A DNA stretch of 58,468 bases. Source: an uncultured Pelagibacteraceae bacterium (lineage in GTDB: Bacteria > Pseudomonadota > Alphaproteobacteria > Pelagibacterales > Pelagibacteraceae). Position numbers and translations under genes: made by a program. This document shows, piece by piece, positions 1 to 58,468 of this stretch. The stretch's first letter is position 1. The number at the start of each line of letters is the position of its first letter. The stretch covers positions 1-58,468 of the forward strand of contig CABYXQ010000001.1 of the NCBI GenBank assembly GCA_902522915.1, read 5' to 3'. A model generated the notes under the pieces. It had not been told where the DNA came from. It saw only the letters and a list, made by a program, of their open reading frames with translations, and did no database searches.

Positions 1-744
1 TATTACAGCGTGAATATAGGACTTGGGATGAATTAATATATTTATTTTTTTGTAAGGAATATTAAAAATATTTTTTGCTTCAATAACTTCGTAAACTTTA
101 TTAATCATTGTAGCTGAGTCAATTGAAATCTTTTTTCCCATTTTCCAATTTGGATGTTTTAATGCTTGTGAAATTTTAATATTTTTAAAATTGTTTAGTG
201 CTAAATTATACACCGGTCCACCTGAAGCAGTTAAAAAAAGTTTTTCAACATTTTGAGTTGATAAGTTTTGTAAACCAAACCACATAGAGAAATGTTCTGA
301 ATCAACAGGAATAAATTTAGTATTATTTTTTTTTAACTCTTTTTCTATTAAATTCCAACCGCAAATAATCGACTCTTTATTTGCTATAGCAATTTTTTTG
401 GTGAATTTAATTATCTCCATTGTTGGAAATAAGCCCTCTATACCAATTATTGAACTCATTACATAATCAAGTTTGGTTTTGATAATTTTGTCGAGTTGAT
501 TAAAATTATTGTAAATTTTAATATCTAGATCTTGTGTTAGTTTTTTTAATTTTTTATAACTTTTTTTATTTATAATAATTAATTTTTTAACGTTAAATTT
601 TTTTGACTGTTTCAATAATGTTTTGTAATCCTTGTTTGCTGATAAAAGCTCTAATCTAAATTTAAACTTATTTTTCTCAATAACACTAAGTAATGTTTTA
701 CCAATTGAACCAGTTGAACCAATAATTGCAATTTTTTTTATCAT
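1..744 (-). CDS. dxr: 1-deoxy-D-xylulose 5-phosphate reductoisomerase (3' end runs off the window)
   Basis: Hand translation from ATG at 744: MIKKIAIIGSTGSIGK...ANKES...PVDSEH...LTASGGP...HPNWKMGKKISIDSATMINK; follows cdsA as in the usual uppS-cdsA-dxr order; not in ORF track. Confidence 0.95.
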   Translation of the reverse strand, partial: MIKKIAIIGSTGSIGKTLLSVIEKNKFKFRLELLSANKDYKTLLKQSKKFNVKKLIIINKKSYKKLKKLTQDLDIKIYNNFNQLDKIIKTKLDYVMSSIIGIEGLFPTMEIIKFTKKIAIANKESIICGWNLIEKELKKNNTKFIPVDSEHFSMWFGLQNLSTQNVEKLFLTASGGPVYNLALNNFKNIKISQALKHPNWKMGKKISIDSATMINKVYEVIEAKNIFNIPYKKINILIHPKSYIHAVI

Positions 745-1402
745 TTAATAAAAGAAATAAAGAACAATGTAAGAAAATGGAAAAGCAAAAATCATACCAT
801 CTATTCTATCTAATAATCCACCATGTCCTGGTATTATTTTACCTGTATTTTTTATTTTTGAAATTCTTTTAAAGTACGAGATGATTATATCTCCTAATTG
901 ACTAATAGTAGAAATTAGCAAAACAAGTATAAAAATTGATAAATTAAACTCTTTTGTATTTGAAAAAGTGTCTAATTTATAATCTAAATTAAAAAAAATA
1001 ATTACAAAAAGTACAGACAAGAAATATCCACCTATCATACCTGCATAAGTTTTATTGGGGCTAATTGCTGTAAGTTTGGGTCCTTTAAATATTTTTCCGA
1101 AACAATACCCTCCGATATCAGTCGAAATGCATATCAAAATAACAAACAGAAAAAATACTAAACTATTTTCATTAAAATTATTTCTTAAAGCATAAACTGT
1201 CATAAAAGAAAAAATTAAAAATATAAGACCAGGTATGTAATATAATTTATTTTTTGATATCATATGCCATTCTATAATTGTAACAAAAAAAACAAGTCAT
1301 AATAAAAAAATTAAAAACAATTGAACCTTTTATAATAAAAAATAATGATATAGGTAAAAGTATAATAGAACTAATTATTCTAAGAAATAATTCATTTTTC
1401 AT
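745..1402 (-). CDS. cdsA: Phosphatidate cytidylyltransferase, with an apparent one-base frameshift in the A8 run at 1285-1292
   Basis: C-terminal part (745-1263) has the STDIGGY, ISPNKT and IPGHGGLLDRIDG motifs. An N-terminal part from ATG 1402 (MKNELFLRIISSIILLP...) is one base out of frame and joins as ...CFFVTIIEWHMISK if one A is removed. Confidence 0.9.
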
Positions 1403-2076
1403 TAAACATTTCCAAAATTTCGTTTTATCGTTTTGTATTTTTTAATAACTCTTTTATAGTCTTGATCATTAAATGATGGCCATAATTTTTTTTCAAAAAA
1501 AATCTCTGAATATGCAATCTGCCAAAGTAAAAAGTTACTTAATCTTTTGGTATTGCCAGTTCTGATTAGTATATCAGGATCTGGTATGTCTTTTGTTTGA
1601 AAATATTTTATTAAATTTGTTTCATTAATTTTATCTTTTTTTTTAATCATATTTTTGATAGCATTAATTAATTCAAATTTTGAACCATAATTTAGAGCCA
1701 AATTAATTTGAAGCTTTGAATTTTTAGAAGTTTTTTTTTCAGCAGAACTTAAAAGTTTGTTCAATTTTATTGTAAAATTTTTAACTCCAATTATTTTTAA
1801 TTTGATATTCTGTCTATGTAGATCATCGATTCTTCTGATTAAAAAAGTCTCTAATAATGAAAAAAGATAACTTATTTCTGCTTTAGGTCTCTTCCAATTT
1901 TCTGTTGAGAATGCGTACAATGTAAGATATTGTATTTTTTGATTAATAGTTTCTTTAATAATTTTTTCTACTGTATGTAAACCTGCTTTGTGCCCAGCGT
2001 TTCTTGAATTTTTATATTTTAAGCCCCATCTTCCATTACCATCCATGATAATGGCTACATGATTTAATGGGTTCAT
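1402..2076 (-). CDS. uppS: Undecaprenyl/isoprenyl diphosphate synthase
   Basis: HVAIIMDGNGRW, YAFSTENWKRP and DILIRTG..RLSNFLLWQ motifs. Confidence 0.97.
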   Translation of the reverse strand: MNPLNHVAIIMDGNGRWGLKYKNSRNAGHKAGLHTVEKIIKETINQKIQYLTLYAFSTENWKRPKAEISYLFSLLETFLIRRIDDLHRQNIKLKIIGVKNFTIKLNKLLSSAEKKTSKNSKLQINLALNYGSKFELINAIKNMIKKKDKINETNLIKYFQTKDIPDPDILIRTGNTKRLSNFLLWQIAYSEIFFEKKLWPSFNDQDYKRVIKKYKTIKRNFGNV

Positions 2077-2624
2077 ATTTTCATTATTTCTTTTTCTTTA
2101 GAAGATATTTTATCGTCTACTGTTTTGATATGATTATCTGTAATTGTTTGTACATTTTTTTCAAATAATTTTTCTTCATCCTCACCTATTTCTTTAGATT
2201 TTAAAAGTTTTTTTAGCGCCTCGTTTGCTTCTCTACGTATATTTCTAATTGAAACTTTGCATTTTTCACCAATCGATTTAATAATCTTTTTCAATTCAAT
2301 TCTTCTTTCTTCATTTAGTTCTGGAACTGGTAGTCTAATTAACTGACCATCAATTTGTGGATTAAGACCTAAATCAGATTTTTTAATTGCAGCATCAATT
2401 AATGGAACGTTGTTCTCATCCCAGACCTGTATATTAATCATCCTAGGTTCTGGAGTAGTTATGCTGGATACTTGATTTATAAGCATCTGTTGACCATATA
2501 CATCAACTTTTATTAAGTCTAACATAGCTATATTTGCTCTACCTGTTCTTAATGAAGTTAATTCTTTTGAGAATACCTCAATGGTTTTATCCATTTTAAG
2601 GCTGTATGATTTCTCATCAAACAT
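2073..2624 (-). CDS. frr: Ribosome recycling factor
   Basis: LRTGRAN, LGLNPQ.DG..IR, VSIRNIRR motifs; position after tsf. Confidence 0.97.
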   Translation of the reverse strand: MFDEKSYSLKMDKTIEVFSKELTSLRTGRANIAMLDLIKVDVYGQQMLINQVSSITTPEPRMINIQVWDENNVPLIDAAIKKSDLGLNPQIDGQLIRLPVPELNEERRIELKKIIKSIGEKCKVSIRNIRREANEALKKLLKSKEIGEDEEKLFEKNVQTITDNHIKTVDDKISSKEKEIMKI

Positions 2625-3476
2625 TTATTCTCCGATCTTTATTCTATAAAACTCTTTAATCTTTAAATCACTAATTGAAAGTTCTTTTAATATATCTTGA
2701 ACCTTCTTTTTAGGCTCCATAACCCAAGCTTGCGATAACAGAGCATTTTCCTCTTTAAATTTATTCATTTTACCTAAACTAATTTTTTTTGCAATATCTT
2801 CAGGTTTCCCAGAATTTTTTAACTCCTCCGTTATTAGCTCCTGTTCTTTATTAATAACTGATTGATCTATTAATTTAGACTCTAAAGCTAATGGATTTGA
2901 TGCAGCGATATGCATTGATAATTGTTTGCCAAAAGTACTAACATCATCAAAATTAGCAGATGTTTCTAACGAAACAACAACGGCTAATTTTGCAATATTA
3001 TCTTTTACAACGGTGTGGAGGTAGTGATTATTTACTGCACCTTCATTACTAATAGTTTTTATTTTACCAATGGTAATCTTTTCACCGATTTTTGCAATTA
3101 ATGCTACTAAATTATTTTCTACTGTTTCTCCATTACGCATAATTGAATTTTTTAATTGATCATGATCAGAATTTGTTTGGTTATTTATTTCACTTAATTC
3201 TTTTACAAAATTTGTGAAATCTTCATTTTTTGCCACAAAATCTGTTTCGCAATTTACTTCAATTATAGAGGTTTTTTTTGAGTCTCCGCTCACAGCAACT
3301 ACACCTTCTTTAGCATCTCTAGACATTTTTTTTGAAGCTTTTGAAATACCTTTTATTCTTAATATTTCGATAGCTTTATCTAAATCCCCCTTAGATTCTT
3401 TTATTGCTGAATTACAATCTTTAAATCCTGCGCCTGTTGCTTCTCTTAGCTTTTTTACTTTTTCAATATCACTCAT
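2625..3476 (-). CDS. tsf: Elongation factor Ts
   Basis: [15 protein letters not shown] and [12 protein letters not shown] motifs. Confidence 0.98.
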
Positions 3477-3478
3477 TT

Positions 3479-4297
3479 TTAATTTAATTTCTCTTTTGAC
3501 TTAGAGGAAAACTTTTGATCTAATTTTTCTCTATCTAATTCTTGAAGAGTTTTATCTTCATTTTTCTTATTATTATCAATAACAGAATCTTTATTTGGTT
3601 CTGAAACAGGCATTGAATTTTTTGCATTATCGATAGTTTCTTTGATTAAGTTACAATAAAGATCTATTGATCTCCTTGCATCATCATTTCCAGGTATAGG
3701 GAAATCTATATTATCAGGATTTGAGTTACTATCTAATATAGCTATTATTGGTATTCCAAGTTTAACAGACTCGGCTATGGCTAAAGATTCGTAGTTAGTG
3801 TCAATAATAAATACTAAATCAGGAATTTTTTTCATTTCAGCAATACCACCTAACGATCTTTGAAGTTTGTCTTTTTTAACACTCATTTTTAAGAGTTCTT
3901 TTTTAGTGAAGCCTCTATTTTCAGCTACTAGGTCCATTTCTAACTTTTTAAGTTTTTTGATTGAATTTGATATAGTGCCCCAATTTGTCAACATTCCACC
4001 TAACCATCTATAATTTACAAAGTATTGATCAGTTTCTTTTGCAACTTCTGATATTGCCTCGGATGCTTGTTTTTTTGTAGACACAAATAAAATTTTTCCA
4101 TTATTAGCAATGGTTGAATAAACTTTTTCTAATGCAATTTTAGTTAATTCTAAAGTTTGTGTTAAATCTATTATGTGAATTGAGTCTCTTTTTCCAAAAA
4201 TATATTTTTTCATTTTTGGATTCCATCTTAAAGTTTTATGACCAAGATGAACGCCTGCTTCTAATAATTGTTGTAATGTTACGTTAGGTATTTTCAT
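3479..4297 (-). CDS. rpsB: 30S ribosomal protein S2
   Basis: [32 protein letters not shown] motifs. Confidence 0.98.
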
Positions 4298-4304
4298 ATT
4301 TATT

Positions 4305-4372
4305 CCCGGTTAAGCCACCACAGTAATTTCCTTTTAAGGACCGGAGGTATAAAACCAATAACTGTGTGCGTA
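4305..4372 (-). ncRNA. rpsB leader (t44-like S2 autoregulatory structure)
   Basis: Minus strand reads CGCACACAGT...ACTGTGGTGGCTTAACCGG just before the rpsB ATG: complementary CACAGT/ACTGTG ends and a GGC-TAACC tail like known rpsB leaders. Confidence 0.6.
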
Positions 4373-4427
4373 TTAGTTTAATTTACGGTCTATTTACAAA
4401 TATTTACTAAATTTAACAAGTGATTAT

Positions 4428-7400
4428 TTAGTTAATTATTGCCTGAATTTCTTGATTTCTTAAAAGATTTATAGATTTTCTGTCTAATTTACGTGCATTT
4501 TTCAATTTAAATTTAAGGATATTATCTTCAGAGACTAGATTGATATTTACTATTGTTTTGCCATTTTCTTTTAAAACTTTAGATATTTTTTCAATTTGTT
4601 CTTTAGATTTTAAATCGAATGAAATTTCATTTATAGGACTGTTAAATAAGTCTTTAAGTGAAGCTATTTTTTGGACATTAATTCTAGTTAATCTATTTTG
4701 ATCATTAGAAACATTTTTAAATAATGTTAAAATAAGAGAACTACCCTCTTTCAAAATTTCTCTGTTTAATTCTAAAACATCTGAGAAAATAAAAAGCTCA
4801 AATACACTTGATAAGTCGGTTAATTTTAAAACAGCATAAGAATTTCCTTTTGCAGTTTTTCTTTCTTGAATCTTTAACAATGTTGCGGCGATGTTAGAAT
4901 CTTTTAAATCTTCTTTTGAAATAAAACTTGAATAATCTGTTATTTTATAATCATTAAAAATTTCTGTAAATTGATTTAAAGGATGATCTGAGATAAAGAA
5001 ACCTACTGCTTCAAATTCTTTTGATAATCTTTCTTCAAATTTCCAATCTTGAGTTTTCATTATAATATCATCCTGTGTACTTTCATCATCTGAAAATAAA
5101 TTAATTTGACTGGCAGATTTATTATCAAATATATTTTTACTTTTAGCTATAATAGATGGAATTGAGTCATACAAAGCTTGTCTATTTGAGTTTAATTTAT
5201 CAAAAGCACCTGCTTTAACTAAACCTTCTAATTGGAGTTTGTTTATATCTTTTGGATTTACTCTAGTTATAAAATCAAGAATTGACTCAAATTTTCCATT
5301 TAAAATTCTTTCTTCAACTATATTTGATATTGCCTCGTAACCTACAGCTTTAATACCACCTAAGGCATAATAAAATTTATCATCAATTGTTTTAAAATCA
5401 GCAAAACATTCATTAATATCTGGTCGAACAACTTCAACATTCAATCTTTTTAATTCCTCGTAAAACTCACTTAACTTATTTTGATTAGATATATCCATTG
5501 TCATTGAGGCAGCAATAAATTCTTTAGGATAATATGTTTTTAAAAATGCTGTTTGATATGAGATAACTGCATATGCTGCAGCATGACTTTTGTTAAAACC
5601 GTATTGAGCAAATGGTTCTATTTTTAAAAAAATTCCAGCTGCAACATCTTTTCCTATTCCATTTTTAACAGCTCCAGTAATAAATCCCTGTTTTTGTTTC
5701 TCAAGTTCTGCTCTTTTCTTTTTACCCATTGCTCTTCTTAAAAGATCAGCTTGTCCTGCTGTAAATCCTGATAATTTTTGAGCGATTTGCATTACCTGTT
5801 CTTGATATATAATTACTCCGTAAGTAGGTTTTAAAATATCTTCTAGAAGTGGATGTAAATAATCTGGTTTTTGTTTTCCATGTTTGCAATCATTATATGT
5901 TGGAATATTGCTCATTGGTCCTGGTCTATATAGTGCAACTAATGCAATAATGTCTTCAATATGATTTGGCTTCATTTGAATTAAAGCTTCTCTCATACCG
6001 GCGCTTTCAATTTGGAATAAACCAACTGTTTTACCTGTGGACAGTAGATCAAAAACTTTTTGATCTTCATAACTAATTTTTTCTATATCAAAATCTTTAA
6101 TTTTTTTTCTTACAAGTTTCTGTGTATTGTTAATTACTGTAAGTGTTTTTAAACCCAAGAAATCAAATTTTACTAAACCAGCATTTTCAGCTGAGTACAT
6201 ATCAAATTGAGTTGATGGTAATAATAGATCTGCAGAAACATCTTTATATAAAGGAACAGCTTCGATGAGTTTTTTATCTGCTATTACTACTCCAGCAGCA
6301 TGAGTGGCAACATTCCTATTGAGACCTTCTAATTTAAGAGAGAGATCAGTAAGTTTTTTTACTCTTGGATCATCATTTATAAGTTTTTGTAATCGTGGCT
6401 CGCCAACAATGCACTGCGTTAGATTTTGTGGTCTAGATGGATCGAAAGGTATCATCTTAGATATGCTATCAACAAATCCATAAGCTAATCCCAAAACTCG
6501 TCCAACGTCTCTAATTACCATCCTGGCTTTTAATTTACCAAATGTTATAATGTGAGCCACACTGTCTTTGTATTTTGTTGTTAAATACTCAAAAACTTGA
6601 TCTCTTTTATCCTCACAAAAATCTATATCAAAATCTGGCATTGAAATTCTATCTGGATTTAAAAATCTTTCAAAAATTAGATTAAATTTTATTGGATCTA
6701 TATCGGTAATTGATAAACACCAAGCTACTAAAGAACCAGCTCCTGAACCTCTTCCAGGACCAACAGGAATATCATTATTTTTAGCCCATTTTATGTAGTC
6801 AGCAACTATGAGAAAATAACTAGAATATTTCATTTCTATAATAATAGAAAGTTCATGATTAAGCCTATTTTTGTATTCTTTATAAGAATTGTTATTTTCT
6901 AATTCATCATCGCTTAAATTAAATATTTTATTGAATTTGACATTTAATCCTTCTATTGAATCTTTTTTTAAAACTTCATCTGCATTCCCTTCTTTGTCAC
7001 TACTAATATTTGGCAGTATTGGTTTAGAAAATAATGGTCTATAATTACATCTTAATGGAAAATTATAGTTATTTTCTAAAGCTTCAGGTAAGTCAGCAAA
7101 TAATTCTGACATCTCTGAGTTAGTTTTTAAGTAGTGTTGGTCTGTTAATCTTAATCTATTTTTTTCATTTACATATGTCTTGTTACCAATACAAATTAAA
7201 GCATCATGGGCTTCATGCATTTCTTTATCTAAATAAAAAACTTCATTAGTTGCAATAATAGGTATTTCTAGATCTAAAGATTTTTTTAAATTAAATTTTT
7301 CAAATTCAATTTCATTTAGATCATTATGTCTTTGAATCTCTAAATAAAATCTATCACCAAAGGCATTTTTAATTTTACTATAAAGTTCGTCAATTTCAGT

Positions 7401-7844
7401 AAATTTTCCTTTATCAAATAATTTACCAAAAAAACCGAAAACAGTTCCCGAAAATACAGCAACACCTTTAGAATTATTTAATAATAATTCAAAATCTGCA
7501 TGTGGATCTGACAATTCATCATTTTCCAAGTACGAAAAAGATGAAAGTTTTATTATATTTTTATATCCAACTTCACTTAGAGCAAATAAAGGAAGTAAAC
7601 CTGTTGTTTCTCCGATTTTAAAGTTAATTTGAGTTCCGATTATTGGTTGGGTACCAGTCTTTGAGATCTTCTCAGCAAATTCTAGAGCACCACATAAATT
7701 TAAAGTGTCACACAAACCTAAGGATTTTGTTTTATTTTTCTTTGAATATTCATGTAAATCGTCAATTCTAACTGCTCCTTCACAAATAGAATATTGAGTA
7801 TGAATTTTAAGATGATTAAAATTTTGAGAATGAGACTCAGTCAT
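4428..7844 (-). CDS. dnaE: DNA polymerase III alpha subunit
   Basis: PHP domain, GPGRGSGAGS, FERFLNPDRISMPDFDIDF, YGFNKSHAAAY; 1138 aa, no intein-sized insert. Confidence 0.98.
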   Translation of the reverse strand: MTESHSQNFNHLKIHTQYSICEGAVRIDDLHEYSKKNKTKSLGLCDTLNLCGALEFAEKISKTGTQPIIGTQINFKIGETTGLLPLFALSEVGYKNIIKLSSFSYLENDELSDPHADFELLLNNSKGVAVFSGTVFGFFGKLFDKGKFTEIDELYSKIKNAFGDRFYLEIQRHNDLNEIEFEKFNLKKSLDLEIPIIATNEVFYLDKEMHEAHDALICIGNKTYVNEKNRLRLTDQHYLKTNSEMSELFADLPEALENNYNFPLRCNYRPLFSKPILPNISSDKEGNADEVLKKDSIEGLNVKFNKIFNLSDDELENNNSYKEYKNRLNHELSIIIEMKYSSYFLIVADYIKWAKNNDIPVGPGRGSGAGSLVAWCLSITDIDPIKFNLIFERFLNPDRISMPDFDIDFCEDKRDQVFEYLTTKYKDSVAHIITFGKLKARMVIRDVGRVLGLAYGFVDSISKMIPFDPSRPQNLTQCIVGEPRLQKLINDDPRVKKLTDLSLKLEGLNRNVATHAAGVVIADKKLIEAVPLYKDVSADLLLPSTQFDMYSAENAGLVKFDFLGLKTLTVINNTQKLVRKKIKDFDIEKISYEDQKVFDLLSTGKTVGLFQIESAGMREALIQMKPNHIEDIIALVALYRPGPMSNIPTYNDCKHGKQKPDYLHPLLEDILKPTYGVIIYQEQVMQIAQKLSGFTAGQADLLRRAMGKKKRAELEKQKQGFITGAVKNGIGKDVAAGIFLKIEPFAQYGFNKSHAAAYAVISYQTAFLKTYYPKEFIAASMTMDISNQNKLSEFYEELKRLNVEVVRPDINECFADFKTIDDKFYYALGGIKAVGYEAISNIVEERILNGKFESILDFITRVNPKDINKLQLEGLVKAGAFDKLNSNRQALYDSIPSIIAKSKNIFDNKSASQINLFSDDESTQDDIIMKTQDWKFEERLSKEFEAVGFFISDHPLNQFTEIFNDYKITDYSSFISKEDLKDSNIAATLLKIQERKTAKGNSYAVLKLTDLSSVFELFIFSDVLELNREILKEGSSLILTLFKNVSNDQNRLTRINVQKIASLKDLFNSPINEISFDLKSKEQIEKISKVLKENGKTIVNINLVSEDNILKFKLKNARKLDRKSINLLRNQEIQAIIN

Positions 7845-8514
7845 TAGATGATTTTATACTACCATCTATCATCTCCAATAGGCAATCTGCCTTATTTGCA
7901 AAGAATCTATTATGGGTTGCAAATATAATAAGTCTATCAGGCCTTTTTTGTTTTTTTAAAAGTTCAAAAATATCTTTTGCAGTTTCCATATCTAGGCTTC
8001 CAGTTGGCTCATCTGCTAAAATAATTTCTGGATCATTTATGATTGCTCTTGCTAAAGCAATCCTTTGAGCCTCACCACCAGATAATTGAGAAGGAAAATG
8101 ATTTGCCCTGTTTAAAAGACCAATTTTTTTTAGCAATTTTTCTGCTTTAAATAATGCTAATTCTTTATTGTCATTAATTGCAAGTGACGCCAAATATATG
8201 TTTTCTAAAGCTGTAAAATCTGGGAGAAGATTATTTTGTTGATAAATAATTCCTATTTTTTTTGATCTATAAACATCATTTTTTTCAGACTCATTGAAAT
8301 TTACTTGAATTTTATCAAAGTTAATGGATCCAGATGATGGTCTATCAATTAAAGAGATCAAATTTAATAAAGTAGATTTACCAGATCCAGACGGTCCCAT
8401 TATTGAATAGCTTTTACCTTTATCGAATTTTTGAGAAAGATTTTTTAATACTTTAACAGTTTTTTCAGTTTTAAAACTTTTAGATATTTTTTTTAATTCA
8501 AGAAAACTATTCAT
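7837..8514 (-). CDS. lolD: Lipoprotein-releasing ABC transporter ATPase
   Basis: Walker A GPSGSGKST, LSGGEAQR, ADEPTGSLD; follows lolC/E. Confidence 0.88.
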   Translation of the reverse strand: MNSFLELKKISKSFKTEKTVKVLKNLSQKFDKGKSYSIMGPSGSGKSTLLNLISLIDRPSSGSINFDKIQVNFNESEKNDVYRSKKIGIIYQQNNLLPDFTALENIYLASLAINDNKELALFKAEKLLKKIGLLNRANHFPSQLSGGEAQRIALARAIINDPEIILADEPTGSLDMETAKDIFELLKKQKRPDRLIIFATHNRFFANKADCLLEMIDGSIKSSND

Positions 8515-9739
8515 ATTTTAAAGATTTAATTGGGTCAAGCTTAGCTGCTTTAAAAGCAGGAAAAATTGATACTATTATTGTTATAATTATTGAACAAATT
8601 GAAATTAAAAAAATTGATGTTGGATTTATTTCTGAAGGCATCTTGCTTAAAAAATAAATCTCTTCTGGAAATAAACTTATATTAAATGTTGAACTAAGAA
8701 ATTGTCTAAAATTTTCTATATAAAGAGAAAAAGTTACACCTAAAAAAATTCCAAAAATAGTAGCTGATGTTCCGATAATTACACCTATTAAAAAAAATAT
8801 TTTTATAATTGATTTATTTAAAACACCCATAGATTTCAAAATTGCAATATCTCTTGTTTTATTTTTAACTAAAATTGTTAATCCAGAAATTATATTAAAA
8901 GCTGCAACAATAATTATTAAAGACAGAATAATGAACATTACATTTCTTTCTACTTTTAATGCAGAAAATAATGAGCTATTTATATCTGCCCAACTAAAAA
9001 CAAATTCTTCACTAAAAATTTCTTGAACAATAAATTTTTGCTGCTCAATCTTATTTGGGTTCTTTAAATAAATTTCCAAATTTCTATCCTCTGGCTTATA
9101 GTCAAAAAAATCTTCAAGAGTGTTTAAATTAATAAATGCAATATTGTTATCAAATTCAACTAAGCCACTATTGTAAATTGATGCTACAAGAAACGTTTTT
9201 TGTTTTGGCATACTACCAATTATTGTTTCTACACCAGATGGTGACAGTAATATTAATTCATCTCCTATTTTAAGATTTAAAGAAAAACTTAATTCATTAC
9301 CTATAGATATAAAATTTCTATTTAATTGATCTTTGTTACCTTTAAATTTTTCATTTTTAACAATTTCCAAACTTGAAAAATCATCTGGTTTATATCCACG
9401 TAATACTATTCCTTTTGATGTATCGTTTTTAAGTATAATAGCTTCACCTGAGTTACTAAAAATAATATTTTCTGTAATTAATTTTAAATTTTTTTTATTT
9501 ATTTTGTTTGCATCAATTAGATTTCCATAGGTTTTTACAGTTATGTGTGAGTTAAATCCTACTATTTTATTAATCAGCTCAGTCCTAAATCCGTTCATAA
9601 CTGACATCACAATAATAAGAACTGCAACTCCAAGGCTTATTCCTATGAAAGAAAAAATAGATATAACATTCAAAAAGCCATCTTTTTTTCTGGCTTTTAA
9701 AAATCTAAAAGTAATTTCTTTTTCTAAAGTAGAAATCAA
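8507..9739 (-). CDS. lolE: Lipoprotein-releasing ABC transporter permease (LolC/LolE/LolF family)
   Basis: GISLGVAVLIIVMSVMNGF, VAAFNIIS, IAILKSMG, PAFKAAKLDP motifs. Confidence 0.9.
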   Translation of the reverse strand: MISTLEKEITFRFLKARKKDGFLNVISIFSFIGISLGVAVLIIVMSVMNGFRTELINKIVGFNSHITVKTYGNLIDANKINKKNLKLITENIIFSNSGEAIILKNDTSKGIVLRGYKPDDFSSLEIVKNEKFKGNKDQLNRNFISIGNELSFSLNLKIGDELILLSPSGVETIIGSMPKQKTFLVASIYNSGLVEFDNNIAFINLNTLEDFFDYKPEDRNLEIYLKNPNKIEQQKFIVQEIFSEEFVFSWADINSSLFSALKVERNVMFIILSLIIIVAAFNIISGLTILVKNKTRDIAILKSMGVLNKSIIKIFFLIGVIIGTSATIFGIFLGVTFSLYIENFRQFLSSTFNISLFPEEIYFLSKMPSEINPTSIFLISICSIIITIIVSIFPAFKAAKLDPIKSLKYE

Positions 9740-11070
9740 ATTGAATTTTTTTGTTTAGTTATAATTTCTATAATTTTACTTAATGGTAAATTTTGAGTTT
9801 CACCACCAGTTTCCTTAAACTCTAATAAATCACCCTCACTTTTCTTACCAATAATAATTTGATATGGGGCACCAATTAAATTCATTTTTTTAATTTTTGA
9901 TGAGAAATTCTCATCTGTATCATCAATAATTGCATCAATATTATTTTTGATTAATTCTATATTAATATTATTTGCTTTATCTAAAGCTGAGGTGTCATTT
10001 TTATTAATCATAGGTATTAAAGCAATATCATAAGGAGCAACAGACAATGGCCATTTCATGATTTCATTTTTGTCATCATATTTTGCCTCAATTATAGCCC
10101 CTACTAACCTTGATACACCAATTCCATAAGAACCCATTTTAACAAAATCTTTTTTTCCTCCTGGTAAATCAACAGATGCTCCCATTGGTTTTGAATACTT
10201 GTCACCAAAATAAAATATATGACCTACCTCAATACCTTTTGTAATCAATTGATTTTCCTTAGAAACAATTTTTTCAAACTCTTCTTTATTAAACTTTTCA
10301 TCAGTTACAGCATAAAACTGTTCATATTTTTTTCTCATACTTTCCAATGATGCTTTTTCTATTTCAGTATCATCACTATCAAGATCGAATATTCTTTTAT
10401 CTGTGAAAATTTTACTTTCTCCAGTATCAGCAAGAATAATAAATTCATGAGATAAGTTTCCACCAATAGGTCCAGTGTCAGCAGCCATCGGTATTGCTGT
10501 CAAAGATAATCTTTTAAATGTTCTTAAATAAGAAAGGAAAAATTTATTATAAGAATAAAAAGCTTCTTCATCTGATACATCAAATGAATAGGCATCTTTC
10601 ATATAAAACTCTCTACCACGCATAATTCCAAATCTAGGTCTAATTTCATCTCTGAACTTCCATTGAATATGATACATAAGTTGTGGGAGTGATTTATAAG
10701 ATTTTATTGAAGATCTAAAAATTTCAGTTACTTGTTCTTCATTGGTTGGTCCATATAACATTTCTCTATTCTGACGGTCGGTTATTCTCAACATCTCTTC
10801 ACCATAATCTTCATAACGACCACTTTCTTTCCAAATTTCGCTGGATTGAATTGTTGGCATTAATATTTCTTGAGCTCCAATTTTGTTTTGTTCTTGTCTG
10901 ACAATGTCTTCTATTTTTTTCATTACCTTAAAACCTAAAGGTAACCATGAATAAATTCCTGCAGAGGCTTGCTTAATCATGCCTACTCTCAACATCAATT
11001 GATGAGATTTAATTTTTGCTTCTGATGGATTATTTTTTAATATTGGTATAAATGAATTTGATAACAGCAT
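9736..11070 (-). CDS. proS: Proline--tRNA ligase (short alphaproteobacterial form without editing insert)
   Basis: SHQLMLRVG, GPTNEE, KFRDEIRPRFG.MRGREF.MKDAYSF, GIEVGHIF, MGSYGIGVSR. Confidence 0.97.
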   Translation of the reverse strand: MLLSNSFIPILKNNPSEAKIKSHQLMLRVGMIKQASAGIYSWLPLGFKVMKKIEDIVRQEQNKIGAQEILMPTIQSSEIWKESGRYEDYGEEMLRITDRQNREMLYGPTNEEQVTEIFRSSIKSYKSLPQLMYHIQWKFRDEIRPRFGIMRGREFYMKDAYSFDVSDEEAFYSYNKFFLSYLRTFKRLSLTAIPMAADTGPIGGNLSHEFIILADTGESKIFTDKRIFDLDSDDTEIEKASLESMRKKYEQFYAVTDEKFNKEEFEKIVSKENQLITKGIEVGHIFYFGDKYSKPMGASVDLPGGKKDFVKMGSYGIGVSRLVGAIIEAKYDDKNEIMKWPLSVAPYDIALIPMINKNDTSALDKANNINIELIKNNIDAIIDDTDENFSSKIKKMNLIGAPYQIIIGKKSEGDLLEFKETGGETQNLPLSKIIEIITKQKNSI

Positions 11071-11071
11071 C

Positions 11072-11317
11072 TTAATTAATCATATTTCTTAAATTTAAAT
11101 ATTCAAATTTAATTAATAAGTAAATTATGATAAAAATGACAGTAGTAATTCCAGTACAATAAAGGAATTTTTTCAACATTCTTGGATTTTCAGGTGATCC
11201 TGGATCCTCACCATCGATTTTTACAGTTTTTTTTCGATTCACATCAATAGGTAAAATAGCAAAAAAAAATATCCACCATATAATTATATAGATAATAGCT
11301 AAGCCTGTTGCGCTCAT
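11072..11317 (-). CDS. DUF1467-family small membrane protein
   Basis: IYIIIWW.FFFAILP...G.DPGSP..P pattern; usual alphaproteobacterial neighbour of rnj and proS. Confidence 0.75.
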   Translation of the reverse strand: MSATGLAIIYIIIWWIFFFAILPIDVNRKKTVKIDGEDPGSPENPRMLKKFLYCTGITTVIFIIIYLLIKFEYLNLRNMIN

Positions 11318-12975
11318 TAAATTCTTATTAAATTGATATTGGTAAAAGGTTTTTTTCCTGTTCTCTCTTTAGAAAATTTTCTACAGGCAATTTTTAATGC
11401 ATCAATAAGATTATGTTCTTGTTGTTTGCTTCCAATTTTAAAAGTTCTAGAGGTTTTCTCTATTTCCTCTTCTAATCCATAAACAAAAACATCTCTATCA
11501 TCTACAGGTAACCCACGAAATGAAAGTATAGGGTTGTTATGTATATTACCTTTAGGTGTAATCATAATTGTTACCTCGAGATATCCATTTGCACTTAAAT
11601 TTTTCCTATCTTTTATCGATTGTGAATCTGGATCAACACTAACACTGCCATCTAAGTAGAGTCTACCACTTGGAGCCTTGTCATATACTTCAGGTTTTTC
11701 ACCTGGATATAACTTAACGATATCACCATTTTCTACTTGAACTGGATGTGGCACTTGCATTTCTTTTGCAAAATTAATGTGTTCTATCATATGTCTATGT
11801 TCGCCGTGCACAGGTATTACGCACCTAGGTTTTACCCATTGATACATATCTTTAAGGTCTTCTCTATTGGGATGTCCAGAAACATGAACAAATTCGGTTT
11901 CTTCAGATATTACTTCTATTCCATCCTTAACAAGTTGGTTGTGAAGTTTATAAAGTTTTTTTTCATTACCAGGTATAATTTTTGAAGAAAAAATTACAGC
12001 ATCATCTTTTTCAATAAAAACATCTGGATGAACATAACTAGAAATTCTCATCATTGCACCCATTGGTTCGCCCTGGCTTCCAGTACATAAATATACAATT
12101 TTTTCTCTTGAAAAATTTTTAGCTTCTCTTGGATCTATTGGCTCAATTGTATTTTTTAAATATCCACATTGACGTGCAGCTTTATAAATACGATGCATTG
12201 ATCTACCAACTAAAGAGATTTGTCTGCCTGTTTGTTCCGCACAATAAAAAGCTGTTTCCATTCTAGCTACGTTTGAAGCAAAAGACGTTATGATAACCCT
12301 TTTTTTTAATCGAGACATAACATTTAACATATTTTTTCTTACATCTAATTCTGAACCTGATCTACCAGCACTAAAAACATTAGTTGAGTCACAAATCATT
12401 GCTAGTACACCTTCTTCACCAATTTCCTTTAATCTTTTTTCGTTTATATTTTCTCCTATCAAAGGATTTGGATCTACCTTCCAGTCTCCAGTATGCAAAA
12501 TAACTCCTGCAGGAGTTTTTATTCTAAGTCCATTTGGTTCTAATATAGAGTGCGTTAAAGTAATGTATTCAATTTCAAATGGATCTAAAGAAACCTTTCC
12601 ATTTAACTCAACAATCTGTAAATCATTAGTTATATCAATTTGTTTTTCTCTAAATTTTTCTCGAATTAATACAGCTGTAAAAGGAGTTGCAAAAATTTTA
12701 CATTTTAATTTTGGCCATAAATGAGCAATTGCACCAATGTGATCCTCGTGAGCATGTGTTAAAACTATTCCTAATAAATTATCTTTTCTTTCAACTATAA
12801 ACCCGGGATCTGGATAAATTAAATCAACACCTGGAATAGTATCATCTGCAAATGTTACCCCTATGTCGACCATAATCCATTTATGATCACTAGGCTGTCC
12901 ATAGCCAAACAGGTTCATGTTCATGCCTATTTCACCTGATCCACCTAAGGGACAAAATAATAGTTCATCTTTCAT
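11317..12975 (-). CDS. rnj: Ribonuclease J
   Basis: PLGGSGEIGMN, THAHEDHIG, HTGDWK, TGSQGEP, HVSGH, PVHGE motifs. Confidence 0.95.
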   Translation of the reverse strand: MKDELLFCPLGGSGEIGMNMNLFGYGQPSDHKWIMVDIGVTFADDTIPGVDLIYPDPGFIVERKDNLLGIVLTHAHEDHIGAIAHLWPKLKCKIFATPFTAVLIREKFREKQIDITNDLQIVELNGKVSLDPFEIEYITLTHSILEPNGLRIKTPAGVILHTGDWKVDPNPLIGENINEKRLKEIGEEGVLAMICDSTNVFSAGRSGSELDVRKNMLNVMSRLKKRVIITSFASNVARMETAFYCAEQTGRQISLVGRSMHRIYKAARQCGYLKNTIEPIDPREAKNFSREKIVYLCTGSQGEPMGAMMRISSYVHPDVFIEKDDAVIFSSKIIPGNEKKLYKLHNQLVKDGIEVISEETEFVHVSGHPNREDLKDMYQWVKPRCVIPVHGEHRHMIEHINFAKEMQVPHPVQVENGDIVKLYPGEKPEVYDKAPSGRLYLDGSVSVDPDSQSIKDRKNLSANGYLEVTIMITPKGNIHNNPILSFRGLPVDDRDVFVYGLEEEIEKTSRTFKIGSKQQEHNLIDALKIACRKFSKERTGKKPFTNINLIRI

Positions 12976-12979
12976 ATTA

Positions 12980-13723
12980 TTAAATTAATTTTGAAATTTT
13001 TAATAAGCCTTTAATTGTTATATCTTGGTTATGACTTGCTTTCGTTTTTATTGAGTTTTTAAATAAATTTGAAAATCCACCAGTAATAATTACTTTAAAA
13101 GATTTTCCGCTCTCTTTCTTAATTAAATTAATAATATTGTCAATTAAACCCGCATAACCCCAAAAAAAGCCTGATCTAACGGCTGAGATTGTATTGTTAC
13201 CAATAACTTTATTAATCTTTTTTAAATCTATTTTTGGTATCAAAGTTGCTTTATCAGACAAGGTATTAAGAGATAATCTAACACCAGGAGCAATAATTCC
13301 TCCATAATAAGTATTTTTAATTAGTACATCAAACGTTGTCGCTGTACCAAAATCTAAAATTATAAAATTATTTTTATTGTTCATTAAACTTATAGCATTT
13401 GTAATTCTATCTGAGCCTACTTGTTTATAATCTACTTTAATTTTTATAAGTGATTTTAAGTTTAATTTTTTAACCTCATGGCATTTTAATTTAACTTTTT
13501 TTGATAAAAATTTATCAATTATAGAAAATGTTTTTGGAACGACGCTGCAAAATAATATTTTTTCAATTTTATTTAATTGAATTTTATTTTTTTTAAATAA
13601 AATATTAAGCTGTTTGTTGTTTACAGATTTTGATAAAAAAGTAATTCTTTTTAAAATTTGATTATTTTTAGAAACAATACATAATTTTGTTTCCGTATTA
13701 CCAATATCACCAAGAATATACAT
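12980..13723 (-). CDS. coaX: Type III pantothenate kinase
   Basis: DIGNT, VGSDR, DFGTATT, GGIIAPG, ITGG motifs. Confidence 0.93.
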   Translation of the reverse strand: MYILGDIGNTETKLCIVSKNNQILKRITFLSKSVNNKQLNILFKKNKIQLNKIEKILFCSVVPKTFSIIDKFLSKKVKLKCHEVKKLNLKSLIKIKVDYKQVGSDRITNAISLMNNKNNFIILDFGTATTFDVLIKNTYYGGIIAPGVRLSLNTLSDKATLIPKIDLKKINKVIGNNTISAVRSGFFWGYAGLIDNIINLIKKESGKSFKVIITGGFSNLFKNSIKTKASHNQDITIKGLLKISKLI

Positions 13724-14259
13724 TATTTAATTTTATACAGTTTAGATAAATTTTTTTCAAAAAGTAGTTTTAGTTTATTTTCTACAATTAATTTACTAAT
13801 ACTTTTTTTAGTTACCTCTTGCAAGTTTGTGGCTGGATAATTCCTTATAATTGGATTTTTTTTAATATTTATACCTATACCAGTAATTAAAAATTTTTTA
13901 TCTCTTACACATATGACTTCTTGTAAAATGCCACTAATTTTTTTTTTATCAATTAATAAGTCGTTTGGTTTTTTAAATAAAATTTTTTTACTTGTAAATG
14001 ACGAGAGTAATTTTTTAACTAAAAGACAATTGATTCTAGTTATGGCGCCGATAGATAAATTTACTTTATTTAGTTCATTGAAAAAAGAAACAAATAAATT
14101 TCCTTTTGATGATATCCATTTTCTCCCATACTGTCCTCTTCCATTTGCTTGAGTTTCAGCAATAACCATCCCTAAATTGGATTTAGTTTCTTTAATAATT
14201 CTTATTGCAGTATTATTTGTGCTTTTAACTTTTTTAAATTTAAATTTTTTTAATTTCAT
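13723..14259 (-). CDS. birA: Biotin--[acetyl-CoA carboxylase] ligase, catalytic domain only
   Basis: STN, Q..GRGQYGRKW.S, KKPNDL, KKISGILQE, GIGIN; typical position after nuoN. Confidence 0.88.
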   Translation of the reverse strand: MKLKKFKFKKVKSTNNTAIRIIKETKSNLGMVIAETQANGRGQYGRKWISSKGNLFVSFFNELNKVNLSIGAITRINCLLVKKLLSSFTSKKILFKKPNDLLIDKKKISGILQEVICVRDKKFLITGIGINIKKNPIIRNYPATNLQEVTKKSISKLIVENKLKLLFEKNLSKLYKIK

Positions 14260-15677
14260 TAAATAATATTAATTCTAGATACAACTTCAATTAATTGACT
14301 TGGAAACGCGAAGTACAAAAGAATTAATATAGTTGAAAGCGTTAATGAAAATTTTAACCATAAACTATGATCATCGTCATACTTTTCTTTTTCTTTATCG
14401 AAATATATTATTTTGATAATTCTTAAATAGTAAAATGCTGCAACAACAGTTGATAATAGTCCTACTATTGCTAAAAAATACATTGATTGTTCTAAAACAG
14501 CTGTAAAAATATAAAATTTTGCAAAAAAACCTGCCAAAGGAGGTATGCCTGCTAAAGAAAACAAAATTGCAAGCAAACATAGTGATAATAATGGATGATT
14601 TTTTGATAAGCCTGATAGATCATCAATATCCTCATAATACTGATTATTTCTTTTAAGCATTAATAAACAAGAAAAAAGAGCTAAGTTCATTACAACATAA
14701 ATCGATATATAAGTTATTGAGCTTTGTATCCCCTCATTTGATGCTGTTGCAAGTCCAGCTAATGTATAACCGATATGTCCAATTGAACTGTAAGCTATAA
14801 GTCTTTTTATGTTTGTTTGACCTATAGCAGCTATAGCTCCAAATAACATTGAAGCAATTGATAAAAAAACTACAATCATCTGCCATTGGTCTAATAAATT
14901 TGAAAATGGAACATATAAAAATCTTATAAACACAGTTAATGCTGCAATCTTAGGCACCATAGTAAAAAACAATGTTACAGTGGTTGGAGATCCCTCATAA
15001 ACATCAGGAGCCCACATATGAAATGGAACTGCAGAAATTTTAAATGCTAAACCAACCAAAATAAATACAATTCCAAATGTTAAAACATATTCGTTCGAAT
15101 TGAGTTGATTTGAAATTAAATCAAAATTAGTTGAACCTGAAAAACCATATACTAATGAACATCCATATAATAACAAGCCAGAAGATAATGCGCTTAGAAC
15201 AAAATATTTTAAACCAGCCTCAGAGGATTTTAATTGGTCTCTATTGTAGGTAGCTAAAACATAAAGTGCTAAAGATTGTAATTCCAAACCCATATAAAAA
15301 ACAATTAAATCATTTGAGCTAATCATTACCATCATTCCTAAAATTGAACTTAAAATAAGGATAGGATACTCAATGTTAAATAATTTAAACGTTTTTAAAT
15401 AGCTTGATGAAATAATTAAAACTAAAAAACCACAAATTAAAGTGATTATTTTCATAAAAGACGACAAATGATCAATAACAACACTTTGATTAAATAAAGT
15501 TATTCGATTGACTGAAAATGTTTCATTGATAGTTATTATAGTTGTTATTAAAATTACAAATAAAGATAAATTAAATACAAGTTTTGAGCTATCTTTTTTA
15601 AAAACACCTAGAACAAGTAAAAACATTATTGAAAGTGAAATAAATATTTCAGGTAATATTAAGTTTAAATTTTCCAT
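14259..15677 (-). CDS. nuoN: NADH-quinone oxidoreductase subunit N
   Basis: EAGLKYFVL, FKISAVPFHMWAPDVYEG, SLAGIPPLAGFFAK. Confidence 0.97.
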   Translation of the reverse strand: MENLNLILPEIFISLSIMFLLVLGVFKKDSSKLVFNLSLFVILITTIITINETFSVNRITLFNQSVVIDHLSSFMKIITLICGFLVLIISSSYLKTFKLFNIEYPILILSSILGMMVMISSNDLIVFYMGLELQSLALYVLATYNRDQLKSSEAGLKYFVLSALSSGLLLYGCSLVYGFSGSTNFDLISNQLNSNEYVLTFGIVFILVGLAFKISAVPFHMWAPDVYEGSPTTVTLFFTMVPKIAALTVFIRFLYVPFSNLLDQWQMIVVFLSIASMLFGAIAAIGQTNIKRLIAYSSIGHIGYTLAGLATASNEGIQSSITYISIYVVMNLALFSCLLMLKRNNQYYEDIDDLSGLSKNHPLLSLCLLAILFSLAGIPPLAGFFAKFYIFTAVLEQSMYFLAIVGLLSTVVAAFYYLRIIKIIYFDKEKEKYDDDHSLWLKFSLTLSTILILLYFAFPSQLIEVVSRINII

Positions 15678-15678
15678 A

Positions 15679-17160
15679 CTATTTACTAGCTAAATTTATT
15701 GAGTACATATTTATTAAATCTTTTACAGATACTTCTATAGTGTTAATTAATGGATCTGGATAAAATCCAAAAAATAAAATAGGTGCTGCTAAACAACTTA
15801 AAATAAAATACTCAGATCTATTTAAATCTAAAATCTTTTTTAGATCTTCGTTAATTAATTTTCCAAAGACTACTCTTTTGTATAACCATAGCATATATGC
15901 AGCACCCAAAATCACTCCAAGACTTGCTAAAACAGCTACCAAAAAATTATCTTTAAATGCACCCATTAAAATTAAAAATTCACCAATAAAGCCACTCGTT
16001 CCAGGTAAACCAAGAGATGCTAATGCAAATAACATAAATAATATTGAATATTTAGGTATTATAGAAACCAATCCACCATATGTGCTTATCAATCTGGAAT
16101 GCATTCTGTCATAAATTACTCCTACAGTTAAAAATAATGCTGCTGACACCAATCCATGACTTATCATTTGAATTATACTTCCTTCAATTCCTTGCTGTTG
16201 AAGTGTAAATATACCCAGAGTTACAAAACCCATATGAGCAACTGATGAATAAGCAATTAGCTTTTTCATGTCTTCTTGCATTAAAGCAATAAGGGATGTG
16301 AATATAATTGCGATTACACTTAATGCATAAATTAAAGGTGTAAAAATTTCTGATGCTACAGGGAAAAGACCTAATGAAAATCTTATGAAACCATATCCAG
16401 CCATCTTTAACAATATTGCCGCTAGCAATACAGATCCAGCTGTAGGAGCTTCTACATGTGCATCAGGTAACCATGTATGAACTGGCCACATAGGTGTTTT
16501 AACAGCAAATGAACTAAAAAATGCTAGCCATAAAAGATTTTGATATTTAACATCTATACCAATTTCATAGAGCTGAACCACATCGGTTGTTCCTGTAATC
16601 CAATAAATTGAAATTATTGCTACTAACATTAAAACAGAACCAAGCAGTGTGTATAAAAAAAATTTGAATGCTGAATAAACTCTTCTAGCACCTCCCCAAA
16701 TTCCAATAATTAAAAACATTGGAATTAATCCAGCTTCAAAAAATAAGTAAAACACAACAAGATCAAGTGCACAAAAAACACCAATCATAAAACTTTCCAT
16801 AATCAGTATTGCAATTAAAAAATCTCTCAATCTGTTTTTAATCGAATTATTTACAGATATAATACACAGTGGTGTGATAAACGTTGTTAATATAATAAAT
16901 AAAATCGAAATTCCATCTACACCAACTTTATAATTGATAAATCCTTCTATCCATTTTTTATCTTCAATAAATTGAAAGCTAGAGATAGATTGATCAAAAG
17001 AAATCCATAAATAAATAGAAATTAAAAAATTAACTACTGATGTAAATAAAGCTACATATTTAACTGTTAAATTATTTCCATCTTTATTTTTAGTAAAAAA
17101 TAAAAACAAAGCACCAATAGTTGGTAATAATATTAAAGATGAAAGAATAGGAAAGTTCAT
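15679..17160 (-). CDS. nuoM: NADH-quinone oxidoreductase subunit M
   Basis: KTPMWPVHTWLPDAHVEAPTAGS, KKLIAYSSVAHMG. Confidence 0.97.
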   Translation of the reverse strand: MNFPILSSLILLPTIGALFLFFTKNKDGNNLTVKYVALFTSVVNFLISIYLWISFDQSISSFQFIEDKKWIEGFINYKVGVDGISILFIILTTFITPLCIISVNNSIKNRLRDFLIAILIMESFMIGVFCALDLVVFYLFFEAGLIPMFLIIGIWGGARRVYSAFKFFLYTLLGSVLMLVAIISIYWITGTTDVVQLYEIGIDVKYQNLLWLAFFSSFAVKTPMWPVHTWLPDAHVEAPTAGSVLLAAILLKMAGYGFIRFSLGLFPVASEIFTPLIYALSVIAIIFTSLIALMQEDMKKLIAYSSVAHMGFVTLGIFTLQQQGIEGSIIQMISHGLVSAALFLTVGVIYDRMHSRLISTYGGLVSIIPKYSILFMLFALASLGLPGTSGFIGEFLILMGAFKDNFLVAVLASLGVILGAAYMLWLYKRVVFGKLINEDLKKILDLNRSEYFILSCLAAPILFFGFYPDPLINTIEVSVKDLINMYSINLASK

Positions 17161-19067
17161 TATTTAACTATTAAAAATGTTAACAAGGCAGAGAAACCTA
17201 ACAGCATTACAAATGCATATTGATATATAAAACCACTTTGAAATTTTGTTGCTTTAATTGAGCATTTTTTTATAAATGCAGAAATACCATCAGGGCCAAA
17301 ACCATCAATTATAGTTCCATCACAAAATTTCCATAAAAATAAACCAAATTTTTTTGAAGATTTAATAAATAATACTTCGTATACTTCATCAAAGTACCAT
17401 TTGTTCACTAAAAAATTATATAAAGGTTTGTTCATAGATGCTATGGCATTAGGTAAATTCTTATTTTTAACAAATAAGTAGTAAGCAATTGGAATTGATA
17501 ATAAAACCAAACAAGGTGTTAAAAGTAAAAACCATGTAGGCGGATGTTCTGTGCTTAAAGGTTCTAAAAATTTAATAGATTCAGCCCAAAAATTATCACC
17601 ATTACCAATGAAAAGTCCTTTAAATAAAAAACCAGCAAATACGGCGCCAATGGATAAAATAAATAAAGGAATAAGCATGACCATAGGAGACTCGTGAGTT
17701 TCTTCTATCTTGATATTTTTATTATTATAATCTCCATGGAAAGTTTTCAAAATTAACCTCCATGAATAAATAGAAGTTAAAAATGCTGTAATTATACCTA
17801 TACCAGCAGCATAATAACCAGTTGTGTTACCTCTTAAATAAGCAAATTCAATAATTGCATCTTTAGAGTAAAACCCAGACAAAAATGGAAACCCTGTTAA
17901 AGCTAGGGTACCTATTATCATTAGAGCATAGGTATATGGTAACTTTTTCCATACACCACCCATATTATTAATATTTTGCTCGTCTTTAAAAGCATGAATT
18001 ACTGAGCCAGATCCTAAAAATAATAATGCTTTAAAAAAAGCATGTGTGAATAAATGAAACATAGCAACATTGTATGCGCCTACGCCTGCAGCAAAAAACA
18101 TATAGCCTAGCTGACTACAAGTTGAATAAGCAATTATTTTTTTAATATCTGCTTGAACTAAAGCCACTGTTGCTGCAAAAAATGCAGTCGCCATTCCAAT
18201 TATAGTTATTAAGTTTAAAATTAAAGGTGAGTATTCATAAATTGGAGAACATCTCACAACTAGAAAAACACCAGCTGTAACCATAGTTGCAGCATGGATT
18301 AATGCAGAAACAGGTGTTGGACCTTCCATTGCATCTGGTAACCAAGTGTGAAGTAATATCTGTGCCGATTTACCCATAGCACCAATAAATAAAAGTAAAC
18401 AAATTAAATTTATCGCTTCAACTTCGAAACCTAAAAAAGATAAATTTTTATCAACAATCGTAGGAATTTGCTGAAAAACCTCAGAATAATTTACAGTTCC
18501 AAATAAATAAAAAACTAAAAAAATTCCTAATGCAAAACCAAAATCACCTACTCTATTAACAACAAATGCTTTAATCGCTGCAGCATTTGCACTTTCTTTT
18601 TTAAACCAAAAACCAATTAAAAAATAAGAGCAGAGACCAACTCCTTCCCAACCAAAAAATAATTGTAAAAAGTTATCTGCCGTCACGAGCATTAACATCG
18701 CAAAAGTAAATAAAGATAAATAAGCCATGAATCTTGGTTTATGAGGATCATGTGACATATAACCAATAGAATATATATGAACCAATGAAGATACTAATGT
18801 AACTACAACCAACATTACTGCGGACAGTGGATCGATTAACATAGACCAATTAACATCTAGTGATCCGGAGTTTATCCAAGTTGCTATAACAATATTTTCT
18901 TCATATTGATTTACAACTACTTGATAAAGTACATAAATTGATAGAAGTGCAGATGCTGAAACAAGTACGCTTGTTACTATCTCTGAATTTCTGTCTCCTA
19001 TATATCTCCCAAAAAAACCAGATATGATTGAAGCAATAAGAGGTAGAAATAAAATTGAAATTTCCAT
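17160..19067 (-). CDS. nuoL: NADH-quinone oxidoreductase subunit L
   Basis: GWEGVGLCSYFLIGFW, WLPDAMEGPTPVSALIHAATMV, HAFFKALLFL. Confidence 0.97.
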   Translation of the reverse strand: MEISILFLPLIASIISGFFGRYIGDRNSEIVTSVLVSASALLSIYVLYQVVVNQYEENIVIATWINSGSLDVNWSMLIDPLSAVMLVVVTLVSSLVHIYSIGYMSHDPHKPRFMAYLSLFTFAMLMLVTADNFLQLFFGWEGVGLCSYFLIGFWFKKESANAAAIKAFVVNRVGDFGFALGIFLVFYLFGTVNYSEVFQQIPTIVDKNLSFLGFEVEAINLICLLLFIGAMGKSAQILLHTWLPDAMEGPTPVSALIHAATMVTAGVFLVVRCSPIYEYSPLILNLITIIGMATAFFAATVALVQADIKKIIAYSTCSQLGYMFFAAGVGAYNVAMFHLFTHAFFKALLFLGSGSVIHAFKDEQNINNMGGVWKKLPYTYALMIIGTLALTGFPFLSGFYSKDAIIEFAYLRGNTTGYYAAGIGIITAFLTSIYSWRLILKTFHGDYNNKNIKIEETHESPMVMLIPLFILSIGAVFAGFLFKGLFIGNGDNFWAESIKFLEPLSTEHPPTWFLLLTPCLVLLSIPIAYYLFVKNKNLPNAIASMNKPLYNFLVNKWYFDEVYEVLFIKSSKKFGLFLWKFCDGTIIDGFGPDGISAFIKKCSIKATKFQSGFIYQYAFVMLLGFSALLTFLIVK

Positions 19068-19069
19068 AA

Positions 19070-19381
19070 TTAGCCTCTCAACTTATCTATTTCTTCAACT
19101 CTTATAGTTCCTGAGTTTCTGAAATACACTACTATAATTGCTAATCCTATAGCTGCCTCAGCTGCAGCGACTGTTAAAATAAATAAAGTAAAAACCTGTC
19201 CAGCTAAATCACCTAAAAATATTGAAAAAGAAACTAAATTGATATTAACGGCAAGTAATATCAATTCAATGCTCATTAATATTACAATTATATTTTTTCT
19301 ATTTAGGAAGATACCAATTACACCAATAGAAAATATTATAGCACCAAGAGTTAAATAATGTCCCAAACCTATTTCAGTCAT
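19070..19381 (-). CDS. nuoK: NADH-quinone oxidoreductase subunit K
   Basis: [24 protein letters not shown]. Confidence 0.96.
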
Positions 19382-20006
19382 CTATTTTAACTCCTTTATT
19401 GCTTTCAACTTCCAATACTTCAACGCCGTCAACTCTTTCACGGGATATTTGCTTGATATAACTTTGTTTTTTGACACCCGCTCTTTGTCTAAAAGTTAAG
19501 ACAATAGCTCCTATCATAGCCACTAATAATATCATCCCACTTATTTGAAATACGTGAATATAATCAGTATATAAAATCTTACCTAATGAATGTGTGTTGC
19601 TTACACTATTTAAATTGGCTGAATTATTAATGTCAAAAATTTCGGGTTTATATTTCCAGCCTCCTATCACAATCAAAATTTCAACAAAGATGAGTGTGCT
19701 AATAATTAAACCAAATGGAATATGTTTAGAGCTTTCTTTAGAAGAAAACCATTGATTTTTTTGCTGAGCAACATTTAACATCATAACTACAAATAAAAAT
19801 AAAACAGCAACTGCTCCGACATATACAATTAGCATTATCATTCCTAAAAATTCTGCGCCTATCATAATAAACAAACAAGAGATACTTATAAAATCAAGAA
19901 TTAAGAAAAATACTGAGTGCACTGTATTTTTTGAAGCTGTTACCATTATTGCTGAGACAATTGCAATTAAAGAAAATGTATAAAAAAAAATTGAATGTGC
20001 GATCAT
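19374..20006 (-). CDS. nuoJ: NADH-quinone oxidoreductase subunit J
   Basis: [24 protein letters not shown]; operon position. Confidence 0.96.
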
Positions 20007-20009
20007 GGG

Positions 20010-20495
20010 TTATCTGTGGATATTGTCAGCTTTGATATTTGCGTCTAAAATATTTTCCCATCTATCTCCATTATCTAAAAGTTTTTCTTTTGTGTAATAA
20101 AGTTCTTCTCTTGTTTCCGTTGAAAATTCAAAATTAGGACCTTGAACTATTGCATCAACTGGACAAGATTCTTCACACAGACCACAATAAATACATTTCA
20201 TCATGTCTATATCGTAACGTGTTGTTTTTCTACTACCGTCATCTCTTTCTGTTGATTCAATAGTTATAGCTTGTGCAGGACAAACAGCTTCACATAGTTT
20301 ACATGCTATACATCTTTCTTCACCATTAGGGTATCTTCTTAAAGCATGCTCACCTCTAAATCTTGGGCTAATTTTACCTTTTTCAAATGGATAATTTATT
20401 GTTTTTTTAGATTTGAAGAATTCTTTAATAGCCATAAACAAACCTCCTAGAAAATCAGTCATAAATATTGTTTTAAAAAATCTAGAAATATTCAT
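20010..20495 (-). CDS. nuoI: NADH-quinone oxidoreductase subunit I
   Basis: Two CxxCxxCxxxCP motifs; [14 protein letters not shown]. Confidence 0.97.
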
Positions 20496-20497
20496 AA

Positions 20498-21496
20498 TTA
20501 ATTCACTGGTAAAAGATTAAAATAAAATAAATAACTTGCAGTAAGCACTACCCAAATTAGAGAAAAAGGAAGAAATATTTTCCAACCTAATCTCATAAGT
20601 TGATCGTATCTATATCTTGGAACAGTTGCTTTAACTAAAGCAAATAAGAAAAATAATAATAGGATTTTTAATATCAACCAAACAGCACTAGGTATCAATG
20701 TAAATGGAAAGATGTCTAAAGGTGATAACCAACCACCTAAAAATAATATTGCTCCCATCGCACACATTAATAAAATATTTGCATATTCACCTAACCAAAA
20801 CATTGCATACATCATTCCAGAGTATTCAGTTTGATATCCAGCAACTAATTCTGCTTCTGCCTCTGGTAAATCGAAGGGTGGTCTATTGGTCTCTGCTAAG
20901 GCTGAAATGAAAAATATTACAAACATTGGAAATAACGGAATAACAAACCATAAATCTTTCTGTGCAATAACGATATCGTTTAAATTAAGTGAACCAACGC
21001 ACAATAAAACATTTATTATAATTACACCTATAGATACCTCATAAGATACCATTTGAGCTGCAGAGCGAATTGCTCCAAGAAAAGGGTATTTAGAATTTGA
21101 AGCCCAGCCTCCCATAATTATTCCATAAACACCTAAAGATGAGACTGCAAATAAGTAAAGAATACCAACATTAATATCAGCTAAAACTTGAGTTGCACCA
21201 AATGGTATGACAGCCCAAGCAATCAAAGCCAAAGTCATTGTTACAATTGGAGCTAATATGAATATAACCTTATTAGAAGTTGATGGAATAATCATTTCCT
21301 TAAAAATATATTTTAAAGCGTCAGCTAAAGACTGAAGTAACCCAAATGGACCAACGACATTTGGTCCTTGTCGTTTTTGGACAAAAGCCCAAACTCTCCT
21401 GTCAAGCCAAACTATCATAGCTACAGATACTAGAACAGGAACTAGTAAAAATAATATTTTATAAACTTCTTGGAAAATTATGCTAAAATATTCCAT
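20498..21496 (-). CDS. nuoH: NADH-quinone oxidoreductase subunit H
   Basis: [43 protein letters not shown]. Confidence 0.97.
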
Positions 21497-21497
21497 T

Positions 21498-23528
21498 TTA
21501 ACCTTCAGTACCTGTTGATTTTAAATTTAATTTTGAATTATTGCATTCAATCATTGTCTTAGAGCATCTCGCAATAATATTTGAAAAATAATATGGTTTT
21601 ATATCTATTGTTAATTTTTCATTTTGAAATTCTTGATCTAATTTTGGTTTAATTTCATCAGATCTTTTTTCTTTTTGTAAATTTAAATAATTAAACATGC
21701 TACTTTCTAACTCGTCTTTATCATTAAATAATTTTCTATTATTAATGAACTCAGCAATTTCATTTATTATTTGCCAATCTTCCTTAGCTTCACCTGGTGG
21801 ATATGACGCCTTATATGCTTTTTGAACTTTACCTTCTAAATTTGTGTAGTGTCCATCTTGTTCTGTATAAGCTGATCCTGGTAATATAATATCAGCAATT
21901 TCAGCTCCTTTATCACCATGGCTACCTTGATATATTACAAATTCATCTTTTTTATTAAAATCTAAACTGTCTTGACCTACTAAGTAAACTATTTCAAATT
22001 TATGTGACCTTAAATCATTTAACAGATTGTTTTCTTTGTTTATCAAACCAAGATCAAAATTTCCAACTGACGCTGCATCGCAAGATAGAATATTAACAGG
22101 ATACCAGTCTTCAGAAAATTTATTATTTTGTTTTAAGAATTCTATAATTTTATTATTCAAAAATTCTGCTGAATTTAATCTTAGAAAAGATTCCCCAAGT
22201 ATGATCATTGGTTTTTTGGAATTAATTATATTTGTTGACAAATCATGTGTTCCTTCAAAAATATTTTTTACTGTTTGAGTTTGTCCATCTAGGCTTTCAT
22301 AAGGGTAAGTTAAATCACCATTTTCATTCAAGGAATAAATTTTAGTATAATTATTTAAATAAGATTTTCTAATTCTTGCATTTAAAATAGTTGCCTCATA
22401 TCTTGGATTTGTCCCTACTAAAAAAATTAAATCAGCTTCTTCAATTCCATTTAGAGATGAGTTAAATATATAATTCTCTCTTTTTGATATATTTACAAAT
22501 CTATTATCTGTCCTAGACTCATAGTTTTTAATATCAAGGGTTCTATCAAAAAATTCTTTAAATATATAACTTGTTTCCATGTTAGTTAAATCACCAACAA
22601 AACCACAAATTTTTTCACTTTTTATATTTTCAAATTTAGATTTGATAATTTTATAAACCTCAGCCCATGTAGCTTTCTCAAATTTTTTATTATATTTAAT
22701 AAAAGGAGTATCTAATCTTTGATGAAGCAATCCATCACATGCATATCTAGTTTTATCTGAAATCCATTCTTCATTTATGTCCTCGTTAATAATTGGTAAT
22801 ACTCTTTTTACCTCCCAATCATATGTATCCACTCGTATATTGGATCCAACTGCATCCATTACATCAATTGTTTCTGTTTTTTTTAATTCCCAAGGTCTTG
22901 CTTCAAAAACGTATGGCTTTGATGTTAGGGCTCCAACTGGACAAAGATCTACAACATTTGCTGATAGCTCAGATTGCATGGATTGTTCAAGGTATGTTGT
23001 AATTTGCATATCTTCACCTCTACCAATGGCTCCAAGCTCTGGTACACCTGCTACTTCAGTAGCAAATCTCACGCATCTAGTGCAATGAATACATCTGGTC
23101 ATTTGTGTTTTAATTAATGGTCCCATATTTTTTTCTGGAACCAATCTTTTGTTTTCTTTAAATCTTGATTTATCAACACCGTAGTACATAGATTGATCCT
23201 GAAGATCGCACTCACCACCTTGGTCGCATACAGGACAATCTAAAGGGTGATTGGCTAACAAAAATTCCATCACACCTTTTCTTGCCTTTTCAACAAATTT
23301 AGTATTTGTTTTAATATTCATACCTTCAGCTGCTGGCATAGCACATGACGCGATAGGTTTAGGAGATTTTTCCATTTCAACTAAGCACATTCTGCAATTT
23401 CCAGCTATGGATAATTTTTCATGGTAGCAAAATCTAGGGATTTCTACTCCAGCCTTTTCGCATGCTTGAAGCACAGTTAGTCCCTCTTCAATTTCTACTT
23501 CAACATCATTTACTTTTAATTTAAGCAT
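21498..23528 (-). CDS. nuoG: NADH-quinone oxidoreductase subunit G (likely start MLKLKVND at 23528)
   Basis: [46 protein letters not shown]. Confidence 0.96.
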
Positions 23529-24852
23529 TTTTTTTATCCAGTAAGTGTTGATCAACTAAATAAGGAATATTATTTTTTTTCTGAACAATAGGATCCAAAT
23601 TATTTCTCTCTTCTATCTCTTTTTTAAAATGTCTTAAAAGCCCTTGAACTGGCCATGAAGAACCTTCTCCAAAAGCACAAATTGTATGACCTGCAATTTG
23701 ATTGGTAACGTCACCCAACATGTCTACTTCATCTTTGGTTGCATCACCTTTTACCATTCTTTCAAGCATTCTCCACATCCAACCAGATCCTTCTCTACAA
23801 GGTGTACATTGACCACAGCTTTCATGTTTATAAAATCTTGCAATTCTTGCCATACATTTAATAATGTCTTGGTCTTTGTTAATAACAACAATACCTGCTG
23901 TACCCAAACCACTTTTTTCAGCCATAAGAGAATCAAAATCCATGGTTAAAGTTTCACATTTTGCTTTTGGAATTAATGGCATTGAAGAACCACCTGGAAT
24001 AACTGCTTGCAAATTATCCCATCCTCCAATAACACCACCTCCATGAACTTCTATTAGTTTTTTTAATGGAATGTTCATTTCTTCCTCAACATTACATGGA
24101 GTATTTACATTTCCAGATATACAAAATATTTTTGTTCCAGTATTTTTTTCTCTTCCAAGAGAAGCAAACCATTTCCCACCTCTTCTAAGAATTGTTGGTA
24201 CAACAGCTATAGTTTCAACATTATTTATTATTGTAGGACATCCATATAGACCAATTAAAGCAGGGAATGGTGGTTTTAGTCTAGGTTGACCTTTTTTACC
24301 TTCTATACTTTCTAGTAAAGCTGTTTCCTCTCCACATATATAAGCTCCAGCACCATAATGAATGTAGATATCCAAATCCCAGCCTGTTCCTGCTGCATTT
24401 TTTCCTAACAATTTTTTTTCATAAGCTTCATCTATTGCCGCTTGTAACTTTTGGCCATCAACAAAATATTCACCACGAATATAAATATAACAAACATGTG
24501 CTTGCACAGCGTATGAAGCAATTAAGCACCCTTCAATTAATTTATGTGGCTCAAATCTTAAAATATCTCTATCTTTACAAGTACCAGGTTCTGACTCATC
24601 AGCATTAATAACTAAATAATGAGGTCTTGAGCCTACTTCTTTAGGTGCAAAAGACCACTTTAATCCAGTTGGAAAGCCAGCACCGCCTCTTCCTCTAAGC
24701 TGAGAGTCTTTAATCTCATTGATTATCCAATCTCTTCCTTTGGAGGTAATTTCTTTAGTATTAACCCAATCTCCTCTTTTTTGAGAGGAAGTAACATCGG
24801 AACCCATATCATTATATAGATTTTTAAATATTCTATCTTTATCGTTAAGCAT
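23521..24852 (-). CDS. nuoF: NADH-quinone oxidoreductase subunit F
   Basis: [54 protein letters not shown]. Confidence 0.98.
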
Positions 24853-25453
24853 TTTTAAAATCCATCAGTGTTTTTCTATTGTTTTCTGGTTCATTATTTT
24901 TTCTTCCTCTATAAGAACCAGGCTTTGGAGTTTCACCATTTAAAATTTTTTCTAAAATTTTAAGTGTTTTTTCTTTATCTAAGTCCTCATAGTAATCGTC
25001 ATTAATTTGCATCATAGGAGCATTGACACAAGCTCCTAAACACTCAACTTCCATCCATGAACAATTTTTATTATTTGATAATTCACACTCATTTTCAGAT
25101 ATTTTTTCTTTGCATGCTTCAACTAATTTGCTTGCTCCTCTTATCATGCAAGGAGTTGTTGTGCATATTTGTATAAAATGTTTCCCCACTGGAGAAAGAT
25201 TATACATAGTATAAAAAGTTGCTACCTCGTAAACTTTTATGTAAGGCATTTTTAAAAATTGTGCGATACACTTCATTGCTGCTAATGGAATCCAATTATC
25301 ATTCTGTTTTTGAGCAATATAAAGTAATGCCATCACTGCACTCTGTTGTTTTCCTTCTGGGTATTTTTCTACAATTTTGTTAGCTGCTTCTAACGACGAA
25401 GTACTAAATTCAAAACTTTCTGGTTGATTTTTTGCAGGCCTTCTTAAACTCAT
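24845..25453 (-). CDS. nuoE: NADH-quinone oxidoreductase subunit E
   Basis: [27 protein letters not shown] (2Fe-2S ligands). Confidence 0.97.
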
Positions 25454-26625
25454 CTATCAACCTCCCCAAAAACAATATCTAGAGATCCGAGAACAGCCGG
25501 AACATCAGCTAACATATGTCCTTTAATTAAATAATCCATTGATTGTAAGTGTGAAAAACCTGGAGCTCTTATTTTGCATTTATATGGTTTACTTGAGCCG
25601 TCAGATATGAGGTAAACCCCAAATTCTCCTTTTGGTGCCTCTACGGATGTATATATTTCGTCTTTTGGAACTCTGTAACCTTCTGTAAAAAGTTTAAAGT
25701 GATGTATCAACGCTTCCATTGATTGTTTTATCTCTTTTTTTGGTGGAGGGCTAATTTTACCATCTAAAGACTTAATTGGACCTTTTTCTATTTTTGACAA
25801 ACATTGATTAATAATTGAAACGCTCTCTTTCATTTCTTCTATACGGCATAAATATCTATCGTAACAATCTCCATTTTTTCCAACTGGAATTTTAAAATCT
25901 AAATTTTTATAACAATCGTATGGCTGAGATTTTCTTAAGTCCCAAGGTACTCCAGAACCTCTTAACATTACTCCTGAAAAAGAATAATCTAAAGCATCTT
26001 GTTTACTGACTATGCCAATATCAACATTACGTTGTTTAAAGATTCTGTTATCAGTTAATAAACTTTCAAGATCATTAATTATTTTAGGAAAATCACTACA
26101 AAATTTAGCAATATCATCATCAAGTCCTTGAGGTAAATCTTGATGAACTCCACCAGCTCTAAAATAATTTGCATGTAATCTAGAACCTGAAACTCTTTCA
26201 TAAAAACCCATTAACTTCTCTCTTTCTTCAAATCCCCATAAAGTAGGTGTTAGTGCCCCAACATCCATTGCTTGAGTAGTAACATTTAAAATATGACTTA
26301 AAATTCTTCCAATTTCACAAAATATAACTCTTATATACTGCGCTCTAATGGGAACATCGATTTTAAGAATTTTTTCAATAGCTAAAGCAAATGCATGTTC
26401 CTGATTCATAGGGGCGACATAATCTAATCGATCAAAGTAAGGTACTGCTTGCATATAGGTTTTGTTTTCAATTAATTTTTCTGTTCCCCTATGTAATAAA
26501 CCTATATGTGGATCAGCTTTTTCAACAATCTCACCATCAAGTTCTAAAATTAATCTTAAAACTCCGTGCGCAGCTGGATGCTGCGGACCAAAGTTTAAAT
26601 TTAAATTTTTAATTTTTTTTGTCAT
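25450..26625 (-). CDS. nuoD: NADH-quinone oxidoreductase subunit D (start 26625 or 26631)
   Basis: [40 protein letters not shown]. Confidence 0.98.
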
Positions 26626-27214
26626 TACCATCTATTTCATCTTTAATATACTTGGTTCCTTCCCAAGGACTTTCATAGTCAAAGTTTCTAAAATTTTGCT
26701 CTAATTTAACTGGTTCACTAATAACTTTTTTTGCATCTTCACTATATCTAACTTCTGAATGACCTGTAAGTGGAAAATCTTTTCTCAATGGATGACCTTC
26801 AAAACCATAATCAGTTAATATTCGTCTAAGATCAGGATGATCTTTAAAAGAAACGCCATACATATCAAATACTTCCCTTTCCATCCAATTTGAAGAAGGA
26901 AAAATACCAGTTAAAGATGTAATAAGTTCGTTTTCAGAAATTGAATATTTTAAGACTAATCTTTGGTTAAATTCATGACTTAAAAATAAGTAAACTAAAT
27001 CAAATCTTTGATTTCTTTCAGGATAATCTACTACAGTGATATCAATTAGTTGTCTAAATTTAGTATCTTTGTTAGTTTTTAAAAATAAACATACATCTAC
27101 TAAGTTATCTTTATCTGTCTCAAGATAGATTTGATCATGTTTAATTTCAGTTTTCTTAATTTTAGTTGTTAATTCTGAATTAATTTTTTTTTCTAAATCT
27201 TCTAAATTTTTCAT
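26609..27214 (-). CDS. nuoC: NADH-quinone oxidoreductase subunit C
   Basis: [32 protein letters not shown]. Confidence 0.97.
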
Positions 27215-27216
27215 AA

Positions 27217-27732
27217 CTATCTAATAAAAGAACCTTTATCTCGAATTTTTTTTTGTAATTGTAATATCCCGTACAATAGTGCTTCTGCTGAAGGTGGACA
27301 TCCAGGAACATAAACATCAACAGGCACAATTCGATCGCAACCTCTTACTACTGAATAAGAATAATGATAATAGCCACCACCATTAGCGCAGCTTCCCATT
27401 GAAATAACATATCTTGGTTCTGGCATTTGATCATAAACTTTTCGAAGAGCTGGTGCCATTTTATTTGTCAATGTACCAGCAACTATCATTACATCAGATT
27501 GTCTGGGTGAAGCTCTTGGTGCAGCACCAAATCTTTCAAGGTCATATCTTGGCATAGATGTTTGCATCATTTCAACAGCACAACACGCAAGACCGAAAGT
27601 CATCCAATGAAGTGATCCTGATCTTGACCAATTTATAAGATTATCAAGTGATGTAGTTATAAAACCATTCTTGCTAAAATCATTAGCAAGTTGTTTAAAC
27701 TCATTTGGAACTTGATCTATTTTATTATTCAT
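27217..27732 (-). CDS. nuoB: NADH-quinone oxidoreductase subunit B
   Basis: [35 protein letters not shown]. Confidence 0.98.
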
Positions 27733-27746
27733 TTTGATTTATAATT

Positions 27747-28115
27747 TTATTCCCAATCTAAAGCGCCTTTTTTCCATTCATAAATAAAACCAATAGTAAG
27801 AATGAACAAAAAAATCATCATTGATGAAAAACCTAGTAATCCGATATTGCCAAGAGAAATTGCCCATGGAAATAAAAAGGCTATTTCGAGATCAAATATA
27901 ATAAATAAGATTGCAACTAAATAAAATCGTACATCGAATTCAAGTCTAGAGTCTTCGAAAGGTTCAAAGCCACACTCGTATGCTGATAATTTTTCAGGAT
28001 CTGGTTTTTTTGGCGAAAGAATAAAATTAACTACAACAAAAGCACAGCTCAACCCTAGAGCGATGATTAAAAAAATTATTATTGGTAAGTAGTCTTTTAG
28101 AAAATCAGATAACAT
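27747..28115 (-). CDS. nuoA: NADH-quinone oxidoreductase subunit A
   Basis: [33 protein letters not shown]. Confidence 0.97.
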
Positions 28116-28176
28116 GGGATCTATATATCAGTTTTTATTTGTTCTTGAAGCGTTGATACGTCACATTTGTAATAAA

Positions 28177-28242
28177 AAAAAGTCAACAAAATCAATGACT
28201 TATAATATTATATTTTAAAAAGTCAATAAAATCAATGATTTA
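28177..28242. repeat. Imperfect 26-bp direct repeat, two copies with 40-bp period
   Basis: aaaaagtcaacaaaatcaatgactta (28177-28202) vs aaaaagtcaataaaatcaatgattta (28217-28242); first copy contains the inverted pair AGTCA-N10-TGACT. Confidence 0.85.
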
Positions 28243-28271
28243 GTAATTTTAAAGAATAATATTGAAAAAAG

Positions 28272-28348
28272 TGGCGGGAGTGAAGGGACTCGAACCCTCG
28301 ACCTATCGCGTGACAGGCGATCGCTCTAACCAACTGAGCTACACCCCC
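28272..28348 (-). tRNA. tRNA-Asp (GTC)
   Basis: Reverse complement GGGGGTGTAGCTCAGTTGGTTAGAGCGATCGCCT-GTC-ACGCGATAGGTCGAGGGTTCGAGTCCCTTCACTCCCGCCA; cloverleaf, encoded CCA. Confidence 0.96.
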
Positions 28349-28361
28349 ACTTTAAATGTTT

Positions 28362-28437
28362 TGGTGGGTAGTAAAGGACTCGAACCTTTGACCCCCTCGG
28401 TGTAAACGAGATGCTCTACCAACTGAGCTAACCACCC
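28362..28437 (-). tRNA. tRNA-Val (TAC)
   Basis: Reverse complement GGGTGGTTAGCTCAGTTGGTAGAGCATCTCGTT-TAC-ACCGAGGGGGTCAAAGGTTCGAGTCCTTTACTACCCACCA. Confidence 0.96.
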
Positions 28438-28537
28438 AAAAAAACCAAAAACATAGTGTTCTACATCTTTTAACATACTAACGTCAAGATTTATTAATAT
28501 TAATTAAAATAGTAAAATTTCTCTTTTTAATACCTAA

Positions 28538-30916
28538 TTATTGAATACTAGCTTGAGATTCTTCCTCTTTTTTAGATATATCAACTTCAGCCCATTCTGT
28601 TTTTTTAAGCTGTTTAGTTAAAGCAATTTTTAGAACCTGGTCAGCATGTTCTACAGGAGTTATATTAATATCATCAATTATTTTCTTTGGCATATCAACT
28701 AGATCTTTTTCATTTTCTTTTGGTATTAATACTTGTTTAATTCCTGCTCTATGTGCTGCTAATAACTTTTCTTTCAATCCGCCAATAGGTAAAACTTGCC
28801 CCGTTAAAGTAACTTCTCCTGTCATAGCAACTTCTCTTCTAATGGGAATTTTTGTTATTGAGGATACTATTGATGTTACCATACCTATACCAGCTGATGG
28901 ACCATCTTTGGGTGTCGCTCCTTCAGGAACATGAATATGAAAATCTTTCTTCTCAAATAAAGGTGGTATAATTCCATATTCCAAACATTTTGATCTAACA
29001 AACGATTTCGCAGCTTTAACTGATTCTTGCATTACATCACCTAATTTACCAGTAATTTGCATTCTGCCCTTTCCAGGCATAGTTACTGTCTCTATTTTTA
29101 AAATTTCACCACCATATTCAGTCCAAGCAAGTCCTGTCACTATTCCTACTTTATTATCTGGCTCTAATTCACCAAATTTAAACTTAGCAACACCAAGAAA
29201 ATCTGAAAGATTTTCATTGTTTATATTTACCTCCTTGTCTTCACCGGCAACAACTTTTTTAACAACTTTTCTGGCAAGTTTAGAAATTTCTCTTTCTAGG
29301 TTTCTAACACCAGATTCTTTAGTATATCCTCTAATAACTTCTTTAATGATATCATTATCTAATTTCATCTCATTATCTTTAACACCATTATCTTTTATTT
29401 GTTTTGGTAATAAAAATTTATTAGCAATACTTATTTTTTCATCCTCTGTATAACCGGCTAATCTAATTACTTCCATTCTATCTAAAAGAGGTGGAAGTAT
29501 ATTTAAGGTATTTGCTGTGGTAACAAACATTACGTCAGATAAATCATAGTCTACTTCTAAATAATGATCATTAAAAGTTGTGTTTTGTTCAGGGTCAAGT
29601 GCTTCAAGTAAAGCAGATGATGGGTCTCCTCTGTAATCATTCCCAATTTTATCAATTTCATCTAATAAAATTAGAGGATTTTTAGTACCAGCTTTTTTCA
29701 TCATTTGAATAATTTTTCCAGGTAATGAACCTATGTAAGTTCTTCTATGACCTCTTATCTCAGCTTCATCTCTCATTCCTCCCACCGACATTCTTACAAA
29801 TTCTCTGTTTGTGGCTTTTGCAATAGACTTACCTAATGAAGTTTTACCCACACCTGGAGGTCCAACTAAACATAAAATTGGTCCTTTAATTTTTTCCATT
29901 CTTTTTTGTACTGCAAGAAATTCTATTATTCTTTCTTTAATTTTTTCTAAACCAAAATGATCTTTATCTAGCACATTTAATGCTTTTGCTAAATCAATAT
30001 CAACCTCACTTTTTTTGTGCCATGGAAGATCTATCATCCAATCTAAATAATTTCTAACCACTGTAGCTTCAGCTGACATTGGACTCATATTTTTTAGTTT
30101 TTTAAGTTCTTGAAGGCATTTTTTTTCAACCTCTTTTGGCATCTTAGCTTTAGTAATAGCTTTGTTAAGACTAGCGCTCTCATCTTTACCATCTTCTATT
30201 TCACCTAATTCTTTTTGAATGGCTTTTAACTGTTCATTTAAATAATATTCTCTTTGAGTTTTTTCCATTTGGTTTTTTACTCTGCCTCTAATTCTTTTTT
30301 CAACACCTATAATACTTGTTTCGTTTTCCATTATTTTAATGATTGTGTTTAATCGTTTTTTCACATCGGCAGTTTCAAAAATTTGCTGTTTTTCCGAGAT
30401 GGTAGCTGTTATATGTGAAGCTATATTATCTGCAATTTGAGATGGATTTTTCATCTCTTTAATTGTGTTTATTGTTTCACTTGAAACTTTTTTGTTTATC
30501 GAAGTTAACTTTTCTAGTCTTCTTAATGCAGTAGACGCAAGTGGGAGTAAATCTTCATCTTTAGTACCTACATCGTTATAATGAGAGAAATCACAAACAA
30601 TAAAGTTATCATTATCTTTAAAATCTAATATTTTAACTCTTTTTATTCCCTCTACTAAAACTTTTACTGTTCCATCTGGTAATTTTAAAAGTTGTAAAAT
30701 ACTAGCTTCACAACCATACATAAAAATATCAGTTTTTTTAGGATCGTCTATTTCTGAATTCTTCTGAGTTACTAATATTATCTTTTTTTCTTTTTTCATT
30801 ACCTCATTCAGAGCTGATATAGATTTATCTCGACCAACAAAAAGTGGTATTACCATACTTGGGAATACTACTATGTCTCTTAGAGGCAATAACGGTAAAG
30901 TGATTTTAATATCCAT
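28538..30916 (-). CDS. lon: Lon protease
   Basis: LPLRDIVVFP, GPPGVGKTS, RGHRRTYIG, PKDGPSAG catalytic Ser motif. Confidence 0.98.
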   Translation of the reverse strand: MDIKITLPLLPLRDIVVFPSMVIPLFVGRDKSISALNEVMKKEKKIILVTQKNSEIDDPKKTDIFMYGCEASILQLLKLPDGTVKVLVEGIKRVKILDFKDNDNFIVCDFSHYNDVGTKDEDLLPLASTALRRLEKLTSINKKVSSETINTIKEMKNPSQIADNIASHITATISEKQQIFETADVKKRLNTIIKIMENETSIIGVEKRIRGRVKNQMEKTQREYYLNEQLKAIQKELGEIEDGKDESASLNKAITKAKMPKEVEKKCLQELKKLKNMSPMSAEATVVRNYLDWMIDLPWHKKSEVDIDLAKALNVLDKDHFGLEKIKERIIEFLAVQKRMEKIKGPILCLVGPPGVGKTSLGKSIAKATNREFVRMSVGGMRDEAEIRGHRRTYIGSLPGKIIQMMKKAGTKNPLILLDEIDKIGNDYRGDPSSALLEALDPEQNTTFNDHYLEVDYDLSDVMFVTTANTLNILPPLLDRMEVIRLAGYTEDEKISIANKFLLPKQIKDNGVKDNEMKLDNDIIKEVIRGYTKESGVRNLEREISKLARKVVKKVVAGEDKEVNINNENLSDFLGVAKFKFGELEPDNKVGIVTGLAWTEYGGEILKIETVTMPGKGRMQITGKLGDVMQESVKAAKSFVRSKCLEYGIIPPLFEKKDFHIHVPEGATPKDGPSAGIGMVTSIVSSITKIPIRREVAMTGEVTLTGQVLPIGGLKEKLLAAHRAGIKQVLIPKENEKDLVDMPKKIIDDINITPVEHADQVLKIALTKQLKKTEWAEVDISKKEEESQASIQ

Positions 30917-30976
30917 TACTGTAATATGGATATTATATTTTGTATTGCAATAGCTTTTTGTTATTTATTAAGGAAA

Positions 30977-32245
30977 TTAAGCCGCTGTTGTCTTATTTGA
31001 CTTAGATTTACTGTCTCCTTTAACATGAACTAGAATAGGTTGTGACTGGCCTTTTGCAGCACTTGCATCAATAATCACTTCCTCAATATTTTCTTGACTA
31101 GGTAAATCATACATGGTTTTTAATAAAATATTTTCTAAGATAGATCTTAAACCTCTTGCACCAGTTTTTTTCTTAATAGCCTTTTGGGAAATTTCCTTTA
31201 AAGCATTTTCTTTAAAAGTTAATTTAGCACCATCAAGCTTAAATAGTTCTTGATATTGTTTTATTAGTGAATTTTTTGGTTCTTGTAAAATTTTAATTAA
31301 TGATTTTTCATCTAAGTCCTCCAGGGTAGCAATCATTGGTAGACGACCAATAAATTCTGGAATTAGTCCATATTTTAATAAATCCTCAGGTTCAAGGTTT
31401 TTCATCCATTCACCCGTTTTCTTATCTTGTGTATTTTTTACATCGGCACCAAAACCAATAGAAGTTCCTTTATCTCTTTGAGAAATTATTTTATCAAGAC
31501 CAGCAAAAGCTCCACCACAAATAAATAATATATTTGTAGTATCTACTTGTAAAAATTCTTGTTGTGGGTGTTTTCTTCCGCCCTGAGGAGGAACACTTGC
31601 AATTGTACCTTCCATAATTTTTAACAATGCTTGTTGAACACCTTCTCCTGAAACATCTCTTGTAATTGATGGGTTTTCTGACTTTCTACTTATTTTATCT
31701 ACTTCATCAATATATACAATTCCTCTTTGAGCTTTATCAACATTATAATCTGCTGCTTGAAGTAATTTTAAAATAATATTTTCAACATCTTCACCGACAT
31801 AACCAGCTTCTGTTAAAGTAGTAGCGTCTGCCATAGTAAAGGGAACATCTAATATTCTTGCAAGTGTTTGTGCCAATAAAGTTTTACCACATCCTGTTGG
31901 ACCTACTAAAAGAATGTTTGATTTTGCAAGTTCAACATTTTTACTAGTTTTATTTTCGTAATTTAATCTTTTATAATGATTATGAACAGCTACTGATAAA
32001 ACTTTTTTTGCATGAGCTTGTCCAATAACATAATCGTCTAAAACTGCACAAATTTCTTTTGGAGAGGGAAGTCCATCTTGATGTTTTACAAAAGTATCTT
32101 TGCTTTCCTCTTTTATAATATCCATGCATAACTCTACACATTCATCACAGATAAAAACTGTAGGACCAGCAATTAACTTTCTAACTTCATGCTGACTCTT
32201 TCCACAAAAAGAACAATAAAGAATATTTTTACTATTTGTTGTCAT
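30977..32245 (-). CDS. clpX: ATP-dependent Clp protease ATPase subunit
   Basis: CSFCGK...ICDECVELC zinc domain, [21 protein letters not shown] loop. Confidence 0.98.
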
Positions 32246-32337
32246 ATAAATTTTTAAAACGAATCAATTGATATACTTTATTATAGATAACTCATACTAA
32301 TCAAGGTGCGATTATTACTTGCTCTAGATCTGGTATA

Positions 32338-32949
32338 TTAAGATCTATTTTCTACTACTTCATCAATAAGACCAAATGTTTTTGCCGTATCAGCGGTCAT
32401 GAAATTATCTCGTTCTAAAGCCGACTTTATTTCATCAACATTCTTACCTGTGTGTTTTGAATAGATTTCATTAAGTCTTTTTTTAAGAGACAAAACTTCA
32501 TTAGCATGAATTTCTATATCTGTTGCTTGACCTTGAAAACCTGCTGAAGGTTGGTGAACCATTATTCTTGAATTTGGTAAAGAGAATCTTTTACCTTTTG
32601 TACCTGCTGCCAATAAGAATGATCCCATTGAAGCTGCCTGACCAATACATAAAGTTGAAATATCTGGTTTTACATATTGCATAGTATCATAAATACCAAA
32701 ACCAGCTGTGACTAACCCACCAGGACTATTAATATATAAATAAATTTCTTTTTTTGGGTCTTCTGCCTCTAAAAATAAAAGTTGAGCAGTTACTAAGGAT
32801 GCAACATTATCGTTAATTTGACCTGTTAAAAATATAATTCTTTCTTTTAATAATCTTGAATAAATATCATAAGCTCGCTCTCCTTTATTCGATTGCTCAA
32901 CAACCATAGGTACTAAATTACTCATATATTCAGATATTTTATTTGTCAT
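32338..32949 (-). CDS. clpP: ATP-dependent Clp protease proteolytic subunit
   Basis: [33 protein letters not shown]. Confidence 0.98.
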
Positions 32950-32981
32950 AAGTTGATTCGTACTACTTATACAACTTGAGA

Positions 32982-34424
32982 TTACTTTTTGCTAACTTTT
33001 TTTGCTTTTTTTGCTGTTGGCTTAGATTTTACTGTTTTTGATGGAGATTTTTTTTCTTTGGATGTTTTAGTGGCAGTTTTTTTATTAGTTTCTTTTTTTT
33101 CCTTATTATCATCACGCTTTTGGTCCTGATCATGTTTATGTGCATCTTTTAAAATTTTTTCAGCTTCATTTTTAGAAATATCTTTTTTATTAGCATTTCC
33201 TTTTTCTTTAATTAAATTTAAAATTTTCTCTTCATAGACTGTACCTCTTAGACTTGCTAAAGCTGAAGGATTTTTTTGATAAAAATCCATTACCATTTTT
33301 TCTTGTCCGGGCATCATTCTGATTTGTTTTTGAACCTCATTTTGAATTTCTTGTTCACTAACTTTTATTTGGTTTTGTTCTCCAAATTCATTTAAGATTA
33401 ATCCCGTTTTAATTCTAATTTTTGCAGTTTCTTCAAATTTTTTTTTATTTTTTTTTCCCTCCTCATCTGACATACCTTGAGAAAGAATTTTTACCTCCTC
33501 TTCAATTAAGTTTTCTGGAATTTCATCTACTTTAATTTTCTCTATTTCTTTTAATATTTGATTTTTTGATAATTGATCTAATGAATTTTTATATTCATCA
33601 TTTATTTGTTTGGAAATTAAAGTTTTTAAATCTTTAAGATCTTTTGCTCCTAAATTTTTCGCAAAATCATCGTCAATTTTTACCTCTTCTGCATTTTTTA
33701 TGCTTAATATTTTACAGTTAAATTTTGCTTTTTTATTTACTAATTCTTTTTCAGGAAAGTTTTCAGGTAACGTTGCTTCAACAATTTTTTCATCGTTTTT
33801 CTTAACTCCAATAAGTTGTTTGTCAAAACCTTTTAAAAACAAATCTTTTCCTAATGTTAATTGTGTATTTTTGCCTTCATTACCTTTGAAGTCATTCCCA
33901 TCAATTGTTGCTTTATAATCTAAAGTAACTAAATCACCCTCCTTAGCTTTAGCCTCAGGATTTGCTTCCTTAAAATTAGGCTGATTTTTTGCAATTTCTT
34001 TTATTCTATTATCTGTTTCATTATCGTCAATTTTGACCGTATATTCATCAAATTTAATATTTTCTAATGATTTTATTTCTACTTTTGGTAATTCGGTTAC
34101 CGAAAGAATATACTCTAAAGCCTTATCTTCACCATAAGTCTTTAAGTCAAGTTTGGGTTGACCCGCAGGTTTAATTTTATTTTCTTCTAATGCTTTCGTT
34201 GAAGTTTCCTTTAAAACTTTGTCTAGTACTTCATTAAAAACTGCTTTACCAAATTGTCTTTTTAAAATTTCTTTAGGTACCTTGCCGGGGCGGAAACCTT
34301 TAAGATTGACAGTTCCTTTTATTTCTTCATATTTTTCATCCATATAAGAAATCATTGTTTCTTTATCAATGGAAACTTTAAGATCTTTTTTTAAACCTTT
34401 TTTATTTTCTATTGTAACTTTCAT
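32982..34424 (-). CDS. tig: Trigger factor (likely start MKVTIENK at 34424) with Lys-rich tail
   Basis: GFRPGKVP ribosome-binding motif, FKBP-like middle domain; tig-clpP-clpX-lon order. Confidence 0.96.
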
Positions 34425-34434
34425 AATTTCCATT

Positions 34435-34519
34435 TGGTAGGGCGAAAAGGACTCGAACCTTCACATGTTACCATATTGGTTCCTAAGACCAACGCGTCTA
34501 CCAATTCCGCCATCGCCCC
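34435..34519 (-). tRNA. tRNA-Leu (TAG)
   Basis: Reverse complement GGGGCGATGGCGGAATTGGTAGACGCGTTGGTCT-TAG-GAACCAAT...GGTTCGAGTCCTTTTCGCCCTACCA; long variable arm, 85 nt. Confidence 0.95.
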
Positions 34520-34620
34520 ACAAATTACGAGGTTTTATATATTATTGAAGCTATTTGTCCAATGACATTTGTTAAAAAATTTACTATTTATCAACTAATT
34601 TTTATATTAATTTTAAATAT

Positions 34621-34794
34621 ATGAGTAAAGTTAAAATAATAAGTATTGTTTATGCGATAGGAATTATTATTGGAGCTTTATTTTTAGATGTTTGGGGAGC
34701 TGAAACAACTCCACTAAAGACTATGTCAATATTTGCTTGGACAATTATATTTATTATAGCTTTATTTTTTACTGATAGGAATGAAAGGAAATAA
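34621..34794 (+). CDS. Small two-helix membrane protein (57 aa), hypothetical
   Basis: Hand translation MSKVKIISIVYAIGIIIGALFLDVWGAETTPLKTMSIFAWTIIFIIALFFTDRNERK; fills an otherwise empty gap. Confidence 0.7.
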   Translation: MSKVKIISIVYAIGIIIGALFLDVWGAETTPLKTMSIFAWTIIFIIALFFTDRNERK

Positions 34795-34809
34795 GTTCTT
34801 AAAATAAAA

Positions 34810-34947
34810 CTAACTTTTGTCTTTTTTTTCTGCTTTATTTTTAATTAATAATTTTTTTTTAAATTCAAATCTATTATTTGTTATATTAGATCTATGTTTT
34901 GCATAAGCTTGTTTTTGTGCTTGTTTCATAGCTCGTTTAGATGACAT
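34810..34947 (-). CDS. Small basic hypothetical protein (45 aa)
   Basis: Hand translation MSSKRAMKQAQKQAYAKHRSNITNNRFEFKKKLLIKNKAEKKDKS; starts 11 nt after the stop of the co-oriented phosphatase gene. Confidence 0.5.
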   Translation of the reverse strand: MSSKRAMKQAQKQAYAKHRSNITNNRFEFKKKLLIKNKAEKKDKS

Positions 34948-34958
34948 AATAGTTTAGT

Positions 34959-35516
34959 TTAATATTCAACTTTCAAAGTATCAAGAATATTTAAGTCTTT
35001 ATCTGCAAAAATTATCTCTCCAGATTTTGGGGCATAATTTAATATTTCAGAAATAAATACATAATGAGTAACAAATATCAAATTTTCTTTTTTATCCCAA
35101 TTTTTTATAAAACTCTGAAATTCTTTAACTTGTTTTTTTCTATTTTTTGCAAATTGTGAACTATAAAAAGAATTTAAAAATTTTTTAGTTTCAAATTTAT
35201 TAAAAGCAATTGAGGCAGTTTCTTTACATCTACACCATTCACTTGAATAAACATTTTTAATATTAATATTATATTTTGAAAAAAAATTTCCAATAATTTT
35301 AGATTGATTTCTTCCGCTATTACTTAAATTTCTTTGTGTAGAACAATCGTTCAAATTGAAATTATTTGGATCCCCACTTCCAGGTGCATAGGCGTGTCTT
35401 ATAAATATTAATTTACCACCTTGTTCTAATGTTTTTATTAAATTTTGATTTAAATCTGCTTTGACACTACAGGTTAAAAATATAAAACTGGTTAATATAA
35501 TTTTTAAAATTTTCAT
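34959..35516 (-). CDS. Exported histidine phosphatase (phosphoglycerate mutase-like) family protein
   Basis: Signal-peptide-like N-terminus; LIFIRHA, RNLS..GR.Q, YSSEWCRCKETA, FVTH motifs. Confidence 0.82.
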   Translation of the reverse strand: MKILKIILTSFIFLTCSVKADLNQNLIKTLEQGGKLIFIRHAYAPGSGDPNNFNLNDCSTQRNLSNSGRNQSKIIGNFFSKYNINIKNVYSSEWCRCKETASIAFNKFETKKFLNSFYSSQFAKNRKKQVKEFQSFIKNWDKKENLIFVTHYVFISEILNYAPKSGEIIFADKDLNILDTLKVEY

Positions 35517-35518
35517 AT

Positions 35519-36199
35519 ATGGATATTAAATTAAACAATTTAAATAAGACAATTATTAACTGTAAAAAATGTCCTAGATTAGTTAAATTTGTTAAAAAAG
35601 TAAGTACTATTAAAAGAAAACAAAATATAAATGAAAAATATTGGGGCAAGCCTGTTCCTGGTTTTGGTAATTTAGATTCAAAATTAGCAATTATTGGTTT
35701 GGCACCTGCGGCTCATGGTGGAACTAGAACTGGACGTGCATTTACAGGTGACAAGTCAGGAGATTTTTTATTTAAATGTTTATATGAAGCAGGTATTTCA
35801 AATCATACTTTTTCAAGTAATTTAAATGACAATCTTAGATTAAAATCAACCTATATTACAAATTTTCTTAAATGCGTTCCTCCTGAAGATAAACCTCTCA
35901 GTAATGAATTAGCAAATTGCTCAAAATATTTTAATCAAGAAATGCTTTTCTTAGATAAATTAAAAGTAATAGTAACTTTAGGTAAAGTAGCTTTTGATAA
36001 CTGCGTAAAAATTTTTAAAAATAAATTTGAGATTGATAAAAAATTTTACTTCAAACATGGCTCTATCCAATATTTATCTGAAAATATTATAATTGTCCCA
36101 AGTTATCATCCGAGCCCTAGAAATGTTAATACAAAGTTACTCTCAGAGAAAATGATGATTAAATTATTTGTTAAAGCAAAAAAACTAGCTAAAATTTAG
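35519..36199 (+). CDS. Uracil-DNA glycosylase, Fe-S type (family 5 / UdgB-like)
   Basis: CKKCPRL, GLAPAAHGGTRTGRAFTGD, KCVPP.DKP, SYHPSPRN. Confidence 0.9.
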   Translation: MDIKLNNLNKTIINCKKCPRLVKFVKKVSTIKRKQNINEKYWGKPVPGFGNLDSKLAIIGLAPAAHGGTRTGRAFTGDKSGDFLFKCLYEAGISNHTFSSNLNDNLRLKSTYITNFLKCVPPEDKPLSNELANCSKYFNQEMLFLDKLKVIVTLGKVAFDNCVKIFKNKFEIDKKFYFKHGSIQYLSENIIIVPSYHPSPRNVNTKLLSEKMMIKLFVKAKKLAKI

Positions 36200-36609
36200 T
36201 CTTTAGCTAAATAAGGTTTAAGATCTATTAAAATTTTTTCTGGTATTTTTACTGGTTTGTTTTTTTCATTAACAAAAACTAAATGAACTTTTGCAGTTAC
36301 AATAATATCGTCATACCTAGTAATAACCTGATCCATCCTAAACGATGCTTTGTTAAAAGATGTTATATATGAACTTATGTTTAACTGGTCCTCTAAATAT
36401 GAAGATTTGATAAAATTTATATTGCATGATTTAACAATAATTAAGGCGCCAAAATCTTTTTTAATTTTTAAATTACTTAATCCAATATCTAATAGTGCCT
36501 CTGAACGAGCCCTCTCTATAAATTTTAAATAATTTGCATAATAAACAACTCCACCGGCATCCGTATCTTCATAATAAACTTTAATTTTGTGATTAAATTT
36601 TTTTGGCAT
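36196..36609 (-). CDS. YbgC/FadM-family acyl-CoA thioesterase
   Basis: VYYEDTDAGGVVYYANYLKFIERARSE hot-dog fold signature. Confidence 0.88.
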   Translation of the reverse strand: MPKKFNHKIKVYYEDTDAGGVVYYANYLKFIERARSEALLDIGLSNLKIKKDFGALIIVKSCNINFIKSSYLEDQLNISSYITSFNKASFRMDQVITRYDDIIVTAKVHLVFVNEKNKPVKIPEKILIDLKPYLAKD

Positions 36610-37260
36610 TTAATTAGCTGAAAAATAAATATTTTGAAAATAAGCGACAGACTTCATCTTTGAATTATCAGTATCTGCCATAATAGCAAGACCATCTAAT
36701 TCATTTACATTCAAATTATGAAACCTTTTGAAATCTTCTTTAACATTAGCTTTTACCGTAATCCATTTATTCAGACTATCTTTAGTTGAAGCTAAAACGT
36801 TATCTATTGATTTTTTTGTATAAGGACTTGGTCTATTTTCTCCCACCAAACTATTGCTTGAAAATACATAATTAATAGCCCTATTTGACAAAGGTGTAGC
36901 CCCAGTTTTTTTAATTGCGAATACGCGAGCTGCATAATCATGGCCTTTTTTAGTATTCTCTTTAATACCCTTTAAATCCTTCTCAACTTTCCAAGTTATA
37001 TTGATGAAAGGAGTTTTATTTAGATTAATTTTTATTTCTTTTCCTAATCCTGAAGCAGCGTTATTAGCCACAGCCTTCAAATAGTTACCATTTTCGTTAG
37101 AATTTACTGAATATACTGTTTTATTATCAGCTCCTCTAACCTTTCTAACTTTTAATTCTAAGAGTTCTTTTTCAGTAAACTCAAAAATTAAAATTTTGTC
37201 TGCGTGGGCAAAGTTAAAAGTAATAAGAATTACTGTTAAGAAAGATATAATTTTAAGCAT
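36610..37260 (-). CDS. DUF3047-family exported protein (likely start MLKIISF at 37260)
   Basis: Signal peptide; TPFINITWKV, DYAARVF, AINYVFSS, IMADTDNS pattern. Confidence 0.7.
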   Translation of the reverse strand: MLKIISFLTVILITFNFAHADKILIFEFTEKELLELKVRKVRGADNKTVYSVNSNENGNYLKAVANNAASGLGKEIKINLNKTPFINITWKVEKDLKGIKENTKKGHDYAARVFAIKKTGATPLSNRAINYVFSSNSLVGENRPSPYTKKSIDNVLASTKDSLNKWITVKANVKEDFKRFHNLNVNELDGLAIMADTDNSKMKSVAYFQNIYFSAN

Positions 37261-37349
37261 GATCCTTTTATAATTAATTTTATTTGAAATACAATATTCA
37301 GTCACATTTTAAACATTCTTAATACAAAATTAACCTTTATATCAAACCT

Positions 37350-37472
37350 ATGAAAATAATTTCTGTATTTTTCATTCTTATCTACTGGTCAATTATGATC
37401 TCAGCACCTGTAATGGGTAAAAATTCAATTAAAAATCAAAATAAAGATTTAAAGGTAGTTTCAAAATTTTAA
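37350..37472 (+). CDS. Very small hypothetical peptide (40 aa), signal-peptide-like
   Basis: Hand translation MKIISVFFILIYWSIMISAPVMGKNSIKNQNKDLKVVSKF; its stop abuts the convergent SDR stop exactly. Confidence 0.4.
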   Translation: MKIISVFFILIYWSIMISAPVMGKNSIKNQNKDLKVVSKF

Positions 37473-38219
37473 TTAGTAGGTAGATCTACCACCGCTAATA
37501 TCAAATACAGCTGCTGTAGAAAAAGTATTCTCCTCTGAAGAAAGCCAACAAACCAGTGAGGTAAACTCATGAATTTCAAGAAATCTTCCTCTTGGAACCT
37601 TTGACAGCATTCTTTGAACATGTTCTTTGCTCATTTGATCTAGTATTCTGGTTTTAGCACCCGCAGGTGTTACTGCATTTACTGCAATATCTTTATCTGC
37701 TAATTCTTTACCTAAAGACTTAGTAAGTCCAATGGTTCCTGCTTTTCCAGAGCTATATGCGCTTGCGTTAGCATTTCCATCTTTTCCAGCAACAGAAGCA
37801 ACATTAACTATTCTTCCATAGTTATTTTTAATCATATTTGGTACAATTGCTCGACAACAGTTAAAAGTACCAATTAAATTAATCTGTACTATTTTATTCC
37901 ACATTTCTAGATCATATTCCCAAAGAGGTGCGGTTGGACCGGTAATTCCAGCATTATTAATTAAAATATCAATATTATTATTTGAGGTTATTTTAGAAAC
38001 AATTTTTTCTACATTCTCATAATTTGAAACATCTACCAAATTGTAAAATAAGTTAGGATTATTAGCTTCATCTACTACAGATCTAATAAGTGTTTCATCA
38101 ATATCCCATATAAAAACTTTAGCTCCTGAATCTAAAAATCTTTTAGCTATATCTAATCCAAAACCTTGTGCTCCACCTGTAATAACAGCTGTTCTATTTT
38201 TAAAGTCAAATTTATTCAT
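37473..38219 (-). CDS. Short-chain dehydrogenase/reductase (likely start MNKFDF at 38219)
   Basis: TGGAQGFG, NNAG, YSSGK catalytic motif, C-terminal FDISGGRSTY. Confidence 0.9.
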   Translation of the reverse strand: MNKFDFKNRTAVITGGAQGFGLDIAKRFLDSGAKVFIWDIDETLIRSVVDEANNPNLFYNLVDVSNYENVEKIVSKITSNNNIDILINNAGITGPTAPLWEYDLEMWNKIVQINLIGTFNCCRAIVPNMIKNNYGRIVNVASVAGKDGNANASAYSSGKAGTIGLTKSLGKELADKDIAVNAVTPAGAKTRILDQMSKEHVQRMLSKVPRGRFLEIHEFTSLVCWLSSEENTFSTAAVFDISGGRSTY

Positions 38220-38224
38220 CAAAA

Positions 38225-39682
38225 CTATTTTTTTGCTAGCAAATAATAAGTAATTGCAGAAATAAAGGCACCAATAATCCAAGCATAAGATTGCAAGAAC
38301 ATTAAATTTAAATTCCAGATTGTAGAAGCAGAAAAAATAAATCCTAAAATTATTGAATATATTCCTTTAATGTGCCAACCATTTGAAAAATAATAAACAC
38401 TATCTTTCTCTATTGAATAAATATCTTTATTGCTCAAATTATTTTCTTTTATTGCATAATAATCTACAATCATTACACCAAATATTGGCCCAAAAAACGC
38501 CCCAAACGTATCAATAAATGATAAAATTCCAATTTGACTTAATACGGTAAGCCAAAAAATTGAAATTAAAAAGCCAATTATAGCAATTATATAACTAACG
38601 CTTTTTAAAGATAATTTACTTGGTATAAAATTAATCAATGAGTACTGAGATGGTATAAAATTAGCAACAAGATTAGTTGATAAAGAAGAAACAATTATGA
38701 AAAAAAGAACTACCACAGTTATCTGAAGATTATCAAATTTAGCAATAATATCATTTGGACTTGTGAATATTCTATCTATATCAGTATACTTTAGATTTAA
38801 AAAAGCGTCAGCACCTGCAACAATAAATACAGCAAAAAATGAAAATATTATTAAATTTAAAATTAAACTCAAATTACCTTTTTTTAACTGATTTTCATCT
38901 TTTACATACCTAGAAAAATCACCAAAACTTAAAATAATAATTGAGAAGTACGAAAATATTGTCACTGCAACAGTTAATAATGGAGCTAAATTTTCAATAT
39001 CAAGAAAATTTGCAAAGTTTAAAGCATCAAAAAATGATTCAGATGTAAATTTTACATCACTTAAAAAAATGCAAAAGAAAAATAAAATCATTCCACAATA
39101 AACAGTGATTGCTGAGAAATTAATTAATTTTTTATTAAATTGAATTCCTATACTAAACATTGAAACCTGAAAAAAAATTACAACAAATAAAGAAAACCAA
39201 TCAATAACGTTTAACCCTAATAAAAATGTAAGGAAAATTTCTTGATCTAAAATTGAATTATCAAATGAAAAAAATATAATCCGTATCAAATATCCTATAG
39301 ATTTTGCTAAAAAATAAGTTTGGATACCAAACATAAATATTCCAACTAAACTTCTTAATAATCCAAAAAATTTAGCACCTTTAAAACCAAGTGACGTTCT
39401 TAAAAGCACTGCAAAGGGCAAACCATATTTTTGAGAAGGTTTTCCAATTAAATTTGAAAATAAGTAAACAAATAATGAACCTAAAATAGTTCCAAAAAAA
39501 ACAACGAATGAATTTAAATCATAAACAACATATAAAGAGGCAATTAGAGAAAATGCAATTATGCTCTGAATATTTACACCCCAATAACAAAAAAGATCTT
39601 TCCAATTCCAAGTTTTATAATTTGGATTTACTGTAACAAGATCCCAATTAGAGAGAGAATATTTTACTTTTGGTTGATTCAC
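38225..39682 (-). CDS. NCS1-family (nucleobase:cation symporter-1) permease
   Basis: Polytopic membrane protein with G.PS.KYGLPF.VLLR.SLG..GA, DFSRY, GPIFGVMIVDYY motifs. Confidence 0.85.
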   Translation of the reverse strand: MNQPKVKYSLSNWDLVTVNPNYKTWNWKDLFCYWGVNIQSIIAFSLIASLYVVYDLNSFVVFFGTILGSLFVYLFSNLIGKPSQKYGLPFAVLLRTSLGFKGAKFFGLLRSLVGIFMFGIQTYFLAKSIGYLIRIIFFSFDNSILDQEIFLTFLLGLNVIDWFSLFVVIFFQVSMFSIGIQFNKKLINFSAITVYCGMILFFFCIFLSDVKFTSESFFDALNFANFLDIENLAPLLTVAVTIFSYFSIIILSFGDFSRYVKDENQLKKGNLSLILNLIIFSFFAVFIVAGADAFLNLKYTDIDRIFTSPNDIIAKFDNLQITVVVLFFIIVSSLSTNLVANFIPSQYSLINFIPSKLSLKSVSYIIAIIGFLISIFWLTVLSQIGILSFIDTFGAFFGPIFGVMIVDYYAIKENNLSNKDIYSIEKDSVYYFSNGWHIKGIYSIILGFIFSASTIWNLNLMFLQSYAWIIGAFISAITYYLLAKK

Positions 39683-39708
39683 TAAAATTTATATTAAACT
39701 AAAAATTT

Positions 39709-41043
39709 CTACTGTCCATATAGATAGGTTGGAAGCCATAAAGCAATTTTTGGAAAGGTTATTATTAAAATTAGCCCAATAACCTGGATAACCATAAATT
39801 GCATCATTCCATAATAGATGTCCTTAAGGTCCCATTCAGGAACAACGCCCTTTAAAAAATATGCAGATAATGCGACTGGAGGTGAAAGCCAGGCGGTCTG
39901 AAGATTTACAGCAACTAAAATTGCAAACCACGTCAAATTAAATTCTAAAGCCTCAACTAATGGTAAGATTATTGGAACAATTATCATTACTATAGGAACC
40001 CACTCTAAAGGCCAACCCAAAAGAAATATCATTGCCATTATAATCGCTAAAATTAGATATTTATTCATTTCTAAATTTAATAAAAAGTCAGTTAATAACA
40101 TTGGAGTTCCAAGCCTTGAAAAAACAGCTCCAAAGAAATTAGATGCAGCAACTAAAACCATTATCAGTGCAGAAATTTCTAAAGTTTTTACTAAAGCATC
40201 TTGTAGTTTTTTAAGAGTTAATTTTTTATATCCTAAAGCTAAAAGTAATGAACCCATAGCACCACAACCAGCAGCTTCTGTAGGTGTAGCAAAACCAAAT
40301 AAAATACTACCAAGGGCTGCAAATACTAGTAATGCAGGTGGAACTAATCCAATAAAAAATTCTTTCCAAACTGCAATCATGCTTGTGGCTCTTAATTCAG
40401 GAGGTAATACTGGACCAAGACTGGGATTCATCCAACATCTTATTGTAACGTATCCTGCATAAAGTGATGCTAGTAAAATTCCTGGTATAATAGCGGCTGC
40501 AAATAAATCAGTAACTGGAATTTCCATGATAGGCCCCATTACAACAAGCATAATACTTGGAGGAATTAAAATTCCCAATGTTCCACCTGCAGTGATTGTT
40601 CCTGCAGCTAACCTAACATTGTAACCAGATTTATTCATAGATTTTGCTGCCATTATTCCCAAGATCGTTACCGATGCACCAACAATTCCAGTGGCCGCAG
40701 CAAAAACTACAGAAACAAATAATACTGCATAATACAAAGATCCTTTGACTTTAGCTAACATTAATTGGAAAGCTGAAAATAACCGTTCCATCAAACCTGC
40801 TTGTTCCATCATTATTCCCATAAAGACAAAGAGTGGGACGGCTGCTAAAGTTTGTTCTGTCATGACCATTGAGAACTGCAGTGTCATTAAATAAAAAACA
40901 AGTTTACCAAATCCTAAATATCCAAATACAAAACCCAAAAAAATTAATGTAAATGATATTGGAAAACCAACAAATATAGAGAAAAGCATCACACCAATTA
41001 GAATAAAACCTAGTATTGCTGGATCTATAAATTCTGCTAACAC
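39709..41043 (-). CDS. dctM: TRAP transporter large permease (likely GTG start at 41043)
   Basis: AVPLFVFMG, AATGIVGASV, GGTLGILIPPSI, ATPTEAA, NLQTAWLSPP. Confidence 0.93.
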   Translation of the reverse strand: MLAEFIDPAILGFILIGVMLFSIFVGFPISFTLIFLGFVFGYLGFGKLVFYLMTLQFSMVMTEQTLAAVPLFVFMGIMMEQAGLMERLFSAFQLMLAKVKGSLYYAVLFVSVVFAAATGIVGASVTILGIMAAKSMNKSGYNVRLAAGTITAGGTLGILIPPSIMLVVMGPIMEIPVTDLFAAAIIPGILLASLYAGYVTIRCWMNPSLGPVLPPELRATSMIAVWKEFFIGLVPPALLVFAALGSILFGFATPTEAAGCGAMGSLLLALGYKKLTLKKLQDALVKTLEISALIMVLVAASNFFGAVFSRLGTPMLLTDFLLNLEMNKYLILAIIMAMIFLLGWPLEWVPIVMIIVPIILPLVEALEFNLTWFAILVAVNLQTAWLSPPVALSAYFLKGVVPEWDLKDIYYGMMQFMVIQVIGLILIITFPKIALWLPTYLYGQ

Positions 41044-41657
41044 TATTCTTCTTCTCCAGGCCATTGACCTTTAGTTGAGGCCCAATAACTTTTTAATAAT
41101 TCTGATACACCTTGTATTAATAAAAATATTATTCCTATTAACAAGCAGGATTTAATTGGCCACATGTATGGCATCCAAGTAGTATCCATTCCTCTCTCAC
41201 CTCTCATTATTGACTCCTGAACAAAACCTAATGTCATATAAAAGAATACAATTAATCCTGGAAAGTAAAATACAAGGTATAACCAAAAATCAATTAAGCC
41301 CTGTGTTTTTATTTTAAAATTTCTATATAAAAAATCTGCTCGAATATGAACACCCTTTGATAGAGCATATCCTGCTCCTAACATGAACAAAGCTCCATAT
41401 AAAAATCTACTTATATCGTATGCCCAAATTGTTGGAGCAAGAAATAATTTTCTTGCAAAAACCTCATAAACCATTCCTAAAATTAATGGTATCGTGATCC
41501 AGCAAACTATATTTCCAACCCATTTACTAAATAAATCAATTTTTGTAATTATTGATGCCATCCAGATAGGCATATCATTTGGCATTTTTCCTGAACCACC
41601 TCGCCTTTCGGCAATCATCTCGTCTGAAATATCTAATTTAGTTGGTTCGTTCGACAT
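41043..41657 (-). CDS. dctQ: TRAP transporter small permease
   Basis: Four TM helices, YEVFARK, GYALSKGVHIRADF; between dctP and dctM. Confidence 0.92.
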   Translation of the reverse strand: MSNEPTKLDISDEMIAERRGGSGKMPNDMPIWMASIITKIDLFSKWVGNIVCWITIPLILGMVYEVFARKLFLAPTIWAYDISRFLYGALFMLGAGYALSKGVHIRADFLYRNFKIKTQGLIDFWLYLVFYFPGLIVFFYMTLGFVQESIMRGERGMDTTWMPYMWPIKSCLLIGIIFLLIQGVSELLKSYWASTKGQWPGEEE

Positions 41658-41669
41658 ATAAAATCTCTT

Positions 41670-41708
41670 AAAAAAAAACTAAAGCGACCTATATAGATCG
41701 CTTTAGTT
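41670..41708 (-). terminator. Hairpin plus U-tract after dctP (intrinsic terminator or mRNA-stabilising stem)
   Basis: Minus strand AACTAAAGCGATCT-ATAT-AGGTCGCTTTAGTT followed by a T run. Confidence 0.8.
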
Positions 41709-41732
41709 ATTATAATATTTAATATCTAAATA

Positions 41733-42827
41733 CTACTTTAATGTTGCTGCGTGAGCCATTCCTAGCTGCGCATTAGACATTTGAGCCCCTGACCAGTAAG
41801 GAACTGCTGTATCAGCAAATTTTTTCTGAGAGTCCCATACTTTTTTAAAGAATGCATTTTTCTCTGCATTTTTATTTAAAGTAGCATTAGCTGCAGCCAT
41901 ATACTCAACAAAGTAATCTTTAGGAGTATCATGAAGTTGAACACCATGTTTTGTAGTTAGTTCATGCAACGCTTCACCATTTACAAGAATTCTTCTTGCT
42001 AATGATTTCATTAATGATGCATCAGCTGCAACCTTTATTGAGTTTTTTTCATGATCTGAAAATTTCTCATAAGTAGTTCCAGTAATGTAAAAGTCTGCAT
42101 TTACAACAACTTGGTGTAAACCTTGTAAGTAGTAATGTTTTAGAACTTTTTGGAAACCAAATACCATGTCTGGTTTTGGACAACACCATTCAGCAGCATC
42201 AATAGTACCTGCCTCAAGAGCTGGAAGAATATCTCCACCACCCATAGCTACAGATGCAATACCAATGTCTTTGTAAGTTTGTCCTGGAATTCCCGGAGGA
42301 GTTCTGAATTTTAATTTTCTGAAATCATCCATATTTTTGATTGGCTCTGGAAACCATCCTAAAGCTTCTGGTCCAACAGGTTGAAGCATAAAGCCTTTGA
42401 TGTTTCTATTCATCTCTTTCCAAAGTTGATCATAAAGTTGTTCACCACCACCAGATAAGAACCAAGATAAGAAAGCGATATTATCAATACCAACTCCTGC
42501 ACCAGCTACTGGAGATCCAAACAACATAGCTGCTGGATGTTCACCTGACCAATAATGAGTCCACGCGAAACCGCAATCTATAAGACCTTTATCAACTGCA
42601 TCTAAAGTTTCTTTAACACCAACAACAGATCCTGCTGGCATAATTTCAAACTTAAGAGAGCCTTGGGTTAATTTAGTTACTGTATCAGTAAAGTTTTTAA
42701 GCATAACGACTTCATCGCCTTTAGCATTTAAAACTGTCTGACATTTTAGTGTTTTTGCAGCGTTTGCATTTGAAATAAATCCAAATATTAAAGTTGCAGC
42801 AAATAACATTGAAATGATTTTTTTCAT
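41733..42827 (-). CDS. dctP: TRAP transporter substrate-binding protein (TakP-like subfamily)
   Basis: Signal peptide; PAGSVVG..E.LDAV..G, YWSG, GWF, KFRTPPG, GGDILPALE.GTIDAAEW. Confidence 0.92.
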   Translation of the reverse strand: MKKIISMLFAATLIFGFISNANAAKTLKCQTVLNAKGDEVVMLKNFTDTVTKLTQGSLKFEIMPAGSVVGVKETLDAVDKGLIDCGFAWTHYWSGEHPAAMLFGSPVAGAGVGIDNIAFLSWFLSGGGEQLYDQLWKEMNRNIKGFMLQPVGPEALGWFPEPIKNMDDFRKLKFRTPPGIPGQTYKDIGIASVAMGGGDILPALEAGTIDAAEWCCPKPDMVFGFQKVLKHYYLQGLHQVVVNADFYITGTTYEKFSDHEKNSIKVAADASLMKSLARRILVNGEALHELTTKHGVQLHDTPKDYFVEYMAAANATLNKNAEKNAFFKKVWDSQKKFADTAVPYWSGAQMSNAQLGMAHAATLK

Positions 42828-43003
42828 TTATTTCCCTCTCGTTGTTTTTTATAAAAAAATGAGCTTCTCAAATATTAAAAATTAAAACAAGGATTAATAT
42901 CAAATATATTTGATTAATTTGCATGTTGTTCATTATAGGTTTTTAAGTATAAGTTGGTAAAACTGGAATTTTACCTTTTAATCCTTATAAAGTGTTTAAA
43001 ATA

Positions 43004-44599
43004 ATGGAAAATTTTGACTATATAATTATTGGTGCTGGATCTGCTGGATGTGTGTTGGCTAATAGGCTGTCAGCTGATCCAAATAATAAAGTTTTACTAT
43101 TAGAGGCTGGTGGTAAAGATACAAATCCTTGGATTCATATACCTGGCGGTTATTTTAAGACAATGCACAATCCAGAAACTGACTGGTGTTTTAATACTGA
43201 AAAAGAACCTAATTGTGATAATAGAAAAATGGTTTATCCAAGAGGTAAAACATTAGGTGGAAGTTCATCTATAAATGGAATGCTTTATATAAGAGGACAA
43301 TCAAATGATTATAATTACTGGAGACAACTAGGAAATATTGGCTGGTCTTGGGAAGATGTTTTGCCATATTTTAAAAAATCTGAAGATTTTCAATTTGGTG
43401 AAAATGAATATCATGGGGCTGGTGGTCCTATTAAAGTTGAAAAGATCAGAGCTACTTTTAAAGTTTTAGATTTATTTCTAAAAGCAGCGGACGAATTTGG
43501 TTATAGAAAAACTGAAGATTTTAACAATGGTGATAATGAAGGAATGGGATATTTTCCTTTTACAATTAAAAATGGATTTAGATGTAGTACAGCTGTTGGA
43601 TATTTAAATCCAGTAAAGAAAAGATCTAATTTAAAAATTGTTACTAAAGCACATATTAAAAATATAGAATTTGAAAATAAAACTGCAAAAAAAGTAAATT
43701 ATTGGACTGGTGAAAAATTAAACTCAGTTTCAACAAATAAGGAAATTATATTAAGCGCAGGTACAATTGGATCACCTCACATATTGCAAGCATCAGGTGT
43801 TGGGCCTGTAAAACTTTTAAAAGATAATGGTGTTAATATTGTAAAAGAACATAGTGGAATTGGACAAAATTTGGTTGATCATTTAATGTTAAGGCCAGTT
43901 TATAAAGTAAAAAATTTAGAAACACTAAATGATATTTATTATAGTTTTACAAAAAAAATTATAAGTGGTCTTAAGTTTTTAATAACCAGAAGTGGTCCAT
44001 TAACTGTTGGTGCAAGTTATGTTTGTGGATTTGTTAAAAGTGATGAACATTTAGAAACTCCTAATCTTCAATTTCATGTATCGCCTGCAAGTACAGATTA
44101 TCTTGGAAAATCTGCTTTACATAAATTTCCAGCATTTACACCAACAATTACAAATGTAAGACCAACAAGTCGAGGCTCAATTGAGTTAAAATCTTCAGAT
44201 ACAAGAATTCCTCCAAAAATAAAAATGAACTATCTATCTACCGAAGAAGATAGACAGATTGCTGGAAAATCCTTAAAGATTGTCAGAAAAATTGTAATGG
44301 AGTCTGAAGCTTATAAAGATTACCAACCTGAAGAATTAAGACCAGGAATTAATATTACTGATAATGAGCAATTGGCGATAGAAGCGGGAAAATTTGCTAA
44401 TACAATTTTTCACCCTGTTAGCACATGCAGAATGGGCAACGATGAAAAAGCAGTTGTATCTGACAAATTAAAAGTTCATGGGTTAGAAAATTTAAGAATT
44501 GTTGATGCTTCAGTTATGCCGTATATTACATCGGGAAATACTAATGCTCCAACTATAATGATTGCTGAAAAAGGGGCCGACCTAATACTTAAAAAATAA
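43004..44599 (+). CDS. GMC-family FAD oxidoreductase; candidate isethionate dehydrogenase (IseJ-like)
   Basis: GAGSAGCVLANRL, PRGKTLGGSSSINGMLYIRG, FHPVSTCRMG, SGNTNAPTIMIAEK; substrate inferred from context only. Confidence 0.85.
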   Translation: MENFDYIIIGAGSAGCVLANRLSADPNNKVLLLEAGGKDTNPWIHIPGGYFKTMHNPETDWCFNTEKEPNCDNRKMVYPRGKTLGGSSSINGMLYIRGQSNDYNYWRQLGNIGWSWEDVLPYFKKSEDFQFGENEYHGAGGPIKVEKIRATFKVLDLFLKAADEFGYRKTEDFNNGDNEGMGYFPFTIKNGFRCSTAVGYLNPVKKRSNLKIVTKAHIKNIEFENKTAKKVNYWTGEKLNSVSTNKEIILSAGTIGSPHILQASGVGPVKLLKDNGVNIVKEHSGIGQNLVDHLMLRPVYKVKNLETLNDIYYSFTKKIISGLKFLITRSGPLTVGASYVCGFVKSDEHLETPNLQFHVSPASTDYLGKSALHKFPAFTPTITNVRPTSRGSIELKSSDTRIPPKIKMNYLSTEEDRQIAGKSLKIVRKIVMESEAYKDYQPEELRPGINITDNEQLAIEAGKFANTIFHPVSTCRMGNDEKAVVSDKLKVHGLENLRIVDASVMPYITSGNTNAPTIMIAEKGADLILKK

Positions 44600-45192
44600 T
44601 GTTTGCAGAACTATTTACACCAGAACAACTAACAATTTTAGGTCAAATTATTCTTATTGATTTAGTTTTAGCTGGAGATAACGCAATTATTATTGGAATG
44701 GTTGCTTCAAAGTTTCCAGTTGAACAGCGTAAAAAAATTATTTTTTGGGGGATAAGTGGAGCTGTAATATTAAGAATAATACTAACTTTACTTACTGCAT
44801 ATCTGCTTCAAATTACTGGTCTTAGATTAATAGGTGGATTATTGCTTCTATATATAGTCTACAAACTTTATATAGATGTTATTAAGGGGGCTGAACATGA
44901 AGATAATATAAAAGTAGATAATTCAAATTTCTTAAAAGCTATTTGGACAATACTACTGGCAGATTTTACAATGAGCCTTGATAACGTACTAGGTGTTGCT
45001 GGAGCAGCTGGAGACCATTATGATCTTCTTGTTTTTGGATTAATTTTATCAATTATATTAATGGCTACTGCTGCAAGTCTAATTTCTAGATGGATTAAAG
45101 AATATAAATGGATTGCATGGCTAGGTTTGCTAGCAATATTAGTAGTTGCTATAGAGTTGATTTACACAGATATTAAAATATTATTTTTATAA
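44599..45192 (+). CDS. TerC/YjbE-family membrane protein
   Basis: IILIDLVLAGDNAIIIG and LADFTMSLDNVLGVAGAA motifs; one-base overlap with the GMC stop. Confidence 0.9.
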   Translation: MFAELFTPEQLTILGQIILIDLVLAGDNAIIIGMVASKFPVEQRKKIIFWGISGAVILRIILTLLTAYLLQITGLRLIGGLLLLYIVYKLYIDVIKGAEHEDNIKVDNSNFLKAIWTILLADFTMSLDNVLGVAGAAGDHYDLLVFGLILSIILMATAASLISRWIKEYKWIAWLGLLAILVVAIELIYTDIKILFL

Positions 45193-45950
45193 TGTACTTA
45201 CAAAAAATAAATTTAAAAAATAAATACGCACTAGTTACAGGTGCTGGCAAAGGCTTAGGGAGAGCATGTTCTATTGCTTTAGCTGAAGCTGGTGCAACAA
45301 TAATAGCATTAAGTAGAACTTCTACTGATTTAGACAAATTAGAAAAAGAAATAAAAAAAATCAAAGGAAAAATTATTAAAGTTCCATGTGATATAATGAA
45401 CTATAAAGATTTAAAAAAACAGTTAGATAAAATTAAAGTAATTGATATTCTTGTAAATAATGCAGGAACAAATATCCCAGAACCATTTGAAAAAATAAAG
45501 CAGACTAGTATGAACTATTTGGTAGATCTAAATCTTAAATCTGCATTCAATGTTGCTCAGCTTGTGGTAAATAAGATGCTTAAAAATAAGAAAAGACCTG
45601 GATCAATTATAAATATGTCATCTCAATTAGGTCATGTTGGAATGAGTGGGAGAAATATTTATAATATGACAAAATTTGGCATCGAAGGATTAACAAAAGG
45701 AATGGGAGTTGAGTTAGCTAAAAAAAATATAAGAGTTAATACTGTTGCTCCAACATTTGTTGAAACTCCTATGGTAAAAAAATTTTTTAAAGATAAAAAT
45801 TTTAAAAGATTAGCCTTAGGAAAAATTCCAATGGGGAAAGCAGCAAGTGAAAGTGATGTAGCAACAACAGTTTGTTTTTTAGCATCATCAGCTTCCTCAA
45901 TGATCACAGGTTCATCAATAATAATAGATGGTGGATGGACAGCTCAGTAG
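45192..45950 (+). CDS. Short-chain dehydrogenase/reductase, resembling the HpsO-type subfamily
   Basis: TGAGKGLG, NNAGTN, SSQLGHVG, YNMTK, NTVAPTFVETPM, DGGWTAQ. Confidence 0.88.
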   Translation: MYLQKINLKNKYALVTGAGKGLGRACSIALAEAGATIIALSRTSTDLDKLEKEIKKIKGKIIKVPCDIMNYKDLKKQLDKIKVIDILVNNAGTNIPEPFEKIKQTSMNYLVDLNLKSAFNVAQLVVNKMLKNKKRPGSIINMSSQLGHVGMSGRNIYNMTKFGIEGLTKGMGVELAKKNIRVNTVAPTFVETPMVKKFFKDKNFKRLALGKIPMGKAASESDVATTVCFLASSASSMITGSSIIIDGGWTAQ

Positions 45951-46738
45951 TTTATAGATTTATCCTAGTATTAATTATTTTTACAACATCACAAGTTAAT
46001 GCAATAGAATTTCAAGGTAAATTTGTTCAGGGTCACTTTATCTTAGGCAAAACTGATCCAGCAGCAAAAATAATAGTTGGTAAGAAAAAAGTAAAAGTAT
46101 CAAATGATGGTTTTTTTGTTTTTGGTATTGATAGAGATAGAAAGTTTGACTTAATTTTTACTAAAATTATAAATGAAAAAAAAACAAAAATAGTAAAAAA
46201 AGTTTTAAAAAGGAAATATAATATCCAAAGAATTGATGGTCTTGCAGAAAGTAAAGTAACCCCGCCAGAGTCTGTTTATAAAAGAATTAAAAAAGAAAAC
46301 AATGCGATTGGTGAAGCAAGGGCAATAAATTCAAATTTACAATTTTTTAAAGAAAAATTTATTATGCCTGTTGAGGGAATTATTAGTGGTGTCTACGGAA
46401 GTCAAAGAATATTAAATGGTAAACCTAGATGGCCTCACTACGGTATTGATATTGCTGCAAAAAAGGGAACCATGATTAAATCATCTGGAGCTGGAATTGT
46501 AACAATGGCAGAAGATGATTTATACTATACAGGTGGAACCATCATTATGGATCATGGTCATGGCATCTCAACAATATATTCACATCTTGAAAATGTTTTA
46601 GTATCTGTTGGAGATAAAATAAATCAAGGAGATGTAATAGGAACTGTTGGTTCAACTGGAAGATCAACTGGGCCACATCTTGATTTTAGAATTAATTGGT
46701 TCCAAACAAGGCTTGATCCAATGTCTGTACTAAAATAA
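45935..46738 (+). CDS. M23-family metallopeptidase (likely start near 45935)
   Basis: HYGIDIA, DHGHG.STIYSHL, GSTGRSTGPHLDF zinc motifs; N-terminal signal-like segment. Confidence 0.9.
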   Translation: MDSSVVYRFILVLIIFTTSQVNAIEFQGKFVQGHFILGKTDPAAKIIVGKKKVKVSNDGFFVFGIDRDRKFDLIFTKIINEKKTKIVKKVLKRKYNIQRIDGLAESKVTPPESVYKRIKKENNAIGEARAINSNLQFFKEKFIMPVEGIISGVYGSQRILNGKPRWPHYGIDIAAKKGTMIKSSGAGIVTMAEDDLYYTGGTIIMDHGHGISTIYSHLENVLVSVGDKINQGDVIGTVGSTGRSTGPHLDFRINWFQTRLDPMSVLK

Positions 46739-46782
46739 AAAGAAATAAAAAAACTAAGATTTGTTTTAGCTTAGATTTAATA

Positions 46783-47637
46783 ATGATTAAATTTTACAAA
46801 AAATATAAAAAAACCATACTAAATTTATCTTTAAAAAAAATTTATTCTTATTTTTTTTTAAATGATGTTAAAAGTACAAGTTATTATTATCATTTAAAAA
46901 ATTTAATCTTTGATTTTTTACAATCAAAGTATCCAGATTATAATAAAGAAAATTTTGAAAAAAAATTAAATAAACTAGTTGTTAAAATTGATGACTATAA
47001 AGACTTAAGTAGTTCACTGGACTCTTTATTTAAACCAAAGCTACATGATGATCTTCAATTTCATTATAAATATACTGAAAATAGAATTCTTTTTCAATTC
47101 ATCTTATATTCATTAAATATTAAATTAATTAAAAAAAAATATTCAGATATTTATGATTTTGCTATTGCTAAACTAAATAAACCTTTGGATATTTTAGAAA
47201 TTGGTGGAGGCTTACCACATGGGTTTATTTATAATCTATTTAAAAAAGATAAAAATTTTTTTAATAGCTTTAACTATATTGATGCAGATTTATTACATTC
47301 TGAATTTGTAAGTTGGTTTTGTAAAAAAAATAAATTTAATCACCAAATAAACTTATTTCCTGCTGCAAAAGTTCCTAAAATAGAAAATATAAAATTTAAT
47401 TTTGTTTTTGCAAAAGATGTGTTTGAGCATTTGGATAAACCTGAAATATTAGTAGATGACTTAATAATCAATGTAACTGATGAAAAAACACTATTATGTC
47501 TTGATCTTGAAGCTAAAAGTCCACACAATAAACAACACATAAGTCCCAATCTTCCAATTTTAAAAGAAAAGTTAGTTAATAATAACTTTAGAGTAATTAA
47601 GGAATTTGGAGACATTCATATTTGGGAAAAAAAATAA
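46783..47637 (+). CDS. Putative class I SAM-dependent methyltransferase
   Basis: ILEIGGG motif I, acidic YIDAD, FVFAKDVFEHL post-II motif; very AT-rich. Confidence 0.6.
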   Translation: MIKFYKKYKKTILNLSLKKIYSYFFLNDVKSTSYYYHLKNLIFDFLQSKYPDYNKENFEKKLNKLVVKIDDYKDLSSSLDSLFKPKLHDDLQFHYKYTENRILFQFILYSLNIKLIKKKYSDIYDFAIAKLNKPLDILEIGGGLPHGFIYNLFKKDKNFFNSFNYIDADLLHSEFVSWFCKKNKFNHQINLFPAAKVPKIENIKFNFVFAKDVFEHLDKPEILVDDLIINVTDEKTLLCLDLEAKSPHNKQHISPNLPILKEKLVNNNFRVIKEFGDIHIWEKK

Positions 47638-47647
47638 TATAAATAAG

Positions 47648-48799
47648 ATGGCACTTCATTTTAGTAAAGAAGAATTTTCAAAAAGAAAGCAAGATGTTTT
47701 GAAATCAATGAAAGAGCAAAATCTAGATGCTTTATTAATGTTTAGACAAGAGTCTATGTATTGGCTTACAGGTTATGATACTTTTGGATATGTCTTTTTT
47801 CAAACACTTGTATTAGATCAAAAAGGAAATATTATTTTGTTAACTCGTGCTCCAGATTTAATACAAGCACAAAATACATCAAATATTGAAGATATAAGAA
47901 TTTGGGTTGATAAAGATAGAATAAATCCGACTGACGATCTCAAAAAAATATTAAATGAATTAAACCTAAAGGATAAAAAAATTGGAATTGAGTATGAAGC
48001 TTACGGTATGACTGGTCGTAATGCTTTAAAATTAAATAAATCTCTAGACAATTACTGTCTTATTGAAGATCAATCAGAATTAATTACAAAATTAAGAGTA
48101 GTTAAATCTAACGAAGAATTAGTTTACGTTAAAAAAGCAGCAGAACTTGCAGATCGAGCTCTTGATCAAGCTTGGAAATATACAAAAGCTGGAGCCAGCG
48201 AAGCAAAAATTCTTGCAGAAATGCAAAAAACTGTACTTGAAGGTGGTGGTGATTATCCAGCGAATGAATACATTATTGGATCGGGTGATAATGCTCTACT
48301 TTGTAGATATCAATCAGAAAAAAGAAAATTGTCTAATATTGATCAATTGAGCTTAGAATGGGCTGGTACTTTTAAGCACTATCATTCAGCAATGTTTAGA
48401 ACAATTCCAATTGGAAAAGCTGATGTTAAACACATAAAAATGCATGAGGCGTGTATTGAAGCTCTGAGAAATTGTGTAAAAACTTTAATTCCAGGAAAAA
48501 CTGCTGGTGATGTATTTGATGTCCATGCCAAAACATTTGATAATTTAGGTTTTAATAAAGCAAGAATGAACGCTTGTGGTTATTCGTTAGGATCAACTTT
48601 TGCACCAAACTGGATGGATTGGCCAATGCTATATAAAGGAAATCCTTATGTTATAAAACCAGGTAATATCTTCTTTATGCATATGATATTAATGGATTCT
48701 GATAATAATTTAGCCATGAATCTAGGCGAAACTTATTTAGTGACTGAAAGCAGCAATGAAAGATTAGGTAATCAAAAACTGGATCTGGTTGTACTTTAA
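47648..48799 (+). CDS. M24 pita-bread fold hydrolase, creatinase/ectoine hydrolase (DoeA/EutD)-like
   Basis: Creatinase-N domain (YWLTGYD), LRVVKS.EE, LEWAG...HYHSAMFRT, CGYSLG; likely start MALHFS at 47648. Confidence 0.85.
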   Translation: MALHFSKEEFSKRKQDVLKSMKEQNLDALLMFRQESMYWLTGYDTFGYVFFQTLVLDQKGNIILLTRAPDLIQAQNTSNIEDIRIWVDKDRINPTDDLKKILNELNLKDKKIGIEYEAYGMTGRNALKLNKSLDNYCLIEDQSELITKLRVVKSNEELVYVKKAAELADRALDQAWKYTKAGASEAKILAEMQKTVLEGGGDYPANEYIIGSGDNALLCRYQSEKRKLSNIDQLSLEWAGTFKHYHSAMFRTIPIGKADVKHIKMHEACIEALRNCVKTLIPGKTAGDVFDVHAKTFDNLGFNKARMNACGYSLGSTFAPNWMDWPMLYKGNPYVIKPGNIFFMHMILMDSDNNLAMNLGETYLVTESSNERLGNQKLDLVVL

Positions 48800-48803
48800 A
48801 ACT

Positions 48804-50588
48804 TTAAGAGTTTAATGAAGGTTGCTTCTTCATATCATCCCTGTTTATACCGGCAACTCTAACTGGTTTCTTCATCGCATCTCTTCTAAATGGTTCGCCA
48901 AGTTCTTGATTTAAAATTACTTCTATAAAAGTTGTAATTCCATTTTTCTGGTCTTCACAAGATTGTTTAATAGCATTAGTAGTTTCTTCCATAGTTTTAA
49001 CTGTAACACCTTTTAAACCACAAGCATCAGCAACTTTTGCGTAACTTAATTCCGGGTCAAGCTCTGTTCCTACAAAATTGTCATCAAACCATAGAATTGA
49101 GTTTCTTTTTTCAGCACCCCATTGATAGTTTCTAAAAATAACCATTGTAATTGAGGGCCATTCTTTTCTTGCACATGAACTCATCTCATTCATGCTAATA
49201 CCAAAAGCTCCATCTCCTGCAAAGCCAATTACTGGAGTATCCGGGCAGCCTATTTTTGCTCCCAAAATAGATGGAAATCCATAACCGCATGGACCAAATA
49301 ATCCTGGTGCTAAATATTTTCTACCTTTTTCAAATGTTGGATAAGCATTTCCAATCGCACAATTGTTTCCAATATCACTAGAAATAATTACATCCTCAGG
49401 CATTCCAGCTTGTATTGCTCGCCAAGCTTGTCTTGGGGACATTCTATCTGAATCTCTTTCTCTTGCTTCTTTATTCCAAACTGTACCTTCATCATCTTCT
49501 TCATGATCAAGACTTGATAACTTCTGTAACCAAGCTGATTTTGTTTGATGAATTATGTCTTTTCTTTTTTGTCTATCAGTATCACCTGCTGTTGGAGAAA
49601 GTTGGGCTAAAAGTTGTTGAGATACTAATTTAGCATCACCGCATATCCCAACTGTAACCTTTTTAGTTAATCCTATTCGATCTGAATTCATGTCTACTTG
49701 AATAATACTTGCATCTTTTGGCCAGTAATCCATTCCATATCCAGGTAAAGTTGAAAATGGATTTAATCTAGTGCCTAAAGCTAAGACTACATCAGCTTTT
49801 TGAATTAATTCCATTCCAGCTTTTGAACCATTATAACCTAGTGGACCAGCTGCCAATGGATGACTGCCAGGAAAACTATCGTTATGTTGATAACCAGAGC
49901 ATACTGGTGCATCAAGTTTCTCTGCAAGTTTTTTACAATCATCTATTGCACCCCCAATCACAACCCCTGCTCCAGACAAAATAACTGGAAATTTTGCATC
50001 AGATAATAATTGAGCAGCTTTTTTAACAGCATCTACTCCACCCGCTTGTCTTTCTAATCTAACAATAGGAGGAAGATCAATATCAATTACTTGTGTCCAA
50101 TAATCTCTTGGTACATTTATTTGAGCAGGCGCTGATCCTCTAATTGCTTTTTCTATAACTCTATTTAAAACTTCTGCCATTCTTGATGGATCTCTGACTT
50201 CTTCTTGATAACAAACCATGTCCTTAAATAAATTCATTTGTTCAACTTCTTGGAAGCCACCTTGACCCATAGTTTTATTTGCCGCTTGAGGTGTAACTAA
50301 TAAGAGTGGCGTATGATTCCAGTAAGCAGTTTTTATTGGCGTAACTAGTCCGGTTATACCTGGTCCATTTTGGGCTATTACCATTGACATTTTACCGGTT
50401 GCTCTTGTATAGCCATCAGCAATTAACCCACCATTAGTCTCATGAGCAACATCCCAGAAAGTAATTCCTGCATCAGGAAAAATATCTGAAATAGGCATAA
50501 AAGCTGAACCAATAATTCCAAATGCATGTTCAATTCCATGCATTTGTAAAACTTTAACAAAAGCTTCTTCTGTCGTCATTTTTGTCAT
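48804..50588 (-). CDS. xsc: Sulfoacetaldehyde acetyltransferase (ThDP-dependent)
   Basis: MTTEEAFVKVLQMHGIEHAFGIIGSAF N-terminus, SSDIGNNCAIGNAYP, GDGAFG...NYQWGAEKRN, ELGEPFRRDAMKKP. Confidence 0.95.
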   Translation of the reverse strand: MTKMTTEEAFVKVLQMHGIEHAFGIIGSAFMPISDIFPDAGITFWDVAHETNGGLIADGYTRATGKMSMVIAQNGPGITGLVTPIKTAYWNHTPLLLVTPQAANKTMGQGGFQEVEQMNLFKDMVCYQEEVRDPSRMAEVLNRVIEKAIRGSAPAQINVPRDYWTQVIDIDLPPIVRLERQAGGVDAVKKAAQLLSDAKFPVILSGAGVVIGGAIDDCKKLAEKLDAPVCSGYQHNDSFPGSHPLAAGPLGYNGSKAGMELIQKADVVLALGTRLNPFSTLPGYGMDYWPKDASIIQVDMNSDRIGLTKKVTVGICGDAKLVSQQLLAQLSPTAGDTDRQKRKDIIHQTKSAWLQKLSSLDHEEDDEGTVWNKEARERDSDRMSPRQAWRAIQAGMPEDVIISSDIGNNCAIGNAYPTFEKGRKYLAPGLFGPCGYGFPSILGAKIGCPDTPVIGFAGDGAFGISMNEMSSCARKEWPSITMVIFRNYQWGAEKRNSILWFDDNFVGTELDPELSYAKVADACGLKGVTVKTMEETTNAIKQSCEDQKNGITTFIEVILNQELGEPFRRDAMKKPVRVAGINRDDMKKQPSLNS

Positions 50589-50711
50589 AAAACTTGAACC
50601 TCTATAAAATTTAATATTTAATAATATTTTAAAATTCGTTTGTTAATTTTTGCGATTAATATATAAGATTTTACAAAATTCAAACAAACAAATCGACACT
50701 ATATATAATAT

Positions 50712-50996
50712 ATGGCTACTGATATCATAATTCACGATAAAAAAGACAACGTTGGAGTAGTTGTTATTGAAAAAATTAACCCAAAACAAGACTGCGCATG
50801 CTGGATAATGGAGGATGATAGTTCTACAAATATTCAATCAATGGATGAAATCCCTCTTGGACACAAAATCGCAATGATTGATTTAAATGAAGGAGATACA
50901 ATTCTTAAATATGGTCACGATATAGGTAAAGTTGTTAAATCTATAAAAAAGGGTGAACATGTTCATGTTCACAATGTTAAAACAAAGAAGTGGTAA
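50712..50996 (+). CDS. suyA: (2R)-sulfolactate sulfo-lyase small subunit (UxaA N-terminal SAF domain)
   Basis: HD..DNVGVVV, IPLGHKIA, KYGHDIG, GEHVHVHNVKTKKW; split UxaA-type pair next to xsc. Confidence 0.8.
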   Translation: MATDIIIHDKKDNVGVVVIEKINPKQDCACWIMEDDSSTNIQSMDEIPLGHKIAMIDLNEGDTILKYGHDIGKVVKSIKKGEHVHVHNVKTKKW

Positions 50997-50999
50997 AAA

Positions 51000-52166
51000 A
51001 TGGAAATTCCAAAAAGTTTTTTAGGTTATAAAAGAGAAAATGGAAGAGCTGGCACTAGAAATCATGTAATAATTCTTCCTGTTGATGATATATCAAATGC
51101 TTGCGCTGAAGCTGTGGCAAATAATATTAAAGGAACAATAGCCCTTCCACATTCATATGGAAGACTTCAATTTGGTGCAGATTTAGAGCTTCATTTTAGA
51201 ACTATGATTGGAACTGGTTGTAACCCAAATGTTGCAGCTGTAATTGTTATTGGTATTGAACCTAAATGGACTAAAAAAATAGTCGATGGAATTGCAGAAA
51301 CTGGAAAACCTGTTGAAGGTTTTCATATAGAACGTACTGGGGACATTGGTACAACTATGAAGGCATCCAAAAAAGCTCAAGATTTTGTTATGTGGGCTTC
51401 TGAAAAACAACGAGAAGAATGCCCTATAAGTGATCTATGGATATCAGTTAAATGTGGAGAGTCTGATACGACCTCTGGTTTAGCTGCAAATCCAACTGTA
51501 GGTAATTTAATGGATAAATTAGAACCTATGGGTGTTCATTTATGTTTTGGTGAAACATCAGAGTTAACTGGCGCTGAAAATGTTTGTGCGACAAGAGGAG
51601 CAACAAAAGAGGCATCAGATAAATTTATGAAAACTTGGAATGCTTATAATGATTTTATATTAAAAGAAGCAACTGATGATCTTTCTGAAAGTCAACCAAC
51701 AGCAGGGAATATTGCTGGTGGTTTAACCACAATTGAAGAAAAAGCTTTTGGAAACTTCCAAAAAATTGGAAGCTGTAAATTTATTGATGTACTTGAGCCA
51801 GCAGAGGAACCAACTAAAGGAAAAGGTTTATACTTTATGGATACTTCTTCAGCTGCAGCAGAGTGTGTAACATTACAAGCTGCAGCAGGATTTAATATTC
51901 ACTTATTTCCAACAGGTCAGGGTAACATTGTTGGTAACCCAATTGAACCAGTGGTAAAATTGACTGCGAACCCTTTAACTGTTAAAGGAATGGGTGAGCA
52001 TATTGATTGTGATGTTTCAAAAATTCTTTCTAGAGAAATGAATTTGTCTGAAGCAGGAGATGAGCTAATTAAAACTACTCTTAGAGTTGCTAACGGAAGA
52101 CTTACTTGTGCAGAAGCTTTAGGTCATAAAGAATTTGTTATGACCAAACTATATAGAAGCGCTTAA
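51000..52166 (+). CDS. suyB: (2R)-sulfolactate sulfo-lyase large subunit (UxaA family)
   Basis: [77 protein letters not shown]. Confidence 0.82.
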
Positions 52167-52183
52167 TATTCATTTATATTATT

Positions 52184-53257
52184 ATGTATTTTAAAAAATA
52201 CTTGGTAATAATACCAGGGATAATTCTTGCATTTGTGTTTTATACACTTTCTCAGGGATTTAATAGCATTGTTGGAATTGAACTTTTGGGTTACGTAAAA
52301 AGCCCAATTTCTACTGCCATGATCGCTATTTTATTTGGAATGTTTTTTGGAAATATATTTCAAATGAGAAAAAGTTTTAAAACAGGAATAAATTTTACTC
52401 AAAATTATATTTTAAAACTTGGAATAATTTGCTTGGGTATTCAATTAAAACCATTTGAATTTTTAGAATTTGGAACTATCGCTATTCCTTTAATCATCAT
52501 ATGTATCATAAGTGTACTTGTGGTAATAAAAATTTTAATTAGACAATTTAAAATTTCAACAAGAATGGCATATCTAATATCTATTGGCAGTACAGTATGT
52601 GGAACAACAGCAATTATGGCTACATCACCAGTTATAGGTGCAAAAAAAAATGAAATATCATATGCAATTGCGAACATTACTTTATTTGGAATTTTATCAA
52701 TGCTTATCTACCCCTATTTTGCTAATTATTATTTTAATGGGGAGTCTTTGTATGTTGGTTTATTTTTAGGAACTTCCATTCATGAAACTTCGCAAGTTGC
52801 TGCCGCAGGTCTTATATACGATCAGCAATTTAATAGTCCAGAAACAATGAATGTTGCCACAGTTACGAAATTAATAAGAAATACCTTTTTAATTATAATG
52901 ATCCCACTTTTTTCTTTTCTTTACAACAGAGGTAAAGCTAGTAATAAAAACTATTCCATATTTTCTATTTTTCCTTATTTTGTATTAGGTTTTGTTTTAA
53001 TGATAATGTTAAGAAATTTAGGAGATCATTTTTTTTTAAACATAAATAATGAAATTTGGCTAAATATAGTAGAAAATATAAAAAGTTTATCAAAAATTTT
53101 TTTAACTATGGCGATGGCTGCTATTGGTTTATCCACTAATCTTAAGGAACTCAAAAATATGGGTTACAGACCATTTATTGTTGGATTTATTGCTATGACA
53201 ACAGTTGGTTTTGTAAGTATTTTAACTATAGAAATATATATTAATTTTTTAAATTAA
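52184..53257 (+). CDS. YeiH/PSE-family putative sulfate/sulfite exporter (SuyZ/TauZ-like)
   Basis: LKLGIICLG, G.TVCG.TAI.A, G.FLGTSIHETSQVAAAG, ATVTKL.RN, MAMAAIGL.T; directly after suyB. Confidence 0.85.
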   Translation: MYFKKYLVIIPGIILAFVFYTLSQGFNSIVGIELLGYVKSPISTAMIAILFGMFFGNIFQMRKSFKTGINFTQNYILKLGIICLGIQLKPFEFLEFGTIAIPLIIICIISVLVVIKILIRQFKISTRMAYLISIGSTVCGTTAIMATSPVIGAKKNEISYAIANITLFGILSMLIYPYFANYYFNGESLYVGLFLGTSIHETSQVAAAGLIYDQQFNSPETMNVATVTKLIRNTFLIIMIPLFSFLYNRGKASNKNYSIFSIFPYFVLGFVLMIMLRNLGDHFFLNINNEIWLNIVENIKSLSKIFLTMAMAAIGLSTNLKELKNMGYRPFIVGFIAMTTVGFVSILTIEIYINFLN

Positions 53258-54333
53258 GATTTTACTAACAATTTTTTTTTTAAATTTGAGACAAATCTTC
53301 TAATAAAAGCAGCCGCAACTCCTAAAAAAATAGCAAACATAATTGTAAACAATCCATAAAAAAATGGCATTTCATTAGAAAATTGTTGAATAAATAATGA
53401 AAAAAAATTTAATTCTACGTCTTGAGCTTTCACTGTTCCATTTAAAATTTCTTCTGCAAAAAAAGTATCGTAAGCTATAGCTATGCCAACAATAAGCAAA
53501 AGAATTGCTAATAAAGCTCTTAATCCAGAACTATCAATTTTTTCACCCAATTTTTGTCCAACTTGAACACCTATAATTGATCCAACGACTAACATAAAAA
53601 CTAGCATTAAATCAATTGATCCATAATTAAATGAATGTAAAAAAGTAACTATGACGCTTACAAATATAGTTACAAAAAGAGAGGTTCCTGGAACTAATTT
53701 TGTTGGCATTTTAATAATATAAATCATCGCTGGTACCAAAATAAATGCACCGCCAATGCCCATTATTGCTGCAATAAAACCAACAACTAAACCTATAATA
53801 ATTGGAGTGAATGCACTTTCATATAATTTAGATTTTGGGAAACGCATTCGAAAAGGAAGGCCGTGTATCCAATAATGAACGTGTAATTTTTTTTTTTCTA
53901 CAAGATTTCTTTTTGCTTTATCAATTTCACCAAGACTTTCTACTAACATTAAAGTACCGATGATCGCTAAAATATACATATAAGCTAAAGATATAACTGT
54001 ATCTATTTTACCTATTCCTTTAAAATATGTGAATGTATAAATACCTAAACTTGTTCCAACAATGCCTCCTATTACAATCATTAGACCCATCTTGTAGTCT
54101 AGTGTATTTTTTAAATAATGAGTTGTAGATCCAGACACAGATGTAGCTAAAATATTGTTAGCTTCATTTGCAACAGCATACGCTGGAGGCACCCCTAAAA
54201 AAATTAAAAATGGTGTCATCAAAAAACCACCGCCAACACCAAATAAACCTGATAACACTCCAACTATTGCACTTAACAAAAGTATCTCAATGGGATTAAC
54301 AAAAACGTGCGCTATTGGTAAAAATACATCCAT
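53254..54333 (-). CDS. TauE/SafE-family sulfite exporter
   Basis: Duplicated GVLSGLFGVGGGFLMTP / GFIAAIMGIGGAFILVP motifs, GTSLF. Confidence 0.88.
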   Translation of the reverse strand: MDVFLPIAHVFVNPIEILLLSAIVGVLSGLFGVGGGFLMTPFLIFLGVPPAYAVANEANNILATSVSGSTTHYLKNTLDYKMGLMIVIGGIVGTSLGIYTFTYFKGIGKIDTVISLAYMYILAIIGTLMLVESLGEIDKAKRNLVEKKKLHVHYWIHGLPFRMRFPKSKLYESAFTPIIIGLVVGFIAAIMGIGGAFILVPAMIYIIKMPTKLVPGTSLFVTIFVSVIVTFLHSFNYGSIDLMLVFMLVVGSIIGVQVGQKLGEKIDSSGLRALLAILLLIVGIAIAYDTFFAEEILNGTVKAQDVELNFFSLFIQQFSNEMPFFYGLFTIMFAIFLGVAAAFIRRFVSNLKKKLLVKS

Positions 54334-54363
54334 AATTAATTAAATATGCTGTTTAAAAACAAC

Positions 54364-54498
54364 TTAGTTAAATGTGATAAAAGTTCCAACTAAAATAACT
54401 CCCCAATAAGCAGTTAGACTTAAAATTATTCCAGTTTTAATAAATTTAGTTTTGATATTTAAGAATTTATTTAAAATTTTTATGTTAGAAAATAGCAT
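54364..54498 (-). CDS. Small single-helix membrane protein (44 aa), hypothetical
   Basis: Hand translation MLFSNIKILNKFLNIKTKFIKTGIILSLTAYWGVILVGTFITFN; promoter-like sequence immediately upstream. Confidence 0.5.
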   Translation of the reverse strand: MLFSNIKILNKFLNIKTKFIKTGIILSLTAYWGVILVGTFITFN

Positions 54499-54506
54499 TT
54501 AGACCG

Positions 54507-54534
54507 TGAATACACCCAGAGCGTGATTTGTCAA
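54507..54534 (-). promoter_or_regulatory. Sigma70-like promoter for the small ORF / tauE unit
   Basis: Minus strand TTGACA-N16-TATTCA, ending 8 nt before the ATG at 54498. Confidence 0.45.
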
Positions 54535-54565
54535 ATAAATATTTGATTTTCGATGATTTTTTTTG

Positions 54566-54916
54566 TTAGTAAATTGTAGCACCAAAAACTTTAACTACAT
54601 CGTCCTCAACACCTAAAACAAGTCTACCAAGAAACTCTCCTGAAATTTCTTTGTTAGTTTGCTTTATTAATACAGTGATATGAATACCTCTTCTTAGACA
54701 ACCAAAAGGTTCGAATGTCTCATTTAAATTAGTAATAATTTTGTTATTTGCCCATTGTTTTCCTAGCTCGACTTCATTAGCACCAAAAAGCATTTGTGTT
54801 GAAAAATCTTTAGTAAATCCACCATAATCCTTAAGATTTGATGATCTAACTAAATTATCCCAAATAGGTTTAGCAATTTCAAATATCTCATCGTCAGTTT
54901 TTGACAAAATATCCAT
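54566..54916 (-). CDS. Hypothetical protein (116 aa) directly downstream of aprA
   Basis: Clean ORF starting 18 nt after the aprA stop, same strand; no motif recognised. Confidence 0.75.
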   Translation of the reverse strand: MDILSKTDDEIFEIAKPIWDNLVRSSNLKDYGGFTKDFSTQMLFGANEVELGKQWANNKIITNLNETFEPFGCLRRGIHITVLIKQTNKEISGEFLGRLVLGVEDDVVKVFGATIY

Positions 54917-54934
54917 ATTATTTAATTAAATATT

Positions 54935-56794
54935 TTAAGATGCTTTTTTCTTCTCGTTCTCATCCACGATATGGTATACAGGAACTTTCTCCATACTAAA
55001 TTTACCAGTTTTAGGATCTCTCCTTGAAACTGTTAAACAATGCCAATTGTCATCATCTAGTTTCATGTGATCTCCTCTATAATAATATCCTGGCCATCTA
55101 GTTTCTTCTCTAAACATCGTATGTTCAGTTACACATTGTGAGGTCAAAGCTCTATGCTTTAATTCCCAAGCTCTCATTAGTTGATGATAATCTTCTGCCC
55201 CAACATTCTCTAAATCCTCTTCTAACCAAGCTAAAAGCTCTAATCCTCTTTTAAGCATGTTAGCATTCGTCATATAATTTGTGGCTATTCCACCCACATA
55301 TTCATCCATAATTCTTTGTAAACGCTGCAATCCTTGAATAGGAGAAATATAGCTAGGGGAGACTGTCCCACCAGTAATTTCATTTTGAGCAACAGTGTAT
55401 GTTTCGAGAGGTTTATAAACCTTCGTTTTAAAATCCTCACACTGCTTATCAGATACTTTTAGACCTTCAGCTTTATTATCTTCAATATATTTAACTGCAG
55501 CTTTTGCAGCCAATCTACCTTCCGTGAAAGAACCTGATGAAAATTTATGTGCACTTCCACCTACAGTGTCACCGGCACCAAATAATCCATCAACAGTAAG
55601 CATTCTATTATAGCCCCAAAAGTATTCTGGTGGAGATAAATCTTCAGGTCCACTAACCCAGGCCCCAGAACATGTTGCATGAGAACCCATAACATATGGT
55701 TCAGATGTAGTTAACTCTGGGTTCGTATATTTTGGATCAATATTTTGAGAAGCCCAAACTACAGCTTGACCTACTGTCATACCTAAAAAATTTTCCCATC
55801 CAACAGTTTCTAAATGAGGGTCTTGGAAAGCTTCAGTTGTAACCATGTGAATAGGTCCACCGCCTGCCATTGTTTCTTGAATAAATGCATGATTTCTTAG
55901 ACAAGTAGGTGTTGGATGATGATCTATATATTCACCAACCAACTCTTTCGTTTGATTATACCATTTTTTTTCATAATTCTCGCCGTTAGCATTCTGGGTA
56001 TAAGTTTTTAAATGTAAAAAATATGCACCAACTGGACCGTATCCATCTTTAAATCTACACAAAACTATTCTGTTTTCCATTTGAGTCATTTTTGCACCAG
56101 CTGCAATCGGTAATGCATAAGCTGAGCCGTTGCTCCAAGGAGCATACCAGGTTCTACCCATCCCTTCTCCAACAGCTCTAGGTTTAAATATATGAGAAGC
56201 TCCACCTGCAGCAACTATTACTGCTTTTGCTCTAAAAACATGAAAATCACCTGTTCTCATGTTAAATCCTACAGCTCCACCAACTCTATTCTCTTTTTCT
56301 TCATCCATTAAAAGATGTGTTATCATAATTCTGTTATAAATTTTATCCGCCGATTTTTTTGCAGCTTCTGCGACTATAGGTTTGTAACTTTCGCCATGAA
56401 TCATTATTTGCCACTTACCTTCTCTTAGATATCTTCCTGTTTCTTCGTTTTTCATCATTGGAAGGCCCCACTCGTCAAACATATGAACTGTTGAATCAAC
56501 ATGACGTGCCATATCATACCCTAAATCTTCTCTAACCATTCCCATCAAATCGTTTCTAGCATATCTTACATGGTCTTCAGGTTGATTCTCATTCCACTGC
56601 ATTCCCATATAGCAATTAATAGCATAAAGACCTTGAGCTACAGCTCCACTTCTATCAATATTAGCTTTCTCAACACAAATAATTTTCATATCTCTACCCC
56701 AATGGCGAGCTTCAAAAGTTGCACCTGTACCCGCCATACCACCACCAACAACTAATATATCGCAATCTTCGTAATGAGTTTTGTGCTTAGCCAT
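54935..56794 (-). CDS. aprA: Adenylylsulfate (APS) reductase alpha subunit
   Basis: VGGGMAG, RSGAVAQGLYAINCY, WQIMIHGESYK, RFKDGYGPVGAYF, HKFSSGSFTEGR, FREETRWPGYYYR. Confidence 0.97.
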   Translation of the reverse strand: MAKHKTHYEDCDILVVGGGMAGTGATFEARHWGRDMKIICVEKANIDRSGAVAQGLYAINCYMGMQWNENQPEDHVRYARNDLMGMVREDLGYDMARHVDSTVHMFDEWGLPMMKNEETGRYLREGKWQIMIHGESYKPIVAEAAKKSADKIYNRIMITHLLMDEEKENRVGGAVGFNMRTGDFHVFRAKAVIVAAGGASHIFKPRAVGEGMGRTWYAPWSNGSAYALPIAAGAKMTQMENRIVLCRFKDGYGPVGAYFLHLKTYTQNANGENYEKKWYNQTKELVGEYIDHHPTPTCLRNHAFIQETMAGGGPIHMVTTEAFQDPHLETVGWENFLGMTVGQAVVWASQNIDPKYTNPELTTSEPYVMGSHATCSGAWVSGPEDLSPPEYFWGYNRMLTVDGLFGAGDTVGGSAHKFSSGSFTEGRLAAKAAVKYIEDNKAEGLKVSDKQCEDFKTKVYKPLETYTVAQNEITGGTVSPSYISPIQGLQRLQRIMDEYVGGIATNYMTNANMLKRGLELLAWLEEDLENVGAEDYHQLMRAWELKHRALTSQCVTEHTMFREETRWPGYYYRGDHMKLDDDNWHCLTVSRRDPKTGKFSMEKVPVYHIVDENEKKKAS

Positions 56795-57264
56795 TAATAG
56801 TAAACTCCTTTTTTAAATGATTCTTTTGGAACTGCAGGTAATTCACCATCTATATTAAGACCTTCGGGTTCAGTATATAATCTTTGAGAATTTAATTCTC
56901 CTTGTTTTACTTTTTCACCATCAGCAAGTTTTGGAATAAATTTACCCCAAGGTTTAGTTGTAATTGGTGAAACAAAATCCTTGGTTGTTCCATTTCTAAA
57001 TTTTATTTTCCAAGAGATAGTACCTTTTTCTTCTTCTCTTCTTACTCTTACACTATGACCCATAGGTGCAAAATCTGCATATCCTCTAACATCAATTGCA
57101 TGATTTGGGCAGGCTTTCACACATGAATAACATTCCCAACAAAAATTTGGTTCAATATTTTTTGCACGTCTAATATTTTCATCAATGTGCATAATGTCTG
57201 AAGGGCAAATATCTACGCAATGACCACAGCCATCACATCTAGTCATGTATACAAAAGTTGACAT
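56794..57264 (-). CDS. aprB: Adenylylsulfate reductase beta subunit
   Basis: CDGCGHCVDICP and CWECYSCVKACP 4Fe-4S motifs, VRGYADF. Confidence 0.97.
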   Translation of the reverse strand: MSTFVYMTRCDGCGHCVDICPSDIMHIDENIRRAKNIEPNFCWECYSCVKACPNHAIDVRGYADFAPMGHSVRVRREEEKGTISWKIKFRNGTTKDFVSPITTKPWGKFIPKLADGEKVKQGELNSQRLYTEPEGLNIDGELPAVPKESFKKGVYY

Positions 57265-57294
57265 ATTTATTTTTCTCCTTTTTTTATTATCATA

Positions 57295-58089
57295 TTAATA
57301 ATGTTTTGGCTCTTCTCTTTTTATGCCTAAGCCAAATTGCTCAGGTGCATCTGCTGGAGGTGGTAGATTATCTCTTGATCCATCAGCTTCAGCTAAATTC
57401 TTTTGAATGGCAGCACCTGGTTTATAAAACATATGAGCAAATTTTGACCAATATACTCCACCAAATAAAATTAAGTTAGATGCCACAAATAAAGTTAAGA
57501 ATAAATATGCTAGACCCATTTGACCATTAAATTGAGTATAAGACCAAGCTAGGCCAAAAGTTGCACAAGCAAGTAACGCTAATACAAATAAATCCGCTTT
57601 AATTATTCTATACCATGGGTGAGCTTCTGCAGAAACATCAACTCTTAAAAAAAACCAAAACCAGTAACCGCCAATACATGTTAGAACAGCACCAACATGC
57701 CAAAGTATTGACCAGATAGATGATGAAGACTTGTCAGCACCTGTATAACAAAAAACTAACATTGCTGAAGATACCCAAAATATAATTGTTCCGTACATTC
57801 CTAATACATGAGCTAATCTTCTTTTTCCAAAACCAAGCTCTGACGTTGTGCCAATATCATAAACAGTAGTCTTTGCAATAATTGATGCTCTCTCACCTAA
57901 TCCAATATCCCTAGTTGCCTGAAGTTTAGCTTTTTTAGCATTATTTAAAAAGTACGTTAGATTCTTGTGGCTGATCATTTGAATTATTGTACCAAGTGCA
58001 ATCAACACAACCATTGCAATTATGAAGCTTTGCATTGCAATTGGTTGGACAGTTTCTGCTAATATAGAAAATGGATTAGTTTCAAACAT
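57295..58089 (-). CDS. aprM: APS reductase membrane anchor
   Basis: Multi-TM protein directly upstream of aprB; RRLAHVLGMYG, FWFFLRVDV, WSKFAHMFYKP. Confidence 0.9.
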   Translation of the reverse strand: MFETNPFSILAETVQPIAMQSFIIAMVVLIALGTIIQMISHKNLTYFLNNAKKAKLQATRDIGLGERASIIAKTTVYDIGTTSELGFGKRRLAHVLGMYGTIIFWVSSAMLVFCYTGADKSSSSIWSILWHVGAVLTCIGGYWFWFFLRVDVSAEAHPWYRIIKADLFVLALLACATFGLAWSYTQFNGQMGLAYLFLTLFVASNLILFGGVYWSKFAHMFYKPGAAIQKNLAEADGSRDNLPPPADAPEQFGLGIKREEPKHY

Positions 58090-58200
58090 TATACCCTTAT
58101 GTTAAATCTTTTTTAAATATTTTGAAAGTTTTCTAATCTAGTTAATTCTTTAGTTCAACATAAACTATTGGTCATTTTGTCATTAATCACACCTTATAAT

Positions 58201-58468
58201 TTATAATTTTCGTTTGTAATGTTGTTTTTTTGGAATTACAGCTCTAACTCCTCCCTGAGGATTCTCAACATCACCTTCTCTTCTGGGAATCAGGTGAATA
58301 TGGCAATGCATAATTGATTGTCCAGATACTTTACCGATATTAGTTCCTATATTAAAAGCTACAATGCTTTTGTCTTTATTTTTAACTTCTTGCTTAATAA
58401 TTTTAATTAAATCATTACAAGCTATTAATTCCTCATTAGTTAATTCAAAATAATCACTTAAATGTCTT
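58201..58468 (-). CDS. HIT-family nucleotide hydrolase/transferase (5' end runs off the window)
   Basis: Hand translation ...RHLSDYFELTNEE...FNIGTNIGKVSGQSIMHCHIHLIPRREGDVENPQGGVRAVIPKKQHY; histidine triad HCHIH; not in ORF track. Confidence 0.9.
   Translation of the reverse strand, partial: RHLSDYFELTNEELIACNDLIKIIKQEVKNKDKSIVAFNIGTNIGKVSGQSIMHCHIHLIPRREGDVENPQGGVRAVIPKKQHYKRKL

Follow-up and report, generated by a model that had tools for sequence, protein, structure and literature searches.

The closest described system is the lineage-I sat-aprMBA operon (Allochromatium vinosum type; PMC2211403, of which part was available), with which the locus described here shares the order aprM-aprB-aprA, all three genes on one strand, and a trailing gene of 116 aa. 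In the lineage-I loci examined, sat lies before aprM (G258 and G528) or after the cluster (G271), whereas here there is no sat, and the gene upstream of aprM encodes a HIT-family protein (in Pelagibacter) or a nucleotidyltransferase of 126 aa (in genus g8). According to the available parts of two papers on SAR11, sat is absent, AprBA probably detoxifies sulfite, and aprAB count among those core genes on which purifying selection is strongest; no enzyme for removing APS is named in those parts (PMC5069961, PMC12636525). On the identity of the APS exit depends whether sulfonate sulfur yields ATP or ADP to SAR11 or whether no more than AMP is recycled. Here we describe the locus and its comparison with related genomes, which together yield two small soluble candidates for APS removal.

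The window, i.e., the whole stretch of DNA analyzed (58,468 nucleotides), is the entire contig C1 of the source genome. Its features relevant to sulfur metabolism and their neighbors are as follows:

58201..58467, minus strand: final 88 codons of a HIT-family gene truncated on its 5' side where the contig stops, with the HxHxH motif spanning 58282-58308
58134..58181, minus strand: promoter-like element of aprM, conserved, with the consensus TTGACC-N17-TATAAA and, overlapping it, the imperfect palindrome GTTGAA-N7-TTCAAC
57295..58089, minus strand: aprM, membrane anchor of lineage-I APS reductase
56794..57264, minus strand: aprB, APS reductase beta subunit (TIGR02060, 183.5 bits, cut-off 135.65)
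54935..56794, minus strand: aprA, APS reductase alpha subunit (TIGR02061, 989.5 bits, cut-off 641.75)
54566..54916, minus strand: unnamed 116-aa gene after aprA (no Pfam or NCBIfam match)
53254..54333, minus strand: TauE/SafE-family exporter (PF01925)
52184..53257, plus strand: YeiH-family putative exporter (PF03601; TIGR00698 under its cut-off)
50712..52166, plus strand: UxaA-like two-gene pair, read as sulfolactate sulfo-lyase suyA-suyB (PF04295, PF20629)
48804..50588, minus strand: xsc, sulfoacetaldehyde acetyltransferase, a sulfite source (TIGR03457, 964.8 bits, cut-off 676.4)

The gene aprM, which has no profile of its own, was named because of its position and because it is 45-50% identical to the gene that precedes aprB in sulfur-oxidizer loci. 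The UxaA-like pair is presumptively suyA-suyB, a name taken from its context; suyAB is described as core or near core in the available part of PMC12636525. The 116-aa gene follows aprA at 16 of 16 SAR11 loci and at 6 of 7 non-SAR11 loci; it was considered as a substitute for Sat and dropped because it is also found with the loci of Sat-positive sulfur oxidizers.

The earlier note's statement that the window holds no ATP sulfurylase extends to the source genome as far as assembled (73% complete), in which no match to PF01747 (Sat), PF01507 (CysD/CysH) or PF01087 (GalT) was found. Its further expectation that sat would be missing from the rest of the genome holds for the canonical enzyme only, a non-canonical Sat candidate being present on contig C48. 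Among 150 SAR11 genomes of at least 90% completeness, Sat occurs in five. No sat adjoins the apr cluster, upstream of which the relatives have HIT and then pabC. The non-SAR11 aprM genomes tested have Sat in 5/5 and the small nucleotidyltransferase in 0/5.

The open reading frame at 58201-58467 (minus strand) is incomplete on the 5' side, and its translation includes GQSIMHCHIHLIPRR. Because the window is an entire contig, about 44 codons of the gene are missing; full-length orthologues measure 131-132 aa in 70 of 80 GTDB loci. The product belongs to the HIT superfamily, as indicated by the HCHIHLI motif (within HCHIHLIPR, 58282-58308), by the PF01230 score of the truncated frame (34.4 bits, cut-off 21.5) and by the HIT fold of an orthologue model; the three triad histidines are invariant across 22 alignment rows. 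The orthologue model (pLDDT 79) matches HIT structures with E 1e-8, the nearest being the mycobacterial Ap4A phosphorylase (TM 0.71-0.74); Fhit is at TM 0.63-0.69, close to several bacterial HITs, and the Fhit profile (E 9e-12) scores about the same as Hint. Narrower families fit poorly: NF007965 (HinT/Hint purine nucleoside phosphoramidase) gives 24.7 bits against a cut-off of 206, and NF052622 (mycobacterial Ap4A phosphorylase) gives 47.3 bits for a full orthologue against 290. The protein has HCHIH, i.e., HxHxH, where GalT-type enzymes carry HxHxQ (PMC7705103, available part); this applies also to GalT-type APS:phosphate adenylyltransferase (APAT, formerly ADP sulfurylase). A separate housekeeping HinT-type gene (122 aa) lies on contig C9.

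The HIT gene ends 111 bp before the start of aprM (58089) on the same strand, as the earlier note had seen. Because aprM directly follows HIT in 80 of 80 GTDB loci (the homologue search and locus scan covered mostly close SAR11 relatives), this adjacency is not due to chance. HIT is the last gene of a pab run and not the opener of the apr unit, since pabC precedes it in all 74 informative loci (median gap 3 nt; the other six reach a contig edge) and the promoter-like element separates it from aprM. A matrix of this element, built on 78 of the 80 relatives, scores 52.7 at aprM and 11.0 at the runner-up in the genome; it presumably functions as a promoter, and the site is retained in genomes that lack HIT. 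The nucleotidyltransferase of g8 occupies the equivalent place: it and HIT are each the last gene in a run serving a folate precursor (pabBAC or CADD), with the promoter-like site of aprM after it. Regarding mean identity across loci, HIT (0.75) drifts like its pab neighbors (pabA 0.76, pabC 0.65), compared with 0.96 for aprA. A generic promoter and terminator scan remained at chance level (13 found, 18.4 expected) and returned no terminator; the promoter-like element was recognized by its conservation. Among the matches listed from four metatranscriptome assemblies over 54300-58468, none bridges the gap between HIT and aprM, assembled contigs giving no ranking of genes and no proof of a transcript.

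The 150 SAR11 genomes comprise 122 aprM-positive and 28 aprM-negative ones, and HIT is present in 108/122 and 0/28, respectively, counts that depend on few clades. It is kept in all 38 single-contig Pelagibacter genomes, although these are streamlined. In genus g8 it adjoins apr at a different position, with suyA-suyB-HIT next to aprA-orf116-tauE in four of five loci, so that the linkage expected across Pelagibacterales is borne out, in a second genus too. The anticorrelation with sat that had been proposed along with it did not appear: all five Sat-positive SAR11 genomes retain HIT, and Sat-positive genomes of a distant class (43 genomes) also carry a look-alike. In that class, the stand-alone look-alike is found in 4 of the 6 genomes that have lineage-I AprA, against 1 of 37 others, tracking lineage-I Apr without gene linkage (in G241, this look-alike is present and aprA absent), an association that may reflect habitat or kinship.

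The idea of a minimal HIT-AprM-AprB-AprA module replacing Sat is not supported, given that HIT closes the pab run and that the locus lacks HIT in 23 genomes which are apr-positive and Sat-less, 21 of them carrying the nucleotidyltransferase. HIT was lost from the locus while apr was kept in five Pelagibacter genomes (G022, G027, G112, G165 and G184), in G145 and in all 17 apr-positive genomes of family f2, a family in which HIT was found in 0 of 24 genomes. Neither HIT nor the nucleotidyltransferase was found in G165, a draft of 30 contigs. Apr-negative Pelagibacter failed as a test of co-loss: pabC is missing too from the five tested, and in one of them aprA sits where a contig ends, which makes them assembly gaps.

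The closest kin of HIT are HNH-fused or HNH-adjacent island genes, and additional copies of HIT lie in islands, in or beside HNH and restriction-modification genes. In G020 and G194, an HNH-HIT fusion fills the very slot of HIT and is sister to the Pelagibacter HIT clade (98/96). The start motif [PF]NNPC is restricted to the Pelagibacter and distant-class HITs (14 of 45 rows). A single clade of the g1 and g8 HITs was not rejected (p-AU 0.28), and a tree constrained to unite the g1 and distant-class HITs gained 4.65 lnL with one model and lost 13.6 with another (p-AU 0.21); the trees do not settle a single-clade origin of the apr-linked HITs. The tie of HIT to apr stands within SAR11, where none of the 28 aprM-negative genomes has the gene; the wider subfamily also occurs away from apr outside SAR11, where none of the relatives at 80 metagenome loci adjoins apr.

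This ancestry speaks for an alternative, namely that HIT has nothing to do with sulfur and is a remnant of a mobile HNH-HIT defense gene at the end of the pab run, where it would dispose of dinucleoside polyphosphates or AMP adducts in general, and that inherited gene order accounts for its tie to apr. Coupling to pabC, the retained promoter-like site of aprM downstream, the relatives outside SAR11 that lie away from apr and the absence of HIT from family f2 agree with it, but it leaves without a reason the retention in every single-contig, streamlined Pelagibacter genome, the second position beside apr in g8, the lack of HIT in aprM-negative genomes and the unlinked look-alike that tracks lineage-I Apr in another class; we regard it as rather unlikely, if the most serious of the competing explanations.

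The second candidate lies on another contig of the source genome:

G000:C48:2611-2985: 124-aa NadM-like HIGH-type nucleotidyltransferase, matching PF01467 only

It was found in 116 of the 122 aprM-positive genomes and in all four apr-positive genera, and not in the other six genomes, all of them multi-contig, in a check that passed over the loci themselves. In family f2 its distribution matches that of aprM, both genes being present in one and the same set of 17 among 24 genomes, and it lies beside the apr locus. In g8 it lies just upstream of aprM in 5/5 loci, separated from it by a promoter-like site of the same kind, and no APS-kinase-like partner was found in 5/5 genomes. It persists in G122 and G154, both without aprA. 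Orthologues are 84-96% identical to the copy of the source genome and thus more conserved than HIT. The Pelagibacter gene shows no linkage to apr, and its partner is an APS-kinase-like gene. In the island cassettes of G014 and G164 it is flanked by APS kinase on one side and by a pyruvate-kinase-like gene on the other, a place taken by Sat in G051. Of the viral loci, 74 of 78 have the kinase either fused to it or next to it, and 28 of 80 have a sulfotransferase-like family nearby.

The protein is nearer to NadM and CoaD than to Sat. Its model has the HIGH fold, with CoaD and NadM at Z ~11, and Sat chains are absent among the matches listed in two fold searches, without this excluding a Sat-like fold; hhalign against Sat gave a probability of 40%, for the N-terminal part only, and neither PF01747 nor the QxRNP and GRDHAG motifs of Sat were found in it. 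Nor does it reach the NadM level (28.3 bits versus 127; 124 aa versus 175), and the four genomes tested, all complete or near-complete, have a CoaD-like gene and a NadD-like gene of their own (the names being based on the N-termini). Judged on gene context, the nucleotidyltransferase fits the gap left by Sat better than HIT does and is the likelier stand-in for it.

The converse assignment, in which HIT is the main APS exit of Pelagibacter (yielding AMP and sulfate or ADP and sulfate) and the kinase and nucleotidyltransferase only make PAPS for sulfation, appears improbable. The unbroken adjacency to aprM, a HIT phosphorylase as closest fold and the lack of apr linkage of the Pelagibacter nucleotidyltransferase, which is accompanied by an APS-kinase-like gene as in PAPS makers, are consistent with it, as are four aprM- and HIT-positive drafts that show no nucleotidyltransferase (G114, G148, G151 and G179); the repeated loss of HIT from loci that keep apr, its indifference to Sat, and the better conservation of the nucleotidyltransferase, which alone stands before aprM in g8, weigh more heavily. 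That neither protein is a dedicated exit, because promiscuous housekeeping enzymes (the C9 HinT-type protein, or CysQ with the APS-kinase-like protein) clear APS or because the direction of Apr needs no exit, is very unlikely: the source genome has two further HIT-domain genes and a CysQ-like gene and G165 shows neither candidate, but G165 is a fragmented draft and the housekeeping HITs are present whether or not apr is, while both candidates follow apr across genera.

The explanation we prefer, to which we give somewhat less than an even chance, is that the putative 124-aa nucleotidyltransferase performs the main, Sat-like release of sulfate and that HIT is an accessory enzyme cleaving surplus APS. 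Release of sulfite is the chemistry of Xsc and SuyAB, and Xsc and the SuyAB-like pair would thus supply the sulfite. AprBA with AprM would then join sulfite and AMP to APS, the direction proposed in the available part of PMC5069961. The nucleotidyltransferase, to judge from its gene context, would convert APS and pyrophosphate to ATP and sulfate. The middle histidine of HIT would accept the adenylyl group and hand it on to water or phosphate; the product would be AMP or ADP, the AMP being freed for Apr. HIT was probably tamed from mobile HNH-HIT genes and would be useful enough for retention in nearly all Pelagibacter, yet dispensable. We give little credence to the stronger claim that two small enzymes close Apr sulfite oxidation in SAR11, an ATP sulfurylase of 124 aa on a NadM-like scaffold and a HIT-type ADP sulfurylase of 132 aa from a clade that accompanies lineage-I APS reductase in more than one class. 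Among the papers listed in a search with subscription journals outside its coverage, none puts forward either protein for APS removal. If both enzymes were true, the most abundant ocean bacteria would perform substrate-level phosphorylation from organosulfonate sulfur. If the nucleotidyltransferase is an ATP sulfurylase, surveys reporting 'no Sat' would miss a new family that is also common in phages.

Regarding known enzymes, the SAR11 HIT has its fold in common with Fhit, Arabidopsis Hint4 and C. elegans DcpS, which are eukaryotic and have promiscuous side activities with no link to sulfite oxidation shown; Hint4 and DcpS reportedly both hydrolyze and phosphorolyze APS. The characterized Thiobacillus APAT is GalT-like and about three times longer than the SAR11 HIT. 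The APAT reaction (APS + Pi -> ADP + sulfate; PMC8551704, available part) would equal the proposed ADP route of HIT. Fhit, to which the SAR11 HIT is 22-27% identical, hydrolyzes APS to AMP and sulfate (PMC4613722, available part), in agreement with what the earlier note stated of some HIT/GalT-superfamily enzymes. The mycobacterial Ap4A phosphorylase Rv2613c (PDB 3ANO, 3WO5; NF052622) is an HxHxH-type HIT like the SAR11 protein and demonstrates that this type of motif can support phosphorolysis (PMC7705103, available part), but the two are 28-29% identical, and the SAR11 HIT is shorter and has a C-terminal GGVRxVI...Y tail; a literature search found no APS activity of Rv2613c. The mobile winged-helix/HNH-HIT and island HITs share 50-64% identity and the C-terminal signature with the Pelagibacter HIT, which differs in being stand-alone, fixed in the core genome and equipped with the [PF]NNPC start.

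The C48 nucleotidyltransferase appears to have the HIGH-type adenylyltransferase fold in common with Sat (PF01747) and the Sat-CysC PAPS synthases. Like Sat-CysC, it partners an APS-kinase-like protein, the two being fused in 39 of 42 long representatives, and like Sat it can hold the same position in a (sulfation) cassette. It differs from Sat in its size of 117-131 aa, in having no PUA-like domain, and in GRxQPxHxGH for QxRNPxHxxH and GRxVGY for GRDHAG. Its nearest relative is NadM by sequence, and CoaD and NadM are nearest by fold.

The 73%-complete SAR11 genome of the window (1.01 Mb; the window is the entire contig C1) carries a histidine-triad (HIT) gene upstream of aprM-aprB-aprA, the genes of a lineage-I APS reductase with its membrane anchor. 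The features concerned are as follows.

58201-58467, reverse strand: HIT open reading frame, truncated by the contig end
58134-58181, reverse strand: aprM promoter-like element, a conserved TTGACC-N17-TATAAA with overlapping palindrome, within the HIT-aprM gap
54566-54916, reverse strand: gene of an unnamed 116-aa protein (orf116), which follows aprA in SAR11 and in Sat-positive lineage-I loci

HIT and aprM are spaced 111 bp apart and are followed on the same strand by aprB, aprA, the 116-aa gene and tauE; close by, past tauE, are xsc and a suyAB-like pair. Short intergenic gaps occur ahead of tauE (54333-54566) and ahead of xsc/suyA (50643-50712). The closest named look-alikes of the 116-aa protein were DUF4019, DUF4864 and DUF3887, each scoring <0.9 and a lead only. 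A domain search of the 73%-complete genome found no ATP sulfurylase (Sat), CysD/CysH or GalT domains. Sat was matched in 1 of 61 relatives and, order-wide, in 5 of 150 near-complete genomes; the SAR11 Sat loci that were read are surrounded by glycan or sulfation genes and never precede aprM. The available portion of PMC3448164 reports sat within a hypervariable region of one strain.

The arrangement described in the earlier note, HIT upstream of aprM on the same strand with no Sat found, is real and conserved: aprM directly follows HIT in 80/80 GTDB loci, and pabC directly precedes it in the 74/74 that are informative, ending a run of metC-MFS-pabB-pabA-pabC. Median gaps are 3 nt (pabC-HIT) and 101 nt (HIT-aprM). 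A matrix of the promoter-like element, derived from 78/80 relatives, gave 52.7 for the window site vs 11.0 for the next site in the genome, and revealed a weaker copy ahead of aprM in 4/5 HIT-less loci. The 3-nt gap and the conserved element suggest that HIT is most likely the last gene of the pab unit and that aprM is probably read from a promoter of its own. The palindrome across the -10 region may be an operator; the source genome contained no second strong copy. G157 (L103:8101-11140) carries an insertion between HIT and aprM that comprises a gene with a metallo-beta-lactamase fold, one for a YeeE/YedE-type sulfur transporter and one for a double rhodanese.

The HIT motif is HxHxH, as opposed to HxHxQ of GalT, and the protein fell below every curated subfamily cut-off in a profile search. 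Structurally, a predicted model of a full orthologue came nearest to mycobacterial Ap4A phosphorylase, zinc HITs and Fhit. The nearest relatives of the HIT gene occur in islands, where they adjoin or are fused with HNH nuclease and restriction-modification genes; a 331-aa HNH-HIT fusion fills the core pabC-aprM slot in G020 (L041:7459-8454) and G194 (L110:7456-8451). Mean identity (150 pairs, 58 loci) was 0.75 for HIT, similar to pabA, and 0.96 for aprA. Fhit hydrolyses APS according to the available portion of PMC4613722, whose reference list includes, by title, a Hint4/DcpS result on APS.

Among 150 SAR11 genomes at least 90% complete, 122 had aprM and 108 had a member of the HIT subfamily, every one of these 108 being aprM-positive; because related genomes are non-independent, these counts represent a few events. 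The 28 genomes without aprM include six Pelagibacter drafts, of which the five tested look like assembly gaps. HIT is present in every one of the 38 single-contig Pelagibacter genomes. In genus g8, HIT closes suyA-suyB-HIT and faces the end of the apr cluster (4/5 loci). HIT was absent at the loci read in G022, G027, G112, G165, G184 and G145; G184 has only an island HIT fusion away from the locus, and the copy in G016 is broken. HIT is also missing from family f2 (0/24 genomes), 17 members of which carry aprM without Sat. Overall, the interpretation in the earlier note is partly supported. A HIT unrelated to sulfur is unlikely although a serious alternative. The HIT-only module of the earlier note (HIT-AprM-AprB-AprA, with HIT as Sat-independent APS exit) agrees with the conserved adjacency and is less probable still; its predicted anticorrelation with Sat did not hold, all five Sat-positive SAR11 genomes retaining HIT.

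In a phylum sample of 400 genomes, with at most 10 candidates scored per genome, the HIT subfamily occurred in at least 11, aprM in at least 7 and both in at least 5. Four of the five with both fall in one small class (43 genomes), where a stand-alone HIT, not linked to apr, was found in 4/6 genomes with lineage-I AprA vs 1/37 others (Fisher p 6e-4, with no correction for kinship or habitat). A [PF]NNPC start is restricted to distant-class and Pelagibacter HITs (14/45 rows), and trees neither supported nor rejected these as a single clade. Sat was present in 3/3 tested of the four genomes with HIT and lineage-I AprA, and this favours an Apr-related accessory role of HIT over Sat replacement.

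The Sat gap is better fitted by a HIGH-type, NadM-like nucleotidyltransferase on another contig, C48.

G000:C48:2199-2985 (L055): overlapping genes of an APS-kinase-like protein and the 124-aa nucleotidyltransferase, divergent from metF-like and gcvT-like genes

The pair is a candidate miniature ATP sulfurylase/PAPS maker. The same two genes, for an APS-kinase-like protein and a small nucleotidyltransferase of the HIGH type, converge on aprA-orf116 in f2 loci. The nucleotidyltransferase occurs in 116/122 aprM-positive genomes. Each of the four apr-positive genera has it; genera g3, g5, g6, g7 and g10 gave no match. In g8 it lies ~50 bp upstream of aprM (5/5 loci), no kinase partner being found in those five genomes. 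In island cassettes of G014 and G164, next to a TauE gene, it is flanked by APS kinase on one side and a pyruvate-kinase-like gene on the other (looser form in G195 and G182); Sat takes its cassette position in G051 and stands ahead of the same pyruvate-kinase-like gene in G107. Fusion to APS kinase was seen in 39/42 long representatives; among viral loci, 74/78 have the kinase fused to it or adjoining it, and 28/80 have a sulfotransferase-like family nearby. Five non-SAR11 aprM genomes tested all had Sat and none the nucleotidyltransferase.

A cassette of TauE, APS kinase, Sat or small nucleotidyltransferase and pyruvate-kinase-like gene recurs in glycan islands (L100, L123, L124, L046, L129), several of which adjoin an rRNA operon. 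In g8 loci L094, L095, L096 and L097, pabB-pabA-pabC before apr is replaced by a CADD-type gene (TIGR04305 passed), yet g8 and Pelagibacter both keep a folate-precursor gene there, and in both the next gene encodes a small enzyme that handles adenylyl groups. The nucleotidyltransferase match in single-contig G068 (G068:C1:283931-284301) is split in two by a frameshift or sequencing error, and in G184 short contigs of phage-like character encode proteins of >760 aa, part of which resembles the nucleotidyltransferase (L130:3340-6243, L131:3026-5317). In G122 (L099) aprM-aprB-aprA-orf116 is cleanly gone from between the nucleotidyltransferase and tauE genes. The region retrieved also lacks suyAB, xsc and HIT, which looks like a loss of the sulfonate block. 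Unpublished genome G115 is a single row of the tallies (aprM-positive, HIT-negative, nucleotidyltransferase-positive) and supports no conclusion.

Several points count against the nucleotidyltransferase: it is closer to NadM and CoaD than to Sat, persists without aprA in G122 and G154, was not found in 6 aprM-positive draft genomes, and in g8 is separated from aprM by the same kind of promoter-like site (read by eye). It is present in 21 of 23 HIT-less apr genomes; neither it nor HIT was found in G022 (55% complete) and G165 (95%). That neither protein is the exit is quite improbable.

APS is made by Apr from sulfite and AMP and leaves via Sat or APS:phosphate adenylyltransferase (APAT), as stated in the available portion of PMC8551704. 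From genes, order, distribution and folds, which the analysis shows, we infer the enzyme roles: the nucleotidyltransferase would be the main APS exit, yielding ATP, and HIT would be an accessory APS-cleaving enzyme. The nucleotidyltransferase is probably an ATP sulfurylase; the two roles combined are the favoured, though tentative, reading.

Direct tests covered the promoter-like site of aprM, the gene order in g8, the genomes that lack HIT, and the distant-class association with lineage-I Apr. A literature search outside subscription journals found no paper naming HIT or the nucleotidyltransferase for the APS-exit step. In the available portion of preprint 10.64898/2026.04.03.716430, only aprA-aprB is listed, and those of PMC5069961 and PMC12636525 remark on the absence of sat and propose that sulfite is detoxified.
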